NCBI GenBank assembly: GCA_047606285.1
Contig: JASGEP010000020.1
Coordinates: 30,891-94,890 of the forward strand
DNA from: Luteolibacter sp.
GTDB lineage: Bacteria; Verrucomicrobiota; Verrucomicrobiia; Verrucomicrobiales; Akkermansiaceae
Direction: 5' to 3'
Length of the DNA: 64,000 bases
Part shown: positions 1 through 64,000 of the stretch, piece after piece
How the letters are laid out: every line of letters starts with the position of its first letter
Position numbering within the stretch: the first letter of the stretch is position 1
Notes under the pieces: generated by a model
The model's input: the letters and a program-made list of their open reading frames with translations, nothing else
The model's database searches: none
What the model was told of the DNA's origin: nothing
Program-made: the position numbers and the translations under genes

Positions 1-565
1 TGATCTTGCCGGGGTAGTCCTGCACGGCGCGGGCGAATTTCCCGGCGGGACGGAGGTGGAAACCGCGTGGATTGGAAAATTTCACCTCCAGCTCGCTGCC
101 TTCGAAGTCGTCATCAGCGGTGGTGGATTCTTCTTCGGCGCTTCCGGAAACGGCGGCGAGGATTTCCTCCGGATCGGTGGTGTGGGCGAGGCGTTGAGCG
201 AGAGCTGCGTCCGAAACGATGCCGGTCAGTCGGCGCAGCAGGCCGATGTGTTCGTCGGATTTCGCGGCGATGCCGAAGACGAGGTGCGCGGTTTTCCCGT
301 CCCCCCAATCCACGCCGCCGGGAACTTGTAAAACGGCGATGCGGGTCTGCAGGATGTGGTGCGAGTCCTGCGGGCGGCCGTGTGGAATGGCGAGGCCGTT
401 GCCGAGGAAGGTCGTCGCCGTTTTTTCACGGGCGAGCATGCTTTCCACATACTCCGGCTGGATGGAGGCGCTGGAGAGCAGGATCTCTCCGACGGCGCGG
501 ATCGCGGCTTCTTTCGAAGCGGCCTCGGCTCCGAGCCGGACGTCGTGAACGGTCATGGCGAGCAT
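1..565 (-). CDS. fruB: PTS fructose-type multiphosphoryl transfer protein (EIIA-Fru followed by HPr-like domain), 5' part only; runs off the window start
   Basis: Manual translation of the minus strand from ATG 565: MLAMTVHDVRLGAEAASKEAAIRAVGE...STFLG-like TTFLGNGLAIPHG...VDWGDG...GIAAKSDEHIGLLRRL, typical of EIIA-Fru, then an HPr-like FSNPRGFHLRPAGKF segment. Not in the ORF track because there is no stop in the window. Confidence 0.85.
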   Translation of the reverse strand, partial: MLAMTVHDVRLGAEAASKEAAIRAVGEILLSSASIQPEYVESMLAREKTATTFLGNGLAIPHGRPQDSHHILQTRIAVLQVPGGVDWGDGKTAHLVFGIAAKSDEHIGLLRRLTGIVSDAALAQRLAHTTDPEEILAAVSGSAEEESTTADDDFEGSELEVKFSNPRGFHLRPAGKFARAVQDYPGKI

Positions 566-621
566 GGTTTCTGAGTGGGTTTTCGGGTTTTGAAAAACGA
601 GGGCGGCGGGTGACGTGAGGA

Positions 622-643
622 TTTATGTAAACGTTTACATAAA
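622..643. promoter_or_regulatory. LacI-family operator, perfect 22-bp palindrome TTTATGTAAACGTTTACATAAA
   Basis: Perfect inverted repeat with central CG (TGTAAACGTTTACA core), lying between the divergent PTS and LacI genes. Confidence 0.8.
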
Positions 644-779
644 ATATGTCAAACAAGATTCTTCAAAAAATTCGTCCGCGCATCCTGAAATGTCGAAAAA
701 TCTCAAAATTTTCTCGATGTTACGAAGATTTTTCCGAAAATGAACATGTCGAATTTCTCCGGGAAACCGCCTGGATTTC

Positions 780-793
780 TGTAAACGATCTCA
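780..793. promoter_or_regulatory. Possible weaker second LacI operator TGTAAACGATCTCA
   Basis: Left half is identical to the main operator; sits 4 bp before the LacI start codon. Confidence 0.45.
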
Positions 794-797
794 TTTC

Positions 798-1829
798 ATG
801 GCTCATTCCATCAAAGATGTGGCTGAAAAAGCCGGGGTTTCCATCGCCACCGTTTCCCGCGTTCTGGCGGGGAAAGGCTACATCAGTGCGGAAGCGCGGG
901 AACGGGTGGAAGCGGCGGTGAAGGCGCTGGGCTACAAGCCGAACCGCGTGGCGCGGAACCTGCGGGCGCGGAAATCCAAGGTGATCGGCCTGATTTTATC
1001 CGACATCCGGAACCCGTTTTTCAGCGAGATCAGCCGCGCGGTGGAGGAGGTGGCGATGCGCTCCGGCTACAGCGTGCTGATCTGCAACACGGATGAAGAT
1101 CCGAAAAAGGAGGCGAAATTTCTCGATCTGATGAGCGAGGAAAAAGTCGCGGGCGTACTGCTCTCGCCGACGCGCACCGGGGTGAAGCACCTTCGCGAGT
1201 ATCGGGAAACGGGGCCGCCGCTGGTGCTCTTCGACCGCAAGCTGCCGGAGTCCGGGCTGGATTCCGTGGTGATCGATAATTTCGACGCGGCGTTCAAGCT
1301 CACGCGCACGCTAATCGACGGAGGATTTCAAAGGATCGCCGGGATTTTCGGGGCGAAGAGTTACACGGCGGGCGAGCGGATTCGTGGGTTCCGTGCGGCC
1401 TTCGGCGACGAGGAAGGGAAAATCGCGGCGGTTTACCAGATTCCGGCGTTCGAGTCCGAGAGTGAAAAGGTGATCGCGGAAATCCTGAAGCTGGAGCCCG
1501 CGGTGGACGCCGTTTTGTGCAGCAGCGCGCTGATCGCCAGCGGAGCCTACAAGGCGCTGGTGCAGCGCGGGGTGAAGATGCCGGAGCGGATGGGCTTCGC
1601 CGCCTTCGACGACCCGACGTGGGCAAGCTTCGTGCGCCCGTCCGTCACGGTGATCCGCCAACCCGCCGTGGCGATCGGTCAGGCGGGTGCGGAGCTGTTG
1701 TTGAAGCGCATCGAGGACGAGGGCAGGCCGGTGACGGAGATTTGCCTGTTGGGTGAGCTGGTGGTGCGGGAGTCGCATGGGAGGGGTGGAGCGTCGACGT
1801 CCACGTCGGCTCTTCGCGGTGGGGGATAG
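798..1829 (+). CDS. LacI-family transcriptional regulator
   Basis: N-terminal HTH SIKDVAEKAGVSIATVSRVL, hinge YKPNRVARNLR, periplasmic-binding-fold core. Confidence 0.95.
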   Translation: MAHSIKDVAEKAGVSIATVSRVLAGKGYISAEARERVEAAVKALGYKPNRVARNLRARKSKVIGLILSDIRNPFFSEISRAVEEVAMRSGYSVLICNTDEDPKKEAKFLDLMSEEKVAGVLLSPTRTGVKHLREYRETGPPLVLFDRKLPESGLDSVVIDNFDAAFKLTRTLIDGGFQRIAGIFGAKSYTAGERIRGFRAAFGDEEGKIAAVYQIPAFESESEKVIAEILKLEPAVDAVLCSSALIASGAYKALVQRGVKMPERMGFAAFDDPTWASFVRPSVTVIRQPAVAIGQAGAELLLKRIEDEGRPVTEICLLGELVVRESHGRGGASTSTSALRGGG

Positions 1830-1871
1830 GAGATTGAGGATGGGAAGAGCCGGTGTGAACACCAGCGCTCC
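1788..1871. repeat. REP family A inverted doublet (copies at 1788-1814 and 1845-1871)
   Basis: GGAGCGTCGACGTCCACGTCGGCTCTT and AAGAGCCGGTGTGAACACCAGCGCTCC (reverse orientation), 27 bp each. Confidence 0.8.
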
Positions 1872-1983
1872 ATTCGGCATCCTGAGGAATGGAGCAGGAT
1901 GATCTGGTGGTCGAAAATATCGATTGCTTCTTGCCAGTGATGGGTCTGGCTTATTTTTTTGCGTTCTGATACTTGCTTGCGAA

Positions 1984-2751
1984 ATGCGTTTTCCCCCCCA
2001 TTCGGTTTCTTATCCCTGGTCCCGGCGGCCGGGGTGGTTTTACGCGCTGGTGCGCTGGCCGTGGCGGGTGACGTTCTGGTTTACGATGCGTATCCGCCAT
2101 TGCGGGCTGGAGCGTGTGGAGGATGCCGGGGGCGCGTTGTTGGCGGTGAGCCATTTGAGTCATTTGGATCCGGTGATCGTGAGCGCGTTGTTGCAGCGGA
2201 AGGTGAGCTGGGTTTCACGGAAGGAGTTTTTCCGGAACCGGTGGATGCGCCCGGTGCTGCAATATGGCGGGGCGTTTCAGGTGGACCGGCAGGGGAACGC
2301 GCTGCCGACGGTGCGCGAGGGGTTGAAACGGCTGGCCCGCGGGGAAATGGTGGGGATTTTCCCGGAGGGGGAAGTGGTGAGCGGGGCGGAGTCGATGTTT
2401 TACGGCGGGAGGATCAAGCGTGGGGTGTGCCTGCTTTCGGCGTATTCGGGGAAACCGATCGTGCCGGTGGTGGTGCTGGGATCGGACCGGCTGAGGGAGG
2501 TTGATCCGTGGCTGCCGGCGAAGCGTGGAAAGCTGTGGGTGTATTGCGGCGAGCCGATCCCGGCGATGGTTTCCGCGAAGGGGCGGATCGGGCGTGAGAT
2601 GTTCGCGCGGGAGCTGGAGACGGCTTTCCGGCGTTTGTACGAGGAGGCGTGTGAGCATTTCCGCCTGCCGCCGGACATTGCGCCGGGGTCAGCAGAGGCG
2701 GATCATGTCCTTGATGAATTGGCCCCAGAGGAAAAACAGCCCGCGGCATGA
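1984..2751 (+). CDS. 1-acyl-sn-glycerol-3-phosphate acyltransferase (PlsC-like)
   Basis: HX4D motif SHLSHLD and IFPEG motif; start moved to ATG 1984. Confidence 0.85.
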   Translation: MRFPPHSVSYPWSRRPGWFYALVRWPWRVTFWFTMRIRHCGLERVEDAGGALLAVSHLSHLDPVIVSALLQRKVSWVSRKEFFRNRWMRPVLQYGGAFQVDRQGNALPTVREGLKRLARGEMVGIFPEGEVVSGAESMFYGGRIKRGVCLLSAYSGKPIVPVVVLGSDRLREVDPWLPAKRGKLWVYCGEPIPAMVSAKGRIGREMFARELETAFRRLYEEACEHFRLPPDIAPGSAEADHVLDELAPEEKQPAA

Positions 2752-3507
2752 GTAGGCGAAATGGCCGTCACCGGTCAGGCGGATGATGCCGCTGGCGAGG
2801 TTATGCTCCACCTGCTGGCGCATTTCCCGCTCGATGGATTGCTCGATTTCATCGGGATCGGGCATGCGCAGGAGATCGCTGGTGATCCGGGAGCGGCGCA
2901 GGTAGTTCCGGTGATCGGCGAGGATCTGGTGGAAGCAGTTTTTTTCGCAGGCGACGTGGTTCCACCGCACGTTCGGCGGGCAGCGGAGGGTGGGGGCGAA
3001 GGGGAAATTGGTGGTGCGCCAGGTTTTGCCGTTTTCGCAATACGAGGTGATGGAGACGAAGGCGAAGGCGACATCGCTTTGTTCGCAGAGGCAGACGGCG
3101 GCGACGGCGCGTTCTTCCGGATGCCAGAAGAGCCGGAAAAACTGCTGCATGCCCGCCCATTCCCAACCGCAATCCGAGACGTGCTCGAATCCGGCCTCTT
3201 CCATGGCGGCGGCGGCTTCGGTGGCATTCGGATAGTGCGCGGGGTTCGGGAGTTCCTTGTGGTTGAGCCGATTGTCGAGCGGCAGGCGCATCCGGCGGAC
3301 GCGGGTGAGCAGCTCGACCCAGGGGAGCAAAAACCACAGCGCGATGCCGAAAACCCCGGCGATCACACTGCCGGTGATGAAGTAGAAAAAGAAGAAGCTG
3401 GCAGCGAGAAACGTCACGGCGCCCATCTTGCGCAACGCGTTCATGCGCGAAGTGCGCAGAGCGACCGCAAGGATCAGCAGGCCAACGACAAACAAGGTTT
3501 CACGCAT
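2689..3507 (-). CDS. Hypothetical membrane-anchored protein
   Basis: 272-aa ORF with hydrophobic N-terminal helices followed by a soluble domain; codon pattern looks coding. Confidence 0.7.
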   Translation of the reverse strand: MRETLFVVGLLILAVALRTSRMNALRKMGAVTFLAASFFFFYFITGSVIAGVFGIALWFLLPWVELLTRVRRMRLPLDNRLNHKELPNPAHYPNATEAAAAMEEAGFEHVSDCGWEWAGMQQFFRLFWHPEERAVAAVCLCEQSDVAFAFVSITSYCENGKTWRTTNFPFAPTLRCPPNVRWNHVACEKNCFHQILADHRNYLRRSRITSDLLRMPDPDEIEQSIEREMRQQVEHNLASGIIRLTGDGHFAYSCRGLFFLWGQFIKDMIRLC

Positions 3508-3613
3508 GGGGAATCAACGGGCGGAAGGCACCCGCGAGGGGCGCATGAAATGGACATTCCACGCGCCACCGGAAGGTGCAAGGGAGGATTTTCACGAATC
3601 CGCGTAGGTTGAG

Positions 3614-4477
3614 TCAGCTCCAGGCCATGCGGAGCAGCTCGCGCAGGCGTTGCGGATCGGTGGAAGTGGTCTTGGCGACGAACCCGCGGGCGTGGGCGAA
3701 GTGGACGTCTTCGCAGAACTCAAGCTTGGTGAAATCGAGCCGCGGGTGGTCGTTGTGGCGGGAAAGCCCGAAGCCGGTGCCACGGCGATCCGGATAGACC
3801 ATGCCGACGACGTTTTTCCCGGCGGGGTGTTTTTCAATGTAGCGTCCCAGGCCGGAGGATGGCTCTTCCGGCATCGGCTCGGTGCGCGGCATGAAAAGAA
3901 CGGTGAAGGTTTCTCCGGATGTTTCGATGTTCCAGAACTCGGCGTTTTCCGCGATGAAATCGAGGCGTTGGCGGAGGGATTTCAGGTAGCTGAGCAGGTC
4001 CTCTCCGATCCAGCACATGATTTCCCACAGCGGTTCGCCGGGGGCGAGCCGGGTGGTGGAGGCGAAGCGGCGGAGCAGGGTGGTGTCGATGGGGGAGTTC
4101 AGCTTGAAGAGCGCGTCGCGCGGGATGCCGAGCCATTTCGCGGTCTCGATGGGGCCGCGCGTGTCGAACCATTCGGCGGGTTCCAGCCAATCGCAGAATT
4201 CCCGTGCGTCCTCGTAAACACCGAGGTCTTTCAGGACGAGACTCAGCGCGCAAAGCGGCTCGGAGTCCTTCGGAAACTGGTGGTGATCGAAATTTCCCCG
4301 TGCGGGTTCGTGTTCCCCGCCGACATCGACGACCGCCGTGGAAAGATCCGCCAAGTCCTCCGGCGTCGGCTCGCGGCGGACGATGGGTGCGCGGTGGACC
4401 GCCGCCAAGAGACAGCAGGCGAGGAATTCATCCTTATGCGAGCCGCCGGGATGGGTGAGGATTTGCGAATAGGTCAT
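3614..4477 (-). CDS. MYG1-family (UPF0160) exonuclease/hydrolase
   Basis: ILTHPGGSHKDEFLAC, VVDVGGEH...FDHHQ and C-terminal YPDRRGTG...FAHARGFVA motifs; start reassigned to ATG 4477. Confidence 0.85.
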   Translation of the reverse strand: MTYSQILTHPGGSHKDEFLACCLLAAVHRAPIVRREPTPEDLADLSTAVVDVGGEHEPARGNFDHHQFPKDSEPLCALSLVLKDLGVYEDAREFCDWLEPAEWFDTRGPIETAKWLGIPRDALFKLNSPIDTTLLRRFASTTRLAPGEPLWEIMCWIGEDLLSYLKSLRQRLDFIAENAEFWNIETSGETFTVLFMPRTEPMPEEPSSGLGRYIEKHPAGKNVVGMVYPDRRGTGFGLSRHNDHPRLDFTKLEFCEDVHFAHARGFVAKTTSTDPQRLRELLRMAWS

Positions 4478-4582
4478 GCAGCGGAGAAAGGCAGCATGTC
4501 TCCGGGGAAACAAGCCGGAAGGGGGATGAGGGACCGGAAAATCCGACCTTGGATTTTTTCCGGTCCCTGGTAGATTTTCGGA

Positions 4583-4804
4583 ATGCTGAAGGACCTCCCG
4601 CAGGTGCAAGCCCTCTCGGTTTCTCAAAAACTGGAGCTGGTGGACGAGATTTGGATGTCCATGGAAGATGATGCCGAAAATCTGGGCATTTCCGAAGAGG
4701 AGAAAATCATTCTCGATCAACGGTGGGCGGAATACCTGAGCGATCCATCATCCGCCCTGACTCTGGAACAGTTCAAAACGCGGCTGGGTGAGCTTCGGGC
4801 ATGA
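4583..4804 (+). CDS. Addiction module antitoxin component (TIGR02574-like)
   Basis: 73 aa, LSVSQKLELVDEIW...LDQRWAEY pattern; overlaps the toxin start by ATGA. Confidence 0.8.
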   Translation: MLKDLPQVQALSVSQKLELVDEIWMSMEDDAENLGISEEEKIILDQRWAEYLSDPSSALTLEQFKTRLGELRA

Positions 4805-5115
4805 AAGCGCTCCGGCTCCTGCCAGATATCCTGCATGACATTGCGGCTGCGGCCGAATGGTATGACGAGAATGGTTATGGGGGATTGGGTGAACGTTTCA
4901 TCGACGTTTTTTACGGTTACGTTCCGAAAATCCAGCAGCACGGAGAGATTTACCGGGTGATTTATCGCGATTTCCGCAAAGTGCTGCTTCAGCCGTTTCC
5001 TTACATTCTGTATTACAGGCTCCACGAAGATACTTGGGTGATCGCGTTGGTCATCCACGCGGCCCGCGATCCGGGTGTTACGCGGAAATTGCTCAATCGG
5101 CGGCGGAGCCTTTGA
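4801..5115 (+). CDS. RelE/ParE-family type II toxin
   Basis: 104 aa with AAEWYDE...GLGERF, FPYILYY and LVIHAARDP motifs. Confidence 0.85.
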   Translation: MKALRLLPDILHDIAAAAEWYDENGYGGLGERFIDVFYGYVPKIQQHGEIYRVIYRDFRKVLLQPFPYILYYRLHEDTWVIALVIHAARDPGVTRKLLNRRRSL

Positions 5116-5292
5116 TTTGAATCCGTTTCCCGAAAAATCCGCCCGATTCGCCGCATTCGCGGTGCCCGAAATCCCTCGTTTCCGGCGATCCCGTCACGGG
5201 AAATCCACAATCGCGCCTTGTCAGGGCGGGAAAAACCGTGCATAGCCCCGCCCCCGCATTCGCCAAAGGTTCAATCCCGACCCTCATTTTAC

Positions 5293-7140
5293 ATGTCTCT
5301 GAAAATTCGAAATCTCGCCATCATTGCCCACGTTGACCACGGCAAGACCACTCTCGTGGACCAACTTCTGCAAGCCGGTGGCACCTATCGCGAAAACCAG
5401 GCGACGCAAGAACGCGCGATGGATTCGATGGATCTCGAAAAGGAAAAGGGTATCACCATCAAGGCGAAAAACACCTCCATCCACTGGGAAGGCTACACCA
5501 TCAACATCGTGGACACTCCCGGCCACGCCGACTTCGGCGCCGAGGTGGAGCGCGTGATGAAAATGGTGGACGGCGTGCTGCTCGTGGTGGACGCCTTCGG
5601 CGGTCCGCAGGCGCAGACCCGCTTCGTGCTGCGCAAGGCGCTCGCGGAAGGCCTGAAGCCGATCGTCGTCATCAACAAAATCGACCGCCCGCTGGCCGAT
5701 CCGATGAAGGTTCACGACCAGGTGCTCGAGCTTTTCCTCGATCTCGACGCAACGGAAGACCAGTTCAACGCTCCCTTCGCCTACGGCTCCGCCCGTGACG
5801 GCTATTTCATGGATCATCCGGACGACGAGAAAAAGGACTGCATCCCGCTTCTCAAGAAGATCGTCGAATTCATCCCCGAGCCGAAAGCCGATCCGGAAGC
5901 GCCGTTTTCCATGCTCGTTTCCAACATCGAATGGGACAACTTCGTCGGCCGCGTCGCCGTCGGTAAAGTCCTCGGTGGCAGCGTGAAAAAGGGCGACACC
6001 ATCTGGCTCGTCCGCAAGGACGGCACCAAGAAGCAATCGAAGGTGATGAAAACCTTCAGCTACTCCGGCCTCGCCACCACCGATTCCGAAGGTTGCGGTG
6101 CGGGTGGCATCGTCGGCGTGGCCGCCGGTATCGATGACATCGACATCGGTGAAACCCTGGTCGGTTCGCCGGAGCTCGAAGCGCTGCCCTTCGTGGAAAT
6201 CGATCCGCCGACCGTGCAAATGCAGTTTTCCATCAACGATGGCCCGCTGGCCGGCAAGGAAGGCAAGCACGTCACGTCCCGTGCCATCCGTGAGCGCCTG
6301 ATGCACGAGCTGAAGACCAACATTTCCATCCAGGTCGAGGACACCGACCAGGCCGGCGTGTTCAACGTTTCCGCCCGTGGCGCGATGCAAATCGCCGTTC
6401 TCGTGGAAACCATGCGCCGCGAAGGTTTCGAAGTCTGCGTCTCCCGTCCGACCGTGATTTATCGCCGCGACGAAAACGGCAAGCTTCTCGAGCCGTTCGA
6501 GACCCTCTATGTCGAAGCTCCCGGCGACTACTCCCAAGGCATTCTCAAGAGCATTTCCAGCCGCAAGGGCCTGCTTGAAAACATGGACACCGAGGCTTCC
6601 GGCCGCGTGTTCATCCAGGCCGCCATCCCGACCCGCGGTTTGATCGGTTTCGAGACCGAGCTGGTGAACCTCACTTCCGGCCACGGCATCATGTCCCACC
6701 TTTTCAAGGAATACGCCGAACACGCCGGTGAAATCGTCACCCGCACCACCGGCACGCTCGTTTCCATGGATTCCGGCGCGGCGACGACCTACTCGCTGCA
6801 AGCGCTCGAAGATCGCGGCATCCTGTTCGTCGGCCCGAACGACGCCGTTTACGCGGGCATGCTCGTCGGTGAAAACCCGCGCGTCGGCGACCTGCCGGTG
6901 AACCCGGTGAAGGAAAAGCACCTCGATAACATGCGCTCTTCCGGCAAGGACAAGACTTCCAAGCTCACGCCGCCGATCCGCTTCTCGCTGGAGCGCGCCA
7001 TCGAATACATCGATGCCGACGAACTGGTGGAAGCCACCCCGAAAAACATCCGCCTGCGCAAGCGCATCCTCGATGCCAACGCCCGCAAACGCGCGCAGAA
7101 AGTCGGTTCCGGTGCGGAAGACCGCAGCAATCGTGGTTGA
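5293..7140 (+). CDS. typA: Translational GTPase TypA/BipA
   Basis: [31 protein letters not shown] and RGLIGF motifs; C-terminal [25 protein letters not shown]. Confidence 0.98.
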
Positions 7141-7152
7141 GAGATAAGGGAA

Positions 7153-7176
7153 CGGGGACAGACGCTCCTGTCCCCG
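7153..7176 (+). terminator. Hairpin after typA, probable intrinsic terminator
   Basis: CGGGGACAG-ACGCTC-CTGTCCCCG (9-bp stem) followed shortly by a T-rich run. Confidence 0.5.
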
Positions 7177-7190
7177 CAATGTTTTTCGAG

Positions 7191-7217
7191 AAGAGCCGGT
7201 GTGAACACCGGCGCTCC
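7191..7217 (-). repeat. REP family A copy
   Basis: AAGAGCCGGTGTGAACACCGGCGCTCC between convergent typA and the PEP-CTERM gene. Confidence 0.8.
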
Positions 7218-7222
7218 TCCGA

Positions 7223-8131
7223 TCATCTTTTCCGGCGCAGCAGGACGATGCCTCCGGCCAGCAGCGCGAGCAGGGCGCTGGAAGGTTCGGGCACGGGAAT
7301 GAGCGTGCCCTGAAAGGCATAGTGGTGGAATTCCCCGGTGCCCGAGAGGTTGTTGGCGACGAGGGTGCCTTCGAGATTTCCGTAATTGAAGGTCACGTCG
7401 GCGTTCGGGGCGAGGACGCTGCCTTGCACGCTGATGCTTGCGATGTTGAGAGACGTGGCTTCGTAGAAGTTGTAGAGGACGCGCTGCTTGTCCGTCCCCG
7501 AGAGGTTGATGCCCATGTTTTTCCAGTCCACGGACGCTCCGGCCACATTGATGAGGACGGTGGAACCTTCCGGTGCGCTGATGCGGATGCCGTGCGAATT
7601 GCTGATGTCGCTGGCCTGAATAGTGAAGGTGTTCAGGTTCGGATCGGTGCCGGTGAAGACCAGGGTGCCGTATTCGTTGAGGAAGGAACCGGTGGCTTCA
7701 AGCTGGGAAAGGCTGGAGGAAAACGAGGTGAGTTGATTCCTGGCGGCGCTGAAATCGAGGTATTGGCCCTGGATGAGCGAGCCGTTGCGCACGTTGAAGC
7801 TTTGGCCCGCGTTCAGGGTGCCGCCGTAGATGACATCGCCCTCGAAGACCTGTCCGTTGCCGTAGGTGAGATTTCCCCCGACGACGAGCGAGTAGCCGCG
7901 GCTGCCGGCGGGCAGTTTGTCACCGATGCCGTAGTTCGAATAGTTCGCGTTGCCGCCGACGGCGACACGGCCTTCGGCGTCCGAGTTTTGCAGCGTGGCG
8001 TTTCCGAAAACCAGATAGTTGTAATCGGTGGCGACGCCCAGCGATTGGGCGGAGAGGTGGGAGGTCGACACGACGAAGGCGCATGCGACCCCGAACGATG
8101 CGAGCGACAAGCCCGCAAGGGTGCGTTTCAT
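7223..8131 (-). CDS. Choice-of-anchor A domain protein with PEP-CTERM sorting signal
   Basis: Signal peptide; DYNYLVFGNA...DAEGRVAVGGN and GSVLAPNA motifs; C-terminal VPEPSSALLALLAGGIVLLRRKR. Confidence 0.9.
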   Translation of the reverse strand: MKRTLAGLSLASFGVACAFVVSTSHLSAQSLGVATDYNYLVFGNATLQNSDAEGRVAVGGNANYSNYGIGDKLPAGSRGYSLVVGGNLTYGNGQVFEGDVIYGGTLNAGQSFNVRNGSLIQGQYLDFSAARNQLTSFSSSLSQLEATGSFLNEYGTLVFTGTDPNLNTFTIQASDISNSHGIRISAPEGSTVLINVAGASVDWKNMGINLSGTDKQRVLYNFYEATSLNIASISVQGSVLAPNADVTFNYGNLEGTLVANNLSGTGEFHHYAFQGTLIPVPEPSSALLALLAGGIVLLRRKR

Positions 8132-8505
8132 ACGATGGGGGGTGGGGGGATGTGATTTCAGTCCTTGGGGGAAGGACGGAGGGGGGATGCCCGGGGGAGG
8201 CGAACGATCCATCGTCCATCGGGTTCCGTTTGTCCAAGGATTTTTCTCCGATCCATGTCACGCGATCGCGTGGGGGACGGTGCCGGATTTTACCGATCTA
8301 TCACATTTATTGGAGGAAGAAATTCTCGAAATGGGAGGAACCGCGGATGAACTCGGATTGAAGGATCGTTGTGGAGTTTTTCTCCTCTTGTCAGTGATTT
8401 CAAATCTTCTCCCGAGCGGGGTTCGACATATGTTTTCGAAAATTGTTTTTTGGTTAGAAGTCACATCGGTTTTGACGAACGGTCATCTCTGGGCATGGTA
8501 GTGGC

Positions 8506-10722
8506 ATGCCCGATCTGATTATCGTTTCGAACAGGCTCCCGGTTCGTATCCAGGCGAATGGCGAGGCCGAACGCACCGCCGGTGGTCTGGCCTCCGCTCT
8601 CGAGGGGGCCGGATTGGGAGATGGTTATCTGTGGGTGGGCTGGGGAGGAGCGACTTCGGAGGAAATCGATCATCCGCTGGACTATCAGGAAAAACTTTCT
8701 TCTATCGGTCTGCACCCGGTGTTTCTGGACGCGACGGAGGTGGAGGGTTATTACGACGGTTACGCGAATGCTACGCTATGGCCGCTGCTCCATTACATGA
8801 TCGAGCGTGCGAGGTTCGAGCCGGAGTGGATGGGCTGGTACCGGATCGTGAACCAGAAATTCGCCGAGGTGATCGCACGGAAGGCGACGCAAGGGGCGCA
8901 GGTGTGGATTCACGATTATCATCTTTTCCTGCTGCCGCGCTTGCTTCGGCAACTCCGTCCCGACCTGAAGATCGGCTTTTTCCTGCACACGCCTTTCCCC
9001 GCGAGCGAGGTGTTCCGCGCGCTGCCGGACCGGAATGAAATTCTGGAAGGTTTGTTAGGAAGCGATCTGATCGGTTTTCATACGTATGGCTACCTGAGGC
9101 ATTTCCGCTCGTCGCTGCTGCGAGTGCTGGGACTTGAGGGCGAGCCGGACGGGGTGTTGCAGGATAACCGGCTGGTGAAATTCGGCGTCTATCCGATCGG
9201 CCACAATCGCTCCGGTTTCATCGAGGCGATGGAAAGCCCGAGGTTCGCGGAAGCGCTGGAGGGATACGGGGAGAAGCTCGTCGGCGAGCACATGGTATTG
9301 AATGTCGAACGGCTCGATTACACCAAGGGAGTTCCGCAGAAGCTGGAAGCGATCCGGAAGTTCCTGCATGAAAATCCGGATTGGCGGAGGAAAATCCACT
9401 TCGTGCTTGTCGCCGTGCCATCGAGGACCGGAGTGCGGGAATACGATGAACTGACGGAACGCGTGCAGCGGGAAGTCGGCGCGATCAATGGCGAGTTCGG
9501 CGTGATCGGTCATTCGCCGGTGCAGTTTTTGCATCGTGGATTTCCTCTCGATGAACTGGCGGCGTTGTATGCGCGGGCGGACGTTTGCCTGGTCACGCCG
9601 ATCGTGGATGGGATGAATCTGGTGGCGAAGGAATACATCGATTGCAAACGCGAGGAATTCGGAGCCCATCCGGGCGTGCTGATCCTCAGCGAATTCGCGG
9701 GTGCGGCGCAGGAAATGTCGCAGGCGCTTCAGGTGAATCCGCACGATACCGATGGCGTGGCGCGGGCCCTCAAGGAAGCCTTGCAGATGTCCGATACGGA
9801 AAAGCGCCGCCGGGTGGAAGCGATGCAGAGCCGTCTGGCACGTAACGATGCCCGGGCCTGGGCGAAGCGTTTTCTTGCCGATCTCGATCAGACGAGCACG
9901 GTGGAGGATCACTCGGTGTCCCGGTCGTTCGAAGATCTTCTTCCGCTCGTAAACCGGGAAATTCACAAGGGCGGCCCGGTGGCGGTTTTTCTGGATTACG
10001 ACGGGACATTGCGCGGGTTCACGGAGCGTCCGGAAGACGCGGTGCCGGATGAGGACCTGATCGCACTGTTGAGTAAATTCGGCACGCATCCGGCGATTCG
10101 TCTCGCGGTCATCAGCGGTCGCCCGGTGGATTTCCTGGAAAAACATTTCGGGAAGATCCCGGTCGATCTCATCGCCGAGCACGGCTACCGCTGGAAAATC
10201 CGTGGCCTGACGGATGGGTGGGAACTGGTCGATCCGAGGGTGGATAATTCGTGGAAGGAAGTGGTGCTGCCCCATCTGGAATGGGCGGTGACGCTCACGC
10301 CGGGAACGGAAGTGGAGGTGAAGCACTCGGCCATCGTCTGGCATTACCGCCGTGCCGATCCGGAGTTCGGCCTGTGGAGGGCAAAGGGTCTTCTATCGGA
10401 ATTGACCTCGATCACCGCGAATCTGCCCGTGTCCGTGCACCATGGAAAGAAGATCGTCGAGGTTGCCAGCCAGATGGTGAACAAGGGTGTGGCCGTCGAT
10501 CGGTTGATCCGTCATTGGCAACCGCGCATGGCCTTCGCCGCAGGCGACGATCAGACGGACGAAACGATGTTCGCGCTGAAACCCGAGGGGCTCGAGGAGG
10601 CGTTCCTCACGCTCAAGGTGGGGCCGGGTTCCTCGCGAGCGGACTACCGGACGACGGTGGGTGGTTTGCGCCGCCTGCTGGAAGACTTGGCCCGCGATCT
10701 GCCAACCTCAACGGCCCAATGA
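8506..10722 (+). CDS. otsA: Bifunctional trehalose-6-phosphate synthase/phosphatase (GT20 plus HAD)
   Basis: VSNRLP, WIHDYH, FFLHTPFP, ERLDYTKG, DGMNLVAKEY; C-terminal FLDYDGTL and AAGDDQTDE. Confidence 0.95.
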   Translation: MPDLIIVSNRLPVRIQANGEAERTAGGLASALEGAGLGDGYLWVGWGGATSEEIDHPLDYQEKLSSIGLHPVFLDATEVEGYYDGYANATLWPLLHYMIERARFEPEWMGWYRIVNQKFAEVIARKATQGAQVWIHDYHLFLLPRLLRQLRPDLKIGFFLHTPFPASEVFRALPDRNEILEGLLGSDLIGFHTYGYLRHFRSSLLRVLGLEGEPDGVLQDNRLVKFGVYPIGHNRSGFIEAMESPRFAEALEGYGEKLVGEHMVLNVERLDYTKGVPQKLEAIRKFLHENPDWRRKIHFVLVAVPSRTGVREYDELTERVQREVGAINGEFGVIGHSPVQFLHRGFPLDELAALYARADVCLVTPIVDGMNLVAKEYIDCKREEFGAHPGVLILSEFAGAAQEMSQALQVNPHDTDGVARALKEALQMSDTEKRRRVEAMQSRLARNDARAWAKRFLADLDQTSTVEDHSVSRSFEDLLPLVNREIHKGGPVAVFLDYDGTLRGFTERPEDAVPDEDLIALLSKFGTHPAIRLAVISGRPVDFLEKHFGKIPVDLIAEHGYRWKIRGLTDGWELVDPRVDNSWKEVVLPHLEWAVTLTPGTEVEVKHSAIVWHYRRADPEFGLWRAKGLLSELTSITANLPVSVHHGKKIVEVASQMVNKGVAVDRLIRHWQPRMAFAAGDDQTDETMFALKPEGLEEAFLTLKVGPGSSRADYRTTVGGLRRLLEDLARDLPTSTAQ

Positions 10723-10830
10723 TTGAGCTTTTGAGATTGCGTTGTTTCTTCGTCCGGGGAACCGATGAAGAATGATTTGAATGTGAGTGCGGTTATGGAA
10801 TATCTATCAATTGCCAGGCCGATTTAGGAG

Positions 10831-12480
10831 TTATTGATTCGGGATATAATCCGTTACGCGGAACCAATCGAAATCCGCATGGCCGGTGGAGGCGCTTCCC
10901 GGTTCGGCGGTGGCGAAAACGCCAATTTTGGCACCCACCCAGCCCAGATTCGTGGTGCGGAAATCCCTGTCGATGGCCTGGAAGTTTTCACCGTCTTCAC
11001 TCCATTCGAAGCGGCACCTTGCCTCCGTATCCACGGAGACACGCAGGAAAACGGTATTTCCTTTTGGCTGGGCCGAGGCGTTTACCACTTCCTCTTTGTC
11101 GGCTCTGCTACGGAATGTAACCAGTTCCAGCTGCGTCTTGCCTCCTGTTTTGCGCAAACCGAGCCACGCGTAATTGCGTCCGAATACCGTCAGACCCGCC
11201 ACTTCTCCTTCGGTTTTCGGAGAGAAATGGAGAACCGTGGTGGCGGTGAATGACGGCGCGGGGAATTTTTGCAGCAGAATGTTCGGCGCGGTCCAACGGA
11301 CATTGGGCTCGGCCAAGGGAATGCTGTTCAAACGCAGCGAGCCCTTCTTTGCCTTGAGATCCCACCAATCGGTAATGAAATTCGCCTCCCATTGCCATTG
11401 GAGACCGAGCGTGGGTTCGTCGAATTCATCCGTAGTCGCGGGCACGGCGATCGGTTGCACGGGAAGATCGGGCTTTTTATGGGTAAGGAACGGCTCGCCT
11501 TTCCCGTCGTTGTCGGGATCATTTCCCATCACAGGCCATCCAGCCTCTGTCCATTTGATCGGCTGAAGGTGGGTGACCCGCCCCCAGGCTCCCAGTTTCT
11601 GGAAATGAAGGAACCAGTCTTCTCCCTTGGGAGTATCCAGCCAGGCTCCTTGGTGAGGCCCATTGACATGCGTGGTGCCTTGCTCCAGAACGATCCGTCC
11701 TTCATAAGGTCCCCAGATATTGCGTGAACGGGCCACGGCCTGATAACCGCTCCCGACTCCTCCACCCGGCGCGAACACCCAATACCAGCCGTCTCGCTTG
11801 TAAAGCTTGGGACCTTCAAGAGTGGACCATCTCATTTCGCGGCCCTGAATGATGACTTTACCTTCACCGATCAGCTTGGTGCCGTCCGGACTCATCTCAT
11901 GGAGTGTCAGCTTGTTGGCTCCCTTTACCCGGCTGCCCGCCCATGCATTGACCAGATAAGCCTTGCCGTCATCATCCCAGAGGGGACAGGTGTCGATGTA
12001 GCCGGGGCCTTCCTTGATGAGCAAGGGCTCGGTCCACTTTCCGCGAGGATCTTTTGTGGAAACCATGTAAATGCCAAAATCAGGGTCACCGTAGAAAATG
12101 AAAAAGGTTCCATCGTGATAACGAATGGACGGAGCGTAAACGCCGAGGCCGTGCAGCACTTTTTGATAAGTTTCCTTGGGAGGGATCACCGGCAGTGCGT
12201 GATTGATGATCGTCCAGTTGATCATGTCCTTCGAATGAAGAATGGGGAGGCCGGGAGCATGATTGAAGCTGGATGCCGTCATGTAGTAATCATCCCCCAC
12301 ACGGATGGCATCCGGGTCGGAGTAGTCCGCATAAAGCACCGGGTTTTTATATGTTCCATCTCCCTGATCGGCTACCCATGGTCCTTGTAAATCAGGTGAT
12401 CCATGTAGAGAACTTGCGGAAAGTATTAGATAGGAAAGAGCTATTATTTTTCTGAAACGAAGTCTGATGGCTGGATTCAT
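10831..12480 (-). CDS. Secreted GH43 glycoside hydrolase (beta-xylosidase-like, with C-terminal beta-sandwich)
   Basis: NPVLYADYSDPDAIRVGDDYY, YIDTCPLWDDDG, EGPKLYK, HQGAW motifs. Confidence 0.9.
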   Translation of the reverse strand: MNPAIRLRFRKIIALSYLILSASSLHGSPDLQGPWVADQGDGTYKNPVLYADYSDPDAIRVGDDYYMTASSFNHAPGLPILHSKDMINWTIINHALPVIPPKETYQKVLHGLGVYAPSIRYHDGTFFIFYGDPDFGIYMVSTKDPRGKWTEPLLIKEGPGYIDTCPLWDDDGKAYLVNAWAGSRVKGANKLTLHEMSPDGTKLIGEGKVIIQGREMRWSTLEGPKLYKRDGWYWVFAPGGGVGSGYQAVARSRNIWGPYEGRIVLEQGTTHVNGPHQGAWLDTPKGEDWFLHFQKLGAWGRVTHLQPIKWTEAGWPVMGNDPDNDGKGEPFLTHKKPDLPVQPIAVPATTDEFDEPTLGLQWQWEANFITDWWDLKAKKGSLRLNSIPLAEPNVRWTAPNILLQKFPAPSFTATTVLHFSPKTEGEVAGLTVFGRNYAWLGLRKTGGKTQLELVTFRSRADKEEVVNASAQPKGNTVFLRVSVDTEARCRFEWSEDGENFQAIDRDFRTTNLGWVGAKIGVFATAEPGSASTGHADFDWFRVTDYIPNQ

Positions 12481-12795
12481 AAAAGAAGGAGATGAGAGAT
12501 GAAAATCTTTTGGTTTCGATCGCTACTACCGTAATTTTGGCTTTCTTTCATTAAAAATGAGATTTCAGGTTTTATAAGGAAGTGCATTGAAGCGAAAAAA
12601 CCAGTCGTCCTCGCTAAAGAATTTAGTTAGATCGCCGGTGGGTTAAAGGCAGAATGTTTCTTTTGAAACGAGTTTAATTTAACGTATCGGTGACAAATTT
12701 TCAGGATACCCCATTTTGCGGATTTTTTTTGTGCATTTGCGGCAATAGGTGCAGGTTGACGCAATCTTATCGATCGATTCGATTGTTTTCAGCTC

Positions 12796-14640
12796 ATGAA
12801 TTCACAAGACGATTACCACTTCGCGATCATTGGCAATGGAAGGACCTGCGCCTTGATCGATGCCCATGCCTCGATCATTTTCGGCTGCATGCCGGATTTC
12901 GATTCCGGGACGGTGTTCGCATCGTTGCTGGACCGGCAAAAGGGCGGCTCTTTCGGCATCCGGATGGTGGATGGCGAGTCGGTTTCCCAGCGTTATGAAG
13001 CGAACACGGGGATTCTCGTCACCACGTTTCGCGGGGAGAGAGGGGCTTTCGAGGTGATCGATTTCATGCCGCGCTATACGAATGACGAGAGGATCAACAA
13101 CGACATAGACGTTTCTTCGGACATCGTGCGGGTGCTCAATCCGCTGTCCGGGGAGCCGCAGGTGGTGGTGGATTACGATCCGCGCCTGGAATACGGTCGT
13201 TTTCCCACGGCTTCCTTTCCGTTCGGAAAGGGGCGGGTGAAGTCCACGACCTCGGGCGATCTCACTCCGGGTCACACCGTTTACGAATCCTGTTATCTTT
13301 ACTCGGATCTGCCGGAGGAGGTCATTTTGCGAAAGTCGCCTTTCGTTCTAACGAAAAGGAAGTTTCTTCTTCTGAGCTACAACGACAAGGTGATGGAGCC
13401 ATCGCCCGACGGGGTGGAGCTGATGCTTCAGCGCACCCGAGCCTATTGGCTGGTGTGGGCGGCGCGCACCCGGAAGTGCGATCGCTACAATGAGTATATC
13501 CTGCGCAGCGCGATCACGCTCAAGATGCTGCAATTTTCCCCGACGGGAGCGTTGATCGCCGCGGCTACGACATCCTTGCCGGAAACCATCGGGGAGGAGA
13601 GAAACTGGGATTATCGTTTCTGCTGGATTCGTGACGGCTCGATGACGGCGGATGTGCTGCGGCGCATCGGCCACCCGGACATGGCGAACCGATTCATCGC
13701 GTGGATGCTGCGAACGGTGCCTTCCAAGGACGATTCGTTGCAGATCATGTATGGCATCCGCGGCGAAAAAACGCTGACGGAGGAAACGCTGGATCACCTG
13801 GATGGGTACCTGGGTTCCAGGCCGGTGCGCATCGGCAATGCGGCGTATCACCAGCGCCAGCACGATATTTACGGAATCCTGATGGAACTGATCTGGCAGG
13901 ACCTCGCTCAGCGGAATCCGGAAGACCATCACGTGGCTCCGGAAACACTGGACCGGCTGTGGACCCGGGTGCGCTCCATCGTCAAGACGGTGGAGGAGCA
14001 CTGGGAAAAACCGGACCGGGGCATCTGGGAGATCCGGGGGGAAGAGCGGCATTTCGTGTTTTCCAAGGTCCTGTGCTGGGTGGCGGTGGATCGTGCCATC
14101 CGCATCGCCGAGCTGTTGCAGAAACCCGAATGGGCGGCGGGTCATGCGCCCCTGCGGGAAAAAATCCACTCCGATGTGCTGGCTCGTGGCTGGAACGAGA
14201 AGAAGCAGGCGTTCACCCAGGTTTACGGCGGTTCCGATCTGGATTCCGCCAATCTGCTGATGGCCGAATACGGTTTCATCGATGGCCTCGATCCTCGCTT
14301 CGTCTCGACGGTGGACCGCAGCGACGCGGAGCTTTGCCGGGACGGGCTGATGTACCGCTATCGGAACAAGGACGACTTCGGCGAGCCGAGCAGCGCGTTC
14401 ACCGTGTGTTCGTTCTGGATGGTCAAGGCACTGGCGATCAGCGGTCGGCGGGCACAGGCGCGCGAACGTTTCGAAAAACTGCTCTCTTACGCGAATCTCC
14501 ACGGGCTGTATGGCGAGGATCTCGATTTCGTCACGAAGCGTCATCTGGGGAATTTCCCGCAGGCATACAGCCATCTCGCTCTCATCAACTGCGCTCTGGA
14601 ACTCGCCCGTGAAGCGGACAATCCGTTCATTCAGGTGTGA
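12796..14640 (+). CDS. GH15 glycoside hydrolase (trehalase/glucoamylase-like)
   Basis: IIGNGRTCALI, AAATTSLPE...RNWDYRFCWIRD, RGIWEIRG, LGNFPQAYSH motifs. Confidence 0.92.
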   Translation: MNSQDDYHFAIIGNGRTCALIDAHASIIFGCMPDFDSGTVFASLLDRQKGGSFGIRMVDGESVSQRYEANTGILVTTFRGERGAFEVIDFMPRYTNDERINNDIDVSSDIVRVLNPLSGEPQVVVDYDPRLEYGRFPTASFPFGKGRVKSTTSGDLTPGHTVYESCYLYSDLPEEVILRKSPFVLTKRKFLLLSYNDKVMEPSPDGVELMLQRTRAYWLVWAARTRKCDRYNEYILRSAITLKMLQFSPTGALIAAATTSLPETIGEERNWDYRFCWIRDGSMTADVLRRIGHPDMANRFIAWMLRTVPSKDDSLQIMYGIRGEKTLTEETLDHLDGYLGSRPVRIGNAAYHQRQHDIYGILMELIWQDLAQRNPEDHHVAPETLDRLWTRVRSIVKTVEEHWEKPDRGIWEIRGEERHFVFSKVLCWVAVDRAIRIAELLQKPEWAAGHAPLREKIHSDVLARGWNEKKQAFTQVYGGSDLDSANLLMAEYGFIDGLDPRFVSTVDRSDAELCRDGLMYRYRNKDDFGEPSSAFTVCSFWMVKALAISGRRAQARERFEKLLSYANLHGLYGEDLDFVTKRHLGNFPQAYSHLALINCALELAREADNPFIQV

Positions 14641-14658
14641 GGGGACACTTGCCTTGTT

Positions 14659-15861
14659 TCACTCTGCGATGCGGAAACCGAGATCGGGACGGCGGATGGA
14701 GCGGTCGGTGGCGGGGGAGGCGGTCCATTCGGCGCGCAGGCCGGGGGGAAGTTCCGGCTTGGCGGTCGTGAGTTCTTCCTGGGTGGGCAGGCGGGATTTT
14801 TTCCAGCGTGCATAGGCGTAGGCGTCCCACCAGTCGATGCCGGTGACGGGTTGGTCGCGGAGCGGGCTGTGCGGTGTGTTTTTCAGCTCGGCGGCGATTG
14901 CGTGCCAACCGTTCGGCAGGTGATCGCGTTTGGTTTCGGGTTGCTCGGGGTGATCGAAAAGCGCCTGGTCGCCGTCCTTGGCGAGGATTTGGAGAATTTC
15001 GAGGAAATCGCGGTATTGGCCGTGGGTGACGGGGTGGCCTTGTAGAGTGGCGGAAGGGAGAACGATGGGTGGAGGAAGGATGATAGGCTGGGGTTTTTCC
15101 GGCAGGTGCTTCCAGCCGTAGTGGCCGAGAAAGGCGAGTCCGGTGAGGGAGAGCAGGCCGAGGGCGGCGAAAAACCCGCGGCGGAGGTGGAGGAATTTTT
15201 TGTGCGAAGCGCCGGAACCGCCGAGTTGGGTGGAAATTTCCTGACAGGTGGTGAGGACCTGGTCCCAGCCGATGGGCGCTTCGAGGCCTTCGCCGCGCAT
15301 CCAGCCGAGGAGGGTGAGGACGCGATTGGTGCCGGGCCAGTCGCGGGCGAGGAGGTCGCGTAGGGCGTCGCCGAGATGGGTGATGTCGCGGATGGATTGC
15401 GAAGGGTCGCGAGGGCCGGGAATGGCGAGGTTTTTCAGGCGGATGATGCCGGAGCGTTCGAGATGGATGTCGCTCAGGGTGAGGTGGGTGGTGGAGAGGC
15501 CGGCGGCTTCGAGATGGAGGTAGGCTTCGGCGAGCTGCCGGAGGATTTTGACGAGATCGCGTGCTTGAAGGGTCTCGCCGGAAAGCTGGAGGCGGGTGAG
15601 GGAACGGCCGGGGAGGAGTTCGTAGACGCGGTAGGTGAGGCCGGGGGTGTCCACGGCTTCGAGGATGGCGCCGATTTTCGGGAAATCGACGGCGGCCATG
15701 GCGCGGGCGCGGTCGAGGAAGGCGGCGTGATGGCCTGGATCGGTGAGTTCGTCGAGGAGCGCGAAGCGGCCGAGGGAGGTTTGCTCGGCCAGCCAGGTGC
15801 GTTTTTCCGGGGTTTCGCCGATCGGTTCCTTGAGCTGGTAATCGCCGAGCGTGCGGTCCAT
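14659..15861 (-). CDS. Pseudokinase-like N-domain, transmembrane helix, then compact FGE/SUMF1-like domain
   Basis: GDYQLKEPIGE...WLAEQTSLGR resembles kinase subdomains I-II but lacks the VAIK, HRD and DFG motifs; TM GFFAALGLLSLTGLAFLG; VTHGQY...PVTGIDWWDAYAYARW...RLPT...GFR. Confidence 0.7.
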   Translation of the reverse strand: MDRTLGDYQLKEPIGETPEKRTWLAEQTSLGRFALLDELTDPGHHAAFLDRARAMAAVDFPKIGAILEAVDTPGLTYRVYELLPGRSLTRLQLSGETLQARDLVKILRQLAEAYLHLEAAGLSTTHLTLSDIHLERSGIIRLKNLAIPGPRDPSQSIRDITHLGDALRDLLARDWPGTNRVLTLLGWMRGEGLEAPIGWDQVLTTCQEISTQLGGSGASHKKFLHLRRGFFAALGLLSLTGLAFLGHYGWKHLPEKPQPIILPPPIVLPSATLQGHPVTHGQYRDFLEILQILAKDGDQALFDHPEQPETKRDHLPNGWHAIAAELKNTPHSPLRDQPVTGIDWWDAYAYARWKKSRLPTQEELTTAKPELPPGLRAEWTASPATDRSIRRPDLGFRIAE

Positions 15862-15905
15862 CTGGGTTTTTGGGTTTTAGTGCCGGTGGGGACACCGGTG
15901 GTCCG

Positions 15906-17024
15906 TCAGTAGTCGGGTGGCGCGGAGGGCAGGGGGGGCAGCACGGATGGGTTGTTCGGATCGAAATCCGGCGGCGGCTGGTCCATGAAGTCGGGGAATT
16001 GCGCCGCGCTCTGGGAAACCGGGGCGCGTGGGATGCGGGCGGCGAGGTCGCGCGGCCATGCCTGCACGTCGAGGACTTCACCTTTGTAGAGGAGGGAAAC
16101 GACCTGGCCGTAGTATTTCTGTTGGCCGAAGAGGTGGGAGCTGGCCGGGTCGAGCGATGGGATGGTGTAGTTCAGGCGCAGGTTTTCCTCACCACCGGCC
16201 CAATCGAAGGGGAGGGAGACCCATTGCTGGGAGACCCAGGATTTGTCTTCGAGCTGGACGATTTCACCCCGGTTGGTGCGGTTGAAGAAAATCACGGAGA
16301 CCTCGATTTCGTTCACGTCCACTTCTTCGGCGGGGGCTTTCTGGACGGGCACGGTGAGGATGGCGCGCTCGTTGCCTTCGCGGGAGGTGTCCTTGAAAAT
16401 CCGGACACGACCGAGGGAGATTTTACCGAGCCAGTCGGTCGGTTGCTCGAAGCCGTCGCGGAGTTTGCCGGCGGCCATTTCATAGAGCGAACCGGCTCCG
16501 GCGATGCCTTTTTCGAAGACTTTTTGATAGTATTCGGAGGCTTTGTCGAAGACGCCCATCTGTTCGTGGACAAGCCCGAGTTCGTAAAGGACGGTGGCGT
16601 CGTCGGGGGATTGGGAGAGGGCTTCCTCAAGCTTGACGATGGCGGCGTCCATGTCACCGGCGACGCGGGCTTTCCGACCGTCGCGAACGAGGACTTCCGA
16701 CCGGGGATCTTCGATTTTCGGGGTTTCGACGGGAGTCGGCTGGACGATCGGTTCGGCGGGAGGCGTGTAGGGGGCGGCAGGCGGGCGGACGCTGACGGCG
16801 GCTTTTTCGATTTCTTCCTGGGTCGGGGGCAGGCGCACGGCGACGAGCTTGGGGACTTCCTTTTCGACGATGCGGACTTGTTTGGAGTCCTCGAAGCGTT
16901 GCGAGAGGGCCATCCCGGCGATGAGGAGTTGGGTAAAGGCGGTCGCGCCCAGCGCCCAGCAGGCGATGGGGAAAATGGGCAGCCGCGCCGGGATGACCGG
17001 CGGATGGGTTTGCTCGGTGGCCAT
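15906..17024 (-). CDS. Membrane-anchored tetratricopeptide repeat protein
   Basis: N-terminal hydrophobic segment, Pro-rich linker, TPR-like AIVKLEEALSQSPDDATVLYELGLVHEQMG. Confidence 0.75.
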   Translation of the reverse strand: MATEQTHPPVIPARLPIFPIACWALGATAFTQLLIAGMALSQRFEDSKQVRIVEKEVPKLVAVRLPPTQEEIEKAAVSVRPPAAPYTPPAEPIVQPTPVETPKIEDPRSEVLVRDGRKARVAGDMDAAIVKLEEALSQSPDDATVLYELGLVHEQMGVFDKASEYYQKVFEKGIAGAGSLYEMAAGKLRDGFEQPTDWLGKISLGRVRIFKDTSREGNERAILTVPVQKAPAEEVDVNEIEVSVIFFNRTNRGEIVQLEDKSWVSQQWVSLPFDWAGGEENLRLNYTIPSLDPASSHLFGQQKYYGQVVSLLYKGEVLDVQAWPRDLAARIPRAPVSQSAAQFPDFMDQPPPDFDPNNPSVLPPLPSAPPDY

Positions 17025-17073
17025 AGGGGAAGATGAACAGCGATGGGGCGGGGCCGGAAGGATTTTTTATGGG

Positions 17074-17118
17074 TCCTATAGGGCCTATAGGTCTTATAAG
17101 CCTTATAGGGCCTATAGT
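17074..17118. repeat. 9-bp tandem repeat, 5 units (N-CCTATAGG / N-CTTATAAG)
   Basis: tcctatagg gcctatagg tcttataag ccttatagg gcctatagt; the last unit overlaps the kinase stop codon. Confidence 0.85.
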
Positions 17119-18827
17119 TTCAGAATGAAGCAGGCTCCATGAGCGAGTGGCTCATAGCTGAGGCTGCCGCCGATTTGCCGGGCGAGCCTCCGGGAAAGGG
17201 CGAGGCCGAGGCCGACTCCGGGGGCGCTTTCGGCGGCGGCGCGGGCGGATTTATGGAAGGCGCGGAAAATGCGGCGGCGTTCGGCGGGCGGGATGCCGGG
17301 GCCGTGATCGCAGACACGGATTTCGGTGGATTTTTTGCTTTGGGAAACACCGAGGGTGACGATGGGCGGGGTGCTGCCGGTGGCGTATTTGGCGGCGTTG
17401 TCGATGAGGTTGAAAAGGATGTGCTCGACGGCGGCGGTGTCCGCTTTCAGGGGAAAGTCGGCGTTTTGGAGATCCATTTCCAGACTGAGACCGGCGGCGG
17501 CAAGGCGGGTCTGGAAGCGGTCGCGGAGCGGCTCCAGCAAGGCGGCGACGGTGGTTTCGGTGATGACGGAGCGGGCGCTGCCGCGCTCGATGCGGGAGAA
17601 GGCGAGGACGTTCTCGACGAGATGGGCGAGGCGGTCGGCTTCGCGGGAGAGGACGCGGAGGTAGGAGCCGCGTTTTTCTTCTCGGACGGCGCCGGATTCG
17701 AGCATGTCCGAGTAGAGTCGGAAGGTGGTGAGGGGAGTGCGGAGCTCGTGGGTGACGGCGGAGACGAAGGAGGCGCGGCGTTCGCTGAGGCGGACGATGC
17801 CCCGGACGAGCAGACCGGTGGTGGCGATGGCGAAAAGGGCGGCGAACCAGCCGATGGCGAGGGAAACGCGGGTGGTGTGGGGGAGGTCGGAAAAAGAGAC
17901 ACGGACAGGAATGCCCGCGTTCCTCAGGTCGAGACGGAGCGGGAAGGAAGCGAGGACGAAGCTGTCGCTGACGTGGATCGCGGGGGAAAGGGTGGCGCTG
18001 GCGAGGAGATCCCGGGTTTCGGCGAGGAGGAGGTTTTGCAGGGCTTTTACGTCGATCCACGCGCCTTCGAAATGCGACGGTTGTCCGTCGAAAATGGGGC
18101 GGATGAGGAATAGGGCGTCATCGGCCCAGGCGACGCGAATGGGGCCGGTTTGGGGGGGAATTTCCGAGGGCGAGGGTGCGTCGTCCAAGATGGAGGCATC
18201 CGCGACTTCGGCAGCGATGGGCGGTGAGGAGGCTTCGGCCGCGGGAACGGGTTCGGCTTTGGGGGCTGGGCGGGAGAGTTTTTTGGGGATGGAAGAATAG
18301 GAGGATTGCTGGGCGCGTTGCAGGGTCTCCTCGACGGCTCTGCTGCGATTGATTTTTTCGGCGTAGTTGGCGGTGGCCTCGTCTCTGGAAAGGTAGGCGT
18401 TTTCCCGTTTTTGAGCGGTATCGGTCTTTGGGGGCTCGGGTATCGGTGACGGGGTGACGGGTGCGGGAGGACGGGAAATCGAACGCCGGGTGGAGGGTGG
18501 GAGTTTTTGTTCCAGCTCGGATTGGAAAGCGGGGGAGGAACTGGTGAGGCGGCTGTTTTTGATTTCGAAGCGAGTCCGGATGGGCAGGCGGGTGCCGGAG
18601 TCGCCGGGAGCGCGTTGGCTTTCTTCTAATAAAAGCGAGGCACCGAGGCTGTCCATGCGCCAGAGGGCGAGGCGCATGCGTTCCTGTTGGTCGGCGCGGG
18701 ACTGGACTTGCAGACGGTGCGTTTCGCTGTGGAGGACGCTGCGGGTGAGCCAGATCATGGCTCCGAAAACGAGCACGGCACAAAGGCCGAGGGCGCTCCA
18801 GATCCATAGGCCGCGCGAGGGTTTCAT
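17112..18827 (-). CDS. Sensor histidine kinase
   Basis: H-box FVSAVTHELRTPLT, N-box NLIDNAAKY, G1 DHGPGI, G2 GVGLGLA; two TM segments. Confidence 0.95.
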   Translation of the reverse strand: MKPSRGLWIWSALGLCAVLVFGAMIWLTRSVLHSETHRLQVQSRADQQERMRLALWRMDSLGASLLLEESQRAPGDSGTRLPIRTRFEIKNSRLTSSSPAFQSELEQKLPPSTRRSISRPPAPVTPSPIPEPPKTDTAQKRENAYLSRDEATANYAEKINRSRAVEETLQRAQQSSYSSIPKKLSRPAPKAEPVPAAEASSPPIAAEVADASILDDAPSPSEIPPQTGPIRVAWADDALFLIRPIFDGQPSHFEGAWIDVKALQNLLLAETRDLLASATLSPAIHVSDSFVLASFPLRLDLRNAGIPVRVSFSDLPHTTRVSLAIGWFAALFAIATTGLLVRGIVRLSERRASFVSAVTHELRTPLTTFRLYSDMLESGAVREEKRGSYLRVLSREADRLAHLVENVLAFSRIERGSARSVITETTVAALLEPLRDRFQTRLAAAGLSLEMDLQNADFPLKADTAAVEHILFNLIDNAAKYATGSTPPIVTLGVSQSKKSTEIRVCDHGPGIPPAERRRIFRAFHKSARAAAESAPGVGLGLALSRRLARQIGGSLSYEPLAHGACFILKL

Positions 18828-19513
18828 GCGTTTTCCTCCTGAATCCGGTAGCCCTTGCCACGGATGGTGGCGAGGAATCGCTGGTCGCGGTCCCGCAGTT
18901 TGGTGCGCAGGTGCATGATGTGCATGTCGATGGTGCGGGTCTCGGTGCGGGTGGGATCGAGCTGCCAGAGCTGGCGCAGGATTTCCTCGCGGGAAACGAC
19001 GCGGCCATTGGTGTCCATGAGGTAGCGCAGGAGCTCGGCTTCTTTTTCGGAGAGTTCTTCCGAGGTGCCATCGGCGAAAATGACGCTGCGTTTCTGGAAA
19101 TCCACGTTGCCGCCGGGGATGCGGCGGGTATCGGAGGGGGCCGTGCGTTCGCAGGTGCGGCGCAGCACGGCATCGACGCGGGCGAGGAGTTCCTTCATGC
19201 TGAAGGGTTTCACGACGTAATCGTCCGCGCCGATGGTGAGGCCGCGGACGCGATCGTTTTCCTCGCCGCGAGCGGAAAGGATGATGACGGCCTGGCCGGG
19301 GCGTTTGCGCTTGATGGCCTGCAGGATCTCGAATCCGGACGGACCGGGGAGGACGAGGTCGAGCAGGAGCAGGCGGTAGTTCGCCTTTAGAGCGAGGTCC
19401 ATCCCGCTGTGGCCGTCGGAGGCTTCGAGTGTGGCGTAGCCGGCGTATTCGAGCACATCGACGACGCCCTGGCGGATGGAGGAGTCGTCTTCGATGACGA
19501 GGATGGGGGTCAC
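18824..19513 (-). CDS. OmpR-family response regulator
   Basis: LVIEDD, LLLLDLVLP, GADDYVVKPF, winged helix RTIDMHIMHLRTK...TIRGKGY. Confidence 0.95.
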   Translation of the reverse strand: MTPILVIEDDSSIRQGVVDVLEYAGYATLEASDGHSGMDLALKANYRLLLLDLVLPGPSGFEILQAIKRKRPGQAVIILSARGEENDRVRGLTIGADDYVVKPFSMKELLARVDAVLRRTCERTAPSDTRRIPGGNVDFQKRSVIFADGTSEELSEKEAELLRYLMDTNGRVVSREEILRQLWQLDPTRTETRTIDMHIMHLRTKLRDRDQRFLATIRGKGYRIQEENA

Positions 19514-19562
19514 GGGGTGGGGTTAAGAGTTATTTGTTAAAGGTTATAATCCGGGGATTTTA

Positions 19563-19617
19563 GCGCTCTTTGTGGCTGGGTGAAATATGGGTGGGAAGGT
19601 TTAACCACAAAGAGCGC
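19563..19617. repeat. Inverted repeat GCGCTCTTTGTGGCT / AACCACAAAGAGCGC with 9-bp periodic tail; possible terminator or attenuator
   Basis: 14 of 15 positions complementary; the right arm continues as cacaaagag-cgcaaagag-tacaaaaaag. Confidence 0.55.
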
Positions 19618-19641
19618 AAAGAGTACAAAAAAGAGAAGATC

Positions 19642-20781
19642 TCAGTTTTTGAAGGTGTAGCCTTTTTTGGCGGCTTGGTCACGGGTGGTTTCGACGAGGA
19701 CTTCGTCGAGGGTTTTGGTGTCGCTTTTGGCCTGGGATTTGCGGGCTTCGGCGATGAAGGCGTCGCGTTGGCGGCTGAGGTCGGCGATTTGTTTCTGGAT
19801 GGAGACGCGTTCGGTTTCGGTTTTTTCGATGAAAGCGGCGCGTTCTTCCGGTTTGAGGGAGCGCATGGCTTCGGGGAGTTCTTCGGCTTTGAGTTTGGAG
19901 GGGTCGATTTTCTTTTCTCTGACGGCATCGACGAGATCCCACGAGGTGTTCGAGTAATTCTTGCTGGCTTTGGCAACGGCGCGCTCGACCTTGGCGGCTG
20001 GGGCGCTGGAGGTGACGGCGGATTCGTCGGCGTAGGCTTGTTTGGCGTAGCCTTCGGCGCGGGCGGTGCCGTAGCCGAGGTAGGTTTTGTTCAACTGGAT
20101 GCCGAGGTCGGCGATTTGTTGGTCCTGCGGTGCGGGGATGTGGACGACGGCGCGGTCCTGATCGATGACGAGATATTTTCCTTCGGCGAGGGCGGCTCCG
20201 TCGTGCCAGGAGCCATTGATGCCTGCCTGACGGCCGCCGCAGTGGATGGTGTTGACGACGATGCCTTTGGCGATGGCGTCCTTGCAGGCCTGGCGGGCAT
20301 CGACGGGGCCTTGGGTGAAGGGCTCGTTACCGGCGATGAAGATGACTTTGTAGGTTTGGCCGGAGGGGTCCCAGGCGAGGTCGCCGAGGGCGCGCTGGAT
20401 GACGGCACCGCAGTATTCCTCGCCGCCGTAGGTTTTCAGGGCGAAGAGTTGCTTGCTGAGTTCGTCGAGGTCGCGGGTGAGGGGCTGGACCTGGCGGATG
20501 TAGTGGTTGGCGATGCTGAGGCCGGAGTTTCCATATTCGTAGAGGGCGACTTCGACGTAGGGTGTTTCGCCGTCGCGTTTCGCTTCGGTGAAGGTGTTGA
20601 CGACTTTCCAGAGCTGGGTGCGGGCTTGGTCGATGAGGCCGTCCATGCTGCTGGAGGTGTCGAGCAGAAGGGCGATCTGGATTTTGTTTTGAGCGGGTGG
20701 CGGATCGACGGGCGGCTGGGTGGCGAATGCCTGTGAAACCAGAAGCGCGGCGGTGGCGAGGATGGTGTGGAGTGTTTTCAT
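19642..20781 (-). CDS. Secreted von Willebrand factor A domain protein
   Basis: Signal peptide, MIDAS-like LLLDTSSSMDG, YGGEEYCG, IFIAGNEPF. Confidence 0.85.
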   Translation of the reverse strand: MKTLHTILATAALLVSQAFATQPPVDPPPAQNKIQIALLLDTSSSMDGLIDQARTQLWKVVNTFTEAKRDGETPYVEVALYEYGNSGLSIANHYIRQVQPLTRDLDELSKQLFALKTYGGEEYCGAVIQRALGDLAWDPSGQTYKVIFIAGNEPFTQGPVDARQACKDAIAKGIVVNTIHCGGRQAGINGSWHDGAALAEGKYLVIDQDRAVVHIPAPQDQQIADLGIQLNKTYLGYGTARAEGYAKQAYADESAVTSSAPAAKVERAVAKASKNYSNTSWDLVDAVREKKIDPSKLKAEELPEAMRSLKPEERAAFIEKTETERVSIQKQIADLSRQRDAFIAEARKSQAKSDTKTLDEVLVETTRDQAAKKGYTFKN

Positions 20782-20846
20782 AACACCCGGTTTTACGATG
20801 GAGAGGGGGCGGCGTCCGTAAAGGGTGTGTAAATTCGGGGGAAGTG

Positions 20847-20873
20847 AAGAGCCGGTGGGGCCACCGGTGCTCC
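20847..20873 (-). repeat. REP family A copy
   Basis: AAGAGCCGGTGGGGCCACCGGTGCTCC, immediately after the stop of the 20875-21717 gene. Confidence 0.75.
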
Positions 20874-20874
20874 A

Positions 20875-21717
20875 TTATTTCTTCACCTCCCACGCGGTGA
20901 GCCACTCTTGGCCGGTGCGCTGGAAGCCGAGGTCTAGCAGGCGTTTTTCGAGGTCGGGGAAATGGGCGGCTCCGTAGAAGATGCCGAGGTGGCGTTTTCC
21001 TTGGGAGATCTGGGTTTGCAGGACCTCGATACAGTGGGCGTTGCGGTCGGAAATGATGACGTTTTCACCGGTGAAGCCGGCGATCTGGTCTTCGGCGGCA
21101 CCGAGGGTTTTCATGAACTCGCGTTTGGCGAGATCGGGGTTTTTGGTGAGGATGGCGCGGGTGAGACGGATGGAGTTCGGCTGGGGCGTGTTTTGCTGAT
21201 TGAGGGCGCTGAGGAGGAAAAAGGTGATGACGGATTCCTTGCGCTCGGATTGACGGGCTTCGAATTGAGCGAGGGTGAGGTCGGCGTGGACGAAGTTGGT
21301 GGCGCGGTAGTCGATGCCGTGGGTCGTATCGGCCTGGCTGGTGAGTTGGAGCATCCGGCAGGCGCCGTTGTAGAGGGAGTGCAGGCCGTCGAGTTTACCG
21401 GGCGGGGAAGGTTCGGAGGTGGGGGAAGTATTCTGAGCGGCCAAGCGGGCGGCGATGTTTTCTCCGCCGATCATTTCGTAAAGCAGGGCGTCGTAACGGG
21501 CGAAACGTTGATTGAGAGCGGCGTAATAGGCGGCATCCGCGATGTGGATGGCTCCGATGCCATCGACGGTGACACCGTTTTTCTGATAGCGCGTGATGGC
21601 CGTCTGGAGCCTGACGTGGGTGGCGTCTTCCTCTACGCGGACGAAATCACCCGCCTGAAGCGGCAGGACGCTCAGGGCGAAGGCTGCGGCGAGGCGGAGG
21701 AAGCGGGACAGGTGCAT
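20875..21717 (-). CDS. Secreted hypothetical protein, possibly TraB/GumN/Tiki-like
   Basis: Signal peptide; GAIH, LLYE, DRNAH and YGAAH motifs in the order seen in TraB/Tiki proteins. Confidence 0.55.
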   Translation of the reverse strand: MHLSRFLRLAAAFALSVLPLQAGDFVRVEEDATHVRLQTAITRYQKNGVTVDGIGAIHIADAAYYAALNQRFARYDALLYEMIGGENIAARLAAQNTSPTSEPSPPGKLDGLHSLYNGACRMLQLTSQADTTHGIDYRATNFVHADLTLAQFEARQSERKESVITFFLLSALNQQNTPQPNSIRLTRAILTKNPDLAKREFMKTLGAAEDQIAGFTGENVIISDRNAHCIEVLQTQISQGKRHLGIFYGAAHFPDLEKRLLDLGFQRTGQEWLTAWEVKK

Positions 21718-21801
21718 GGAATCGCTTTACCCGCGAATGAAGAAAAACGACAGGGAGAATCCCGGATTTCACGACAACTTGCGCATCGTGCATTTCTGGG
21801 C

Positions 21802-22605
21802 ATGGTGGAAAGGATGTTTGCAAAAATCCTTTTTCCGGTGGTGGTGGCGAGCGCGGTGGCGCACGCGGGAGTGCACAGTGGCAAGGCGACGGCGGATTTG
21901 CTGGCGGAATCCACGACCTACCAGCCCGGCCAGCCGGTGCACGCGGCGGTGCGCCTGAAAATGGACCCGGGCTGGCACACGTATTGGAGCAATCCGGGCG
22001 AAGGCGGGATGAAGATCGACGTGAAATGGCAGCTTCCCGAGGGCTGGACGGCGGGCGAGCCGGGCCATCCGGTGCCGAAGGCGTTTCTCACGGGAGGTCT
22101 TGCGGGCTATGGCTACGAGGGCACGGTGATTTTTCCGCTCACCCTGACTCCTCCGGCGGAAGCTTCGGGAAAGGTGAAAGCCACGGCGACTATTTCGTGG
22201 CTCACTTGCAATGACGACGCCTGCATTCCCGGCAAGGCGGAAATTTCCCTGGAATTCGAGCAAGACGAGCCCGCGCAGACGCCTGATGCGGAAGCGATCC
22301 GCACCGCCCGGGAAAAACTGCCGCGACCTCTGGCTGGGACGAAGCTGACGGTGACGGAGCGCGGAAAATCGCTCGAACTCACACTCAGCGTGCCGGAATC
22401 TCTCAATCTCACCTCCGCGAAGGTGTTTCCCGAGACGCCGCAGGCGGTCGATCCTTCGGCGACTCTCCAGTTTATGAAATCCGGCGACGTCTGGACCGCC
22501 ACCGTCGCGAAAAACGAATATGCCAGCGGTCCGCTGAAAACCCTGTCTCTCGTGATCGGCTCCGAAACTCCCGTCCGCGTGACGTGGAATGCGGAAAATC
22601 CGTGA
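21802..22605 (+). CDS. Stand-alone DsbD N-terminal (alpha) domain protein
   Basis: Signal peptide, GWHTYWSNPGEGG, WLTCNDDACIPG; no transmembrane DsbD-beta domain. Start is 21802 or 21814. Confidence 0.8.
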   Translation: MVERMFAKILFPVVVASAVAHAGVHSGKATADLLAESTTYQPGQPVHAAVRLKMDPGWHTYWSNPGEGGMKIDVKWQLPEGWTAGEPGHPVPKAFLTGGLAGYGYEGTVIFPLTLTPPAEASGKVKATATISWLTCNDDACIPGKAEISLEFEQDEPAQTPDAEAIRTAREKLPRPLAGTKLTVTERGKSLELTLSVPESLNLTSAKVFPETPQAVDPSATLQFMKSGDVWTATVAKNEYASGPLKTLSLVIGSETPVRVTWNAENP

Positions 22606-22663
22606 AAACTTTCCCCTTCTCCACACGTTTCATTACCGAACCCATAATCGATACGCACTGACT

Positions 22664-23260
22664 ATGAAAACCATCGCATTGACCGTCCTCGCGGGAGCCT
22701 GCTCCCTGATCTCCTCCTTCGCCGCCGATGTCGGCCAGCCAGCTCCGGCTTTTTCCGGAAAAAACCTCAAAGGTGAGACCGTTTCCCTCGCGGACCTGAA
22801 AGGAAAAGTCGTCGTCCTCGAATGGGTCAACTTCGATTGTCCATTCGTGAAAAAGCACTACTCCGGCGGCAATATCCCGAAACTCCAGCAGGAGGCCGAA
22901 GCCAAGGATGTGGTCTGGATCACCGTGAATTCCTCCGCTTCCGGCAAGCAGGGCCATCTCAGCGCCGAGGATATGACCGCCCGTGCCGCGAAAGAGGGCC
23001 ACAAGGCCAGCCAGTTCATTCTCGATCCGGAAGGCACCATCGGTAAGGCGTATGACGCGAAAACCACGCCTCACCTCTTCATCATCAACAAGGAAGGTGT
23101 GCTGGTTTACAACGGAGCGATCGACTCCAAGAAGAGCACCGATGCCGCCGATATTCCGAACTCCACTCCGCTTTTCGCCAATGCTCTGACCGCCGTGCTC
23201 GAGGGCAAGACCGTCGAAAATGCCAAGAACGAGCCTTACGGTTGCAGCGTGAAGTATTGA
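22664..23260 (+). CDS. Secreted redoxin (AhpC/TSA-like thioredoxin family)
   Basis: Signal peptide, LEWVNFDCPFV, YDAKTTPH, GAID, YGCSVKY. Confidence 0.88.
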   Translation: MKTIALTVLAGACSLISSFAADVGQPAPAFSGKNLKGETVSLADLKGKVVVLEWVNFDCPFVKKHYSGGNIPKLQQEAEAKDVVWITVNSSASGKQGHLSAEDMTARAAKEGHKASQFILDPEGTIGKAYDAKTTPHLFIINKEGVLVYNGAIDSKKSTDAADIPNSTPLFANALTAVLEGKTVENAKNEPYGCSVKY

Positions 23261-23263
23261 TAA

Positions 23264-23323
23264 GGAGTCGGGACATTCTTGTCCCAAGTATCCATTCATC
23301 AGGGACAGGAATGTCCCTGCTCC
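23264..23323. repeat. REP family C inverted doublet
   Basis: GGAGTCGGGACATTCTTGTCCC (23264-23285) and GGGACAGGAATGTCCCTGCTCC (23302-23323) between convergent genes. Confidence 0.75.
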
Positions 23324-23965
23324 TCACAATTCTTTCCCGACCTCTCCAAGCGACGGAAACACGCGATTCGCCAACGAGAAATCCAACATCGCGGTGACGC
23401 GGTTCGGCACCACCCACACGGGGCAGCCGGCCGCGTTTGCCGCTTTTACGCCGTTGAGTGAATCCTCGATGACGAGGCATTCCTCCGGGGTTTTCCCCAG
23501 GCGGCGCATCGCTTCCAGATACAGATCGGGCGCGGGCTTGATGCGCGGCGCGTCTCCCCGGCAGACGACTTCCGCGAACCATGGCCTGAGATCGAGTTTT
23601 TCCAGCCACGAATCCACCCAATCGTGTGAAGAACTGGAAACCACGGCGCAAGGAATGTCCGCCGTTTTCAACCGGGAAAGCAAATCCACCGCTCCGGGCA
23701 TCGGTCCTTCTTCGGCGAGGTCGGCGAGAATTTCCTCCTGCCGCTTGGTATCGAGATCGTGCCAATCGAACGAAAGACCGGTGAGTTCCTCCAGATGGGT
23801 TTTCGGCGACCACGTGGCGAAATCCGAGCCGATGCACCGGGTGTAAACCTCCAACGGCAAGGGGTGATGATGGCGTTGGAACGTGCGGTGCCAGGCATCG
23901 TAAATCGCCCACTCGGTATCCACCAGCACACCGTCGAAATCAAAAAGCACCGCGGAAATTTCCAT
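23324..23965 (-). CDS. HAD-IA family phosphatase
   Basis: LFDFDGVLVDTE, VVSSS, KPAPDLY, IEDSLNG. Confidence 0.9.
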   Translation of the reverse strand: MEISAVLFDFDGVLVDTEWAIYDAWHRTFQRHHHPLPLEVYTRCIGSDFATWSPKTHLEELTGLSFDWHDLDTKRQEEILADLAEEGPMPGAVDLLSRLKTADIPCAVVSSSSHDWVDSWLEKLDLRPWFAEVVCRGDAPRIKPAPDLYLEAMRRLGKTPEECLVIEDSLNGVKAANAAGCPVWVVPNRVTAMLDFSLANRVFPSLGEVGKEL

Positions 23966-24077
23966 GGGGAAACTGAGGAGAGGAACCGCGAACCGGGCAA
24001 GCGCGGACTTCCGCATCATGGTCCGGATTTTCAGGAAAAAGCTGGTTTCGCGGGGTTGGAATCGCTTGATAAAGCGT

Positions 24078-24524
24078 ATGAACACGCCCCCTCCGATGAT
24101 TCCGGATCCGCAGCGAGCCATCGACGCGGATCATTTGCGGAGCTTGTCCATTGGACACTACGTCGTCTCGGGCATCACCGCGCTGTTCGCCTGTCTGCCG
24201 CTCATTCACGTGACGATGGGGCTGCTGCTGGTCACCGGGAATTTTCCGGCATCGCCCAAGCCCGGGGAGCCGGACCCGGCGGTGTTCGGCTGGATTTTCG
24301 TGGTGTTCGGCGCATTGGCCTGCGTCATCGGCTGGGCGATCGCGGTGGCGATGTTTCTGGTCGCCCGCTGGTTGCCGCTCGGGAAAAACCGGATTTTCTG
24401 CCAGATCGTCGCCGGGATCGAGTGCCTGAATGTGCCTCTCGGCACCATTTTGGGGGTCTTCACGCTGATGGTGCTGCAACGGCCGAGCGTGCGCGCCCGG
24501 TTCGAGGAGAAAAGCGCGGGGTGA
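24078..24524 (+). CDS. Hypothetical membrane protein
   Basis: Three to four hydrophobic helices; C-terminal PLGTILGVFTLMVLQRPSVR. Confidence 0.7.
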   Translation: MNTPPPMIPDPQRAIDADHLRSLSIGHYVVSGITALFACLPLIHVTMGLLLVTGNFPASPKPGEPDPAVFGWIFVVFGALACVIGWAIAVAMFLVARWLPLGKNRIFCQIVAGIECLNVPLGTILGVFTLMVLQRPSVRARFEEKSAG

Positions 24525-24605
24525 GCCGGTTTTTCGGACGATCATTTTTCAGCGCCACGATTGCCAGCGGCGGGGATTTCGTGCATGGGTGACGCTTCAA
24601 TTTCC

Positions 24606-26201
24606 ATGAAACGTTCCGCTCGTCGTTGGTTCCCCATCGTTTCCCTTCCCCTGCTGCTTTGCCATCCGATGCAAGCGGCGGATTTCTCCTTCGAGACGCT
24701 GTGCGCGAAGGCCCGTGAAATGGCCCGTTCCCCGTATCGGCGTGCGAATCTGGATCTGGCCGATTACTGGAAAAACCTGAACTACGATCAGCACCGGGAC
24801 ATCCGTTTCAAGATGGATGCCGGCCTGTGGGCGGATGAAAAAGGCCCGTTTTCCATCGATTTCTTCCACCCCGGCTGGACCGCGAAGCAGATGGTGCGCA
24901 TCCACGAAGTAAAGGGTGCGAAGGAAGAGCTGCTGAAATTCGACCCGAAGCTCTTCGACTACGGCAAAAACAAGGTCCCGGCCAACACATCCGCCCCGGA
25001 AGGCTACGCCGGTTGGCGGGCGCGAACTCACCTGAACACGTCCGATTACATGGACGAGTTCCTCGTTTTCCTCGGAGCCAGCTATTTCCGCGCCATCCCC
25101 GCGAACGCTCCCTACGGTCTCTCGGCACGCGGGCTTTCCATCAACAGTGGCCTGCCGGGGGTGGTGGAAGAGTTCCCGGATTTCACCGAATTTTACCTCG
25201 AACACCCCGGCAAGGACGCCAAGGAGCTGAAAGCCTGGGCCATCCTCGACGGTGAGAGCGTGGCGGGCGCGTATCAATTCGTGATCACTCCGGGCAAGGA
25301 AACCGTCATGGACATCACGGCGGAAATCACCCTGCGCAAGCCCGTGACGCAGCTCGGTCTCGCACCGTTTTCCAGCATGTTCTGGTTCGGCGAGAGCACG
25401 CACCCGCGCCCTTACGATTTCCGCCCGGAAGTGCATGACAGCGACGGCCTGCTGATGGAGCTGGAAAGCGGAAATCTCCACTACCGCCCGCTGGAACACA
25501 CCGCAGGGCAATTCCGCCACTGCGTTTTCACCCTCGAAAAACCCCGCTCCTGGGCACTGGTGCAGCGCGACAGGAGATTCTCCTCCTATCAGGATCCGGA
25601 AGCGATCTACCACAATCGGCCAAGTGTGAAAGTCGAGCCGGTCGAAGGATTCGATCTCGGCAAACTCCACCTCATCGAGATGCCGACCGATGACGAAACG
25701 GAGGACAACGTGATCCTCGCCTGGGAACCGCAGCCGACTCTCGAAGTCGGAAAAACCACCCGTTTCCGCTACCGTCTGCGCTGGATGCGAGATCCCGAGC
25801 CGTCCGGGAAATTCACCGTGCAGGCCACCCGCTCCGGCACTCCCGTGCAGCGCCCGGATCAGGTGCTGATGACCGTGGATTTCGCCAAACCCCTCCATCC
25901 CGAACTGAAAACCGGAAATCCGAAGTGGGACGACATTTCAAAATTCAAGCCGGTGATTACCGTGAACCAGAAAGAGGTGAAAATCGTCCACGTCGGCCTC
26001 ACCGACATCAGCATGCCAAACGTGGACGACATCCCCGGCGGCCTCGGCCGTGGCGATCAACTCCACATGCCGCAGGTGCTGCGTGCTTTCTTCGTCCTCG
26101 AACCACCTGCCGACCTGCGCAGCATCGACATGACCTGCGAACTCCGCGACGAAAACGACAAGACCGTTTCCGAGCGCTGGGAGTACTTGTGGATGAAGTG
26201 A
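24606..26201 (+). CDS. mdoG: Periplasmic glucan biosynthesis protein (MdoG/OpgG-OpgD family)
   Basis: LNYDQHRDIRF, FLGASYFR, YGLSARGL, RPEVHDSDGL, ETEDNV, SERWEY. Confidence 0.9.
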   Translation: MKRSARRWFPIVSLPLLLCHPMQAADFSFETLCAKAREMARSPYRRANLDLADYWKNLNYDQHRDIRFKMDAGLWADEKGPFSIDFFHPGWTAKQMVRIHEVKGAKEELLKFDPKLFDYGKNKVPANTSAPEGYAGWRARTHLNTSDYMDEFLVFLGASYFRAIPANAPYGLSARGLSINSGLPGVVEEFPDFTEFYLEHPGKDAKELKAWAILDGESVAGAYQFVITPGKETVMDITAEITLRKPVTQLGLAPFSSMFWFGESTHPRPYDFRPEVHDSDGLLMELESGNLHYRPLEHTAGQFRHCVFTLEKPRSWALVQRDRRFSSYQDPEAIYHNRPSVKVEPVEGFDLGKLHLIEMPTDDETEDNVILAWEPQPTLEVGKTTRFRYRLRWMRDPEPSGKFTVQATRSGTPVQRPDQVLMTVDFAKPLHPELKTGNPKWDDISKFKPVITVNQKEVKIVHVGLTDISMPNVDDIPGGLGRGDQLHMPQVLRAFFVLEPPADLRSIDMTCELRDENDKTVSERWEYLWMK

Positions 26202-26223
26202 GCTGTCGGGAAAGTTTTTTATA

Positions 26224-26262
26224 ATTGGAATTGTTCTTGATATAGATTGGAATGATTCTAAA
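26224..26262. promoter_or_regulatory. Two tandem ICE-like boxes (ATTGGAA-N3-TTCTTGA and ATTGGAA-N3-TTCTAAA)
   Basis: Boxes at 26224-26240 and 26246-26262, 22 bp apart, in an AT-rich gap before the Fur-family gene; resemble the Irr consensus TTTAGAA-N3-TTCTAAA. Confidence 0.6.
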
Positions 26263-26273
26263 TTCCCGTCGCC

Positions 26274-26717
26274 ATGTCAGTTCATCGCCCTGAAATTTCT
26301 CACGAATCCGTTCTTCCGGACGAGATCGGCGGGCTTCGCATGACGAAGCAGCGGCAGGAGGTGTATCGCGTTCTCATGGATGAAAAGGATCATCCGACGG
26401 CCAATGACGTGTTCATGCGCGTAAAGGATCGCCTGCCGAACATCTCCCTCGCGACGGTTTACAACTGCCTCGAAGCACTGGTGCAGCACAACATCGTCCG
26501 CCAGGTGAACTTCGAGCGCGAGCCGTCGCGTTTCTGCTCGAACAAGATCGACCACGGTCATTTCCACGACCAGACTACCGGCACGATCCACGACATCCAT
26601 TTCAAGCCGGGATTCGACCTTTCCCAGGTCCTCGATTTGCCCGCCGGTGCCATGATTAGCGACATCGAAATCACCCTGCGCGGCACGTTTTCCAACTCTC
26701 AACAACCTTCCTCTTAA
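26274..26717 (+). CDS. Fur-family metal-responsive regulator (Irr/PerR-like)
   Basis: RMTKQRQEVY, HPTA, ISLATVYNCL, DHGHFHD; no C-terminal CxxC motifs. Confidence 0.88.
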   Translation: MSVHRPEISHESVLPDEIGGLRMTKQRQEVYRVLMDEKDHPTANDVFMRVKDRLPNISLATVYNCLEALVQHNIVRQVNFEREPSRFCSNKIDHGHFHDQTTGTIHDIHFKPGFDLSQVLDLPAGAMISDIEITLRGTFSNSQQPSS

Positions 26718-26726
26718 CTCTCGACC

Positions 26727-27479
26727 ATGAGCCTGCACATCCAAGACCTCCACGCCACCCTCGAAGACGGCACCGAAATCCTCAAGGGCGTCACCTTGAC
26801 CATTCCAAAAGGTGAAGTTCACGCCATCATGGGACCGAACGGTTCCGGTAAATCCACGCTTTCGAAGGTGATCGCCGGTCACGAAGGTTACGTCGTCACC
26901 TCCGGCTCGGTGACGCTGGATGGTGAGGATATTTTCGAAATGTCCATCGACGAGCGTTCCCGCGCCGGGGTTTTCCTCGCGTTCCAGTATCCGTCGGAAG
27001 TCCCCGGAGTTTCCAACGCGAACTTCATCCGCGCCGCGTTGCAGGCCCGCCTGCCGGAAGGTCAGGAAATCGACGCCGTCGCCTACTACAAGCAACTTTA
27101 CGCCGCGATGGACCTGCTGGAAATGGACCGCAAATTCACCTCCCGCGCCGTGAACGAAGGCTTCTCCGGCGGTGAGAAAAAGCGCAACGAGATCCTGCAA
27201 ATGATCATGCTCGATCCGAAATATGGCATCCTCGACGAAACCGATTCCGGTCTCGACATCGATGCCCTCAAGATCGTCGCCAAGGGCGTGAACTCCATGC
27301 GTTCTCCGGAGCGCGGCTTCCTCCTCATCACCCACTATCAGCGCCTGCTCGACTACATCACCCCGGATCACGTCCACGTGATGGCCGAGGGCCGCATCGT
27401 CCGCTCCGGCGGCCCCGAGCTCGCCCACGAGCTTGAGAAATCCGGCTACGATTTCCTCAAGGACCTCGTTCCCGCCTAA
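26727..27479 (+). CDS. sufC: Fe-S cluster assembly ATPase SufC
   Basis: [45 protein letters not shown]. Confidence 0.97.
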
Positions 27480-27498
27480 CATTCACCCATTTTCCACC

Positions 27499-28941
27499 AT
27501 GTCCTACGACGAAACCTCCGCCGCCCTCCTCGACGAGGAAACGCACGAGGCGATCAATATCGATCGCACCAAGGGCGATTTCACCTTTCCCGAGCGTCAC
27601 AAATACGACGCCGGCCGGGGTCTTTCCGCGAAGACCATCGATTACATCTGCGATGTGAAAAAAGATCCCGACTGGGTGCGCGAGTTCCGCCACAAGGCGC
27701 TCCGCGTGTTCCAGGAAAAACCGCTGCCCACGAACTGGGCCACGACGGATCTGGAAAACATCAACTTCGACGAAATCCGCTACTACCTTTCCGACGGCGA
27801 AAAACCGAAACGTTCCTGGGAAGACGTGCCGGAAGACGTGCTGAAAACCTTCGAGCGCCTCGGCATTCCCGAGCAGGAACGCGCGTTCCTCGCCGGCGTG
27901 GAAGCCCAGTACGACTCCGAGGCCGCCTACTCGAACATGAAGGAAGAACTCACCAAACAGGGAGTCATCTTTGTGAACTCGACCGAAGGTCTGAAGGAAT
28001 ACGAGGAAATTTTCCGCCCGTGGTTCGGCAAGGTGATCCCCACCGGTGACAACAAATTTTCCGCGCTGAACTCCGCGGTGTTTTCCGGCGGCTCCTTCAT
28101 CTACATTCCGAAAGGCGTGAAGCTGAAGCAACCGCTGCAAGCTTACTTCCGCATCAACTCCGAGAGCTTCGGCCAGTTCGAGCGCACGCTCATCATCGCC
28201 GACGAAGGCGCCGAGGTGATGTACATGGAAGGCTGCACCGCGCCGAAATTCGAAACCGCCACCCTGCACTCCGCCGTGGTCGAACTCGTCGCCCTCAAAG
28301 GCGCGAAGATCCAGTACGTCACCGTGCAGAACTGGAGCAGCAACGTCTTCAACCTCGTGACCAAGCGCGGCCTCGCGCTGGAAGATGCCGAAGTGCGCTG
28401 GATCGACTGCAACATCGGTTCCCGCCTCACTATGAAATATCCCGGTGTGGTGATGAAGGGCGAAGGCGCGCGCGGAGAGGTGATTTCCATCGCCCTCGCC
28501 AACAGCGGACAGCATCAGGACACCGGTGCGAAGATGATCCACGCCGCGAACAACACCACCTCGAACGTCGTTTCCAAGTCCATTTCCGTCGGTGAGGGAC
28601 GCGCGACTTATCGGGGTCAGGTCCACATTCCGAAGCATCTCAAGGGTTGCAAAAACAACACCGAGTGTGACGCGCTGCTCATCAACACCCGCAGCCGCAC
28701 GGACACCTATCCGGCCATCACCGTGAAGGGGAACCAGCACTCCACCCAGCACGAAGCGTCCGTCAGTCAGGTATCCGAGGAAATGCTCTTCTACATGCAG
28801 CAGCGCGGCATCAGCGAAGGCGCGGCCATGTCGCTCGCCGTGAACGGTTTCATCAACGATCTCGTCCGCGAGTTCCCGATGGAATACTCCGTCGAACTGA
28901 AACGCCTGATCGACCTCGAAATGGAAGGTTCCGTAGGCTGA
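27499..28941 (+). CDS. sufB: Fe-S cluster assembly protein SufB
   Basis: [46 protein letters not shown]. Confidence 0.97.
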
Positions 28942-28946
28942 TTTTA

Positions 28947-28984
28947 ACTGACCGATCCGACTGATCGTTCTGATCCGACTGATC
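28947..28984. repeat. 9-bp tandem repeat (about 4 units, TCCGACTGA-like) between sufB and sufD
   Basis: actgaccga tccgactga tcgttctga tccgactga tc. Confidence 0.75.
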
Positions 28985-28992
28985 TTTTTCCC

Positions 28993-30246
28993 ATGACCAC
29001 CACTCTTCCTTACTGGTTTTCCGCCCGCAAAATCTCCGCCCAGGCACGTTACGAAGCCACCGCAACGCCGAAGCGCGGCGATGAAACGTGGCGTTTCTCG
29101 AATTTCAAACAGCTCGATTTTTCCGGCGTGCGCCGTGGAGAGGTTCCTTCGGATGCCGCCGGTCTGATCGTCCGTTCCGAAGGACTCGCAACGCCTGTCG
29201 CGAAATTCGTTTTCGCGAACGACCACCTGATCCATTCCGAGACCAAGCTGCCGGAAGGCGTCATCTGTCTGCCGATTTCCGAAGCGCTCGTTTCCCACGG
29301 CGAGCTGGTGGAAGCGCATTTCATGAAGCAGGAAACCCGCCTCGGCTCGGCCAAATACGCCGCGCTGCACGAAGCGAATCTTTCCAACGGCCTTTTCGTT
29401 TACGTTCCGGAAAACGTGGAGATCAAGGGCACCATCGAGGCACATCACTGGATCTCCGGTGAAAACGTGGTGATCTATCCGCACACGCTGATCGTCACCG
29501 GCACGGGCGCGAAGGTCCGTGTTGTCGATCTTTTCCGCTCGGCGGACGAAGCGCCCGGCCTCGCCATCGCTTTCAACGATCTCTGCGCCGGTGAAGGCTC
29601 GAAGCTCGATTACGTCGCGATTCAGGCGTTCAACGAGCAGACGCGCGTCATCCAGATCAACGAAACGTCCGTCGCTTCCGACGCTTCGACGAAAGGTTTC
29701 ATCCTCAATACCGGCGCGTCGTGGGCGCGCAACGAGTCGCTGTCCCGCCTCGAAGGTCGTGGTGGCCGCTCGGACATGCTTTCCGTTTCCATCCCCTCGC
29801 ATGAGCAGGAATACGATCAACGCACGTTCCAGCATCACGTTTCCCCGGGTGCCTATTCGGATCTGCTCTACAAAAATTCGCTCTACGATTACGCCAAGAC
29901 GATCTTTTCCGGTCTGATCTTCGTCGATGAAGGCGCTCATGAAACCGACGCCTATCAGACGTGCCGGAATCTCTTCATGAGCGAGACCGCCGAGGCGAAT
30001 TCCATGCCGGGTCTGGAAATCAACGCGGATCAGGTGAAGTGTTCGCACGGCAGCACTTCTTCCTCGATCAGCGATGAGGAGCTTTTCTATCTGCGCGCTC
30101 GCGGTATCGATCCGGTGCGCGCCCGTCAGCTCATCGCCCGGGGTTTCTCGGTGGATGTGGTCGAGCGCCTTGGTGATGACGAGGCCGAAGCGCTGGTGCT
30201 GAAATTCATCGACGAGAAATTTTCCCGGATTGCGACGAAGCGCTGA
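28993..30246 (+). CDS. sufD: Fe-S cluster assembly protein SufD
   Basis: ETWRFS, ANSMPGLEINADQVKCSHG, LFYLRARGI. Confidence 0.93.
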   Translation: MTTTLPYWFSARKISAQARYEATATPKRGDETWRFSNFKQLDFSGVRRGEVPSDAAGLIVRSEGLATPVAKFVFANDHLIHSETKLPEGVICLPISEALVSHGELVEAHFMKQETRLGSAKYAALHEANLSNGLFVYVPENVEIKGTIEAHHWISGENVVIYPHTLIVTGTGAKVRVVDLFRSADEAPGLAIAFNDLCAGEGSKLDYVAIQAFNEQTRVIQINETSVASDASTKGFILNTGASWARNESLSRLEGRGGRSDMLSVSIPSHEQEYDQRTFQHHVSPGAYSDLLYKNSLYDYAKTIFSGLIFVDEGAHETDAYQTCRNLFMSETAEANSMPGLEINADQVKCSHGSTSSSISDEELFYLRARGIDPVRARQLIARGFSVDVVERLGDDEAEALVLKFIDEKFSRIATKR

Positions 30247-30266
30247 GTTCTGATATGCCTTGAGCG

Positions 30267-30872
30267 ATGAAGGCCTTCGCTCTTTTACCCGCTCTCGCCC
30301 TTTTCACGCTTTCGGGTTGTGAGAAGGCGCGGACGTTGCAGGATTCACTGCTTCAGAAAGTCCGGGAGAGCAAGGCGGAGGCTTCGGCTTCGGCGGTGGC
30401 TGCGGGTCCCGCGGCATCGGAGGCGGTGCGGATGATCGACTCGGCTTCGTACGAGGCATTCATCGCGCAGAAAAACCGGCTGGTGATCGTGGATTTCTAC
30501 GCCGATTGGTGCGGGCCTTGTCGGGTCATCGGGCCGGTTCTTGAAAAAGCCGTGGCCGCACATCCCGAAGTGGTTGTGTTAGGCAAGGTGGATGTCGATG
30601 TTTCCCGCGATCTGGCAGCCCGGCATAACGTCACCAGCATCCCGGATGTCCGCATTTTCCGGGACGGCAGGCAGGTGGAACGGATCATCGGTTTTTCCGG
30701 CGAAGCGAAGGTGCTCGCGACCATCGCGGCTCTCGCGAAGGATGTGGAACCGGCGGCTCCGGAACCGTCTCAAGAGCCGTCTCCCGTGCCCGATGCGGAT
30801 TCGTCCGGACCCGTGCAGGGGATGCAGCCGATGAAAAAAGACTGGATGCCGGAGGGCATACAGCGGCGTTGA
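30267..30872 (+). CDS. Thioredoxin-domain lipoprotein
   Basis: Lipobox LSGC; DFYADWCGPC; SIP cis-Pro motif. Confidence 0.85.
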   Translation: MKAFALLPALALFTLSGCEKARTLQDSLLQKVRESKAEASASAVAAGPAASEAVRMIDSASYEAFIAQKNRLVIVDFYADWCGPCRVIGPVLEKAVAAHPEVVVLGKVDVDVSRDLAARHNVTSIPDVRIFRDGRQVERIIGFSGEAKVLATIAALAKDVEPAAPEPSQEPSPVPDADSSGPVQGMQPMKKDWMPEGIQRR

Positions 30873-30879
30873 TTTGGTC

Positions 30880-31857
30880 TTACGAGCCGGTGGGGACACC
30901 GGCGGTCCGTTGTTTCACCCACTCGACGTAGCGTTCCAGCCCCTTGCGCAGCGGGGTGCCCGGGGAGTAGCCGAAGAGTTGCTTCGCACGGGAAACGTCG
31001 GCGTAGGTGAGCGGCACGTCACCGGGTTGATCGGGGAGGTAGTTGATTTGGGCTTTTTTGCCGAGGATGTCTTCGATGTTCGCGATGAGCTCGGAGAGTG
31101 TGTTCGCGGCGGAGCCTCCGAGGTTCACGATTTCGAAATCGCTGGCGGTGTAGTGACCCGCCGCCATGACGCCCGCGATGATGTCCTCGATGAAGGTGTA
31201 ATCGCGGGCGGTGCTGCCATCGCCGTATTGGTCGATCGGCTGGTCGTTGAGAATGAGGCGGGTGAATTTGGAAATGGCGAGGTCCGGGCGCTGGCGCGGG
31301 CCGTAAACGGTGAAGAAGCGAAGGCAGATACAGCGGATGCCGTAGAGGTGCGAATAGTTCGAGCAAAGCTGCTCGCCCATCAGCTTGGTGGCGGCGTAGG
31401 GGGAAATCGTGCGCTGGATGAGGTCGTCTTCGGCGAAGGGGACCTTCTTGTTCACGCCGTAGACGGAAGAGGAGGAAGCGAAGACGAAGTGTTTCACACC
31501 GGTTTTGCGGCAGCCTTCGAGCAGGTTGAGGGTGCCGTCCACATTGGTGCTGACATAAAGGCGGGGATCGGCGAGCGATGGGCGGACGCCGGCGCGGGCG
31601 GCGAGGTGAAAGACTTTATCGAAACGATGTTGCTCGAACAGGGATTCGACGAGCGCGACGTCCCGCAGATCACCGCGCACTAAGGTGATGCGATCGCGGA
31701 TGGTGGCGATGTTTTCTTCCTTGATGGAGACGTCGTAGAAGTCGTTGAAATCGTCGATAATCACGACCTTCGCCCCTTCGGCGAGAAGGGCTTCACAGAG
31801 GTGGGAGCCGATGAAACCGGCACCGCCGGTGACGAGAATGGTTTGAGGGTTGCTCAT
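30880..31857 (-). CDS. NAD-dependent nucleotide-sugar epimerase (UDP-glucuronate 4-epimerase-like)
   Basis: GGAGFIGS, HLAARAGVRPS, SSSSVYG, YAATK, RFFTVYGPRQRPDLA. Confidence 0.9.
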   Translation of the reverse strand: MSNPQTILVTGGAGFIGSHLCEALLAEGAKVVIIDDFNDFYDVSIKEENIATIRDRITLVRGDLRDVALVESLFEQHRFDKVFHLAARAGVRPSLADPRLYVSTNVDGTLNLLEGCRKTGVKHFVFASSSSVYGVNKKVPFAEDDLIQRTISPYAATKLMGEQLCSNYSHLYGIRCICLRFFTVYGPRQRPDLAISKFTRLILNDQPIDQYGDGSTARDYTFIEDIIAGVMAAGHYTASDFEIVNLGGSAANTLSELIANIEDILGKKAQINYLPDQPGDVPLTYADVSRAKQLFGYSPGTPLRKGLERYVEWVKQRTAGVPTGS

Positions 31858-31870
31858 GGGAAGGGAGCGA

Positions 31871-32854
31871 TCAGGGGTTTTGTGGAGGAGTGGAAAGGGT
31901 GGCGACGGAAGATTTCTTTTTCCGTTTCTTTCTCCGGCGCTTCTCGGGGTAGACGTTCGGGAACTGCTTGCCGCGTTTTTTGTAACGGCGGTGAACCCAG
32001 AAATACTGGTCCGGATGGAGGCGGATGGCGTCTTCCATCAGACGGTTGGTGCGGAGGGCGTCGGCGACGGGATCGTCGGTGGGGAAATTTTCCAGGGCGG
32101 GCAGGATTTCCAGACGATAAGTGCCGTCTTCGAGGCGGAAGGCGAAGTAGGGAACCACGGCGGCACCGGTCATGCCGGAGAGGCGGCTGGTGGCGGTGTT
32201 GGTGAGGGCGGGCTCGCCGAAGAAGGGAACGATGCTGGAGAACTTGCTCTTTTTGCTCTGATCCGGGGCATACCAGATGGTGGAGCCGTTTTTCAAGGCG
32301 CGGATCAGTCCGCGAAGATCGTCCATGGGAATGGCGACGGTCATTTTCTTGAGCCGCTGGCGGTGCATTTCCCTGGCGACGACGGCGTTGTCCGGATCGC
32401 GGAAGAGGCAGCCGATGGGTAGGGTTTCCGAGAGGTAGCGGCCGCAGATTTCAAGGGTGGTGAAATGGGCGGTGAGGAGGATCACGCCCTTGCCGCGAGC
32501 CTGGGCTGCGGCGAGATGTTCGAGGCCCTGGATTTCGTATTTTGGCATGCGGCTGGCAGGTGCCCACCAGGCCATGCAGGTTTCAAAGAGACCGATGCCC
32601 ATCGCTTCGTGGTGGACGGTGGCCATTTTGCGGATTTGTTTTTCGCCGAGTTCGGGAAAGCCGAGCCGGAGGTTGATGCGGATGATTTTCCGCCGTTCCC
32701 GCAGCAGGAAAAAGGTGATTCTTCCGAAAATCCTGCCGAGCGCGATCTGTATGCTCCAGGGGAGCAGGGTGAGCAGGCGCATGAGACCCAGCGCCAGCCA
32801 GGTGGGCCAGAGGAAGGGATGCCAGAGCGGATGCTTGCCCGTGCGACGACTCAT
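31871..32854 (-). CDS. lpxL: Lipid A late acyltransferase (LpxL/HtrB family)
   Basis: LLTAHFTTLE, WYAPDQ, FFGEPA, PDQYFWVHRRYK; start 32854 overlaps the DUF4254 stop (ATGA). Confidence 0.88.
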   Translation of the reverse strand: MSRRTGKHPLWHPFLWPTWLALGLMRLLTLLPWSIQIALGRIFGRITFFLLRERRKIIRINLRLGFPELGEKQIRKMATVHHEAMGIGLFETCMAWWAPASRMPKYEIQGLEHLAAAQARGKGVILLTAHFTTLEICGRYLSETLPIGCLFRDPDNAVVAREMHRQRLKKMTVAIPMDDLRGLIRALKNGSTIWYAPDQSKKSKFSSIVPFFGEPALTNTATSRLSGMTGAAVVPYFAFRLEDGTYRLEILPALENFPTDDPVADALRTNRLMEDAIRLHPDQYFWVHRRYKKRGKQFPNVYPEKRRRKKRKKKSSVATLSTPPQNP

Positions 32855-33447
32855 GCGCATGCCGGTTTTTTGCCTGCGTAGAGCTGCGGGTTGAGCGTCG
32901 GGTCGTTGTACATCTTGAACTGGTAATAGACGGCGAAGGTGCGGGTTTTCGCTTTCACCGCTTCGAGCAGTTCGTCGAGGCATTCGATGAGGTCGCCGCG
33001 TTGGTGGAGGAGGCGGGCAAGTTTGGCCGCGCAGTTTGCCTTGTGCTCGTCGCTGGCGTCCTCACGCTCGGTTTCCTCGCGCATGTGGAATTCCTTGAGC
33101 GCCATGATGGAAAGGCGGTCGATGATCATGCCCGGGGTCTCGGAATTGCGGGGACAGCCGCTTTCGGCGGGGTGTAGCTCGGCGACGAGAGCCTTGTCCA
33201 TTTCCTCGATGAAGTTGTTCCGCTCCTGATTGTAGCGATCGATGGCGCGCTTGGCGTGGTAGATGCGTTCGAAGCCGATGTCGTCGCGGCGGGCGATGTC
33301 CTCTTCATGCCAGAGCTGGAAATTGCGCAGGTGGTTTTCCTGCACGAGGCGGAAAAATCCTTCACCGGCGGAGGCGGGTGTTTGCTCGTGCCAGAGAGCT
33401 GTGAGCTCGGTCTGGAGATTGGCGATGGCGGGAACGTCGAAGGTCAT
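32851..33447 (-). CDS. DUF4254-family protein
   Basis: NFQLWHEEDIAR, KRAIDRYNQERN, NSETPGMIIDRLSIMALKEFHM, FKMYNDPTLNP. Confidence 0.85.
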   Translation of the reverse strand: MTFDVPAIANLQTELTALWHEQTPASAGEGFFRLVQENHLRNFQLWHEEDIARRDDIGFERIYHAKRAIDRYNQERNNFIEEMDKALVAELHPAESGCPRNSETPGMIIDRLSIMALKEFHMREETEREDASDEHKANCAAKLARLLHQRGDLIECLDELLEAVKAKTRTFAVYYQFKMYNDPTLNPQLYAGKKPACA

Positions 33448-33512
33448 CGGGGAAAACGGGAAAGGGTGTTTACGATTGCAGGTCTTCCGGCAGTGGGCAA
33501 GCCTCCCTTCCC

Positions 33513-34499
33513 ATGCCGGAAACGCCGTCGTCCACCCCTTTCAAGAGCCTGCTGGTCATCAAACCTTCGTCGCTGGGCGATATCGTGCACGGCTTGCAGA
33601 TCCTGCAAACGGTGAAACGTCAGCTGCCGGAGTGCCGGGTGACGTGGGTGGTGCGGGATCGCTTCGCCGGGCTGGTGGAGGCCGCGCCGTTCATCGATGA
33701 AGTGATTCATTTCCGCCGCAAGGAGGGCGTGAAGGGGATTTGGGAGGTGCTGAAAACCCTGCGGCGGAGGCGGTTCGACTCGGTATGGGACCTTCAGGGA
33801 CTGCTGCGTTCCGGCCTGATGGCTGCCGCCGCGAAATCTCCGGTGAAATGGGGCAGGAATGATAGCCGGGAGGGCGCGGGATTTTTCACTAAGCCGGTCG
33901 CCGTGCCGAGAGGAGAAGGGCCGCATCATGCCATTCGTGTGTTGCAGGAGTTCCCGAAAGCGCACGGGCTGGACGCGGAGGTGACGTTCCCTCTGGAGCT
34001 GAAGCCGGGGCCGGAATTTCCGTGGTCGGCATTTTTCAACGGTGACCCAGACACCCAATTCGTGATCTTCACGGACAGCCGGGGTGCGGGGAAGGAATGG
34101 CCGAAGTTCGACGCTCTCACCCATTTGATCTGGAAACACATTCCCGGCAGCCGTGTGGCGTGGTGCGCGGGCCAGCCGACCGCGCCAAGCGGAGAAATCC
34201 CGGAAGGACGTTTTCTCAATCTCACCGGCTGTCCGCTCGATGAAATGATCGCGCTTTGCCGCCAGCCGTCCATTTTCATCGGAAACGACAGCGGCCCGAT
34301 GCATCTCTCGGCCGCCGTGGGCAACAAGGTGCTGGCGATTTTCGGCCCGACTTCTCCGCTGCGCTTCGGCCCGTGGCCGATCGGCTCTCCCCGCACGCGA
34401 GCGTTGTGCGCACCCGGTGGTGTGCTCATGGACCTCACGCCGGAAGCGGTGTTCGAGGAGGCGAAAGCGTTGAGCGAGTCCGTGAAATCGGAATGCTGA
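33513..34499 (+). CDS. GT9 glycosyltransferase (heptosyltransferase-like)
   Basis: IKPSSLGDIVH, DLQGLLRS, IGNDSGPMHLSAA, IFGPT. Confidence 0.9.
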   Translation: MPETPSSTPFKSLLVIKPSSLGDIVHGLQILQTVKRQLPECRVTWVVRDRFAGLVEAAPFIDEVIHFRRKEGVKGIWEVLKTLRRRRFDSVWDLQGLLRSGLMAAAAKSPVKWGRNDSREGAGFFTKPVAVPRGEGPHHAIRVLQEFPKAHGLDAEVTFPLELKPGPEFPWSAFFNGDPDTQFVIFTDSRGAGKEWPKFDALTHLIWKHIPGSRVAWCAGQPTAPSGEIPEGRFLNLTGCPLDEMIALCRQPSIFIGNDSGPMHLSAAVGNKVLAIFGPTSPLRFGPWPIGSPRTRALCAPGGVLMDLTPEAVFEEAKALSESVKSEC

Positions 34500-34501
34500 A
34501 A

Positions 34502-34528
34502 GGACCGCCGACGTCCACGTCGGCTCTT
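34502..34528 (+). repeat. REP family A copy
   Basis: GGACCGCCGACGTCCACGTCGGCTCTT, 3 bp after the GT9 stop. Confidence 0.75.
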
Positions 34529-34593
34529 TTCGAAGAATGTTTCATTTCATTCAATAGGTTGCGACCGGACCTTGCCCACGCTAGTTTGCAAAA

Positions 34594-35262
34594 ATGCGTT
34601 GGATTCGCTCGTTCTACTGCCTGTTGCTCACTGTGGCACCGCTCGTCGCGCAGACGGAAGGACCGTCCACTTCGAAAAAGTCCGGGCACGGGAAACCGGC
34701 GCTGATTTCCACCTCGGAACTCGCCGGATTCGACGCGCTGCCGGAAGACCGGAAAAAGCTCATCGAACAGGCGATCCGGGTGGCCCGCGAATCCGGCTGG
34801 CTACCGTATCAATTCGGCGGTTCCAGTCCTCGGGATGGTGGCTTCGATTGCTCCGGGGCGATGTATTTCGTCATGCAAAAATCCGGCCTCAAGCCCCCGC
34901 GCAGTTCGGCGGAACAATACGAATGGGTGAAGGCGGCGGGACGTTTTCATTCCGTTCCGGAAAGCGTGCGTGACACCGGCCACCCCAGCCTCGCCGCTCT
35001 GCACCCCGGTGATCTGCTGTTCTGGACCGGCACCTATGAGCCGACCGACGGCCGCAAGACGAACATCACCCACGTCGCCCTCTACCTCGGCATGGAAAAA
35101 AAGGACGGTCACCACGTGATGATTAACGCCACCGATGGCAGATCCTACCGTGGAAAGCAGGCGAACGGCTACGGCGTCTATGACTTCCGCCTGCCGAAGG
35201 AAGGGAAAAAATCCCGCTTCATCGGCTACGGCACACCGCCGGGCATCGCGCCGAAGCTGTGA
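34594..35262 (+). CDS. NlpC/P60 family cell-wall peptidase
   Basis: PYQFGG, GFDCSG, PGDLLFW, ITHVALYLG. Confidence 0.88.
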   Translation: MRWIRSFYCLLLTVAPLVAQTEGPSTSKKSGHGKPALISTSELAGFDALPEDRKKLIEQAIRVARESGWLPYQFGGSSPRDGGFDCSGAMYFVMQKSGLKPPRSSAEQYEWVKAAGRFHSVPESVRDTGHPSLAALHPGDLLFWTGTYEPTDGRKTNITHVALYLGMEKKDGHHVMINATDGRSYRGKQANGYGVYDFRLPKEGKKSRFIGYGTPPGIAPKL

Positions 35263-35274
35263 TTTTCCCCGCGG

Positions 35275-35724
35275 CTATTCCTTTTCCGCCGGAATGATGA
35301 GCACCGGCACTTTCGCTTTCCTCACCATCCCCTCCGCCACGCTGCCGAGCAGCAACGAAGCGACCACCCCGTGGCCGTGGGAACCCATAACGACCAGATC
35401 CGCACCGTTCTCTTTCACATATTCGGATAACTGGTGCAGCGGGCTGCCCTCCACAAGCTCGGACGTCACTTCCGGCAACTCCGCCGCCACCTTGGAATGC
35501 AGATGCTCCATGTGGCGTTTCGCACGGCGCAGCGCTTCGTCCTGATATACATTCATGGCCGGGAACTCCTCCGGAGTGAATCCGTAAGCGGTATAAGCGG
35601 GTTGAGGCTCCACCGTGTGAAAAAGATGCAGCGCGGAGTGGAATTTCCGCGCCATGCTGACAGCCATTTCGATGACTCCGGGTGTGGAATTGGAGAAATC
35701 AACAGCGGCGACGATCGTTTTCAT
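35275..35724 (-). CDS. Universal stress protein
   Basis: IVAAVDFS, DLVVMGSHGHG, LLGSVAEGMVRKAKVPVLII. Confidence 0.93.
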   Translation of the reverse strand: MKTIVAAVDFSNSTPGVIEMAVSMARKFHSALHLFHTVEPQPAYTAYGFTPEEFPAMNVYQDEALRRAKRHMEHLHSKVAAELPEVTSELVEGSPLHQLSEYVKENGADLVVMGSHGHGVVASLLLGSVAEGMVRKAKVPVLIIPAEKE

Positions 35725-35922
35725 GGCAACTCATTCCATAGCATGGGAGCCGATGAAGTGCAAAAAGTGTTTCGCCCATCGATAGATCGGATGAAACATT
35801 CAGAAAATACGGTTACCGATGACGACTTCGCCACCTCCCGGTCGGCGATTCCCCTTGACGGGGAATATTCCCGGACTTTCTGATGGGTGACCGGAGAGGC
35901 TCACTCTGTCGTCCGACCCCAC

Positions 35923-36735
35923 ATGGCCTTGAAAAACATTTTATGTATGAAATGGGGAACCGCCTACGGTCCCGAGGATGTGAATGTGTTCTACGGGATG
36001 GTCGCCCGAAACATCACCGGCGACTTCAAGGTCGTTTGTTTCACCGATGACGCCACCGGCATCCGCCCCGAGGTGACCTGTCTGCCGTTGCCTCCGCTCG
36101 GTTGCGAAATCCCGCCCGATGTACCCGGCAAATGGCCGAAAGTCGCCCTTTGGAGCAGGGAGCTCTACGGTCTGGAAGGTATCGCGCTTTTCATCGATCT
36201 TGATTCCGTCATCGTCGGCACCCTTGATGACTACTTCACCTTCGGTGATCCGAACGATGTCATTACCGCCCGGAACTGGCTGAACCGTCTTAAAAAAAGC
36301 GCCCAGACTTCCGTCTTCCGTTTCCCCATCGGCAAGCACTCCTACATGCTGGAAAACCTTCAAGCGGATCCCGCCGGGATTTCACGGAAATACCAGTATG
36401 AGCAGAACTACGTCACCGCGAACATCCGGGGAGGCGTTAAATTCTGGCCGGAAGCGTGGACCAGGCATTTCCGGGTTCATTGCATGGGAGCGTGGCCTCT
36501 GCGCTACCTGCGGCCTCCGGTTTTACCCAAGGGGACTAAAATCGTCACCTTCCCCGGCCTGCCCGGTCCCGCCGACGCGATGCTTGGTCGTTGGACGGAA
36601 GGTTCCGCCACCCGCATGCCGCTCGAGCATCTCGGACATGTTTGGGCAAAATTCCGTTCAGGAGGAAAATGGCGCAAGGAACTGTCCCGCTACGTGCGGA
36701 AGGCGGATTGGATCGGTTCCCATCGGAAGGAATGA
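35923..36735 (+). CDS. GT-A fold glycosyltransferase
   Basis: CMKWGTAY, VCFTDD, LFIDLDSVI (DxD motif). Confidence 0.75.
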   Translation: MALKNILCMKWGTAYGPEDVNVFYGMVARNITGDFKVVCFTDDATGIRPEVTCLPLPPLGCEIPPDVPGKWPKVALWSRELYGLEGIALFIDLDSVIVGTLDDYFTFGDPNDVITARNWLNRLKKSAQTSVFRFPIGKHSYMLENLQADPAGISRKYQYEQNYVTANIRGGVKFWPEAWTRHFRVHCMGAWPLRYLRPPVLPKGTKIVTFPGLPGPADAMLGRWTEGSATRMPLEHLGHVWAKFRSGGKWRKELSRYVRKADWIGSHRKE

Positions 36736-36746
36736 TGATTTCCGGA

Positions 36747-37655
36747 TCAGCAGGCATCGTCGCCACACCAGGTCGTGAGCGGGAAACGATCCTGCATGGA
36801 ATACCGATATACGGCTTCGTTTTTGTAATAGCTGTTCGGATGGAAAAACACCCCCTTCCCGAGCAGTGAAGCGATGATGGAAACATGCAGCCGATCGGTA
36901 TGAACTTCCTGATAGGCGTCGATGAAATCGGCCAGGTGGCGGGCAGCAAGCCAGATGGACTCCCGATCGGTTACCCCATACATCAGGATCGTGGATAGGT
37001 CCAGATTTCCCGGTTGGAGCTGGATCTTGCCGGTGCTTTCGAGGTCGGTCCGGAACGCATCCAGGCGTTTCAACTTCCACGGGGCGAACCATTGGCAAAG
37101 CTTCTGCCATCGGAATAACCGGTGCACGACACGGCGGCGGCGGGATTTCAGCATGTCGAGCCGGAACGTGGCGCCGGATGCCAGAGGGCGTAGGCGCAAA
37201 GCATCGACATCCATCCGAAAAGCCATGTCATGCGCCAGATGCACCCGTGCATGAGGAGCGAACTTCAGGCAGTGCGCGTATGAGGTGGGTTCCCGCAAAA
37301 TAAGATCCACATTCGGTCCCAGCTCTCCCAGCAAGGCTTCATGACCTCTCACGCTGTGGGGCAACAGCACCAGCCGTTCCGCTTGCGCGTGGTTGCGTTC
37401 GAGAAACCCGCTGCAATCCGTATACTCCGGAACCAGGTTTCCTCCTCCACCGAAAAACACCAGACGTCCGCGAGCGACGGTGTCTCCGGGCCTGACCAGC
37501 TCAACCGAGACCTCGTGTTGCTCAAAGGCCTGCAAGGTCGCGGCCGCGATCAACGAATCGCCCGCGTTGCCGGGATTCGGGCAATAGACGATTTCCTTTC
37601 CATGAAACCCGGAAAAAAACTCGCCCAAATCGAGAGCTGGTGGCAGGGAAATCAT
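36747..37655 (-). CDS. Polysaccharide pyruvyl transferase family protein
   Basis: PNPGNAGDSLI, GGGGNL, ILREPTSY, HDMAF, TDRLHVSI, NSYYKN. Confidence 0.88.
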   Translation of the reverse strand: MISLPPALDLGEFFSGFHGKEIVYCPNPGNAGDSLIAAATLQAFEQHEVSVELVRPGDTVARGRLVFFGGGGNLVPEYTDCSGFLERNHAQAERLVLLPHSVRGHEALLGELGPNVDLILREPTSYAHCLKFAPHARVHLAHDMAFRMDVDALRLRPLASGATFRLDMLKSRRRRVVHRLFRWQKLCQWFAPWKLKRLDAFRTDLESTGKIQLQPGNLDLSTILMYGVTDRESIWLAARHLADFIDAYQEVHTDRLHVSIIASLLGKGVFFHPNSYYKNEAVYRYSMQDRFPLTTWCGDDAC

Positions 37656-37989
37656 TTTCCGAAAACTTCGCGGTATGCCATCACGCGGCAAGATCTAACG
37701 TGAATGAGGTGCTTCTTGGTGTCGGTGCTGATCCCATGTACCACGCGAAGGCTTCTTCATTCGCGGCATTTTCAAGCAAGAGTTTTGGAATCCGAAAATT
37801 CCTTTGTGTGAATTCCGGACAGCCTCATAGCCGATTGGAGAAGTTTTTTGTCGTCAGTTTTCCACATCAAAGTAAATCGAGCGTAGGATGGAGCAGGGAT
37901 ATTTCCCGCTACGTGGAGGGAAACACATTGGATTGCCAAATCCATGGGGATGGTGACAATTTTGTCACCCAACCGGCCGTATCCCCTGC

Positions 37990-38613
37990 ATGATTGAACT
38001 GACAAAAGAATTTTATCTCGGTCGCGGCCGCACGCGCGAATGCTTCATCGATCCTCGTCATCCTCTCCGTTGCATCAAAATTGATTTCCGGGATCAAGGG
38101 TTCCGCCAGACGGAAAAGGAAGCACTGTATTATCGTAAGCTCGCGAAGCTCAAACCCGATTTTAGTTACGATTTTATCCCCCGTTTCCACGGCATGGTGA
38201 CGACGGATCGAGGCGAAGGTGGGGTTTTCGATCTCATTACCGACGAAGGGACGAACCGTGTTTCCAGGATGATGCGGGATTTCATCGACGATGGCTCCCT
38301 CGCTCGCGAAACAGAATTATGGGAAAATGTCATTTCGCATTTCCGATCCCGCCTTCTGGAAACCGGGGTTATTGTCCGCGATCTGAGGCCTGCGAATCTC
38401 TGTGTGAGGAAGAAACTCGGTGGTACTTATGAACTGGTCGCGATCGACGGCATCGGTCATCGGGATTTTGTTCCCCTCTGCGATTATTTTCCCGCTTTCG
38501 CTCGCCGGAAGCTTCGGCGTCTCATTGCCCACAAACACCTGACCTCCGTGCGGGATTTGCTCGAATGGGATCAACGGGAAGCGGAGCGGCGGGCGGCACG
38601 TGTTTCGCCTTGA
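37990..38613 (+). CDS. YrbL-family kinase-like protein
   Basis: LGRGRTRECF...CIK, PRFHG.V.T..GEG, DLRPANL, IDGIG. Confidence 0.8.
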   Translation: MIELTKEFYLGRGRTRECFIDPRHPLRCIKIDFRDQGFRQTEKEALYYRKLAKLKPDFSYDFIPRFHGMVTTDRGEGGVFDLITDEGTNRVSRMMRDFIDDGSLARETELWENVISHFRSRLLETGVIVRDLRPANLCVRKKLGGTYELVAIDGIGHRDFVPLCDYFPAFARRKLRRLIAHKHLTSVRDLLEWDQREAERRAARVSP

Positions 38614-39630
38614 ACCTTTCCGCTTCCCCGGCTGCCGCGATTTCCGAAAAACCTCCCCTTGGAATCGCGATCATCGGTTCGAATACGATTGCCGTGGCCG
38701 CCGAACTCGTAGCGGCGTCCGTGCCCTATCAAGATTTTGTGGCGGTCCGAAGACGAGGCAACGGAACGAACTGCCGGTGATCATGGAATGCGACGCATGG
38801 AACGAAAGCCTCCGCCGGCTGGGTTACCTCCATGCCGGTACAAAGATCGACGACGTGGATAAGATGATTACGGGTTTGGTGGGTGGGCGGCGCTTCGATT
38901 GCTTCATCCACACCAGCAAGGACTGTTTTGTCAACTCCTCGCGTCCCACCCGCTCTGCAACCGGTATTACTACTTGGAGGAGGGCTTGACATCTCTACTC
39001 GGCGGCCGCTTCGGCAAGCCGCGAAAGCGCAAGCTCCAGCCATTCATCTGGAAATGGCGCAGCCGTATTTTCTATCGAAACCGACTCAATATCTTCCACC
39101 AGCATTTCGACACTGTTTCCCTAGCCTAGGGCGGTGCGTACGCGATTTCCAAGGATGTGTTCAAGGATTTTCCTGGCCGCATCCAGCTCTCGCTTGCCGA
39201 TCTTCCCGCAGGAGAAGTGGTCAGCGAGGACATTGTCGTTTTTCTCGACGCCCAATACGTCGGCAAGCACATCGAGGAGGATTACATCCGCGCCCTTCTC
39301 GGTTGTCTCGAGAGCCTCATCGACGGTCCTTCATCCGTCGCGTTGAAATTTCACCCGCTCGAAACCGATCCGGCACGCAAGGAACGTTTTCTCTTGGCGG
39401 TTCGGAACCTCGGCGGTGTCACCGGCATCGTTGAACTGCTTCCGTCATTTGTAGCCGAAAGGATGGTCGCCGATCATCCAATCAAGGCGGTTATCGGAAC
39501 CTCGGCGATCGGCATTTACCTCGGCGGCATGGGTTTCCCGACCTACACCTTCGCTCACCGGATCGGATCGCTCCGGGATCTCGTCGGTTCGATGCCGCCG
39601 AGATTCCATGAAGTCTGTAAACTGGCCTGA
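38610..39630 (+). pseudogene. Decayed paralog of the 40972-42015 sialyltransferase-like gene
   Basis: Collinear similarity is split over three frames: -1 shifts near 38765 and near 38930 plus an in-frame TAG at 39127-39129. YYLEEG and LKFHP motifs are retained; TTG start overlaps the yrbL stop. Confidence 0.85.
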
Positions 39631-39759
39631 CGCCGCTTGAGCGTAGTGATGGTCGTGAGACCTTTGACGGGGCGTGCTCCGATCACGAAAATACGGTACT
39701 TGCCTGGTGAGGGTCATGCCCTTCGCCGAAATTTTCATAAGGTTCGTGACATCACGTTC

Positions 39760-40683
39760 TCAGGCCGCAAGGAATTCCCCCATTTTTTCCGGGGAAGGTA
39801 ACGGTTTGAGATTCGCCATCAATTTGAAGGCATCGTGGCGAACGTGGTCCCGCTTCATTTCCGCCCGCAGCAATTCTTCAGTGATGCTGCCATTTTCCAG
39901 ACATTCTTTCAGAAGGCCGAAAAACAATTGTTCCTGGCGCCTATCCGGATGCGGCTTGTAGCGCTTGCAGATAAGCTGTTTGCCAAAAACGGCGCGCTGG
40001 AACGCGGCGAACTTCCGCTTGAAGGGCGATTGCAGTTCGAGTTTGAAATCGATGGGCAATCCGGATTTCCATGGTTGGGTTCGCCGGTTCGTGGTATGCA
40101 GCATTTTTGTTTCCGGGGTGAGCTTGTCGAGGTGGTTCCAGATTTCCGACAGGTCGCCAATGGTCGAGGGATCTTCCAGTTTGAGATAGATCCAATCGTC
40201 GTAATCGACCTCTTTCGTGAACATTTTGCGGAAGGTCGCCTCGGTGTTCCAGTGGCGGAGCTTCGCACAATCCATGAGCATGACGCTGGTCATGAGTTCG
40301 TGTCCGGAACCATCCGGTTTCGGACGGTGGAGCAGGCGGACGGCTTTCCCTTCCATGTCCATTTCAAGGAGCTCCATGATATCGCCGACGGCAAAAATAT
40401 CGGGATCGATGACCACGGCCCGCCCTTCGTAATTCATCAGTTCCGGCGGCATGAAGCGGGAAGGGGTGAACGATTGCAGATCCTCGAAGATCCACGGCAC
40501 CATCTGTCCCTTGCGGAGATAGCTTTTTCCATTCAGTTCGGAGAAATAAGGATAATCCCGGATGTCGATGGTCTTCACATCGAACGCATCGGGCGTTTTG
40601 GAAGCTCGCTTCAGCGCATGGGCGGCGACGATCGCACCGGCGATCTGCTTGTGGTTGGTGTGGATGAAAACGGTCGGTTTCAA
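39760..40683 (-). CDS. GT8-like glycosyltransferase
   Basis: LQSFTPSRF, AVVIDPDIF, TSVMLMDC, LHTTNRRTQPW; probable TTG start at 40683. Confidence 0.65.
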   Translation of the reverse strand: MKPTVFIHTNHKQIAGAIVAAHALKRASKTPDAFDVKTIDIRDYPYFSELNGKSYLRKGQMVPWIFEDLQSFTPSRFMPPELMNYEGRAVVIDPDIFAVGDIMELLEMDMEGKAVRLLHRPKPDGSGHELMTSVMLMDCAKLRHWNTEATFRKMFTKEVDYDDWIYLKLEDPSTIGDLSEIWNHLDKLTPETKMLHTTNRRTQPWKSGLPIDFKLELQSPFKRKFAAFQRAVFGKQLICKRYKPHPDRRQEQLFFGLLKECLENGSITEELLRAEMKRDHVRHDAFKLMANLKPLPSPEKMGEFLAA

Positions 40684-40971
40684 GGGGCCTTGCCTTTCTT
40701 TTCCGGGACGCTTGTTGGCTCCGTCCGGCCACAGTCCCGGAAGGCCGGTCCGGATGGCACGCGGAACGCCGGTGCCCTTCCAGCAAGGGATATCCGGGGG
40801 AGCTTCCACGGCAAGCCTTTTCCTCAAGCGTTTTCCGCCCGGTCGCTGCACTCGTTCTTCTCCTTTCCTCCCTCATTCGCTCCGGAGTATTGATTGATTC
40901 TTTCGCGATTTTCTTCCAAAGATGTCATGCCTTCGTGCCTGCATGACTGGTTTACGCACCCCTGAAATAAA

Positions 40972-42015
40972 ATGAGCGACCCGCAAATGCCAAACGAGTC
41001 CCTGTGGCCTGCGGAACGCGCGCCGGTCGCCATTCTGATGGTGGGCTCCACCGTCACCGCCATCGCTTCGGAATTAGTCGCGGACCTGGGTGGTTACGAA
41101 GAGGTTTTGACCATCGTCCGCCGGGGAGCTTCGACCCGTCTGCCCAAGTTCCCGGGCGGCAGCGAGCTGGTCGATAGCATGAAATATCTCAAAAATTTCG
41201 GTGCACGCCCAAAGATCGAGGAGTGCCTGGAGAAGATCACCGAAATCGTGGATGGCCGGCCGTTCGACTGTTTCATCCACCACAGCACCGCCATTTTCGC
41301 GCAGGTGCTTTCCAGCCATCCGTTGTGCCGGAAATACTTTTACCTTGAGGAAGGCATCACCGCGATGCTCGGCGGACAGTTCGGCCGACCGAAAAAACGG
41401 CATCTGAAACGTTGGCTCTGGCACCTCCGCAGCCGGGTTTTTTTCAGTGGGCGGGTCGACAAGTACCGTCCGTTCTTCGATACGGAATCTCCGAAATACG
41501 GCGGGGCCTGCGCGCTCACCAAGCCCGCCTTCAAGGGATTTCCCCGGCGCATCCAGCTTCCTTACGAACGCATGGACGCTACCGTGCCGCCCCCTGCCGA
41601 GATCGTCATTTTCCTCGATTCCCAATACATCCAGGGCGCGTGCCAGGTTGGTAGCTACCTCGCGGCGCTCACCTCGGCACTCGCTGCCTTGCCCGGCGGT
41701 AAAACAAGTGCCGCGGTGAAATTCCATCCCGCCGAAAAAGATGCGACCCGCCGAAAGCGGATCTTCGACGCGATCCGTTCTGTGGAAACCATCGATTCGC
41801 TGATCGAGCTTCCCGCCGGTTTTTCCGGAGAGCGGATGATTCTGGATCCCTCGGTGAAAATCGTCGTCGGCACTTCGGCCGCCGGTTTTTACATCGGTGA
41901 GCGGGGATTTCCCGCCTTCACGTTCGCACGGAGGATCGTGGAACTCGAGCCGTCCTTCAAAAAGATCGCCGATGGCTTGCCACCGTCATTTCTCGATGTT
42001 TGCCGCCCGGCCTGA
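40972..42015 (+). CDS. Sialyl/Kdo-transferase-like protein (GT38/GT52/GT80-type motifs)
   Basis: YFYLEEG (D/E-D/E-G motif), VKFHP (HP motif), VGTSAA near the C-terminus. Confidence 0.65.
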   Translation: MSDPQMPNESLWPAERAPVAILMVGSTVTAIASELVADLGGYEEVLTIVRRGASTRLPKFPGGSELVDSMKYLKNFGARPKIEECLEKITEIVDGRPFDCFIHHSTAIFAQVLSSHPLCRKYFYLEEGITAMLGGQFGRPKKRHLKRWLWHLRSRVFFSGRVDKYRPFFDTESPKYGGACALTKPAFKGFPRRIQLPYERMDATVPPPAEIVIFLDSQYIQGACQVGSYLAALTSALAALPGGKTSAAVKFHPAEKDATRRKRIFDAIRSVETIDSLIELPAGFSGERMILDPSVKIVVGTSAAGFYIGERGFPAFTFARRIVELEPSFKKIADGLPPSFLDVCRPA

Positions 42016-42747
42016 CCGCCCGGAGCTTTCATAAAAACGGATCGCCTTCTCCAGATCCGTCGGGGTGTCCACGGCGATGCCGGTTTCGTGGACCGGGACC
42101 ATTTGAATGGGGCGGTCGTGCTCGATGAAACGGTACATTTCCACGGACTCCGAACATTCGAGCGGGCCTTGCGGGGTCTTCGCGAAAAATTCCAGAGCTT
42201 CTTTCCGGAAAGCGTACAGCCCGAGTTGGCGGTGGTAAGATCCGGGATTGCGGAACGAGAGCGGGACGGGGAGCCGTGAATAAGACATGGCACGCCCTGA
42301 TTGGGAAAAAAGGACTTTGACGACGCTCGTGTCCCGGATTTCCTCGTCGGATTCGATCAGGGTGTAGGCGTTGGATGCCGCCAGACCGGGGACGGTGCTG
42401 TCCAGCAAGGCACGGGTCACGGCATCAATGGATGAAGGCTCGATAAAAGGTTCGTCACCTTGCACGTTGACGATCACATCGGCGTCCAGCAAGTGTGCGC
42501 ATTCGGCCACCCGGTCCGTGCCTGTTTGGTGGTCGGAACGGGTCATCAAGTAATTGAGGCCATACTCTTCGCAGGAGCCGGCGATACGTTGATCGTCTGT
42601 CGCGATGTAAACTTCCGCGATGGAAGCGGCTTTTGTCGCTTGTTGATAGACGTGCCACATCATGGGCTTGCCGCCGATCAGCACCAGAGGTTTCCCTTCG
42701 AACCGGGTGGAAAGATAACGGCAAGGGATGACGGCAGCGACTTTCAT
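41986..42747 (-). CDS. kdsB: CMP-ulosonate synthetase (3-deoxy-manno-octulosonate cytidylyltransferase family)
   Basis: IPCRYLSTRFEGKPL, IATDD, TGTDR, VNVQGDEP, GLYAF, ESVEMYR, VDTPTDL. Confidence 0.9.
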   Translation of the reverse strand: MKVAAVIPCRYLSTRFEGKPLVLIGGKPMMWHVYQQATKAASIAEVYIATDDQRIAGSCEEYGLNYLMTRSDHQTGTDRVAECAHLLDADVIVNVQGDEPFIEPSSIDAVTRALLDSTVPGLAASNAYTLIESDEEIRDTSVVKVLFSQSGRAMSYSRLPVPLSFRNPGSYHRQLGLYAFRKEALEFFAKTPQGPLECSESVEMYRFIEHDRPIQMVPVHETGIAVDTPTDLEKAIRFYESSGRSGRAANIEK

Positions 42748-43352
42748 GACAAAAAGGGAAGAAGATGGTCGATGGATTCCAGGGAAGCGATATTTTCGAT
42801 CGGCTGTCCATAGCCCCAGGAAGCATGGACGTAGTCGATTCCGGCGCGGACCGCCGCATGGTAGTCGGTGTCCATGTCCCCGACGTAAACTGTATCCGCC
42901 GGATCCTCACCGGACTCCGCCATGGCGATGAGCAGATGGTCCGGGGCGGGCTTTCCTCGGAACGGATTCTTGGGACATTGGATGGTGGAAAATTTCACAC
43001 CGAGCTGGTCGAGCACGGCTTTCGTCCGCACTTCGTCTTTTGAAGTGACGATTCCCAGTTTTTTGCCGCTGGCGGCGAGTGCCTGAAGTGTTTCCTTTGT
43101 GCCTTCGTAAAACGGGGCGTTCGAAAGGAAATAAAGGGATGAAGCCATATAGGCTTGCTCGATGGCGGCCTGGTTTTCCCCCAGTCCCAACCGATCCAGG
43201 ATGTCGCGGAACGGTCGGCCGATCAGCGCGAAATAATCTTCGAACGGCACCGTGATCCCCGTTTTTTTCCGGACAGCCGCCCACGCGTGTTCCATGTTCG
43301 CCTGTGAGTCGAGCAGCACACCGTCGAGATCGAAAAGAATGAGTTTTTTCAT
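42744..43352 (-). CDS. HAD-IA phosphatase coupled to kdsB
   Basis: LFDLDGVLLDS, IVTSK, KPAPD, YVGDMDTD; its stop overlaps the kdsB start. Confidence 0.85.
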   Translation of the reverse strand: MKKLILFDLDGVLLDSQANMEHAWAAVRKKTGITVPFEDYFALIGRPFRDILDRLGLGENQAAIEQAYMASSLYFLSNAPFYEGTKETLQALAASGKKLGIVTSKDEVRTKAVLDQLGVKFSTIQCPKNPFRGKPAPDHLLIAMAESGEDPADTVYVGDMDTDYHAAVRAGIDYVHASWGYGQPIENIASLESIDHLLPFLS

Positions 43353-43359
43353 GCGGGAT

Positions 43360-44496
43360 TCAGCGGCCGGGGGAAACCACGCCTTCGTAGATCGTCTCCA
43401 AGGTGGCGCATTGTTTGTGCAGATCGAAGTGCGAACGGACGTGATCGATTCCATTCCGGCCAAGCATTCTCGAAAGACTTTCATCCTCCAAGCAGCGGGT
43501 CAAGGCGGCAGCAAGCGCCGTGACATCCTTTTCCGGAACCAGAAGGCCGGTTTTTTCGTGAAGCACCGCTTCGGGAATGGCCGTGTGGAACGTGCTGACG
43601 ACCGGAGTGCCGAGCGCCATCGCTTCGAGGTTCACCATGCCGAGGCCCTCCGCATCGCCGGACTGGCTCGTTACGCTCGGCGCGCAAAACACCGCTGCCT
43701 TGCCGACCATATCCCTGACAAAATCCGGCCCTCGCTTGCCGTGAAAAACGATCCGTTCTCCCAGTGGGCGTGCGAGCTCCTCAAGCTCCCGTCGCAATCC
43801 GCCGTCGCCGATCATATGCAGCCTTTCTTTCCTGCCCGCCGCGGAGAGCCGGAGCATTGCTTCGATAAGGTAACGACAGCCTTTTTTTTCCGTCAGTCGA
43901 CCGACAAACACGATATCCGCTCGTGGGGTGCCTTCCGGCAACGGCGTGAAATGTGCGAGGTCGATGCCGATGAAATGCTTGACGATTTTTTCCGCCGGGC
44001 AACCGTGTTCGATCAGCCTGCGCCGGACGTAGTCGGAAACCGCGATGATCCGCGTCGCTTCACGGAACAGCCGGGGACGCCTTTTTTGGTAAGAGGAAGA
44101 AGGATCGTCGATCGTAATGTCAAAGCCATGAAAGGTCACGACAAGGGGCACTCCGAGGGCCTTGGCCAAAGGCAGTCCCATGAATAACCCGTCCGGGCCG
44201 AAATGAGTGTGCACAAGCGATGGCTGACGGCTCCTCAACGCGGCGAGCCAACTCCTGGAAACAAGGCCGAACCGCTTGAACAGAAACGCGGCGATCGATT
44301 TGAGTCCCACAGGTATTTCCTGGGTTAAAATGCAGGTCTCCGCATCCCGCAAAAGTCCCGCGCCGCTTCGATCCTCCGTTGCCCCGGAAAATACTGCTTT
44401 CCAAGACGGAAGATGCAGCCCTTGCGCGGCAACGAAAGTTTCCGAATACGGCAGCATACGCTTGCGGAATACCACGACACGGCGCTGATTACTCAT
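43360..44496 (-). CDS. GT4 glycosyltransferase (WcaL/AmsK-like)
   Basis: SETFV, HTHFG, TFHGFD, FVGRLTEKKG, EGLGMVNLEAMA. Confidence 0.9.
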   Translation of the reverse strand: MSNQRRVVVFRKRMLPYSETFVAAQGLHLPSWKAVFSGATEDRSGAGLLRDAETCILTQEIPVGLKSIAAFLFKRFGLVSRSWLAALRSRQPSLVHTHFGPDGLFMGLPLAKALGVPLVVTFHGFDITIDDPSSSYQKRRPRLFREATRIIAVSDYVRRRLIEHGCPAEKIVKHFIGIDLAHFTPLPEGTPRADIVFVGRLTEKKGCRYLIEAMLRLSAAGRKERLHMIGDGGLRRELEELARPLGERIVFHGKRGPDFVRDMVGKAAVFCAPSVTSQSGDAEGLGMVNLEAMALGTPVVSTFHTAIPEAVLHEKTGLLVPEKDVTALAAALTRCLEDESLSRMLGRNGIDHVRSHFDLHKQCATLETIYEGVVSPGR

Positions 44497-44538
44497 GAGG
44501 ACGTGCGGCTTGAAGAGTTGAAGAACATTGGAGGAAGA

Positions 44539-45501
44539 TTATGCTTTGAAAACGCGAGAGGGCAGGGGGCATGCCCGGGAAAGATTCCGAATCCGAATGG
44601 GCTTGTCCTTCAAAGCTTCGCTCATTTCAAGAAAGGAAGGTAGGATCACCGCCTGATATTCCTCGGTGAGCCGGCTGCGTCCCACATTGGAATAGAGACT
44701 ATTCCCACCGCCGAGATCCATGCCGATGATTTCGATGTCGTCCGCGCCGAGTGAGATCATCACTTGCAAGGCCATCAGCGCCACCGTCGCGGACGGGAAA
44801 AATCCGAGATCGGGACGCTCGGACCAGCCCGCTCTCAAAAGTTTGTCCGGCACATCCGCGAGGTGAAACGGCGAGCCGGAATGTCGGTTCACCTCATCCA
44901 GTTCCTGGCGGTCAAGAGCCCGCCTTCCATACCATTTGTTCACCCGTTCGAGCACCGCGACCGGGCGTCCTTCGAGGGCTTCCGGAAAATGGCGGTGCAG
45001 TGCCGCCGCGGCGCGGAACTCGATAACCAAAGGTACCCCCGGCACGTTGGAAACGTGGTAACCTGCCGCTTTGCTGAAATCCGGATCGCTTACGACAAGT
45101 AAATCCGGGGTGATGCCTCTTTCTAGCAAAAAAGTTCCTCCCCCTGAAACCGTCACGATCTTTCTTCCCGACGCCTTCACCGCCTCCCAATCGTGTTCTT
45201 TCGCCGAGGGGCCCAAAGTGACAAGACTTACCGGCTTGTCGAGCCGACCGATCAGTCCATCCGGAGGAATGAGCCGTTTCACCTCCGAGCCGTTTTTCAT
45301 CATCGAGACGAGGTGGATCCCCTCGCGGACAAATGTGTATTCGTGATCGAATTTCCTCATGTGCCGCAATCCCCCGCGCCACACGAATTTCGACAACGGA
45401 TGGGAAAGCAATGCTGGCCATTGGTCCAGTACCCGCTGTAAGGCCACCTTCCGGTGGAATGTATCGTCGTCGTCAACAAGGTGCTCCGCAATCGTTTTCA
45501 T
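44539..45501 (-). CDS. WaaZ/RfaZ-like (GT73-type) putative Kdo transferase, copy 1
   Basis: LGPS, VSGG, LVVSDPDF, GW...LGFFPSATVALMALQ, IIGMDL; motif order matches E. coli WaaZ as recalled. Confidence 0.7.
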   Translation of the reverse strand: MKTIAEHLVDDDDTFHRKVALQRVLDQWPALLSHPLSKFVWRGGLRHMRKFDHEYTFVREGIHLVSMMKNGSEVKRLIPPDGLIGRLDKPVSLVTLGPSAKEHDWEAVKASGRKIVTVSGGGTFLLERGITPDLLVVSDPDFSKAAGYHVSNVPGVPLVIEFRAAAALHRHFPEALEGRPVAVLERVNKWYGRRALDRQELDEVNRHSGSPFHLADVPDKLLRAGWSERPDLGFFPSATVALMALQVMISLGADDIEIIGMDLGGGNSLYSNVGRSRLTEEYQAVILPSFLEMSEALKDKPIRIRNLSRACPLPSRVFKA

Positions 45502-45827
45502 CGACAGGGTGAGTGATGGAAATTTTTCGATCTGGATTTTTTGACGATATCTTGAATGCTTGTCACCCGACCTTGGCTTTCTTCATTCAAAAGCCGGATT
45601 TTCTTGGCAGGTGGACAAAACATACCGGGGGATGGAGTGCCTCCTCGTTTATCCGAAAGATCATACAAAGCAACCCGATTTCGATGGAGATGAAACATCG
45701 GTGGTTGGGAAATCGGGTTTTGAGGTATAGGGTACGATGATATCGCCCGAATCGTTTGGGAATTCGTAATGGGAAGGAAAAGACGTTAGGTCAGTTGCCA
45801 AAAAGAATTGCCGGAAGCGTTGGAGGA

Positions 45828-45904
45828 AATTGGAGCGCGGACTTTAGTCCGATCCGGAGAATCCAGCCATCGAAGCCAAACGGACTGAAGTCCGCGCTCC
45901 AATT
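45828..45904. repeat. REP family B inverted doublet (77 bp, MITE/REPIN-like)
   Basis: AATTGGAGCGCGGACTTTAGTCCG ... CGGACTGAAGTCCGCGCTCCAATT; 24-bp arms with one mismatch. Confidence 0.85.
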
Positions 45905-46077
45905 CCGGATATGGATTTGATAGGTCGAAGGCCTGGTAAATGAAGGCATTCGATAGGAAATCGGGGCAATTTCTGAGATTTTGAAAGGAACTTGACGATA
46001 ATTTGCACTTCGTTAAAAACCATGGACGGTTCCGTAAGGGGCCTTGAAGGCGTTTTCGTCATGATTTATTTAGGAAA

Positions 46078-47088
46078 ATGGAAGATCCTGCCAAATTGAC
46101 CAAATTGTCGAGGTTCTTCGATCATCGATTGGCAAAATCCGCGGATTTCAGACAAGGTTTTCGGCACCTTTTCCGACGGCAGCCAGAGAGGATACAAAAA
46201 TGGCTGAGAAAGCTTCTCTGGGGTTCTTCATTTCGTCATATGCATGAAGTGACACCAGGGGCTGTTCTCCAACCGACGGCCGAAGGAGGGTGGCGATTGC
46301 GCCTGCGTTGTGGGGATACGGAAGATATATATTCCCGTCCCTTGTCGCTCTTGCGTATGGCGGATAGCCGTCCGGTTTCCTTGATCGCGACAGGGCCTTC
46401 CGCGCTGGATTATCCTTGGGATGAGCTTCGCAATGGGAGGCGGGCGATTTGGGCGGTCAATGGAGCTCCTGCCGTGCTGGCTTCCCAAGGATTGAAATGC
46501 GAGTTCCTTGTGGTTACGGATTATCATTTTGCGCAAAAGGAAGCAGCTCAAATCAGGTTGGCTGCCGAATGGGGGGCACAACTGATATTCAGTTATGAAG
46601 CAGTCGCTATGTTCGCCACGATCTGTCCAGAGCTTCTCAAGGTGACGCCATTTTACGTTGTCGAAAAAGTCAACCGTTGGTATGCCCTTCCATGCCTTGG
46701 CACGGAAGAATTGGATGCCCTGAACAGGTCTTGGGGGAATCCGTTTCTGTTACCGAATCGTCCTAAGCCCAATGTTGGTTGGAGCTACGATCCACTTTAT
46801 GGGATTTTCTCCGCGAAAACAGTGACTTTTGCCGCACTACAACTGATAGTTTGGCATGGTGCCAGTGATATTGGAGTCATTGGTCTCGATCTTGGAGGGA
46901 ACTCCAGAGCATATGTGGAAGAACACCCCGCCGTTTCGCGGTTGGATAGGGACCGGGAACATTTCATTCTTCCGTCGTTCGAGTGCATGGCAAAGGCTCT
47001 CTGCGGGACACCTGTCCGCATAGTCAATCACTCGAAGATTTCCGTTTTACCGAGGAATCTCGTTCCGGAAAACCTCGTTATTTCATGA
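46078..47088 (+). CDS. WaaZ/RfaZ-like putative Kdo transferase, copy 2 (low GC)
   Basis: IATGPS, WAVNGA, LVVTDYHF, VGWSYDPLYGIFSAKTVTFAALQ, IGLDLGG. Confidence 0.75.
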   Translation: MEDPAKLTKLSRFFDHRLAKSADFRQGFRHLFRRQPERIQKWLRKLLWGSSFRHMHEVTPGAVLQPTAEGGWRLRLRCGDTEDIYSRPLSLLRMADSRPVSLIATGPSALDYPWDELRNGRRAIWAVNGAPAVLASQGLKCEFLVVTDYHFAQKEAAQIRLAAEWGAQLIFSYEAVAMFATICPELLKVTPFYVVEKVNRWYALPCLGTEELDALNRSWGNPFLLPNRPKPNVGWSYDPLYGIFSAKTVTFAALQLIVWHGASDIGVIGLDLGGNSRAYVEEHPAVSRLDRDREHFILPSFECMAKALCGTPVRIVNHSKISVLPRNLVPENLVIS

Positions 47089-48185
47089 ATCTCGCTTTCA
47101 TCCAGCGATTGGATCAAATTGGCGGCGGCTCGCGGGTGAGTTTGCGTAGTACTATGTGGACATTGCGTGAGCACAGGCCAGACTGGCAGCTTTCCTTGGT
47201 GACTCAAAGCCGAGGGCCTTTGTCCGAAGCGGCACTGGAACAGGGAATTTCCTGGGTGTCTTCTTCCTTGCCACGTTTTCGAAAACCTTTGTCTCGTTTT
47301 GTCTTCTGGAGGGATTGCCGTCGCTTGGCCAGTCGTTTGAGCGGGACTTCACTGAATGCAATCGTGAGTAACGAGTGGGTGACAGCCCCACATGCGCGGG
47401 CGGTCGCGAAGTGTTTGAAGATTCCTGCGATTTCTTACGTGAGGGATTTCATCGCGGTTGAGCGTGGGAGGAAATATCTCCTTCACCGGATGGATCGTTT
47501 GCTTTGTGTGAGCGAATCCATGCGCGTGGCCATGATCGAGGCGGGGTACGATCCTGCGAAGCTGAAAACGGTTTACAATCCCGTCCTCAAGCCAGTGGTT
47601 CAGGAACCGGACCCTCAGTTGCTTCAAAAAATCAAATGTGCCGGAGCCAGAAGGTGGTTGCTTTACCTCGGCCGGATATCGTCTCGCAAAAACCAGATCG
47701 ACGCGGTGGAAACGTTGAAGCATTTGCGGAAATTTTCTAAGCAGGATTGGGGATTGTTAATCGTCGGAGACGAGGATGAAGATTACGCGAAACGATTGGA
47801 AGATCGGATCGCCGCTTCCGGGTTGTCAGGGAGGGCTCTTAAATTGGGAATGATTTCCCAACCGGGATGGCTGATTGACATGGTGGATGCTAGCGTTCTG
47901 ACAAGTAAAAGTGAAGGTCTGGCGAGGGTGCTAATCGAGTCCTTCCTGATGCGAATTCCCGCTTTTTCCTATCCAATGGCGGGTGTGGAGGATGTCTATG
48001 GCGAAAATTTGAAGGACTTCGTTTCGCAGGAGGGTGATCCGGAAGCTCTGGCGCGAATCATCGCGGAGCATATTGATGCGGAAGGAACGAGGCGGAAAAC
48101 TGAATTATTGGGTGATTTCCTCACGTACAGGCACTCAGTTAGCAATCATGTTCGCGAATTCGAAAAAGCTGTTGGGACAGAGTGA
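47085..48185 (+). CDS. GT4 glycosyltransferase (low GC)
   Basis: IGGGSR, YLGRISSRKNQ, SKSEGLARVLIES. Confidence 0.85.
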   Translation: MNLAFIQRLDQIGGGSRVSLRSTMWTLREHRPDWQLSLVTQSRGPLSEAALEQGISWVSSSLPRFRKPLSRFVFWRDCRRLASRLSGTSLNAIVSNEWVTAPHARAVAKCLKIPAISYVRDFIAVERGRKYLLHRMDRLLCVSESMRVAMIEAGYDPAKLKTVYNPVLKPVVQEPDPQLLQKIKCAGARRWLLYLGRISSRKNQIDAVETLKHLRKFSKQDWGLLIVGDEDEDYAKRLEDRIAASGLSGRALKLGMISQPGWLIDMVDASVLTSKSEGLARVLIESFLMRIPAFSYPMAGVEDVYGENLKDFVSQEGDPEALARIIAEHIDAEGTRRKTELLGDFLTYRHSVSNHVREFEKAVGTE

Positions 48186-49159
48186 ATATCCGGAACGAAC
48201 CCCATGATTTTTTCCTCCCGATGCTGATCTTCGATTTTCAGTTTCTTCCTCTTGGCTCGAACCTTGATCGCCTTTGGACGGAAAAACCACGGTATGAAGA
48301 AGCCCCGGGTGGCCCGGAATTCCGTTTCAATGCCCAGTAGTGTGGTGCCGCGGACAATCATTTCTCTCAAGTCTTCCAGAGCGTCGGGTGAGATTCCATG
48401 TTCTTTGAGGAACTCGGTTTGTTCTGCTAGAATTTCTGACGATTTCTCGATCAAAAGCCGGACGATCTGTGGGTCGGGTTGTTGTTTGTGTGCGGACTGC
48501 GCGTGAAATTTGAAATAGGACTCCACTTGGGGAGCGAGTGCCCAGCGAACTTTCCGCGCTACGGATAATGCCCACATAACATCTCCGCGATGCCCGCAAT
48601 CCTCGGGGAAGGGATTTTGTTGGAGGATATGGGTTCTGAACAGATTTCCGGAGCAACTGGAAAGGGGTGATTTCGGGAAAAATCCCAGGAGGAAAACCAA
48701 CCAATAGGCCTGAGGGAAGATTAGGGGATCAGTGAGCTGATAGTGTTCGATGAGGCGGTGGATTGGCCATTTCCTGGAACTTCGAGAGTGATCGGGATTC
48801 AGTAAAATAGGTGGAGAAATGACAACATCGGCGGATAACTTCTGAATAAGGTCAAAAAGTTTTTTCAGAGAGTGTGAGGGGAGGGGATCACCGGTGGTAG
48901 CTACCGTCGTAAACTCGTACTTTGCGTGTGAGATGCCGAAGTTCCAAGAGGGATAGAGGCCAGGAGGATGGTTGAGGAAAACGGCATTCGGGATTTGCAA
49001 ATGTTCCTTCAGGTAATCCAAGGTGCCATCCGATGAATCGCTGTCGACAACGATGATTTCGCCGGCGATTTCGGCAAGGTCGCGCAAGTGGGCTACGTGA
49101 GCGGGCATTTCCGATACGCACTCTCTTACCGGAGTGATGATGCTGACAGGAATTTTCAT
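48146..49159 (-). CDS. GT2 glycosyltransferase (low GC)
   Basis: VSIITPV, IIVVDSDSSDGT, GLYPSWNFGI. Confidence 0.8.
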   Translation of the reverse strand: MKIPVSIITPVRECVSEMPAHVAHLRDLAEIAGEIIVVDSDSSDGTLDYLKEHLQIPNAVFLNHPPGLYPSWNFGISHAKYEFTTVATTGDPLPSHSLKKLFDLIQKLSADVVISPPILLNPDHSRSSRKWPIHRLIEHYQLTDPLIFPQAYWLVFLLGFFPKSPLSSCSGNLFRTHILQQNPFPEDCGHRGDVMWALSVARKVRWALAPQVESYFKFHAQSAHKQQPDPQIVRLLIEKSSEILAEQTEFLKEHGISPDALEDLREMIVRGTTLLGIETEFRATRGFFIPWFFRPKAIKVRAKRKKLKIEDQHREEKIMGFVPDIHSVPTAFSNSRT

Positions 49160-49177
49160 GGCTTGAGAGGTTCCTCG

Positions 49178-50191
49178 TCAGTTAATTTTCCAGTATTTGT
49201 CGACCTGAGAGATGATATGCTCAGGATCTTTCAAGGAGAGTAGATCGCTGCGGTAGCATTTCGCTCGTTTGGGATTCAGCAGAGTATAGAACCAGCTTTT
49301 TTTGCGAATGATCGCTTGGTCGCAAGTAGGTAAAGCGGGTTTGCAAGTTTGTCGATATGGGAAAAAAATGTGGTGAGCTTCATGCCACAGGCAATGAGCG
49401 AGCCAATTGCTGGTTTTCGGGGCTTCCAGCCAGGGTTTGGACGTGCCGATGTAGTGAAGATTCAGATTAAGGTTGCCTTGGCAAAGCGGGCGGGTCGCAC
49501 CGATCGTGGTGCGGTGATTGATGCTGTTTGGCAGAATGTAGGATCTTCCCCGACAGAGAAAATTGAATACGGACTGGTCTCCTTGGCGGGCTTGCCCCGC
49601 CGCGGCGCGGGCGGCGATCGATCGGGCGGTGAAATCCACTTCGCGCAGCCCTTTCAGATTCATCCACATGACACCGCAGTTGATGTAGGGCAATTTGCGT
49701 TCTTCGGGTGGGACCTGATCTATCCACGGGCAGTCTTTTTCGATCACGCTGAAATAATCCCGCGCTCCGGCGAGGAGCCAGTGGGTTTCCCCCTGTGGTG
49801 GATGAACGGATTCAACTCCTTTGAAGCACAGCACATCGGCATCCAGGTAGATGATTTCGTCCAGATGGGGAAGCTGTTCGGGCAACACCAATTTGGCATA
49901 GGTCATGCGGGACCCCCGGCGCTCGGGCAGGGTCATCAGGCGCGATTGATCGATGGTCAAAAGGTCGATCGTGACCGCAATGCCTTTGAGCGATGCGATG
50001 CGTTCGATGACCTTGCGGAGCTCATCGAGAGATTCCGGAGGTAGCCCGCCGTCCAAAATAAGAAAGCGATAATCGTATTTCCCTGAGGCTGCTGCGGTCG
50101 TGGATGACACGGCCATTTCCAGACCGGGTAAAAATCGTGCGTCGGCATTGGAGACGATGGTCAGCAGAGGACGGGTGGAGGAATCGGTCAT
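49178..50191 (-). CDS. GT8 glycosyltransferase
   Basis: YAKL..P, IIYLDADVL, INCGVMWMNL, GDQSVFN, HYIGTSKPW. Confidence 0.9.
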   Translation of the reverse strand: MTDSSTRPLLTIVSNADARFLPGLEMAVSSTTAAASGKYDYRFLILDGGLPPESLDELRKVIERIASLKGIAVTIDLLTIDQSRLMTLPERRGSRMTYAKLVLPEQLPHLDEIIYLDADVLCFKGVESVHPPQGETHWLLAGARDYFSVIEKDCPWIDQVPPEERKLPYINCGVMWMNLKGLREVDFTARSIAARAAAGQARQGDQSVFNFLCRGRSYILPNSINHRTTIGATRPLCQGNLNLNLHYIGTSKPWLEAPKTSNWLAHCLWHEAHHIFFPYRQTCKPALPTCDQAIIRKKSWFYTLLNPKRAKCYRSDLLSLKDPEHIISQVDKYWKIN

Positions 50192-50916
50192 CGAGGCACT
50201 CGATAGGCGTTGAGGAGGAGAACTTGTTTTCGGGATGCACTACTAGCAAGTTTTTTTATAAACCGTCCGGGCGCGAGGTGAGCGTCGTAGTAGGCGCGGG
50301 CATTGCGGCGGAGCATGAGGATTTCTCCGGCATCCATGGTCAGGAGACGAGCGATTGTATCGCGGAGCGAGCCGGGGTCCTGGAAAATGAGGCAGTTTAC
50401 GCCGTGGGTGAACGGGTGGGTTAGATAGTCGACGTATTGGAGGATCGGGATGGTAAAAGAGGGTTTTTCGGAAGCGGTGGCGTCCGGCTGGATTCCACGC
50501 ATGAGCGAGTGATTGATCCCACGGCCGGTCCGATAAAGGGTGGTGGCGAGCCACTTCAGTCGTTGGTTTTTCCAACTGTTGTTGATGAATTCGATCAAAT
50601 TCCGCCAATGGTTCTCTTTGAAATGGATTTTGGAAGAACGGCTTCCGGCAAAGAGGGCGTTTAGCGATGGCTCGGGCGGGTGCTCCCGGGGATGCGGTAG
50701 CCGGAGCATCCACCGGTATGGCATGGCCTTGAGACAGCGTTTAATGATAGACCGGGCTTTCCGAGGAGGGAATATGGACCGAATGAAAATCTCCCGGACA
50801 TCGGCGGCCTGATGCTTGGCGAGTTTCCGGACAAACGCCAGGGATTGGACCAAATGTCCTTGGCTGCCTTTATTCAAGATCCATACTTTTTTCCCGGCTG
50901 GAAAACTTGACGGCAT
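50188..50916 (-). pseudogene. Chimeric ORF: ELM1-like N-terminal fragment, unrelated middle, and a duplicated C-terminus of the 51991-53100 gene
   Basis: N-terminus VWILNKGSQGHLVQSLAF resembles the ELM1/GtrOC1 start; the last about 89 aa are collinear with the exostosin-like protein C-terminus. Confidence 0.6.
50260..50454. repeat. Direct repeat copy A (partner at 52063-52257, offset 1803 bp)
   Basis: Ungapped 195-nt manual alignment, about 21 mismatches (about 89% identity). Confidence 0.9.
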
Positions 50917-50959
50917 GTTCAAATGAGGGAGGTGAGCTGATGGGTATGACGGAAGCATT

Positions 50960-51994
50960 TCAGGTGAAATCGAACACTCCGGGAGGCAGCGGACACACGG
51001 GTGATAGATTCCGGATCCGGATGTCTTTTCCGGCCAATGCCCGGTTCATCGTTTGAAAGGAGGGCAGGATCACGGAGGCGTATCGCTGTTCCAGTTTGCT
51101 GGGCATGGCATTCTGATAGACGCTGGAATTCCCCCTCAGATCCATGCCGATGATCTCGATGTCCTTGGCTCCAAGGCCGACCGCCGCTTGCAAGGCGACA
51201 AAGGCGACGGTGGCTGAAGGATAAAATCCCCAATCCATGTGATGGGACCAGCCGACCGAGCCTCTCCATCCAGAGGCACTCCGAAGATGAGGGGCCGAAT
51301 CGATGGGATGGGAACTACCGGAGTGTTCCGAAGCCCCCGTTTGATCTGGCAAATAGAACGGAAATTCTGACTGGAGGTTGATGTTTTTCAGGGTGGAAGG
51401 GGGTAAGGAAGGGGTTCCATACCATAAATTGACCCGTTCGATGATGGAGACTTTTTTATGATCCAACCCTCCGGGGAAATAACGGTGGATGGCTGCGGCG
51501 CAACGATACTCGATGATGAGGGGGACGCCTTCCGCGTTTCTGACATGGAATCCGTTGACTTTACTGAAATTCGGATCCGTGACGACGAGAAGATCCGGGA
51601 TAATGCCTCGTTCTTTCAGAAAACTCGCTCCCCCGGTGACGGCGATGATGAAGCGTCCGGAATGCTTCAGGGCTTCCCAGTCGTAAGCCAAGGCGGATGG
51701 GCCGGTGGTCACCAGAGTGACGGGCCGTTGGATCGGGGGGAGTAGTTCCGGGATGCGGGAAGATTCTACCGCGATTTTCCCTTTGAACCGCATCGCGGTA
51801 ATGGAGCCGTCCTTGCGATCGAAAGTGTAGCGGTGATCGAAACGTTTCAGGTGCTTCCACTCGTTTCTCCATAATAAATTGGCGAGCAGATGTTTGAACG
51901 GAGGAGGTAGGCAGAGGTCGATGCAACGCTGGATATTCCGGCGCTTTTGAAAGGAATGATCCGTCTGGAGGTAGCGAGGAAGAGTTTCTGTCAT
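50960..51994 (-). CDS. WaaZ/RfaZ-like putative Kdo transferase, copy 3
   Basis: VTTGPS, AVTGG, LVVTDPNF, GFYPSATVAFVALQ, IIGMDL; ATG at 51994 overlaps the upstream stop (ATGA). Confidence 0.72.
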   Translation of the reverse strand: MTETLPRYLQTDHSFQKRRNIQRCIDLCLPPPFKHLLANLLWRNEWKHLKRFDHRYTFDRKDGSITAMRFKGKIAVESSRIPELLPPIQRPVTLVTTGPSALAYDWEALKHSGRFIIAVTGGASFLKERGIIPDLLVVTDPNFSKVNGFHVRNAEGVPLIIEYRCAAAIHRYFPGGLDHKKVSIIERVNLWYGTPSLPPSTLKNINLQSEFPFYLPDQTGASEHSGSSHPIDSAPHLRSASGWRGSVGWSHHMDWGFYPSATVAFVALQAAVGLGAKDIEIIGMDLRGNSSVYQNAMPSKLEQRYASVILPSFQTMNRALAGKDIRIRNLSPVCPLPPGVFDFT

Positions 51995-53100
51995 CGGGGG
52001 GTACGGTAAGCGTTGAGGAGGAGGGTTTGATGCGGGTGGGAACCGCAGAACAGCTCCCGGAGAAACCGCCCGGGCGCGAGATGGGCGTCGTGGTAGGCAC
52101 GGACGTTGGTGCGCAGGGAGAGGATTTCTTCGGCATCCATGGTCAGGAGACGGGCGATTGTATCGCGGAGCGAGCCGGGGTCCTGGAAAGTGAGGCAGTT
52201 TACGCCGTGGGTGAGCGGGTGGGGCAGGTAGTCGGCGTATTGGAGGATCGGGATGGTGCCTGCGGCGAGGGCTTCGATCAGGTTGTGGCAGAGCGGCATG
52301 CCGACGCCGGGGCAGGCGAGAAAGAAGTCGGCTTTGGCCAAGGCGTCGAGCCAGCGTTCGGGTGGTATTTTGCAATGTTGGGTTTCGCAGAGGACAAACG
52401 AGCGTTTTTCGTCCGATGCGAGCCAGGTTTCCGCGTGAGTCGGGCGGTAGAGATCCGGGCAGACACGGGTGGCGACGCTGAGCATGTCGCGGCGAGTGAG
52501 CATGCCGTAAAGGGTGCGGATGACGTCCTTGTCGTATTTGCCTTCTTCGGTATTGCCGCCGAAGAAAAGCCGGACGGGCCGTTCTTCTGAGACGTTGTAA
52601 GGATAGGGCAGGTCGACTTTCGTGGTGATCTGCGGATGGACGAAAACGGGAAATTCGACTTCATCCGGAGAGGCGGCGGTGCGCCAGGTGTAGTCGACTT
52701 TGATCATACGCTTCGCGTTTGGGTCAGCGGATTCCTGGGAATCGGTGATGAGATCGTATGGCTCGTGGAGAGCCTGAAGCGATGGAATGACACCGAGTCT
52801 TTCCTTGAGGAGGATGGATTTCATCCGGCTGGTGCCGAAGGAGGAAAGGGTGGCGCGGCGGGCGGTGAAAACGGGGAAATACCCGGCGTCGATGGCATCC
52901 CGGACGAGGCTGAAATAGTAGCGTCCGCCGACGGCATCAATGGTCGGGTTTTGAAAATCGAAGCAAAGAATCGGTTCACCGGAGTGACGTTCCGACAGGC
53001 CGCGTGCCGTCAACTGCGCGAATGCCCGGCGGTAGCGCGGGCTGATGTAAGGGCGGAGGCGTCGATAGTGTGCTTCCAGCCATTTTCCCGAATTGGCCAT
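51991..53100 (-). CDS. Exostosin-like (GT47-like) glycosyltransferase
   Basis: LFFGGN, DALAKADFFLACPG, LIEALAAGTIPIL. Confidence 0.65.
   Translation of the reverse strand: MANSGKWLEAHYRRLRPYISPRYRRAFAQLTARGLSERHSGEPILCFDFQNPTIDAVGGRYYFSLVRDAIDAGYFPVFTARRATLSSFGTSRMKSILLKERLGVIPSLQALHEPYDLITDSQESADPNAKRMIKVDYTWRTAASPDEVEFPVFVHPQITTKVDLPYPYNVSEERPVRLFFGGNTEEGKYDKDVIRTLYGMLTRRDMLSVATRVCPDLYRPTHAETWLASDEKRSFVLCETQHCKIPPERWLDALAKADFFLACPGVGMPLCHNLIEALAAGTIPILQYADYLPHPLTHGVNCLTFQDPGSLRDTIARLLTMDAEEILSLRTNVRAYHDAHLAPGRFLRELFCGSHPHQTLLLNAYRTPR
52063..52257. repeat. Direct repeat copy B
   Basis: See copy A; lies in the 3' end of the exostosin-like gene. Confidence 0.9.
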
Positions 53101-53102
53101 GC

Positions 53103-53924
53103 TCAGGGTTGGGGACGTTTGTGAATTCCGTTGGGGCACCACACGCTGCCGCTGGCAATCACTTCCTGGCGGATGGCCATGTTTTTCGCCATGGTTTCCG
53201 GGGTTTTGTAGCCGCGTTTGTGATCGAGGTGCAGGACGATGGCCTGATAGCGGATTTGTCGCCCGGTGACGCCGTAGTTCGCGAGGCGCTCGCCGAGTTC
53301 GCGATCCGCGCCGCCGTATTGCATGTCTTCGTTGAAGCCGTTGACGGCGATGAGATCGTCTTTCCAGCCGGATGCGTTGCAGTTGTTCCAGGTGGCTTTG
53401 GTGGGCGTGATGGCATCCATCAGCGGTCCGAGAGCGGGAGGCAGGCCGATTTTCAGGGACGGGGAAAACTCCTTCAGGCCGTTGGTGCGGAGAAAACCGA
53501 CGTCGAAGGCGCGGCCGCTTTCGATGTCATCGAGCGTGAGTTTGAGGCTCAAATCCATCGGCAGCTTGCAATAGCCACCGGAAAGAAAATGGCCGCGTTT
53601 GGCGTGCTTGGTGTGCACGGCGAGAAAATCCGGACGCGGGATGCAATCGCCGTCCGTCATGAGGATGTAATCGTACTCCGCTTGCTGGAGGGCGACGTTG
53701 AGAATGGTTTGACGCCGGTATCCTTCATCGGCGTGCCAGACGTGTTTGATGGGGTAGTTCGAGACTTGTCTGAAGTTTTCGATCACGTCGATCGTCCGCT
53801 GGTCCGAACCGTCGTCGGCGATGAGCACTTCGAAGTCCCGGAAGGTCTGATACAGGTAACCGTGCAGGACTTTGTTCAGCCAATCGGGCTGGTTGTAGGT
53901 GCTGATAACGACGGATTGTTTCAT
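53103..53924 (-). CDS. GT2 glycosyltransferase with galactosyltransferase-like C-terminus
   Basis: SVVISTYN, IADDGS, MTDGDCIP, NGFNEDMQYGGADRE. Confidence 0.9.
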   Translation of the reverse strand: MKQSVVISTYNQPDWLNKVLHGYLYQTFRDFEVLIADDGSDQRTIDVIENFRQVSNYPIKHVWHADEGYRRQTILNVALQQAEYDYILMTDGDCIPRPDFLAVHTKHAKRGHFLSGGYCKLPMDLSLKLTLDDIESGRAFDVGFLRTNGLKEFSPSLKIGLPPALGPLMDAITPTKATWNNCNASGWKDDLIAVNGFNEDMQYGGADRELGERLANYGVTGRQIRYQAIVLHLDHKRGYKTPETMAKNMAIRQEVIASGSVWCPNGIHKRPQP

Positions 53925-53959
53925 GAAAATGGGATTGGAGGTGGGCCCAAGGGAAAGCA

Positions 53960-54595
53960 TCATTCCGGTTCGGGGCGTCTTGCAAGTGAGATTGCCAAAC
54001 CGAGGGTGCCGACAAAAATCAGGTAGCAGGCGAGCAATTCGAGGTAGCTTTTACAGATTCTCGGGATTTCCGGAGCGAAGGCGTCGCCCAGGGAGGCTTT
54101 CCAGAATACGGCGGAGCCCATCACCCGGTTGAAGACATAAAGAATGAGCAGGGCGGCACCGATGAAACCGGTGCCGGTGTGGCTGCCGAGGGATCTTCCG
54201 AACCGCAACACCGTGCGTTTGTGGCGCAGGCAGGTGACGAGCGCGATGGCGAGAATAACGCAGATGATTTCTCCCTCGGGCAGTTTGATCTGCAGGAAAT
54301 CCCAGAAAAAATCTTCGATTTCCCCCACCACGGCGGCGAAGAGGCAAAGGGCGATGGCGCGGCAGATCGGGCGATTGGGACCGGTATGGGGGGAGGCTCC
54401 GAGCATTACGGCCGCTCCCGCCACGAGAAGCAGTGCCTGGAGCAGCTCCACGGTGCCGCGGGTGAGCGGGACGCCCGGCCGGTTCGGTAACCAGGCGGGC
54501 AGGAGAATGGCGACGCACCCACCACAGATCAGAGCCGCGCGAACGAGGTGGCGGGACAGGGATTTGCTTCCGGGTTGGTAAGGAGAACGAGCCAC
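53960..54595 (-). CDS. Hypothetical polytopic membrane protein
   Basis: About six hydrophobic segments; GTG start; overlaps the region just upstream of the GT2 gene. Confidence 0.65.
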   Translation of the reverse strand: MARSPYQPGSKSLSRHLVRAALICGGCVAILLPAWLPNRPGVPLTRGTVELLQALLLVAGAAVMLGASPHTGPNRPICRAIALCLFAAVVGEIEDFFWDFLQIKLPEGEIICVILAIALVTCLRHKRTVLRFGRSLGSHTGTGFIGAALLILYVFNRVMGSAVFWKASLGDAFAPEIPRICKSYLELLACYLIFVGTLGLAISLARRPEPE

Positions 54596-54745
54596 CCTGT
54601 TTGGCTAATGCCATTCGGGAAGGCTGGCAAGGCTGGAGGGGAAGAAGGGCGAACCAGTCAGGGGGGAGTTCAACCGCGAATGAACGCCAATGGACGCGAA
54701 TTTATTATGATTTTCCAAAGATCTGGAAAAATCCGGATTCTTTTT

Positions 54746-54812
54746 CTCCAGAGACTCCAGAGACTCCAGAGACTCCGGAAACTCCGGAAACTCCGGAAAC
54801 TCCGGAAACTCC
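54746..54812. repeat. 9-bp tandem repeat, about 7.4 units (CTCCAGAGA x3, then CTCCGGAAA x4)
   Basis: Read directly from the sequence. Confidence 0.95.
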
Positions 54813-54862
54813 TCGAGTCGTAACGATTCGCGTTTAGATCCATTGCCAAAATATTCTGCCGG

Positions 54863-54980
54863 AATTGGAGCGCGGACTTCAGTCCGCCCCAAAGAATCCA
54901 GCCAACAATGCCAAGCGGACTAAAGTCCGCGCTCCCAGTAAGCCACCGAAGCCAAACGGACTGAAGTCCGTGCTCCAATT
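54863..54980. repeat. REP family B triplet (one forward, two reverse arms)
   Basis: GGAGCGCGGACTTCAGTCCG; CGGACTAAAGTCCGCGCTCC; CGGACTGAAGTCCGTGCTCC; spacers resemble that of the 45828 element. Confidence 0.85.
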
Positions 54981-55076
54981 TTCGCCAATGCTTCCGGAAA
55001 TCCTTTTGGCAATAGGGCCTATTGGTGTTCATTCGCAGTTGGAGAATACCAAACTGCAGCGCCTCAACTTCACCTT

Positions 55077-55427
55077 TCAAGGTTCCGACGGAGGCCGTGA
55101 AATCACCGCGCCGCCGCCGCTGGAGGAGCCGCTGGATTTCAGTTCCTTGTCACCCGGCAGCCCGAGCATGTCGGGCATTCGCAGTCCGTCGCCCTTAAGA
55201 GGAGTGGAATGGCGGGCGGGTGCTTGCGGAAGTGGGCTGGCGGTGGCTGCTGAGGTTGTGGAAGGTTTTGGCATTTCCGCGGCAGCGACACTCGTGGATG
55301 CCGTGCTTTCCGGTGGTGCGGATTTTTTCGGGGCCGCGGTATTCTGGACGACGACCGCCTTGGGCGCGCAGGACGCCAAGGGGAAAACCGCGCCGAAGAG
55401 GGCGGAAATGAGTAGCTGCCGTCTCAC
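55077..55427 (-). CDS. Small low-complexity lipoprotein
   Basis: GTG start, VRRQLLISALFGAVFPLASC lipobox, Ala/Ser/Thr/Pro-rich body. Confidence 0.55.
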   Translation of the reverse strand: MRRQLLISALFGAVFPLASCAPKAVVVQNTAAPKKSAPPESTASTSVAAAEMPKPSTTSAATASPLPQAPARHSTPLKGDGLRMPDMLGLPGDKELKSSGSSSGGGAVISRPPSEP

Positions 55428-55462
55428 GAATGGTGGGTTTTTGGCATAAGAAACCGCGCGGG

Positions 55463-56596
55463 TCAGCGCTCGTCGATCGGGGGGACGGGGCTGAGCGTTT
55501 GAGGGCCGGTGTAAAGGGTCAACGGGCGATAAAGGCGGTTGTCGCGAAGCTGCTCGAGCACCTGGGCGGTCCAACCGGAAGTGCGGGCGATGGCGAAAAT
55601 CGGCGTGAAGAGGTCCGTCGGGATGCCCAGCGAGTAATACACCGTGGCGGAGTAGAAATCGACGTTGGCTTCGAGTTTTTTCCGCTCCCGCATGATTTCG
55701 GCGATGCGTTCGCACATGCGGATCCACTTGGGCTCGCCGAGTTCGTCGGTGAGCTGGGTGGCGAGGGTGCGGAGGTGAGGGGCGCGTGGATCGAGCACCT
55801 TGTAGATGCGGTGGCCGATGCCCATGATTTTTTCTTTCCGCTGGAGCTTGCCTTCCACGTAGGCGTCGACGTTTTCCGGCTCGCCGATTTCCTGAAGCAT
55901 GTGGATGACGCCTTCGTTCGCTCCGCCGTGGAGTGGTCCCTTGAGCGTGCCAATGGCGGAGGTGACCGCGGAATACATGTCGGAGAGGGTCGCGACGGTG
56001 ACGCGGGCGGAGAAGGTGGAGGCGTTCATGCCGTGGTCCGCATGGAGAATGAGCGCCACATCCAGGATTTTCGCGGCTTTTTCCGACGGGACTTCACCGT
56101 TGATGAGATAGAGGAAATGCTCGGCTTCATTGAGATCTTCCCGGGGTGCGGGAAGGTCGAGTCCTTGGCGGAAACGGTGGAAGGCGGCGACGATGACGGG
56201 GATTTTCGCGATGATGGAAAGCCCGATTTCCTCGTCCACTTCCTGATCCTGGTTTTCTCCGATGACGGCGCGTTTGTCGTAAAGGCCGAGCATGGAAACT
56301 CCGGTCCGGACGATGTCCATGGGATTGGCGTCTTTCGGCGCGTTTTTCAGGAAAGCGATGACGCCGTCGGGCAGGTTGCGATCGGTGCGGATGCGGGTGG
56401 AAAATTCCGCCAGTTGCGCGCGGTTCGGCAGGTGTCCCTTGTGCAGAAGGAAAACGATCTCTTCGTAGCAGCAATGCTTCACCAAATCGTCGATGTGATA
56501 ACCGAGATAGCTCAACTCACCGATGTCGCCTCTGACGTTGCTGAGGGAAGATTCGTTGGCGATGACCCCTTCGAGGCCGCGTGCGTATTCAGTCAT
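55463..56596 (-). CDS. gltA: Citrate synthase (short type)
   Basis: RGLEGV, LHADHGMNAST, GPLHGGANE, MGIGHRIYK, ANVDFYSA, IFAIARTSGW. Confidence 0.93.
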   Translation of the reverse strand: MTEYARGLEGVIANESSLSNVRGDIGELSYLGYHIDDLVKHCCYEEIVFLLHKGHLPNRAQLAEFSTRIRTDRNLPDGVIAFLKNAPKDANPMDIVRTGVSMLGLYDKRAVIGENQDQEVDEEIGLSIIAKIPVIVAAFHRFRQGLDLPAPREDLNEAEHFLYLINGEVPSEKAAKILDVALILHADHGMNASTFSARVTVATLSDMYSAVTSAIGTLKGPLHGGANEGVIHMLQEIGEPENVDAYVEGKLQRKEKIMGIGHRIYKVLDPRAPHLRTLATQLTDELGEPKWIRMCERIAEIMRERKKLEANVDFYSATVYYSLGIPTDLFTPIFAIARTSGWTAQVLEQLRDNRLYRPLTLYTGPQTLSPVPPIDER

Positions 56597-56737
56597 GACA
56601 AAAGTTTGGCGTTTAAAGATTCAGTGAAGTTTCTGCAAAGAAAGCGGGTCATATGCCGGGGCGCAAGGGTGAAACTGCGACAATCCGTCCAATAATGCGA
56701 GCTGACAGTCCCGGCATGAAAGCCATAGATTCCGCCC

Positions 56738-57412
56738 ATGAGCCACCTTCCCGCGTTGATCTTCGAAACTTCCACCCCCGCCGCCTCGCTGGCGCTGGTG
56801 AGTGGAGAAGGGGAAACCGAGACAATTGGATTCACCAGCGACCGGAATCACAACGCGGTCCTGTTCCAGCCGCTGCGGGAACTCGTCGCCCGGCTTGCCG
56901 GAGAGCCGGTCCGTCTTGTCCTCGTCGGCAGCGGGCCGGGCAGCTACAGCGGCACCCGGGTGGGAATCGCTGCCGCCCAGGGAGTGGCGATCGCTCATCG
57001 GTCTCCGGCGATCGCGGTTCCCTCCATCCTCGCAGTGCCTGCGGCCGATGCGGGAGGGAAATGCATGGCCATCGGCGACGCGCGGCGGGGAAGCTACTGG
57101 ACGGCCCGGATTTCCGAACACCGCCTTCTCTCCGAACCCACCCTGACGGACCGGGACGGTCTGGAGCGGGAAATCGCCGCTGCCATGGAGGACGAGTGGA
57201 CGGTCTTTTCGTTGGAAGAAACCCGGAAATTTCCCCTGCCGCCAGAGCAGCTTGAAAAAATCGTCACCCAGCAACCGGACGCCGCCCGTCTGTGGCAGGT
57301 CTGGCAAAATACCCCATCGGAGATCCGTGAAAAATGGTCCGCGGAAATCGCCCAGCCGGTTTATCTCAAACCTCCCCACATCACCCCGGCGAAGCGTTCC
57401 TGGTTGGTGTGA
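56738..57412 (+). CDS. tsaB: tRNA threonylcarbamoyladenosine biosynthesis protein TsaB
   Basis: IFETST, GSGPGSYSGTRVGI, IGDARR, QPVYLK. Confidence 0.9.
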   Translation: MSHLPALIFETSTPAASLALVSGEGETETIGFTSDRNHNAVLFQPLRELVARLAGEPVRLVLVGSGPGSYSGTRVGIAAAQGVAIAHRSPAIAVPSILAVPAADAGGKCMAIGDARRGSYWTARISEHRLLSEPTLTDRDGLEREIAAAMEDEWTVFSLEETRKFPLPPEQLEKIVTQQPDAARLWQVWQNTPSEIREKWSAEIAQPVYLKPPHITPAKRSWLV

Positions 57413-57427
57413 TGCGGGAAAGAGGAT

Positions 57428-57488
57428 GGAGCACCGACGTTCACGTCGGCTCTTGCAGGCTGGAGCGCCGGTGTCCCCACCGGCTCTT
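57428..57488 (+). repeat. REP family A direct tandem pair (57428-57454, 57462-57488)
   Basis: GGAGCACCGACGTTCACGTCGGCTCTT and GGAGCGCCGGTGTCCCCACCGGCTCTT. Confidence 0.85.
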
Positions 57489-57622
57489 GCCCAAAAGTGC
57501 CAAAAGCTTTGATGCCTTTCCCTTCCGAGGACCTCCGTTTCTCACCGGCATCGATGCGAATCATGGAAGGCGGGGGGAAATCGGTTGAGTCGTGGGCGGA
57601 GCTTCGCCACCGTGCCGCCGTC

Positions 57623-58498
57623 ATGGCAACGGCTCAAATTCAGGAAGCGGCTCTTTCGTCGCAGGTGATTCGCATCGAAGAACAGGGGAAATTGCCCAAA
57701 CTGCGTGTGGAGACGCCATACAGCACCGCCGAAGTCTATTTCCAAGGTGCCCATGTGACCGCGTTCCAGAAAAAGGGCGAAGCGCCGTTGCTTTTCCTCA
57801 GCAAGGAAAGCCAGTTCATCCCGGGAAAAGCGATCCGTGGCGGCATCCCGCTCATTTTTCCGTGGTTCGGAAATCGCGAAGGCCATCCCGCGCACGGCGT
57901 CGCCCGCACCGCCGAGTGGAAACTGGAAGATGCCCGGATCAATGTCGACGAAACGGTCACCCTGCGTTTTTCCCTTCCTGCCGGACTTTCGCCCCTGCGG
58001 GTGGAATATGCCATCACCGTGGGCGAAACGCTGGAACTCGAATTTTCCGTGGAAAACCCGACGACTGAAATTCATCGCGTCGAAGCCTGTCTGCACACCT
58101 ACTTCAACATTGGCGACATCGCCCGGACCTCGGTCACCGGGCTGGAAGGTGTGTCATTCATCGATCAGCTCGACGGAAACCGAATCAAATCCGAATTCTC
58201 CCCGGAACTCCGCATTTCCGAGGAAATCGACCGGATCTACACCGACGTCCCTGCCTTGCTGGAAATCCACGATGAAGCCCGGCATCGGAAAATCCGGCTC
58301 GAAACCGAAAACAGCCACTCCGCCGTCGTCTGGAACCCCTGGATCTCCAAATCCCGGCGCCTCGCCGATTTCGGCGACGAAGAGTACCGGGAAATGCTCT
58401 GCGTGGAGACAGGCAACGTGGCGGGGAATGGGTGGGAGCTTGCTCCCGGAAAGAGCCTTGGAATGAAAGCTTGTTTGGAGACTCTCCCGTTTGATTGA
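57623..58498 (+). CDS. D-hexose-6-phosphate mutarotase (aldose 1-epimerase family)
   Basis: QGAHVT, AIRGGIPLIFPWFG, HGVART, LHTYF, VVWNPW, MLCVE; start uncertain. Confidence 0.9.
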   Translation: MATAQIQEAALSSQVIRIEEQGKLPKLRVETPYSTAEVYFQGAHVTAFQKKGEAPLLFLSKESQFIPGKAIRGGIPLIFPWFGNREGHPAHGVARTAEWKLEDARINVDETVTLRFSLPAGLSPLRVEYAITVGETLELEFSVENPTTEIHRVEACLHTYFNIGDIARTSVTGLEGVSFIDQLDGNRIKSEFSPELRISEEIDRIYTDVPALLEIHDEARHRKIRLETENSHSAVVWNPWISKSRRLADFGDEEYREMLCVETGNVAGNGWELAPGKSLGMKACLETLPFD

Positions 58499-58555
58499 TC
58501 TTCGTAAAATTGAATGACGCGGCGGGCCCGCGCGCGTTTTCAGGAAAAGCTCCGC

Positions 58556-58601
58556 GAATCCAGCCATCGAAGCCAAACGGACTGAAGTTCCTGCTCCAAT
58601 T
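58556..58601 (-). repeat. REP family B single arm with conserved spacer
   Basis: GAATCCAGCCATCGAAGCCAAACGGACTGAAGTTCCTGCTCCAATT, near-identical to the right half of the 45828 element. Confidence 0.8.
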
Positions 58602-58625
58602 TCGGCACTCTCTTTCGCAATGGGT

Positions 58626-59627
58626 CTAACGCTGCAGGGATAAACAAACTTCTCTCACGATTTTGGCGGAATGCGATGCCTTGGCTGAAAACTTTCCGCT
58701 AACAATAAATAGGGCGTTGAATTCACGCGAAGATTTGGGATTGGCGGTTATGGAATAAAAAAGCGCTTTGTTGAATAATTTGGCTATTTTGAGTTCTCTG
58801 TGAAATTTGGTTAGGTGCAAATAGTCGATATATTGTCTGTAAGGCCGGAGGATGCTTTTTGTTTCAGAGAGACCGGCAAGAAGGCGGTCGCGATAATCCG
58901 TGGTGAGCTTCTGGGTAGGGATTAGGTGAACGAAGGATAAATCGGGGTAATAATGCAATTGATAGCCTAAAATGAGCAGTCTTGCGCAGATCTCGGAATC
59001 TTCTCCGGATGTCAGGTTGTTGCCGAGCCTTCCGGTGAGAATGCTTGGATGTTCTTTGAATATTTCATTCCATAAGGATTTTCTCAGAGAAAGGCCGCTT
59101 CCCCATAAGAATTTTCTGGGAGCGACATTGCCGGGAGCTTTGGCCTGTTCTCCAACGGCGTAATAACCTTTGTAGGTATCCCACCATTCGGGAAAATCAC
59201 CTTCGGTTTTGGCGGTGCTACGCCCTCCGATGGCTCCGATGCTCGGATTTGAGGAAAGGATTTCGTAGGCGGATTGAATGTAATTTTCGGAAAGAAGATT
59301 GTCGTCGTCGCAAAAGACGATCACCTCGAATTGTGCGGAATCGATACCTCGCTGGCGGGCGGCTGATAATCCGGGAATGGTTTCATCCACGATTCGAAAG
59401 GGAATGGAGGGATCTCCGTGCCGTTCCCAGGAATCCGCCGCAACCGCCTTCGTTTCATCCGTGCTTGCATTGTCAACAAGAACAATTTCCCAGGGAAAGT
59501 TGTTGAGCGTCCGTTGTGCCACCAAGTGCTGGAGCGTTTCCGAAATTCTATCGATACTGTTGTAGCAACAAATGATTACGGAAACTCCGTCTGGTTGTTT
59601 GGAGTTTTCATTGTGGGTTTTGAGCAT
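58626..59627 (-). CDS. GT2 glycosyltransferase (low GC, orphan)
   Basis: VSVIICCYN, VDNASTD, ARQRG, FCDDDN, GEDSE. Confidence 0.9.
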   Translation of the reverse strand: MLKTHNENSKQPDGVSVIICCYNSIDRISETLQHLVAQRTLNNFPWEIVLVDNASTDETKAVAADSWERHGDPSIPFRIVDETIPGLSAARQRGIDSAQFEVIVFCDDDNLLSENYIQSAYEILSSNPSIGAIGGRSTAKTEGDFPEWWDTYKGYYAVGEQAKAPGNVAPRKFLWGSGLSLRKSLWNEIFKEHPSILTGRLGNNLTSGEDSEICARLLILGYQLHYYPDLSFVHLIPTQKLTTDYRDRLLAGLSETKSILRPYRQYIDYLHLTKFHRELKIAKLFNKALFYSITANPKSSREFNALFIVSGKFSAKASHSAKIVREVCLSLQR

Positions 59628-59688
59628 GGATGGAGAGAAATCAGGTCGGAGATATTTTGGATTTTGTCAAATTATATAGAGGAACTAT

Positions 59689-60429
59689 CTATCTGTCAGA
59701 TTGCTGCACGGTTTGATCGCTCTCCACGATCCTCCCTCCCTGCATCCTCACGATACGGTCCGCGACGTAGTTCACGAGATGCAGGTCGTGGGAGATGAAG
59801 ATCAGGGTGAGATCCAGTTGGCGGCGGAGGTCCATCAGCAGATTGATGATCTGGGCCTGGATGGAGACGTCGAGGGCGGAAACGGGTTCGTCGGCGATGA
59901 CGAGTTTGGGTTCGGGGGCGAGCGCGCGGGCGATGGCGATACGCTGGCGCTGGCCGCCGGAAAATTCGTGGGGATAGTGGCGGGCCATTTCCGGTGAGAG
60001 GCCGCAGGTGGTCATGAGCTGTCCGACGCGCTCCCGGAGGGCCTCTCCTTTCAGGTTCGGGTGGCGCTGTCTGACCGCTTCGGCGAGGGTGGAAAATACG
60101 GTCATGCGGGGATTCAGCGAGCTGTAGGGGTCCTGGAAAATCATCTGAAAATCCAGCCGACGTTTGCGCAGGGCGGAGCGGGAAAGGGCGGAGAGATTTT
60201 CTCCATCGAGATGGATGCTGCCGGAGGTCGCGGGAATGAGTTGCAGGATGGTGCGGGAGAAGGTGGATTTTCCGCAGCCGGATTCGCCGACGAGGCCGAG
60301 GATTTCACCTTTTTCGACTGTGAGGTTTACGCCGTTTACCGCACGGATGGTTTTGCCGCGCCGACCGAAGAGGGAGGACGGACGTTGGGTGAAATGGGTG
60401 TGAAGATCGCGGATTTCCAGATAAGCCAC
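59689..60429 (-). CDS. Peptide/nickel-type ABC transporter ATP-binding subunit
   Basis: GESGCGKST, QMIFQDPYSSLNPR, YPHEFSGGQRQR, ADEPVSALD, ISHDL. Confidence 0.92.
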   Translation of the reverse strand: MAYLEIRDLHTHFTQRPSSLFGRRGKTIRAVNGVNLTVEKGEILGLVGESGCGKSTFSRTILQLIPATSGSIHLDGENLSALSRSALRKRRLDFQMIFQDPYSSLNPRMTVFSTLAEAVRQRHPNLKGEALRERVGQLMTTCGLSPEMARHYPHEFSGGQRQRIAIARALAPEPKLVIADEPVSALDVSIQAQIINLLMDLRRQLDLTLIFISHDLHLVNYVADRIVRMQGGRIVESDQTVQQSDR

Positions 60430-60551
60430 GGTTTTCAACAAGGCAGAAAAACGCGGAATCGCACGGAAAATCGGGTTCTTTGGAAGGGTTCGGGATTTTT
60501 GAGAGACATTTTCCCGTCGATGGAGTTTATGGACAGAGAAGTTTCGCCCGC

Positions 60552-62258
60552 ATGTCCGCCTTATTGATCGATCCTGCCCGCCGCATTGGCTGCGATGACC
60601 TCCCCGCCCTTCAATCGGTTCTTCAGGAAGCGGTGCAACGCCAGCGGTCGCCGGTGGATGAGGTTCTGGACGCGGGGTTGGTGGATGAGGAACCGTATCT
60701 TCGGGAGCTTGCCGGGGACCTGGGGCTGGAGTGGCTCGATGAGATCCCGCAGGCCGAAAATTCCCTGCCGTTGCGGGAGGCCTGTGGGCCGAGGATCGCG
60801 CTGAAACACCGGCTTTTACCCATTGCCATCCTCGGCGAGGGAGAAACGGCGCGCCTCAAGCTGGCGACGTTCGATCCTTTCAATCTGGTGGCGCGTCAGG
60901 CGGCGGCGCAGGAAATTTCCCTGCCGATCGAGTGGTGCATGGTTTCCCGGAAACGCCTGCACGAGGCGTTGCGCAAGCTCTACGGCGTAGGGGCGGATAC
61001 GTTCGAGCAGATCCTTGAGGGCCGCGATCTGGATTACGATCACCTCGATGCGGGAGAGGACGAGGCGAACGTCATCGACGATGACGACGCGGAGGCCAGC
61101 GTGGTGAAATTCGTGAACCAGATCATCCGCGAGGCTCTGGAGCAGCGGGCGACGGACATTCACGTCGAGCCTCTGGCGAACAACCTGCGCATCCGCTACC
61201 GCATCGATGGCCGCTTGCTGGAAATCGCGGTGCCGGAAAATATCAAGGCGTTGCAGAGCTCGGTGATCGCCCGTCTGAAGATCATGTCCCGTCTGGACAT
61301 CGCGGAGCGCCGCGTGCCACAGGATGGCCGCATCAACCTCCAGTTCGAGGGCCAAACCATCGACGTCCGCGTCGCGACGGTGCCGACGGTCGAGGGCGAG
61401 AGCGTTTCCCTGCGTTTGCTCAACCAGCAGAAATTCAACCTCGAAAAACTCGGCATGGAGTCCTTCGTGCGAAAGAAAATCGAGGGCCTGCTGCACCTTT
61501 CCAACGGCATCATCCTCATCACCGGCCCCACCGGTTCCGGTAAATCGACCAGTCTGTATTCCTTCCTCAGCGAGGTGAATCACCCCGAGCGGCGCATCGT
61601 GACGGTGGAGGATCCGGTGGAAAACAAGCTGCCGGGCGTGATGCAGATCGCGGTGAAAACCGAGATCGGCCTCACCTTCGCCACCGCCCTGCGCTCCATC
61701 CTGCGGGCAGACCCGAACATCGTGATGATCGGGGAAATCCGGGATTTGGAAACGGCGGAAATCGCCATCCGCGCCTCGCTCACCGGCCACCTCGTGTTTT
61801 CCACGCTGCATACGAACGACGCGCTCGGCGGCATCAGCCGTCTGGTGGATATGGGAGTGGAGCCGTTCCTCGTTTCCGCCGCCGTCCGCGCATTCCTCGC
61901 GCAGCGCCTTGTGCGTCGCCTGTGTCCGCATTGCAAGACCCCGCGCGAACTCAGTGATCCGGATAAAGTCGGCCTCGGCATCCCGCTGGACATTCCAGGG
62001 CAGGTTTATTCGCCGCGCGGCTGCGACCGCTGCCGCCACACCGGATTCTCCGGACGGCTCGCCATTTACGAAGTCATCGTGCTCTCCCCGGCTTTGCAGG
62101 AGTTGGTCGCCCACGGCGCACCCGCGAACGAGATGCGGGTGCAGGCGTTGAAGGACGGTTACGTTCCCATGCGCACTTACGGCTGGCACAAGGTGATGCA
62201 GGGTGAAACAACCGTCGAGGAGGTCATTTCCGTCACTTCCATCGATCTCGGCTCCTAA
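60552..62258 (+). CDS. gspE: Type II secretion / type IV pilus assembly ATPase (GspE/PulE)
   Basis: ATDIHVEP, PQDGRI, GPTGSGKST, EDPVE, LRADP, TGHLVFSTLHTND, CPHC/CDRC zinc motifs. Confidence 0.93.
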   Translation: MSALLIDPARRIGCDDLPALQSVLQEAVQRQRSPVDEVLDAGLVDEEPYLRELAGDLGLEWLDEIPQAENSLPLREACGPRIALKHRLLPIAILGEGETARLKLATFDPFNLVARQAAAQEISLPIEWCMVSRKRLHEALRKLYGVGADTFEQILEGRDLDYDHLDAGEDEANVIDDDDAEASVVKFVNQIIREALEQRATDIHVEPLANNLRIRYRIDGRLLEIAVPENIKALQSSVIARLKIMSRLDIAERRVPQDGRINLQFEGQTIDVRVATVPTVEGESVSLRLLNQQKFNLEKLGMESFVRKKIEGLLHLSNGIILITGPTGSGKSTSLYSFLSEVNHPERRIVTVEDPVENKLPGVMQIAVKTEIGLTFATALRSILRADPNIVMIGEIRDLETAEIAIRASLTGHLVFSTLHTNDALGGISRLVDMGVEPFLVSAAVRAFLAQRLVRRLCPHCKTPRELSDPDKVGLGIPLDIPGQVYSPRGCDRCRHTGFSGRLAIYEVIVLSPALQELVAHGAPANEMRVQALKDGYVPMRTYGWHKVMQGETTVEEVISVTSIDLGS

Positions 62259-62281
62259 CCGCGTTTCAGGTATCGATCACC

Positions 62282-63556
62282 ATGGCGAATTTCTTCTACA
62301 AAGCCTTGAATTCCAGCGGATCCGTCGTCACCGGCGAGCTGGATGCGTCGGACCGCCCGGAAGCCCTGCGGGTGCTCGACAGGCGCGGCCTCCAGCCGGT
62401 GAACCTCAGCGAATCCCAAAAAGCCGCTGCCGTGAAAAACACCCGGCCGGCAAAAGGGCAGGAGTCCCGCCCACAGGCGAAAGAGCCGAAGGTGGATGAT
62501 CTTCCGTCCGGGCCGCTGAAGCTCAAACGGCAGGAAGTCATCCTGTTCACCGAGGAGCTGTCGGACATGCTCGGCGCGGGCCTTCAGCTCGAACCCGCGC
62601 TGAAGGCGATGGAAAACCGTCAGGAACTCGGAAACCTCAAGGCCGTTTCTTCTCGGCTCCGGCAGATCGTGCGCGATGGCGTGAATTTCTCGGTTGCCCT
62701 GAAAAAAGTCAGCCCTTCGTTCGGCCCGCTTTACGGTTCACTGGCCGCGGCGGGCGAAGCGTCCGGAGCGCTGGATACGATTCTCAAACGTCAGGCGCAT
62801 TACCTGAAGACGCTTCAGGAATTGAGGACCAAGCTGGTGGTAGCGATGATCTACCCGGCGTTCCTCGTGCTGGCGGGCATCGGCGTGTGCATCGTGCTCG
62901 TGACCACGCTGATTCCCCAGCTTTCACAGCTCATTGCCAGCACGCCCGGCGGCAAGCTACCGCTCGGCGCCGTGCTCCTGATGGAGGCTTCGGATTTCCT
63001 GAAAAACTACTGGATCATCCTGCTGCTGGTCGTGCTCGGCGGCATCGCGTTTTTCAAGGCGTGGAAAGACAACGAGGCGAACCGGCCGACGTGGGACGCC
63101 ATGAAATTGAAGCTCCCGCTGTTTGGGCCGGTGGTCGCCAGCCAGTTTTACGTCCAGTTTCTGGAAACGATGGCGAATCTCGTCGCCAACGGCCTGCCGT
63201 TGTTGCGCGCGTTGGAGCTTTCTCGGGATGCGACGCAGAATCTGGCGTTGAGGAATGCGATGAATCAGGTGATCGCCCAGGTCGGAGATGGTCGGTCCTT
63301 GTCCAAGGCGTTGATCCGGAACGGTTCGTTTCCCGCGTTGCTCATCGACATGGTGGCCGTCGGTGAACAGACCGGAAAAATCGACGTGGCCCTGCGGCGT
63401 GCGGCGGAGCGGTATGACAAGCAGTTCACCAAGGATCTCCAGCGCATCATGGCACTCATCACGCCGATCGTGCTCATCGTGATGGCCGGACTCGTCGGCA
63501 CCATGGCCTACATGATGGTGACCGCGATCTTCCAGACGATCGGGAATCTGAAATAG
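62282..63556 (+). CDS. gspF: Type II secretion inner-membrane platform protein (GspF/PilC)
   Basis: FFYKAL, GEASGALD, AMIYP, VAVGEQTG repeats. Confidence 0.9.
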   Translation: MANFFYKALNSSGSVVTGELDASDRPEALRVLDRRGLQPVNLSESQKAAAVKNTRPAKGQESRPQAKEPKVDDLPSGPLKLKRQEVILFTEELSDMLGAGLQLEPALKAMENRQELGNLKAVSSRLRQIVRDGVNFSVALKKVSPSFGPLYGSLAAAGEASGALDTILKRQAHYLKTLQELRTKLVVAMIYPAFLVLAGIGVCIVLVTTLIPQLSQLIASTPGGKLPLGAVLLMEASDFLKNYWIILLLVVLGGIAFFKAWKDNEANRPTWDAMKLKLPLFGPVVASQFYVQFLETMANLVANGLPLLRALELSRDATQNLALRNAMNQVIAQVGDGRSLSKALIRNGSFPALLIDMVAVGEQTGKIDVALRRAAERYDKQFTKDLQRIMALITPIVLIVMAGLVGTMAYMMVTAIFQTIGNLK

Positions 63557-63558
63557 AG

Positions 63559-63615
63559 GGAGCGCTGGCGTTCACGTCGGCTTGAAAAAAACGCCGACAA
63601 GAGCGTCGGCACTCC
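63559..63615. repeat. REP family A-like inverted doublet after gspF
   Basis: GGAGCGCTGGCGTTCACGTCGGCTT (degenerate) and a reverse-strand GGAGTGCCGACGCTCTTGTCGGCG. Confidence 0.65.
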
Positions 63616-63632
63616 TTATAGTCCCAGCATCC

Positions 63633-64000
63633 ATGGCTTCGTCTTCATCCGAATCACCCTCCGGCAGCGCTCCCTGGGAGGTAAAGAATCCATCCGGTAA
63701 AAACCTCTTCCGCCGCCTGCTGCCGTGGCTCGGCGGGGCCTTGCTGGTGCTCCTGATTCTCTGGGGCCTGTGGCCGAAGCCGGTGATCGTGGAAACCGCC
63801 GTCGTCAAGGAAGGCCCACTCACCGTGCGCGTGGCGGAAGAAGGGAAAACCCGCGTCCGGGACCGCTACGTGATCGCCACTCCGGCGGCAGGCACCATGC
63901 GGCGGGTGACGCTGAAGCCCGGCGATCCCGTTGTGGCCGGAGAAACGGTGATCGCTTCCATCGAGCCGGCGGCTTCTCCGTTGCTCGATCCCAGAGCACG
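63633..64000 (+). CDS. RND/HlyD-type efflux periplasmic adaptor, 5' part (runs off the window end)
   Basis: Manual translation: MASSSS...LLPWLGGALLVLLILWGLWPKPVIVETAVVKEGPLTVRVAEEGKTRVRDRYVI...LKPGDPV. Confidence 0.85.
   Translation, partial: MASSSSESPSGSAPWEVKNPSGKNLFRRLLPWLGGALLVLLILWGLWPKPVIVETAVVKEGPLTVRVAEEGKTRVRDRYVIATPAAGTMRRVTLKPGDPVVAGETVIASIEPAASPLLDPRA

Follow-up and report, generated by a model that had tools for sequence, protein, structure and literature searches.

Irr, found in the Rhizobiales and Rhodobacterales, is to our knowledge limited to Alphaproteobacteria. It binds heme through an HxH motif or, in B. japonicum, through Cys-Pro, the dipeptide of the heme-regulatory motif (HRM). 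Zur proteins have regulatory zinc sites, such as the M-site of Streptomyces coelicolor and the Asp/Cys/His/His site of Mycobacterium tuberculosis, and E. coli Fur has been reported to bind a [2Fe-2S] cluster. PerR and Irr share two hallmarks, an Asn in recognition helix H4 and an Asp (not Glu) at position 104 (PMC8638967). The ICE consensus of Bradyrhizobiaceae is TTTRGAAYNRTTCYAAA (PMC1698941).

The control of suf in Verrucomicrobiae is undescribed in the literature that we searched. Here we report evidence for one conserved regulator and operator across this class, as seen from a locus of Luteolibacter sp. within a stretch of 64,000 nucleotides (the window). An initial annotation of the window had proposed an Irr-type regulator with ICE-like boxes at the head of sufCBD.

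The regulator gene and the suf operon

The features of the locus are given below in window coordinates.

26225-26239, no strand: operator box 1, TTGGAATTGTTCTTG, the weaker palindrome; 18.6 bits with the weight matrix (PWM); matches TTRGAAYNRTTCYWR
26237-26264, + strand: predicted sigma-70-like promoter, TTGATA-16 nt-TAAATT; 9/12 matches, 0.2 expected in shuffles
26247-26261, no strand: operator box 2, TTGGAATGATTCTAA; 23.0 bits with the PWM
26274-26717, + strand: Fur-family regulator gene, 147 aa; Pfam FUR 4e-23
26727-27479, + strand: sufC, Fe-S assembly ATPase; ABC_tran domain
27496-28941, + strand: sufB; SUFBD_core 1.6e-76 and SufBD_N
28993-30246, + strand: sufD; SUFBD_core 4.8e-62
30267-30872, + strand: gene for a thioredoxin-domain protein; Thioredoxin domain 5e-25

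The 147-aa protein scored 82.3 bits against Pfam FUR (PF01475; cut-off 23.1), which places it in the Fur superfamily. It has only two Cys residues, C65 and C88, and no CxxC; residues 85-108 read SRFCSNKIDHGHFHDQTTGTIHDI. Its stop codon ends at 26717 and the ATG of sufC lies at 26727, leaving a gap of 9 bp. The initial annotation had described a CxxC-less Fur-family protein with an HGHFH motif 9 bp before sufC, and score, Cys count and gap all agree with this. Two further Fur-family proteins are encoded in the same genome, both with CxxC pairs.

Another possible start of sufB, a TTG at 27433, would overlap sufC. The thioredoxin-domain gene starts 20 bp past sufD, and its product has a lipoprotein-like signal at the N-terminus. 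Judged by spacing alone it probably belongs to the operon, which it probably ends because the next gene lies on the opposite strand.

Comparison with other loci establishes the synteny. In each of 30 same-family loci the gene right after the regulator is sufC (identity 76-91%). In these 30, as well as in 20/20 loci of other Verrucomicrobiae families, the regulator stands immediately before sufC, sufB and sufD, or before sufB-sufC in Limisphaerales-type loci. Among the named loci, suf adjoins the regulator in every one that has enough flanking sequence. Box, regulator and suf were found together in some 129 loci, which represent at least five named orders of the class. Four Rrf2-family regulators, encoded elsewhere in the Luteolibacter genome, might also act on suf.

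Operator and promoter

The two boxes are spaced by 22 bp. Read as 7-3-7, box 2 (ATTGGAA-TGA-TTCTAAA) has the two mismatches against TTTAGAA-N3-TTCTAAA that were first described. Read as 7-1-7 (TTGGAAT-G-ATTCTAA) it has a single mismatch between half-sites, and the Fur-type palindrome TTRGAAY-N-RTTCYAA fits the boxes best. Most same-family loci have a single box, ATTAGAATnATTCTTGA, at the position homologous to box 1, and a two-box arrangement with the same 22 bp spacing was also found in two other loci (L007 and L009). The window has two sites that match the pattern TTRGAAYNRTTCYWR, where 0.07 would be expected; none of 100 shuffles attained two.

The 3.2-Mb genome was scanned with a weight matrix derived from 32 orthologous sites. 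Box 2 was the top-scoring site. Only four sites reached 14 bits; two of them were boxes 1 and 2, and the other two lay between convergent genes or within an ORF. In a 4.7-Mb genome (G231) the only two exact operator matches were the suf boxes, and in a 6.4-Mb genome (G057) the single match was the suf box. That the only plausible sites in the 3.2-Mb genome are the two suf boxes argues for a dedicated, autoregulated suf repressor, and the comparative evidence shows a predicted regulon of one operon, suf alone. A motif scan upstream of orthologous suf operons, as the initial annotation had suggested, found a box before 127/129 regulator genes (30/30 same-family, 20/20 other-family and 77/79 named loci), and in both named loci lacking it the upstream sequence is shorter than 80 nt.

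Box 1 shares its final three bases with the first three of the -35 hexamer. Box 2 falls within the spacer and extends over 3 bp of the -10 hexamer. This hexamer ends only 9 nt upstream of the regulator ATG and a Shine-Dalgarno sequence is absent, so that transcription from the predicted start would probably give an mRNA with little or no leader. The pattern TTGnnn-16-TAnnnT, placed with its end 8-15 nt from the ATG, is present in 27/30 same-family loci. In the loci compared, the conserved operator always sits on the promoter, so that both the operator and its promoter position are established by comparison. The view of a Fur-family regulator heading sufCBD beyond Alphaproteobacteria thus stands, and the regulator is almost certainly autoregulatory.

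The operator consensus TTRGAAYNRTTCYAA agrees with the ICE consensus TTTRGAAYNRTTCYAAA at every specified core position; at the sequence level, the predicted operator is the Irr ICE core. This agreement speaks for a true Irr-type switch, which would bind its ICE-like operator at low iron and heme and be inactivated or degraded by heme. Repression of suf under iron limitation would then serve iron sparing, like Irr in Rhizobiales. Irr-box-like operators beyond Alphaproteobacteria have a precedent in Leptospira PerRA (PMC8638967).

The fourth base of the half-site is G, and the PerR box (TTATAAT-N-ATTATAA) has T at this discriminating position. The difference counts against a PerR-type peroxide or oxygen sensor, whose signal would be H2O2, not iron, and which would release suf for the repair of oxidised clusters. 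So does the genome PWM scan, in which no operator was found upstream of catalase, ahpC, dps or other classic PerR-regulon genes. PerR control of suf itself has a precedent in Streptococcus mutans (PMC11631912).

Family placement and predicted sensing site

By sequence comparison, the regulator belongs to a previously undescribed Fur-family branch, found throughout Verrucomicrobiae including Akkermansia and, as far as we searched, confined to this class. In the tree the Verrucomicrobiae clade (support 100/96) and the Irr clade (100/99) are separate, and the Fur/Mur references form another group (98/86).

The regulator falls below the cut-offs of all curated Irr, PerR and Fur models. It scored 59.8 bits against Irr model NF045677 (cut-off 170) and 64.3 against NF045678 (cut-off 150), whereas four reference Irr sequences scored 180-214; among 38 clade members none came near these cut-offs. 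Against curated PerR models it reached 57-74 bits with cut-offs of 180-250, the best being Clostridial PerR (73.6 against 180). The best match among solved structures is PerR 2fe3 (2.5e-15). Irr membership was rejected on the failed cut-offs and because the clade is not nested inside Irr.

Irr is nevertheless the most frequent neighbour of the clade, being contained in its sister group in 52.5% of 1000 bootstrap trees. A tree in which the clade and Irr were forced into one group was not rejected (AU p 0.545; log-likelihood 0.6 above the free search); forcing the clade together with Firmicute PerR lowered the log-likelihood by 16.8 units (AU p 0.061). The clade and Irr have in common P123-x-G125, R136 and an acidic residue at 132, which occur in 0/18 other named references, although a minority of unnamed relatives also carry such features (P123 in 7/32). 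The recognition helix, SLATVYN(C/T)L, resembles that of Irr, and N64, D107 and N90 are in common. These results weakly suggest Irr as the likeliest nearest named relative. Of the Irr-type identity first proposed, the ICE-like operator, the shared residues and the frequent sister position survive; the curated models and the separate clade go against it.

The alignment to B. subtilis PerR 2fe3 has no gaps and an offset of 3. H40, C88, H94, H96 and D107, the predicted regulatory site, align with PerR H37, D85, H91, H93 and D104 and are invariant in 126-127 of 127 distinct clade members. Of the five PerR ligands (His37, Asp85, His91, His93, Asp104) four are kept, and Asp85 is replaced by Cys88 in 126/127 members; Irr likewise has Asp there. 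This Cys is the defining novelty of the clade and had not been singled out before. Both PerR/Irr hallmarks are present, Asn64 in 126/127 and Asp107 in 127/127 members. Comparative evidence thus establishes the clade and its signature residues.

Two other placements were also rejected. Fur, Mur and Zur have Arg in H4 and Glu at 104, where Asn64 and Asp107 are found here, and their boxes lie before metal-uptake genes. Canonical PerR was set aside on the missed cut-offs, the change of Asp85 to Cys88, the G in the box and the occurrence of sites only before suf.

The window regulator has a winged-helix DNA-binding domain and lacks the structural Zn(Cys)4 site. Its AF2 model (pLDDT 84) matched holo PerR-Zn-Mn 3F8N with a TM of 0.72 and an rmsd of 2.4 Å, did not superpose on apo PerR 2FE3 (rmsd 14 Å), and gave a TM of about 0.7 with Fur and PerR structures. 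The Zn(Cys)4 site is kept in about half of the clade members, so absence of CxxC is not a clade trait. Nor does HGHFH hold as a motif, since its third His is not conserved in the clade.

The site bears on the PerR-type sensor. Four PerR ligands together with Asp107 and Asn64 speak for it, as do the best structure and curated-model matches, both PerR. Release would come from oxidation of iron-bound His40/His94 or of the Cys88 thiolate directly; metal-bound thiolates are inherently prone to oxidation. Given the operator, the regulon and the cost of the Firmicute PerR constraint, we consider such a sensor improbable, and it overlaps a metal-loaded repressor without excluding it.

Cys88 might also serve ligands other than a metal ion. 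In an Irr-type switch, heme would bind through the Cys88(-Pro89) thiolate and H94-x-H96. Pro follows Cys88 in 81% of the clade, but the window protein has Ser at this place. H94-G-H96 is present in the window regulator, and PerR carries the same motif. A direct Fe-S cluster sensor would instead use Cys88 and neighbouring His/Asp, possibly with a small-molecule thiol, and its cluster-loaded form would repress suf in product feedback like IscR, SufR or RirA. A regulon of the Fe-S assembly operon alone has the logic of a dedicated SufR/IscR, the clade-defining change puts a Cys into the sensing site, and Fur-family proteins are able to bind [2Fe-2S]. Yet each site has a single invariant Cys, the regulator lacks the Cys residues on which E. 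coli Fur relies, and we know of no close precedent for a cluster site of one Cys and several His. We regard this sensor as very unlikely.

It is rather doubtful that the clade is the sister of alphaproteobacterial Irr and binds heme or an Fe-S cluster at Cys88 among three His. If true, the regulator would directly monitor iron-cofactor synthesis, by its product or its status. Beyond Alphaproteobacteria it would be the first Fur-family switch that is of Irr type or senses clusters, and the thiolate inside a PerR site would be a sensing chemistry new to the Fur family.

Proposed regulation and known systems

Our preferred reading, with a probability of about 0.6, is that the regulator is a dedicated, autoregulated suf repressor of a distinct Fur subfamily, with the metal-loaded form repressing. 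Repression, ligand identity and polarity are what we infer here. Dimers would bind one or two 15-bp 7-1-7 operators, TTRGAAY-N-RTTCYAA. Since box 1 covers part of the -35, and box 2 lies on the spacer and part of the -10, the bound repressor would block RNA polymerase at the conserved near-leaderless promoter. DNA binding would be switched on by occupation of a PerR-type site at the hinge of the two domains, made of H40, H94, H96, D107 and Cys88, which uniquely replaces the Asp85 of PerR and Irr. The ligand is taken as Fe(II), with Mn(II) a possible substitute. When iron is scarce the site would empty, the repressor would leave, and the regulator and sufCBD would be transcribed. Release might also come from peroxide or O2 oxidation at an iron-bound His or the Cys thiolate. 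A Cys/His3/Asp site might bind Zn(II) very tightly, however, which would speak against simple Fe(II) sensing.

Akkermansia offers a view of the polarity, through the only expression data that we found. Its genomes have one Fur-family gene each, the suf-linked one. We infer that this orthologue of the window regulator is Amuc_0486, because there is one Fur gene per genome and the position (about 593 kb) agrees. Amuc_0486, the only annotated Fur in PMC12552655, was down 2.6-fold in iron-amended medium and up 2.8-fold with iron-laden polyphenols versus FeCl2 in dipyridyl iron-depleted medium, fold-changes that are small and from a single study (PMC12552655). An autoregulated repressor of Irr polarity would not be expected to be more highly expressed at low iron. 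Indirectly, the data thus favour a repressor that is metal-loaded (Fur/PerR polarity) and not one that binds at low iron, as Irr does.

The Irr-type switch is unlikely in our estimate. The absence of a Zn(Cys)4 site from the window protein fits it, but half of the clade retains this site, and low-iron shutdown of the only Fe-S assembly operon identified here would be physiologically awkward.

Under the reading of a metal-loaded repressor, the sole Fur of Akkermansia muciniphila (inferred Amuc_0486), treated as a global iron regulator, looks like a local suf repressor. Global iron control would then be the task of a different protein, such as the DtxR-like Amuc_1082 (discussed in PMC12552655). 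For the Fur family, the clade also amounts to an experiment of nature: an Asp-to-Cys change in a PerR/Irr-type sensing site, an ICE-type operator beyond Alphaproteobacteria, and a structural zinc site lost among members of a single clade. The clade is also relevant to how Irr arose.

Compared with Irr/IrrA (NF045677, NF045678), the regulator has the same Fur fold, operator core (TTRGAAYNRTTCYAA), recognition-helix Asn, Asp at the PerR-104 position, H-x-H motif, P-x-G motif and [DE]-x-x-x-R pattern in the final strand; the window protein too is without Zn(Cys)4, and suf is among Irr targets. Unlike Irr, it has Cys88 for Asp, a Zn site in half of the clade, a predicted one-operon regulon instead of a global iron regulon, a gene that heads the suf operon, and probably the opposite polarity.

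B. subtilis PerR (2FE3, 3F8N) is the best sequence and structure match, with H37, H91, H93, D104 and recognition-helix Asn61 kept and the same 7-1-7 operator geometry. It differs in Asp85, in T at half-site position 4, in the operator-less peroxide-defence genes seen here and in the missed curated cut-offs. Leptospira interrogans PerRA (5NL9) resembles the regulator in its lack of CxxC and its reported Irr-box-like operator.

In Zur, a Cys just ahead of the His-rich strand likewise contributes to the sensing site, and two Firmicute Zur references have a Cys aligned at or beside column 88. Zur differs in its recognition-helix Arg, Glu at 104, operator and zinc-uptake regulon, as opposed to suf alone.

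Like SufR (cyanobacteria, actinobacteria) and IscR, the regulator appears to be an autoregulated repressor, encoded by the first gene of a suf/isc operon, with a tiny regulon. It heads suf, has an autoregulatory operator and a predicted regulon of suf only, as local Fe-S assembly regulators do, by analogy and not by membership. SufR and IscR belong to unrelated families (DeoR/ArsR-type and Rrf2) and carry multi-Cys Fe-S clusters, in contrast to the predicted His3/Asp/Cys site of this Fur-family protein.

Putative operator and promoter of the suf operon

The regulator studied here is a Fur-family protein whose gene heads the sufCBD genes, as listed below.

Features of the suf locus (window positions)
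24561-26201: MdoG-family gene
72 bp: intergenic region upstream of the regulator
26225-26239: box 1, putative operator, TTGGAATTGTTCTTG
26247-26261: box 2, putative operator, 22 bp from box 1, TTGGAATGATTCTAA
26274-26717, plus strand: Fur-family regulator, 147 aa, Pfam FUR 82.3 bits
26727-27479: sufC, 9 bp after the regulator
27496-28941: sufB
28993-30246: sufD
30267-30872, same strand as sufD and 20 bp downstream of it: thioredoxin-domain protein gene

The initial annotation described a Fur-family protein without CxxC motifs ahead of sufC, and such a protein is present. It has two Cys in all and no CxxC motif, and the residue string quoted for it is found in its sequence. The thioredoxin-domain protein at the other end of the locus has a lipoprotein-like N-terminus (LSGC). 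Its role may be that of a redox partner in the periplasm or membrane, co-expressed with suf.

Two boxes 22 bp apart had also been noted upstream, and both were found. The pattern TTRGAAYNRTTCYWR, expected 0.07 times per window, occurs solely at box 1 and box 2. The boxes had been read as 7-3-7 repeats. The boxes are real, but we dropped that description for a 7-1-7 Fur-family inverted repeat, which fits more naturally and has TTRGAAT-N-ATTCYAA as its conserved core. The outer T/A of ICE, the operator of the heme-responsive regulator Irr, is not kept among the orthologues in class Verrucomicrobiae (the clade). One motif, aTTAGAATnATTCTaa, is common to the upstream regions of orthologues. When the upstream regions of orthologous suf operons were scanned, the motif scored at least 14 bits in 30/30 loci of the window's family, 20/20 loci of other families and 77/79 named loci; in the 2 named loci that lack it, the upstream sequence is incomplete. 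Two boxes occur in 15 of the 79 named loci.

A sigma-70-like promoter, TTGATA-16-TAAATT, was found at 26237-26264. The end of box 1 forms the TTG of the -35 hexamer, and box 2 occupies the spacer and extends into the -10 hexamer. An operator placed on both promoter hexamers would imply repression. The arrangement TTGnnn-16-TAnnnT, ending 8-15 nt upstream of the ATG, is present in 27/30 family loci (compared over window 26237-26276 and the upstream regions of loci L005-L033). No Shine-Dalgarno sequence precedes the regulator ATG in the window. From the -10 hexamer near the ATG and the missing Shine-Dalgarno sequence, we infer a start site, at about 26271-26274, with which the suf operon mRNA is probably leaderless or nearly so.

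Distribution and predicted regulatory site of the regulator

Of 60 genomes sampled from the window's GTDB family, 54 carry an orthologue. Scores in a 250-genome sample of the phylum were bimodal, with at least 92 bits in about 70 genomes, each a member of the window's class, and at most 63 bits in the other classes. The regulator is followed directly by sufC-sufB-sufD in 30/30 family loci and in 20 loci that represent at least 12 more families in the class. Among named genome records, more than 560 relatives were detected. The 80 examined carry the labels Limisphaerales, Opitutales/Opitutaceae, Chthoniobacterales, Terrimicrobiaceae, Methylacidiphilales and Akkermansiaceae, and the Limisphaerales-type loci have the gene order regulator-sufB-sufC. 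Limisphaerales- or Methylacidiphilales-like loci (L075, L081, L084, L085, L096, L117 and L141) were also seen in metagenome-assembled genomes titled "uncultured Bifidobacteriaceae", "Haliangiales" or "Akkermansia muciniphila"; these records look like mislabelled or contaminated bins.

The regulator reached no cut-off of the NCBIfam models, and the same was true of 38 clade members. Its scores were 73.6 bits with the Clostridial PerR model (cut-off 180), 65.6 with Bacillus Fur (cut-off 220), 64.3 with IrrA (cut-off 150) and 59.8 with Irr (cut-off 170). The best solved-structure matches were the peroxide sensor PerR of B. subtilis (2fe3, 2.5e-15) and Leptospira PerR (5nl9, which is without the Zn site). 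An AF2 model (pLDDT 84) superimposed on holo PerR-Zn-Mn (3F8N) with a TM of 0.72 and an rmsd of 2.4 A. Together with Foldseek, this gave a generic holo-Fur/PerR fold, which does not tell the subfamilies apart.

The regulator aligns with PerR without gaps at an offset of 3, pairing H40 with H37, N64 with N61, C88 with D85, H94 with H91, H96 with H93 and D107 with D104. Over 127 distinct clade members, H40, H94, H96 and D107 are invariant, and N64 (126/127), C88 (126/127) and N90 (124/127) are nearly so. Residue 89 is Pro in 81% of the clade and Ser in the window protein. In the HGHFH motif noted earlier, the third His is variable across the 127 members. At the C88 position, Asp is found in the closest representatives outside the clade. 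As judged from the alignment, the clade signature is an Asp-to-Cys change in the regulatory site.

Roughly half of the clade, with Limisphaerales, Chthoniobacterales and some others among them, retains both CxxC pairs, which make up the structural Zn(Cys)4 site. This rules out CxxC loss as a family-defining feature, and the structural zinc site was therefore lost within the clade. The window's family and the Opitutales-type members lack the site (loci L034, L036, L041 and L075-L105 compared with L004-L033 and L042-L047).

Cys88 may tune Fe(II) binding or act as an oxidant-sensitive ligand. Ligation of heme (via Cys-Pro) or of an Fe-S cluster is less likely. The regulatory site of Zur likewise includes a Cys, at or next to the Cys88 position.

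Relationship to Irr

The hallmarks of PerR and Irr are Asp at the 104 position and Asn in helix 4, Irr is restricted to Alphaproteobacteria, and the operators of Leptospira PerRA are Irr-box-like (PMC8638967). ICE is TTTAGAA-N3-TTCTAAA, with the Bradyrhizobiaceae version TTTRGAAYNRTTCYAAA (PMC1698941). The Verrucomicrobiae operator equals the core of the Bradyrhizobiaceae ICE at all specified positions, R and Y alternatives included.

Among the references for the tree, IrrA came from plasmid records of Rhizobium and Rhodobacter, and records of Bacillus, Listeria and Staphylococcus supplied PerR, Fur and Zur. E. coli Fur was included, as were Mur-like and FurA-like proteins. Two sequences were entered by hand: B. 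japonicum Irr, added once it had passed the IrrA model (214 bits) and the Irr model (210 bits), and B. subtilis PerR, which agrees with the 2fe3 alignment. The Leptospira PerR reference is a fragment taken from the structure-search alignment, and all remaining references came from fetched records.

In this deep phylogeny, built on about 150 columns of alignment with four sequences for Irr, support was 100/96 for the Verrucomicrobiae clade, 100/99 for Irr and 100/98 for Firmicute PerR, and the backbone was a polytomy. AU tests of four groupings rejected none: the clade with Irr gave a p of 0.545, with the sister representatives 0.43, with Fur 0.117 and with PerR 0.061. The log-likelihood under the clade-plus-Irr constraint was slightly above that of the free search. 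Of 1000 bootstrap trees, 52.5% had Irr in the sister group of the clade. The clade and Irr have in common P123-x-G125, R136 and an acidic residue at 132; these occur in 0/18 other named references and in few unnamed relatives. Bootstrap trees, AU tests and joint residues point weakly to Irr as the likeliest nearest named relative of the clade.

The regulator itself is outside Irr, both by the two curated models, whose cut-offs it misses, and by the tree, in which the two form separate clades. The initial view of an Irr-type regulator is kept for its ICE-like operator and possible kinship, but not for membership.

Akkermansia orthologue and predicted regulon

A repressor on an Fe-S assembly operon would be released when the demand for Fe-S goes up, which happens under oxidative stress or when iron is limiting. 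The complete genomes assigned to Akkermansia (G264, G133, G054 and G141) have a single Fur-family gene each, which is suf-linked (loci L160-L163). The G133 regulator is the NCBI entry "Fur family transcriptional regulator [Akkermansia]", located at about 593 kb. From the single Fur gene and this position, we infer that the suf-linked regulator is Amuc_0486, which has been treated as a generic Fur in Akkermansia (PMC12552655). Amuc_0486 was down 2.6-fold in iron-amended medium, and up 2.8-fold with iron-laden polyphenols compared with FeCl2 in iron-depleted medium (PMC12552655). Because expression is lower with iron, these data, the only ones of this kind found, support, though modest in effect and dependent on the gene equation, a metal-loaded repressor (Fur/PerR polarity) over Irr polarity. 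With one suf-linked Fur-family gene per genome, the protein treated as the "global Fur" of A. muciniphila (Amuc_0486), if it is the suf-linked one, is probably a local suf regulator.

In three Akkermansia genomes (G054, G133 and G141), a perfect palindrome, TTGGAATCATTCCAA, lies about 22 bp upstream of a UvrA-like gene starting MSHCEDGRIRIRGAREHNLQNVD. It is conserved at 15/15 positions amid diverging flanks (L159 1501-1515, L181 2001-2015 and L182 2001-2015), and it is closer to the operator consensus than the Akkermansia suf box CAGGAATTGTTCTTG. The UvrA-like gene may be a second target in Akkermansia; no such site was found in the window's genome.

The whole 3.2-Mb genome was scanned with a weight matrix from 32 orthologous sites at a threshold of 14 bits. 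Just four positions were found: boxes 1 and 2, one site between convergent gene ends and one inside an ORF. The second-best genomic site, TTAGAATTTTTCTAA (contig C14, 59399-59413; 21.3 bits), was rejected as a target. The gap that holds it is AT-rich, is flanked by the ends of two convergent genes and shows no evident promoter, and the adjacent 414-aa ORF is an antisense shadow. This near-consensus site is probably non-functional. The site at C13:10007, inside an ORF, was also rejected. One complete 4.7-Mb genome, from another family, has no exact matches apart from its two suf boxes, and a looser pattern matched a 6.4-Mb genome at the suf box alone. Extra pattern matches in relatives (e.g. 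L156, L177 and L178) were discarded, as they are mostly intra-ORF and as frequent as matches to the control, the pattern read backwards; only the Akkermansia palindrome ahead of the UvrA-like gene was set apart from them.

The window's genome encodes two further Fur-family proteins, with CxxC pairs, elsewhere. It also has four regulators of the Rrf2 family (IscR/NsrR/RirA-type) at L183-L186 (contigs C44, C41, C29 and C35), none of which adjoins suf.

No prior description of the subfamily, the operator or the suf link was found in full-text literature on Verrucomicrobia, Akkermansia, Opitutus and Methylacidiphilum. Binding, repression and ligand are predicted, and the regulator would represent a new Fur-family subfamily that combines a sensing site of new composition with an Irr-type operator and a role like that of SufR. 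With only the suf boxes standing out in the genome scans, it looks dedicated to its own operon, as SufR and IscR are in other phyla.

Follow-up and report, generated by a model that had tools for sequence, protein, structure and literature searches.

Displacement of gene ends is known from toxin loci. Rhs and CDI loci undergo C-terminal displacement and carry orphan modules (Jackson et al., 2009; Koskiniemi et al., 2014, both as cited in PMC5361080), and T6SS effector-immunity modules are displaced sequentially (Kirchberger et al., 2017, PMC5361080). In this Rhs/T6SS model, the conserved 5′ part of the gene acts as a homologous anchor while a new 3′ end enters together with its downstream gene. 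The old 3′ end and its downstream gene are pushed further downstream and keep a conserved stretch, which leaves a direct repeat; recombination between the repeat copies can later delete the newer module (PMC5361080). The mechanism proposed there is homology-facilitated illegitimate recombination (HFIR), known from transformation or conjugation (PMC3240628; de Vries and Wackernagel, 2002; Prudhomme et al., 2002, the latter two as cited in PMC5361080). In the parts of the literature on surface glycans drawn on here, mosaic capsule, O-antigen, and LOS loci gain diversity when recombination takes place in the conserved genes at their flanks, as in pneumococcal cps (PMC5850285), and the Klebsiella K locus belongs to the same class (PMC13043062).

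Here, we describe a direct repeat in a minus-strand glycosyltransferase operon of Verrucomicrobiota, found in the window (the whole 64,000-nt stretch of DNA that was analyzed). The repeat is probably a recombination scar, left when modules were exchanged between locus variants through one homologous and one illegitimate join. The setting is a Kdo/LPS-type glycan cluster with a variable slot for a glycosyltransferase. Its features, in the order of transcription, are:

53103–53963, minus strand: GT2_a, family-2 glycosyltransferase (Pfam PF00535, E=1.2e-19).
51991–53142, minus strand: Exo, full-length exostosin-like / GT-B-type glycosyltransferase (weak Pfam matches PF13524 and PF03016).
51987–52257, minus strand: repeat copy B, comprising the final 88 codons of intact Exo with its stop and ATGA junction.
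50960–51994, minus strand: WaaZ-like gene (MptE-like/DUF115, Kdo-III-transferase-like), 344 aa (Pfam PF01973, E=2.7e-11).
50188–50958, minus strand: relic ORF of 256 codons, ELM1-family remnant and Exo tail in frame, its stop overlapping the GT8 start (ATGA).
50455–50958, minus strand: E′, remnant of an ELM1-family (PF06258) glycosyltransferase gene, with two 44%-identity matches to ~340-aa genes located after Exo in relatives.
50184–50454, minus strand: repeat copy A, orphan Exo 3′ end of ~88 codons (Exo codons 294–383) plus stop and ATGA junction.
49178–50191, minus strand: GT8, family-8 glycosyltransferase (Pfam PF01501, E=8.7e-26).
48146–49159, minus strand: GT2_b, last gene of the operon (Pfam PF00535).

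Exo comprises 383 codons from a GTG start, and the form predicted by the gene caller (P0003) has 369 aa from an ATG at 53100. The WaaZ-like gene, whose ATG overlaps the Exo stop, has two paralogs within the same cluster, and its best homolog anywhere is 58% identical. Its match to TIGR04437 (WaaZ_KDO_III) spans only the C-terminal 90 residues and scores 51.4 bits (E=9e-14) against an equivalog cut-off of 200; thus, we refer to the gene as WaaZ-like rather than as an established WaaZ. Homologs of GT2_b (43–44% identity) lie farther downstream in the WaaZ-type loci of relatives. A programmed phase-variation switch is also unsupported, as a family search recovered no recombinase families among the neighboring ORFs and no inverted repeats bracket the unit.

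In an in-register comparison, the two copies (50184–50454 and 51987–52257) align at a spacing of 1803 bp without indels. This offset equals 601 codons, so the copies are mutually in frame. A repeat search recovered 50260–50454 against 52063–52257 (195 nt, 89% identity), a match far beyond chance, as well as 50184–50220 against 51987–52023 (37 nt, 78%), both at a spacing of 1803. Homology ends sharply past 50454, and the 17–40% identity further out is at chance level. Both Exo stops (TGA, 50188–50190 and 51991–51993) lie inside ATGA overlaps that start GT8 and the WaaZ-like gene, respectively. The sequence-only reading of this DNA had reported the absence of indels, the ~89% identity of the 195-nt core, and an ATGA overlap after each copy, all of which were confirmed. 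It had overlooked that the downstream copy makes up the C-terminal third of a 256-codon ORF, the preceding two thirds of which come from another gene, and that identity along the repeat is strongly uneven. A genome-wide search for the Exo tail matched only these two sites.

The uneven identity divides copy A into two segments:

50260–50454, minus strand: segment 1, partner 52063–52257 (195 nt, 21 differences, 86% amino acid identity).
50191–50259, minus strand: segment 2, partner 51994–52062 (69 nt, 32 differences, 50% amino acid identity).

Comparison of each copy with orthologs, which the sequence-only reading had suggested, separates the two segments. In segment 1 copies A and B are each other's closest relatives (86% amino acid identity versus at most 70% to any ortholog), whereas in segment 2 their 50% identity falls below that to orthologs and is as low as between species. 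The maximum chi-square value at the breakpoint (50259/50260) was reached in none of 1000 permutations, and at synonymous-only codons the copies differ at 9 of 56 in segment 1 versus 5 of 11 in segment 2 (p=0.043). Tail comparison and a tail tree assigned the 3′ segments of copies A and B to neither GT8-type nor WaaZ-type tails. The near-identity of segment 1 could equally stem from later gene conversion.

Upstream of copy A, the relic ORF bears the marks of decay. The gene caller predicted only its last 178 codons, and the whole ORF has no Pfam match even at E≤1, whereas the ortholog G213 hits PF06258 at 8.8e-24. Relative to full-length orthologs, E′ has lost ~87 residues internally, at a deletion site near 50670, together with its C-terminal third (~100 residues). 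Of the columns invariant across 11 ELM1-type orthologs, E′ keeps 32 of 43, while each ortholog keeps at least 43 (of 43–47). We therefore rejected a full-length two-domain PF06258 enzyme as an identity for the 256-aa ORF. At the E′::Exo junction (50454/50455) identity drops abruptly from 100% to chance level, with the ELM1-family remnant on the upstream side, and by this pattern the left boundary of copy A is an illegitimate junction. Because the orphan Exo end is fused to a decayed, twice-deleted ELM1-family remnant, one junction is illegitimate and the insert is no clean cassette; the sequence-only reading, which took it for a gene end plus a third waaZ copy, had missed this mosaic make-up.

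To place the locus among its relatives, we surveyed 209 genomes of the same genus (probably Luteolibacter), 28 of which carry Exo orthologs (51–67% identity). As in displaced toxin modules, an upstream part is shared while the downstream genes vary: GT2_a precedes Exo in every relative locus whose contig reaches that far, and the slot after GT2-Exo is occupied by GT8 in 10 genomes, by an ELM1-family transferase in 10, and by a WaaZ-like gene in 6. The direct succession of Exo and GT8 (orthologs 54–70% identical) in 10 of the 28 genomes had been predicted by the sequence-only reading. An ATGA overlap is present in 10/10 GT8-type loci and at least 7 of 9 ELM1-type loci and, judging from this distribution, is ancestral to both modules. 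The earlier claim that an integration had kept translational coupling on both sides is thus right in that both ATGA junctions exist, but the event neither made nor "kept" them. Compared with relatives in which GT2-Exo-GT8 is followed by convergent GT4 and WaaZ-like genes (G036 and G152; G161 and G005 as far as their contigs extend), the window has the same right flank and 1803 extra bp between Exo and GT8, which hold the WaaZ-like gene and duplicate the Exo end. Among the 28 Exo genomes, a second, orphan Exo end retained downstream occurs only in this window, a counterpart of the displaced 3′ fragments of toxin loci. Searches turned up no conspecific strain, and for every gene the nearest homologs reach only 55–70% identity; GT8-type and WaaZ-type arrangements occur in other species.

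Slot types are interspersed in the Exo tree, where well-supported branches force at least four changes per type. Exchange breakpoints inside Exo, with the 3′ end moving along with the downstream gene as in toxin displacement, are seen directly in relatives. Across GT2_a and Exo, G065 (WaaZ-type) is ~90% identical at the nucleotide level to G161 and G152 (GT8-type), and identity falls to ~50% right after the GVNCL.F motif, ~195 nt before the stop, whereas G161 and G152 hold ~90% identity to each other throughout. The pair G202a and G069 likewise drops from ~78% to ~50% right after GVNCL.F, ~195 nt before the stop. In a tree built from the tail only, G065 shifts to the WaaZ-type G202a.

These observations suggest how the locus may have formed. 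The three alternatives (GT8, ELM1-family transferase, WaaZ-like gene), which usually start at an ATGA shared with the Exo stop, would be swapped by homologous recombination. The left breakpoint would fall inside the Exo 3′ end, so that the last part of Exo moves with the downstream gene. Here, two related locus variants probably underwent one such exchange imprecisely: one end would have been settled by homology in GT2_a/Exo, while at the other an illegitimate join would have fused a truncated ELM1-family gene to Exo codon 294 from the other variant. The product would be intact Exo, the WaaZ-like gene, the ELM1 remnant with the displaced Exo end, and GT8, in that order. The order and direction of events are inferred, as is the idea that donor and recipient were close relatives with different modules. 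In sampled WaaZ-type loci the gene after the WaaZ-like gene encodes an unrelated 336–343-aa protein, and in none of them does an ELM1-family gene come next. The simplest donor order is thus unseen, and two successive events or an unsampled donor would be needed. The relic ORF may have stayed open because ribosomes ending at its ATGA re-initiate on GT8.

The sequence-only reading favored a single crossover with circular or foreign DNA. Applied to the whole insert, its model is a Campbell-type event, in which a circle bearing the WaaZ-like gene and the ELM1 remnant along with an Exo end entered by one homologous crossover in the Exo end and duplicated it. A duplicated resident segment is the hallmark of insertion-duplication, and the homology segment does flank the extra DNA as a direct repeat, with copies in register, a spacing (1803) that is a multiple of 3, and a high-identity segment 1 of 195 nt where the crossover would fall. 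Such a circle would nonetheless require a prior illegitimate joint between E′ and Exo codon 294, plus circularization; the 1.8-kb unit and its surroundings contain no replication, integrase, or mobilization function, only transferase genes and a gene remnant, and the same product would arise from a linear fragment joined homologously at one end and illegitimately at the other. We consider this route unlikely. Nothing points to circular DNA or to a purely homologous single crossover, and the left end of copy A is an illegitimate junction; a circular intermediate is possible but unsupported. Origin in situ is a decidedly improbable alternative, in which tandem Exo paralogs with genes between them were reduced by a deletion that fused an ELM1-family gene to the second Exo, with gene conversion keeping the ends partly similar. 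The clustering of copies A and B against all orthologs would fit, and the three Exo loci of differing types in G202 demonstrate that paralogous loci can coexist in one genome. Yet the G202 copies sit on separate contigs, and tandem full-length Exo genes, named by the sequence-only reading as evidence that would count against it, occur in 0 of the 28 Exo-bearing genomes (209 searched), where other second matches are frameshift halves (G007, G035). Recent duplication also leaves the species-level divergence of segment 2 unexplained, and the flanks fit a plain GT8-type locus.

Could the 256-aa ORF instead be a functional fusion under selection, such as a subunit with a regulatory or scaffold role that joins an ELM1-type N-terminal piece to an Exo C-terminal piece? 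Two deletion/fusion joints leave its frame open (a chance of about 1 in 9 under neutrality), 28 of the 30 conserved positions survive in the tail, and the ORF retains its stop-start overlap with GT8. An open frame would, however, follow equally well from selection for translational coupling to GT8, and the product lacks most of the N-terminal Rossmann domain. Also missing, from between its ELM1 and Exo parts, is a strand-helix unit (ADxxxVTMDSLT..EA.ASG in E; ADFFLACPG..EALAAG in Exo). With 11 of 43 ELM1-type invariant positions altered, no Pfam match, and an architecture that has no homolog among 5.8 billion protein clusters outside this genome, we regard a functional fusion as very improbable. 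An assembly artefact, with two strain variants of the locus concatenated at the shared Exo end, deserves mention since the junctions, including 50454/50455, are read from a 51-contig draft and glycan loci that vary among strains are easily assembled into chimeras. With differences at 53 of 264 positions, the copies are not a collapsed or duplicated repeat; their longest identical run is 36 nt, the E′::Exo junction offers no repeat at which an assembler could switch paths, and frame and ATGA junctions are intact on a 128-kb contig. An artefact is hardly credible.

The interpretation given by the sequence-only reading is thus partly supported, and its prediction that the reverse event would cleanly excise the third waaZ copy held in silico: in a simulated repeat-to-repeat deletion, the hybrid Exo is intact and its overlap with GT8 persists. 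In the cell, such a 1803-bp deletion would be rare, RecA-dependent, and one-way; it would remove the WaaZ-like gene and, if it occurs, restore an intact Exo-GT8 operon. An on/off glycan switch of this kind, as the repeat arrangement might allow, is only a possibility, and that repeat-mediated deletion could alter the glycan is a testable idea. So is the idea that the relic ORF is held open solely to bring ribosomes to the next gene. A broader proposal seems doubtful to us: that the Exo 3′ end and its ATGA form a recurrent, integrase-free docking site for swapped transferases with coupling kept, that the last ~65 Exo residues are partner-specific and have to move with the downstream transferase, and that the in-frame relic and the 271-bp repeat provide, by one-step 1803-bp deletion to the Exo-GT8 type, a population-level glycan switch.

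The locus is an unusually legible snapshot of the rewiring of a surface-glycan operon: the exchange breakpoint falls within a transferase gene, genes of three unrelated transferase families begin at one stop-start overlap, and a displaced gene end, fused to a gene wreck, probably records one imprecise exchange. The mechanism is not new in kind and involves no new enzyme or element. It is an ordinary diversification route for cell-surface sugar clusters, with junctions that are unusually clear here.

Within the literature on capsule, O-antigen, and LOS loci drawn on above, the likeness is that conserved genes bracket variable transferases, variants cross lineages, and remnants mark past events; here, in contrast, the breakpoint sits within a transferase gene, ~65 codons ahead of its stop, and every alternative gene starts from one shared stop-start overlap. 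Campbell-type insertion-duplication shares the direct repeat of a homologous segment flanking the insert, which a reverse crossover would excise precisely, but here one repeat boundary is an illegitimate fusion to the remnant of another gene, the copies are mosaic rather than uniformly related, and no circle, replicon, or integrase is in evidence. HFIR matches in having one homologous side (GT2_a/Exo) and one abrupt non-homologous join (50454/50455), although it is experimentally defined and here is inferred from the product only. The displacement pattern of Rhs, CDI, and T6SS toxin loci, with its conserved 5′ anchor, new 3′ end and gene, displaced old end, and direct repeat, is thereby extended to a glycosyltransferase operon in Verrucomicrobiota. 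Unlike in those loci, the exchanged genes are glycosyltransferases of one operon rather than toxin-immunity pairs, a single displaced end is present instead of an array, this end is joined to what remains of a third gene, and the displaced GT8 is probably still expressed through the ATGA overlap with the relic ORF.

What the locus preserves is a genuine, clearly resolved scar of recombination within a variable glycan operon. A repeat search returned a direct repeat of 195 nt (50260-50454 and 52063-52257; 89% identity; spacing 1803, i.e., 601 codons) and a flanking match of 37 nt (50184-50220 and 51987-52023). Compared in register, the two copies are homologous over 271 nt without indels, and this homology ends abruptly at 50454/50455, beyond which identity is at chance level. 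The longest identical runs between them are 36, 24, 22 and 22 nt, and there is no third copy in the genome. Copy A (50184-50454) is an orphan 3' end of the exostosin-like gene (Exo), and copy B (51987-52257) is the 3' end of the intact Exo. Both close with "...CGATGA," in which TGA is the stop and ATG starts either GT8 (copy A) or a WaaZ-like gene (copy B). The sequence-only reading had described the repeat correctly, including its freedom from indels, its 89% identity over 195 nt and the ATGA at both ends. The genes concerned are:

53103-53963, minus strand, GT2_a, family-2 glycosyltransferase
51991-53142, minus strand, Exo, exostosin-like/GT-B (weak Pfam matches only)
50960-51994, minus strand, WaaZ-like gene, MptE-like
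50188-50958, minus strand, 256-codon ORF without Pfam match
49178-50191, minus strand, GT8, family-8 glycosyltransferase
48146-49159, minus strand, GT2_b, family-2 glycosyltransferase

Beyond these, the plus strand carries two convergent genes, one WaaZ-like and one GT4. The start of Exo is ambiguous (53098-53142): the longest ORF begins at GTG 53142, within GT2_a, and the ATG chosen by the gene caller at 53100 lies 2 nt past the GT2_a stop (TGAGCATG). The WaaZ-like protein (50960-51994) has a Ser/Gly/His-rich insertion of ~28 residues (~218-246) that is missing from both cluster paralogs and from ~325-aa orthologs, and matches to the protein break at residues 217 and 245-247. Elsewhere in the glycan cluster (41986-43484) lie a coupled KdsB-type cytidylyltransferase (NF003952, E=5.8e-77) and HAD phosphatase, a pair also found near WaaZ-type loci of relatives (L074). 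The cluster end (54737-54817 and 54863-54980) holds a 9-nt tandem array (CTCCAGAGA / CTCCGGAAA phases) beside nested inverted repeats of 21-24 nt that are 95-96% complementary. Promoter and terminator scans gave counts at the level of shuffled sequence, and no recombinase or mobile-element genes were found nearby.

The 256-codon ORF ends in copy A, which supplies its C-terminal 88 codons; the gene caller reported only the last 178 codons of this ORF. The first ~165 codons share ~44% identity with a ~340-aa gene that directly follows Exo in other genus genomes and that is an ELM1-family member by its Pfam match (PF06258; E=8.8e-24 in the G213 ortholog). Alignments to ELM1-family orthologs fall into two match blocks: the N-terminal Rossmann domain is mostly gone (~87 internal residues), and the remnant (50455-50958) also lacks the C-terminal ~100 residues. 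Of the alignment columns that do not vary among 11 orthologs, it retains 32 of 43 (each ortholog, 43 of 43-47), and its join to the Exo tail omits a strand-helix unit present before this point in both parents. No protein of this architecture occurs among 5.8 billion clusters. For these reasons, the ORF is the wreck of one gene joined to the displaced end of Exo, and not a transferase. In the protein clustering, Exo, the WaaZ-like gene and the relic are all singletons, each seen on a single contig. An additional degraded Exo tail in the interval from the WaaZ-like gene to the ELM1 remnant was rejected, since local alignments against 11 tails did not exceed shuffle scores. The relic reads through both of its joints without a stop, and no obvious ribosome-binding sequence is seen by eye before GT8; selection to keep termination-reinitiation working at the ATGA would account for this. 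GC content passes from ~0.60 in Exo to ~0.55 in the WaaZ-like gene and ELM1 remnant and ~0.50 further on, a composition that is not decisive.

The two copies are themselves mosaic. Over their first part (195 nt; 50260-50454 in copy A) they have 21 differences and 86% amino acid identity, with the best ortholog at no more than 70%; over the last part (69 nt; 50191-50259) they have 32 differences and 50% identity, with the best ortholog at up to 71%, and a 39-nt stretch is at chance level. The maximum chi-square breakpoint falls at 50259/50260 and was matched by 0 of 1000 permutations. At codons for the same amino acid, synonymous differences number 9/56 in the first part and 5/11 in the last (p=0.043). 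Both tails keep conserved positions (28/30 in A, 29/30 in B). Most simply, the parents would have been closely related as far as a module boundary near 50259/50260 and have carried different modules past it; alternatively, later gene conversion could have made the first part similar.

Exo occurs in 28 of 209 genus genomes, always preceded by GT2_a where the contig reaches. The gene that follows it, by which we name the slot type, is GT8 in 10 of the 28, ELM1-family in 10, WaaZ-like in six and unassigned in two. The Exo-directly-then-GT8 arrangement predicted by the sequence-only reading thus exists, and two tandem full-length Exo genes, which would have pointed to simple duplication, appear in 0 of the 28; the orphan tail is confined to the window. 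The window's right flank (convergent GT4 and WaaZ-like genes) recurs in GT8-type loci (e.g., G036 and G152). The ATGA overlap occurs at every GT8-type junction (10/10) and at no fewer than 7/9 of the ELM1-type ones, so both overlaps of the window were inherited with their modules. Exo orthologs are broken by frameshift or stops in G007:C89 (L019) and G035:C125 (L020), the latter with GT8 split too, which suggests locus decay or sequencing errors.

The three slot types are mixed across the Exo tree, where branches with good support require no fewer than four changes per label. Pairwise comparisons indicate where such exchanges break. G065 (WaaZ-type) has ~90% nucleotide identity to G161 and G152 (GT8-type) across GT2_a and Exo, falling to ~50% directly past the GVNCL.F codons, ~195 nt before the Exo stop, whereas G161 and G152 keep ~90% identity past the stop into GT8. 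A like drop at the same place separates one G202 locus (WaaZ-type) from G069 (ELM1-type), and when the tree is built from the last 70 residues only, G065 departs from G161/G152 and groups with that G202 locus. Judged from these sequences, the exchanged module takes in the last ~65 Exo codons, and the usual homologous breakpoint is the last conserved patch of Exo. G202 itself carries Exo at three loci, each on its own contig (C199, C128 and C315; L041/L060, L058), at least two of which differ in slot type (WaaZ-type, ELM1-type). These are either paralogous loci or a strain mixture in the MAG, and could serve as substrates for inter-locus recombination.

A single homologous exchange on the GT2_a/Exo side, together with one illegitimate join of the ELM1 remnant to Exo codon 294, would yield exactly the observed structure. 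The event may have run in either direction: a WaaZ-type module coming into a GT8-type locus, or a segment of GT8 type coming into a locus with WaaZ-like and ELM1 genes. No sampled WaaZ-type locus showed the donor-like order, WaaZ-like then ELM1, which means that either two successive steps or a donor outside the sample must be supposed. In the WaaZ-type loci of relatives, the WaaZ-like gene is followed by a 336-343-aa protein unrelated to the ELM1-family gene and without family assignment (L073:3012-4022, L074:1287-2300, L071:3077-4108), whose only match is a very weak one to Capsule_synth (KpsC/KpsS-like; E ~0.1). The sequence-only reading had instead proposed single-crossover integration of a circular or foreign WaaZ-like cassette. 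It was roughly half right: the scar is real and Exo-GT8 relatives exist, but nothing supports the circle. A circular intermediate would give an identical product, yet it requires the same illegitimate joint and circularisation in addition.

A simulated crossover of copy A with copy B removes 1803 bp, and Exo emerges as an intact hybrid that overlaps GT8; such a deletion would run in one direction only, costing the genome this WaaZ-like gene, and would not act as a reversible switch. Two metagenome scans found no conspecific strains; one used a 32-nt exact pattern taken from the identical core, the other a codon-degenerate pattern for QDPGSLRDTIARLLTMDA. The locus adds a further example of a known evolutionary process, and the mechanism itself is not new: the structure fits the pattern of homology-facilitated illegitimate recombination, and likewise the C-terminal or sequential displacement of Rhs and T6SS loci.
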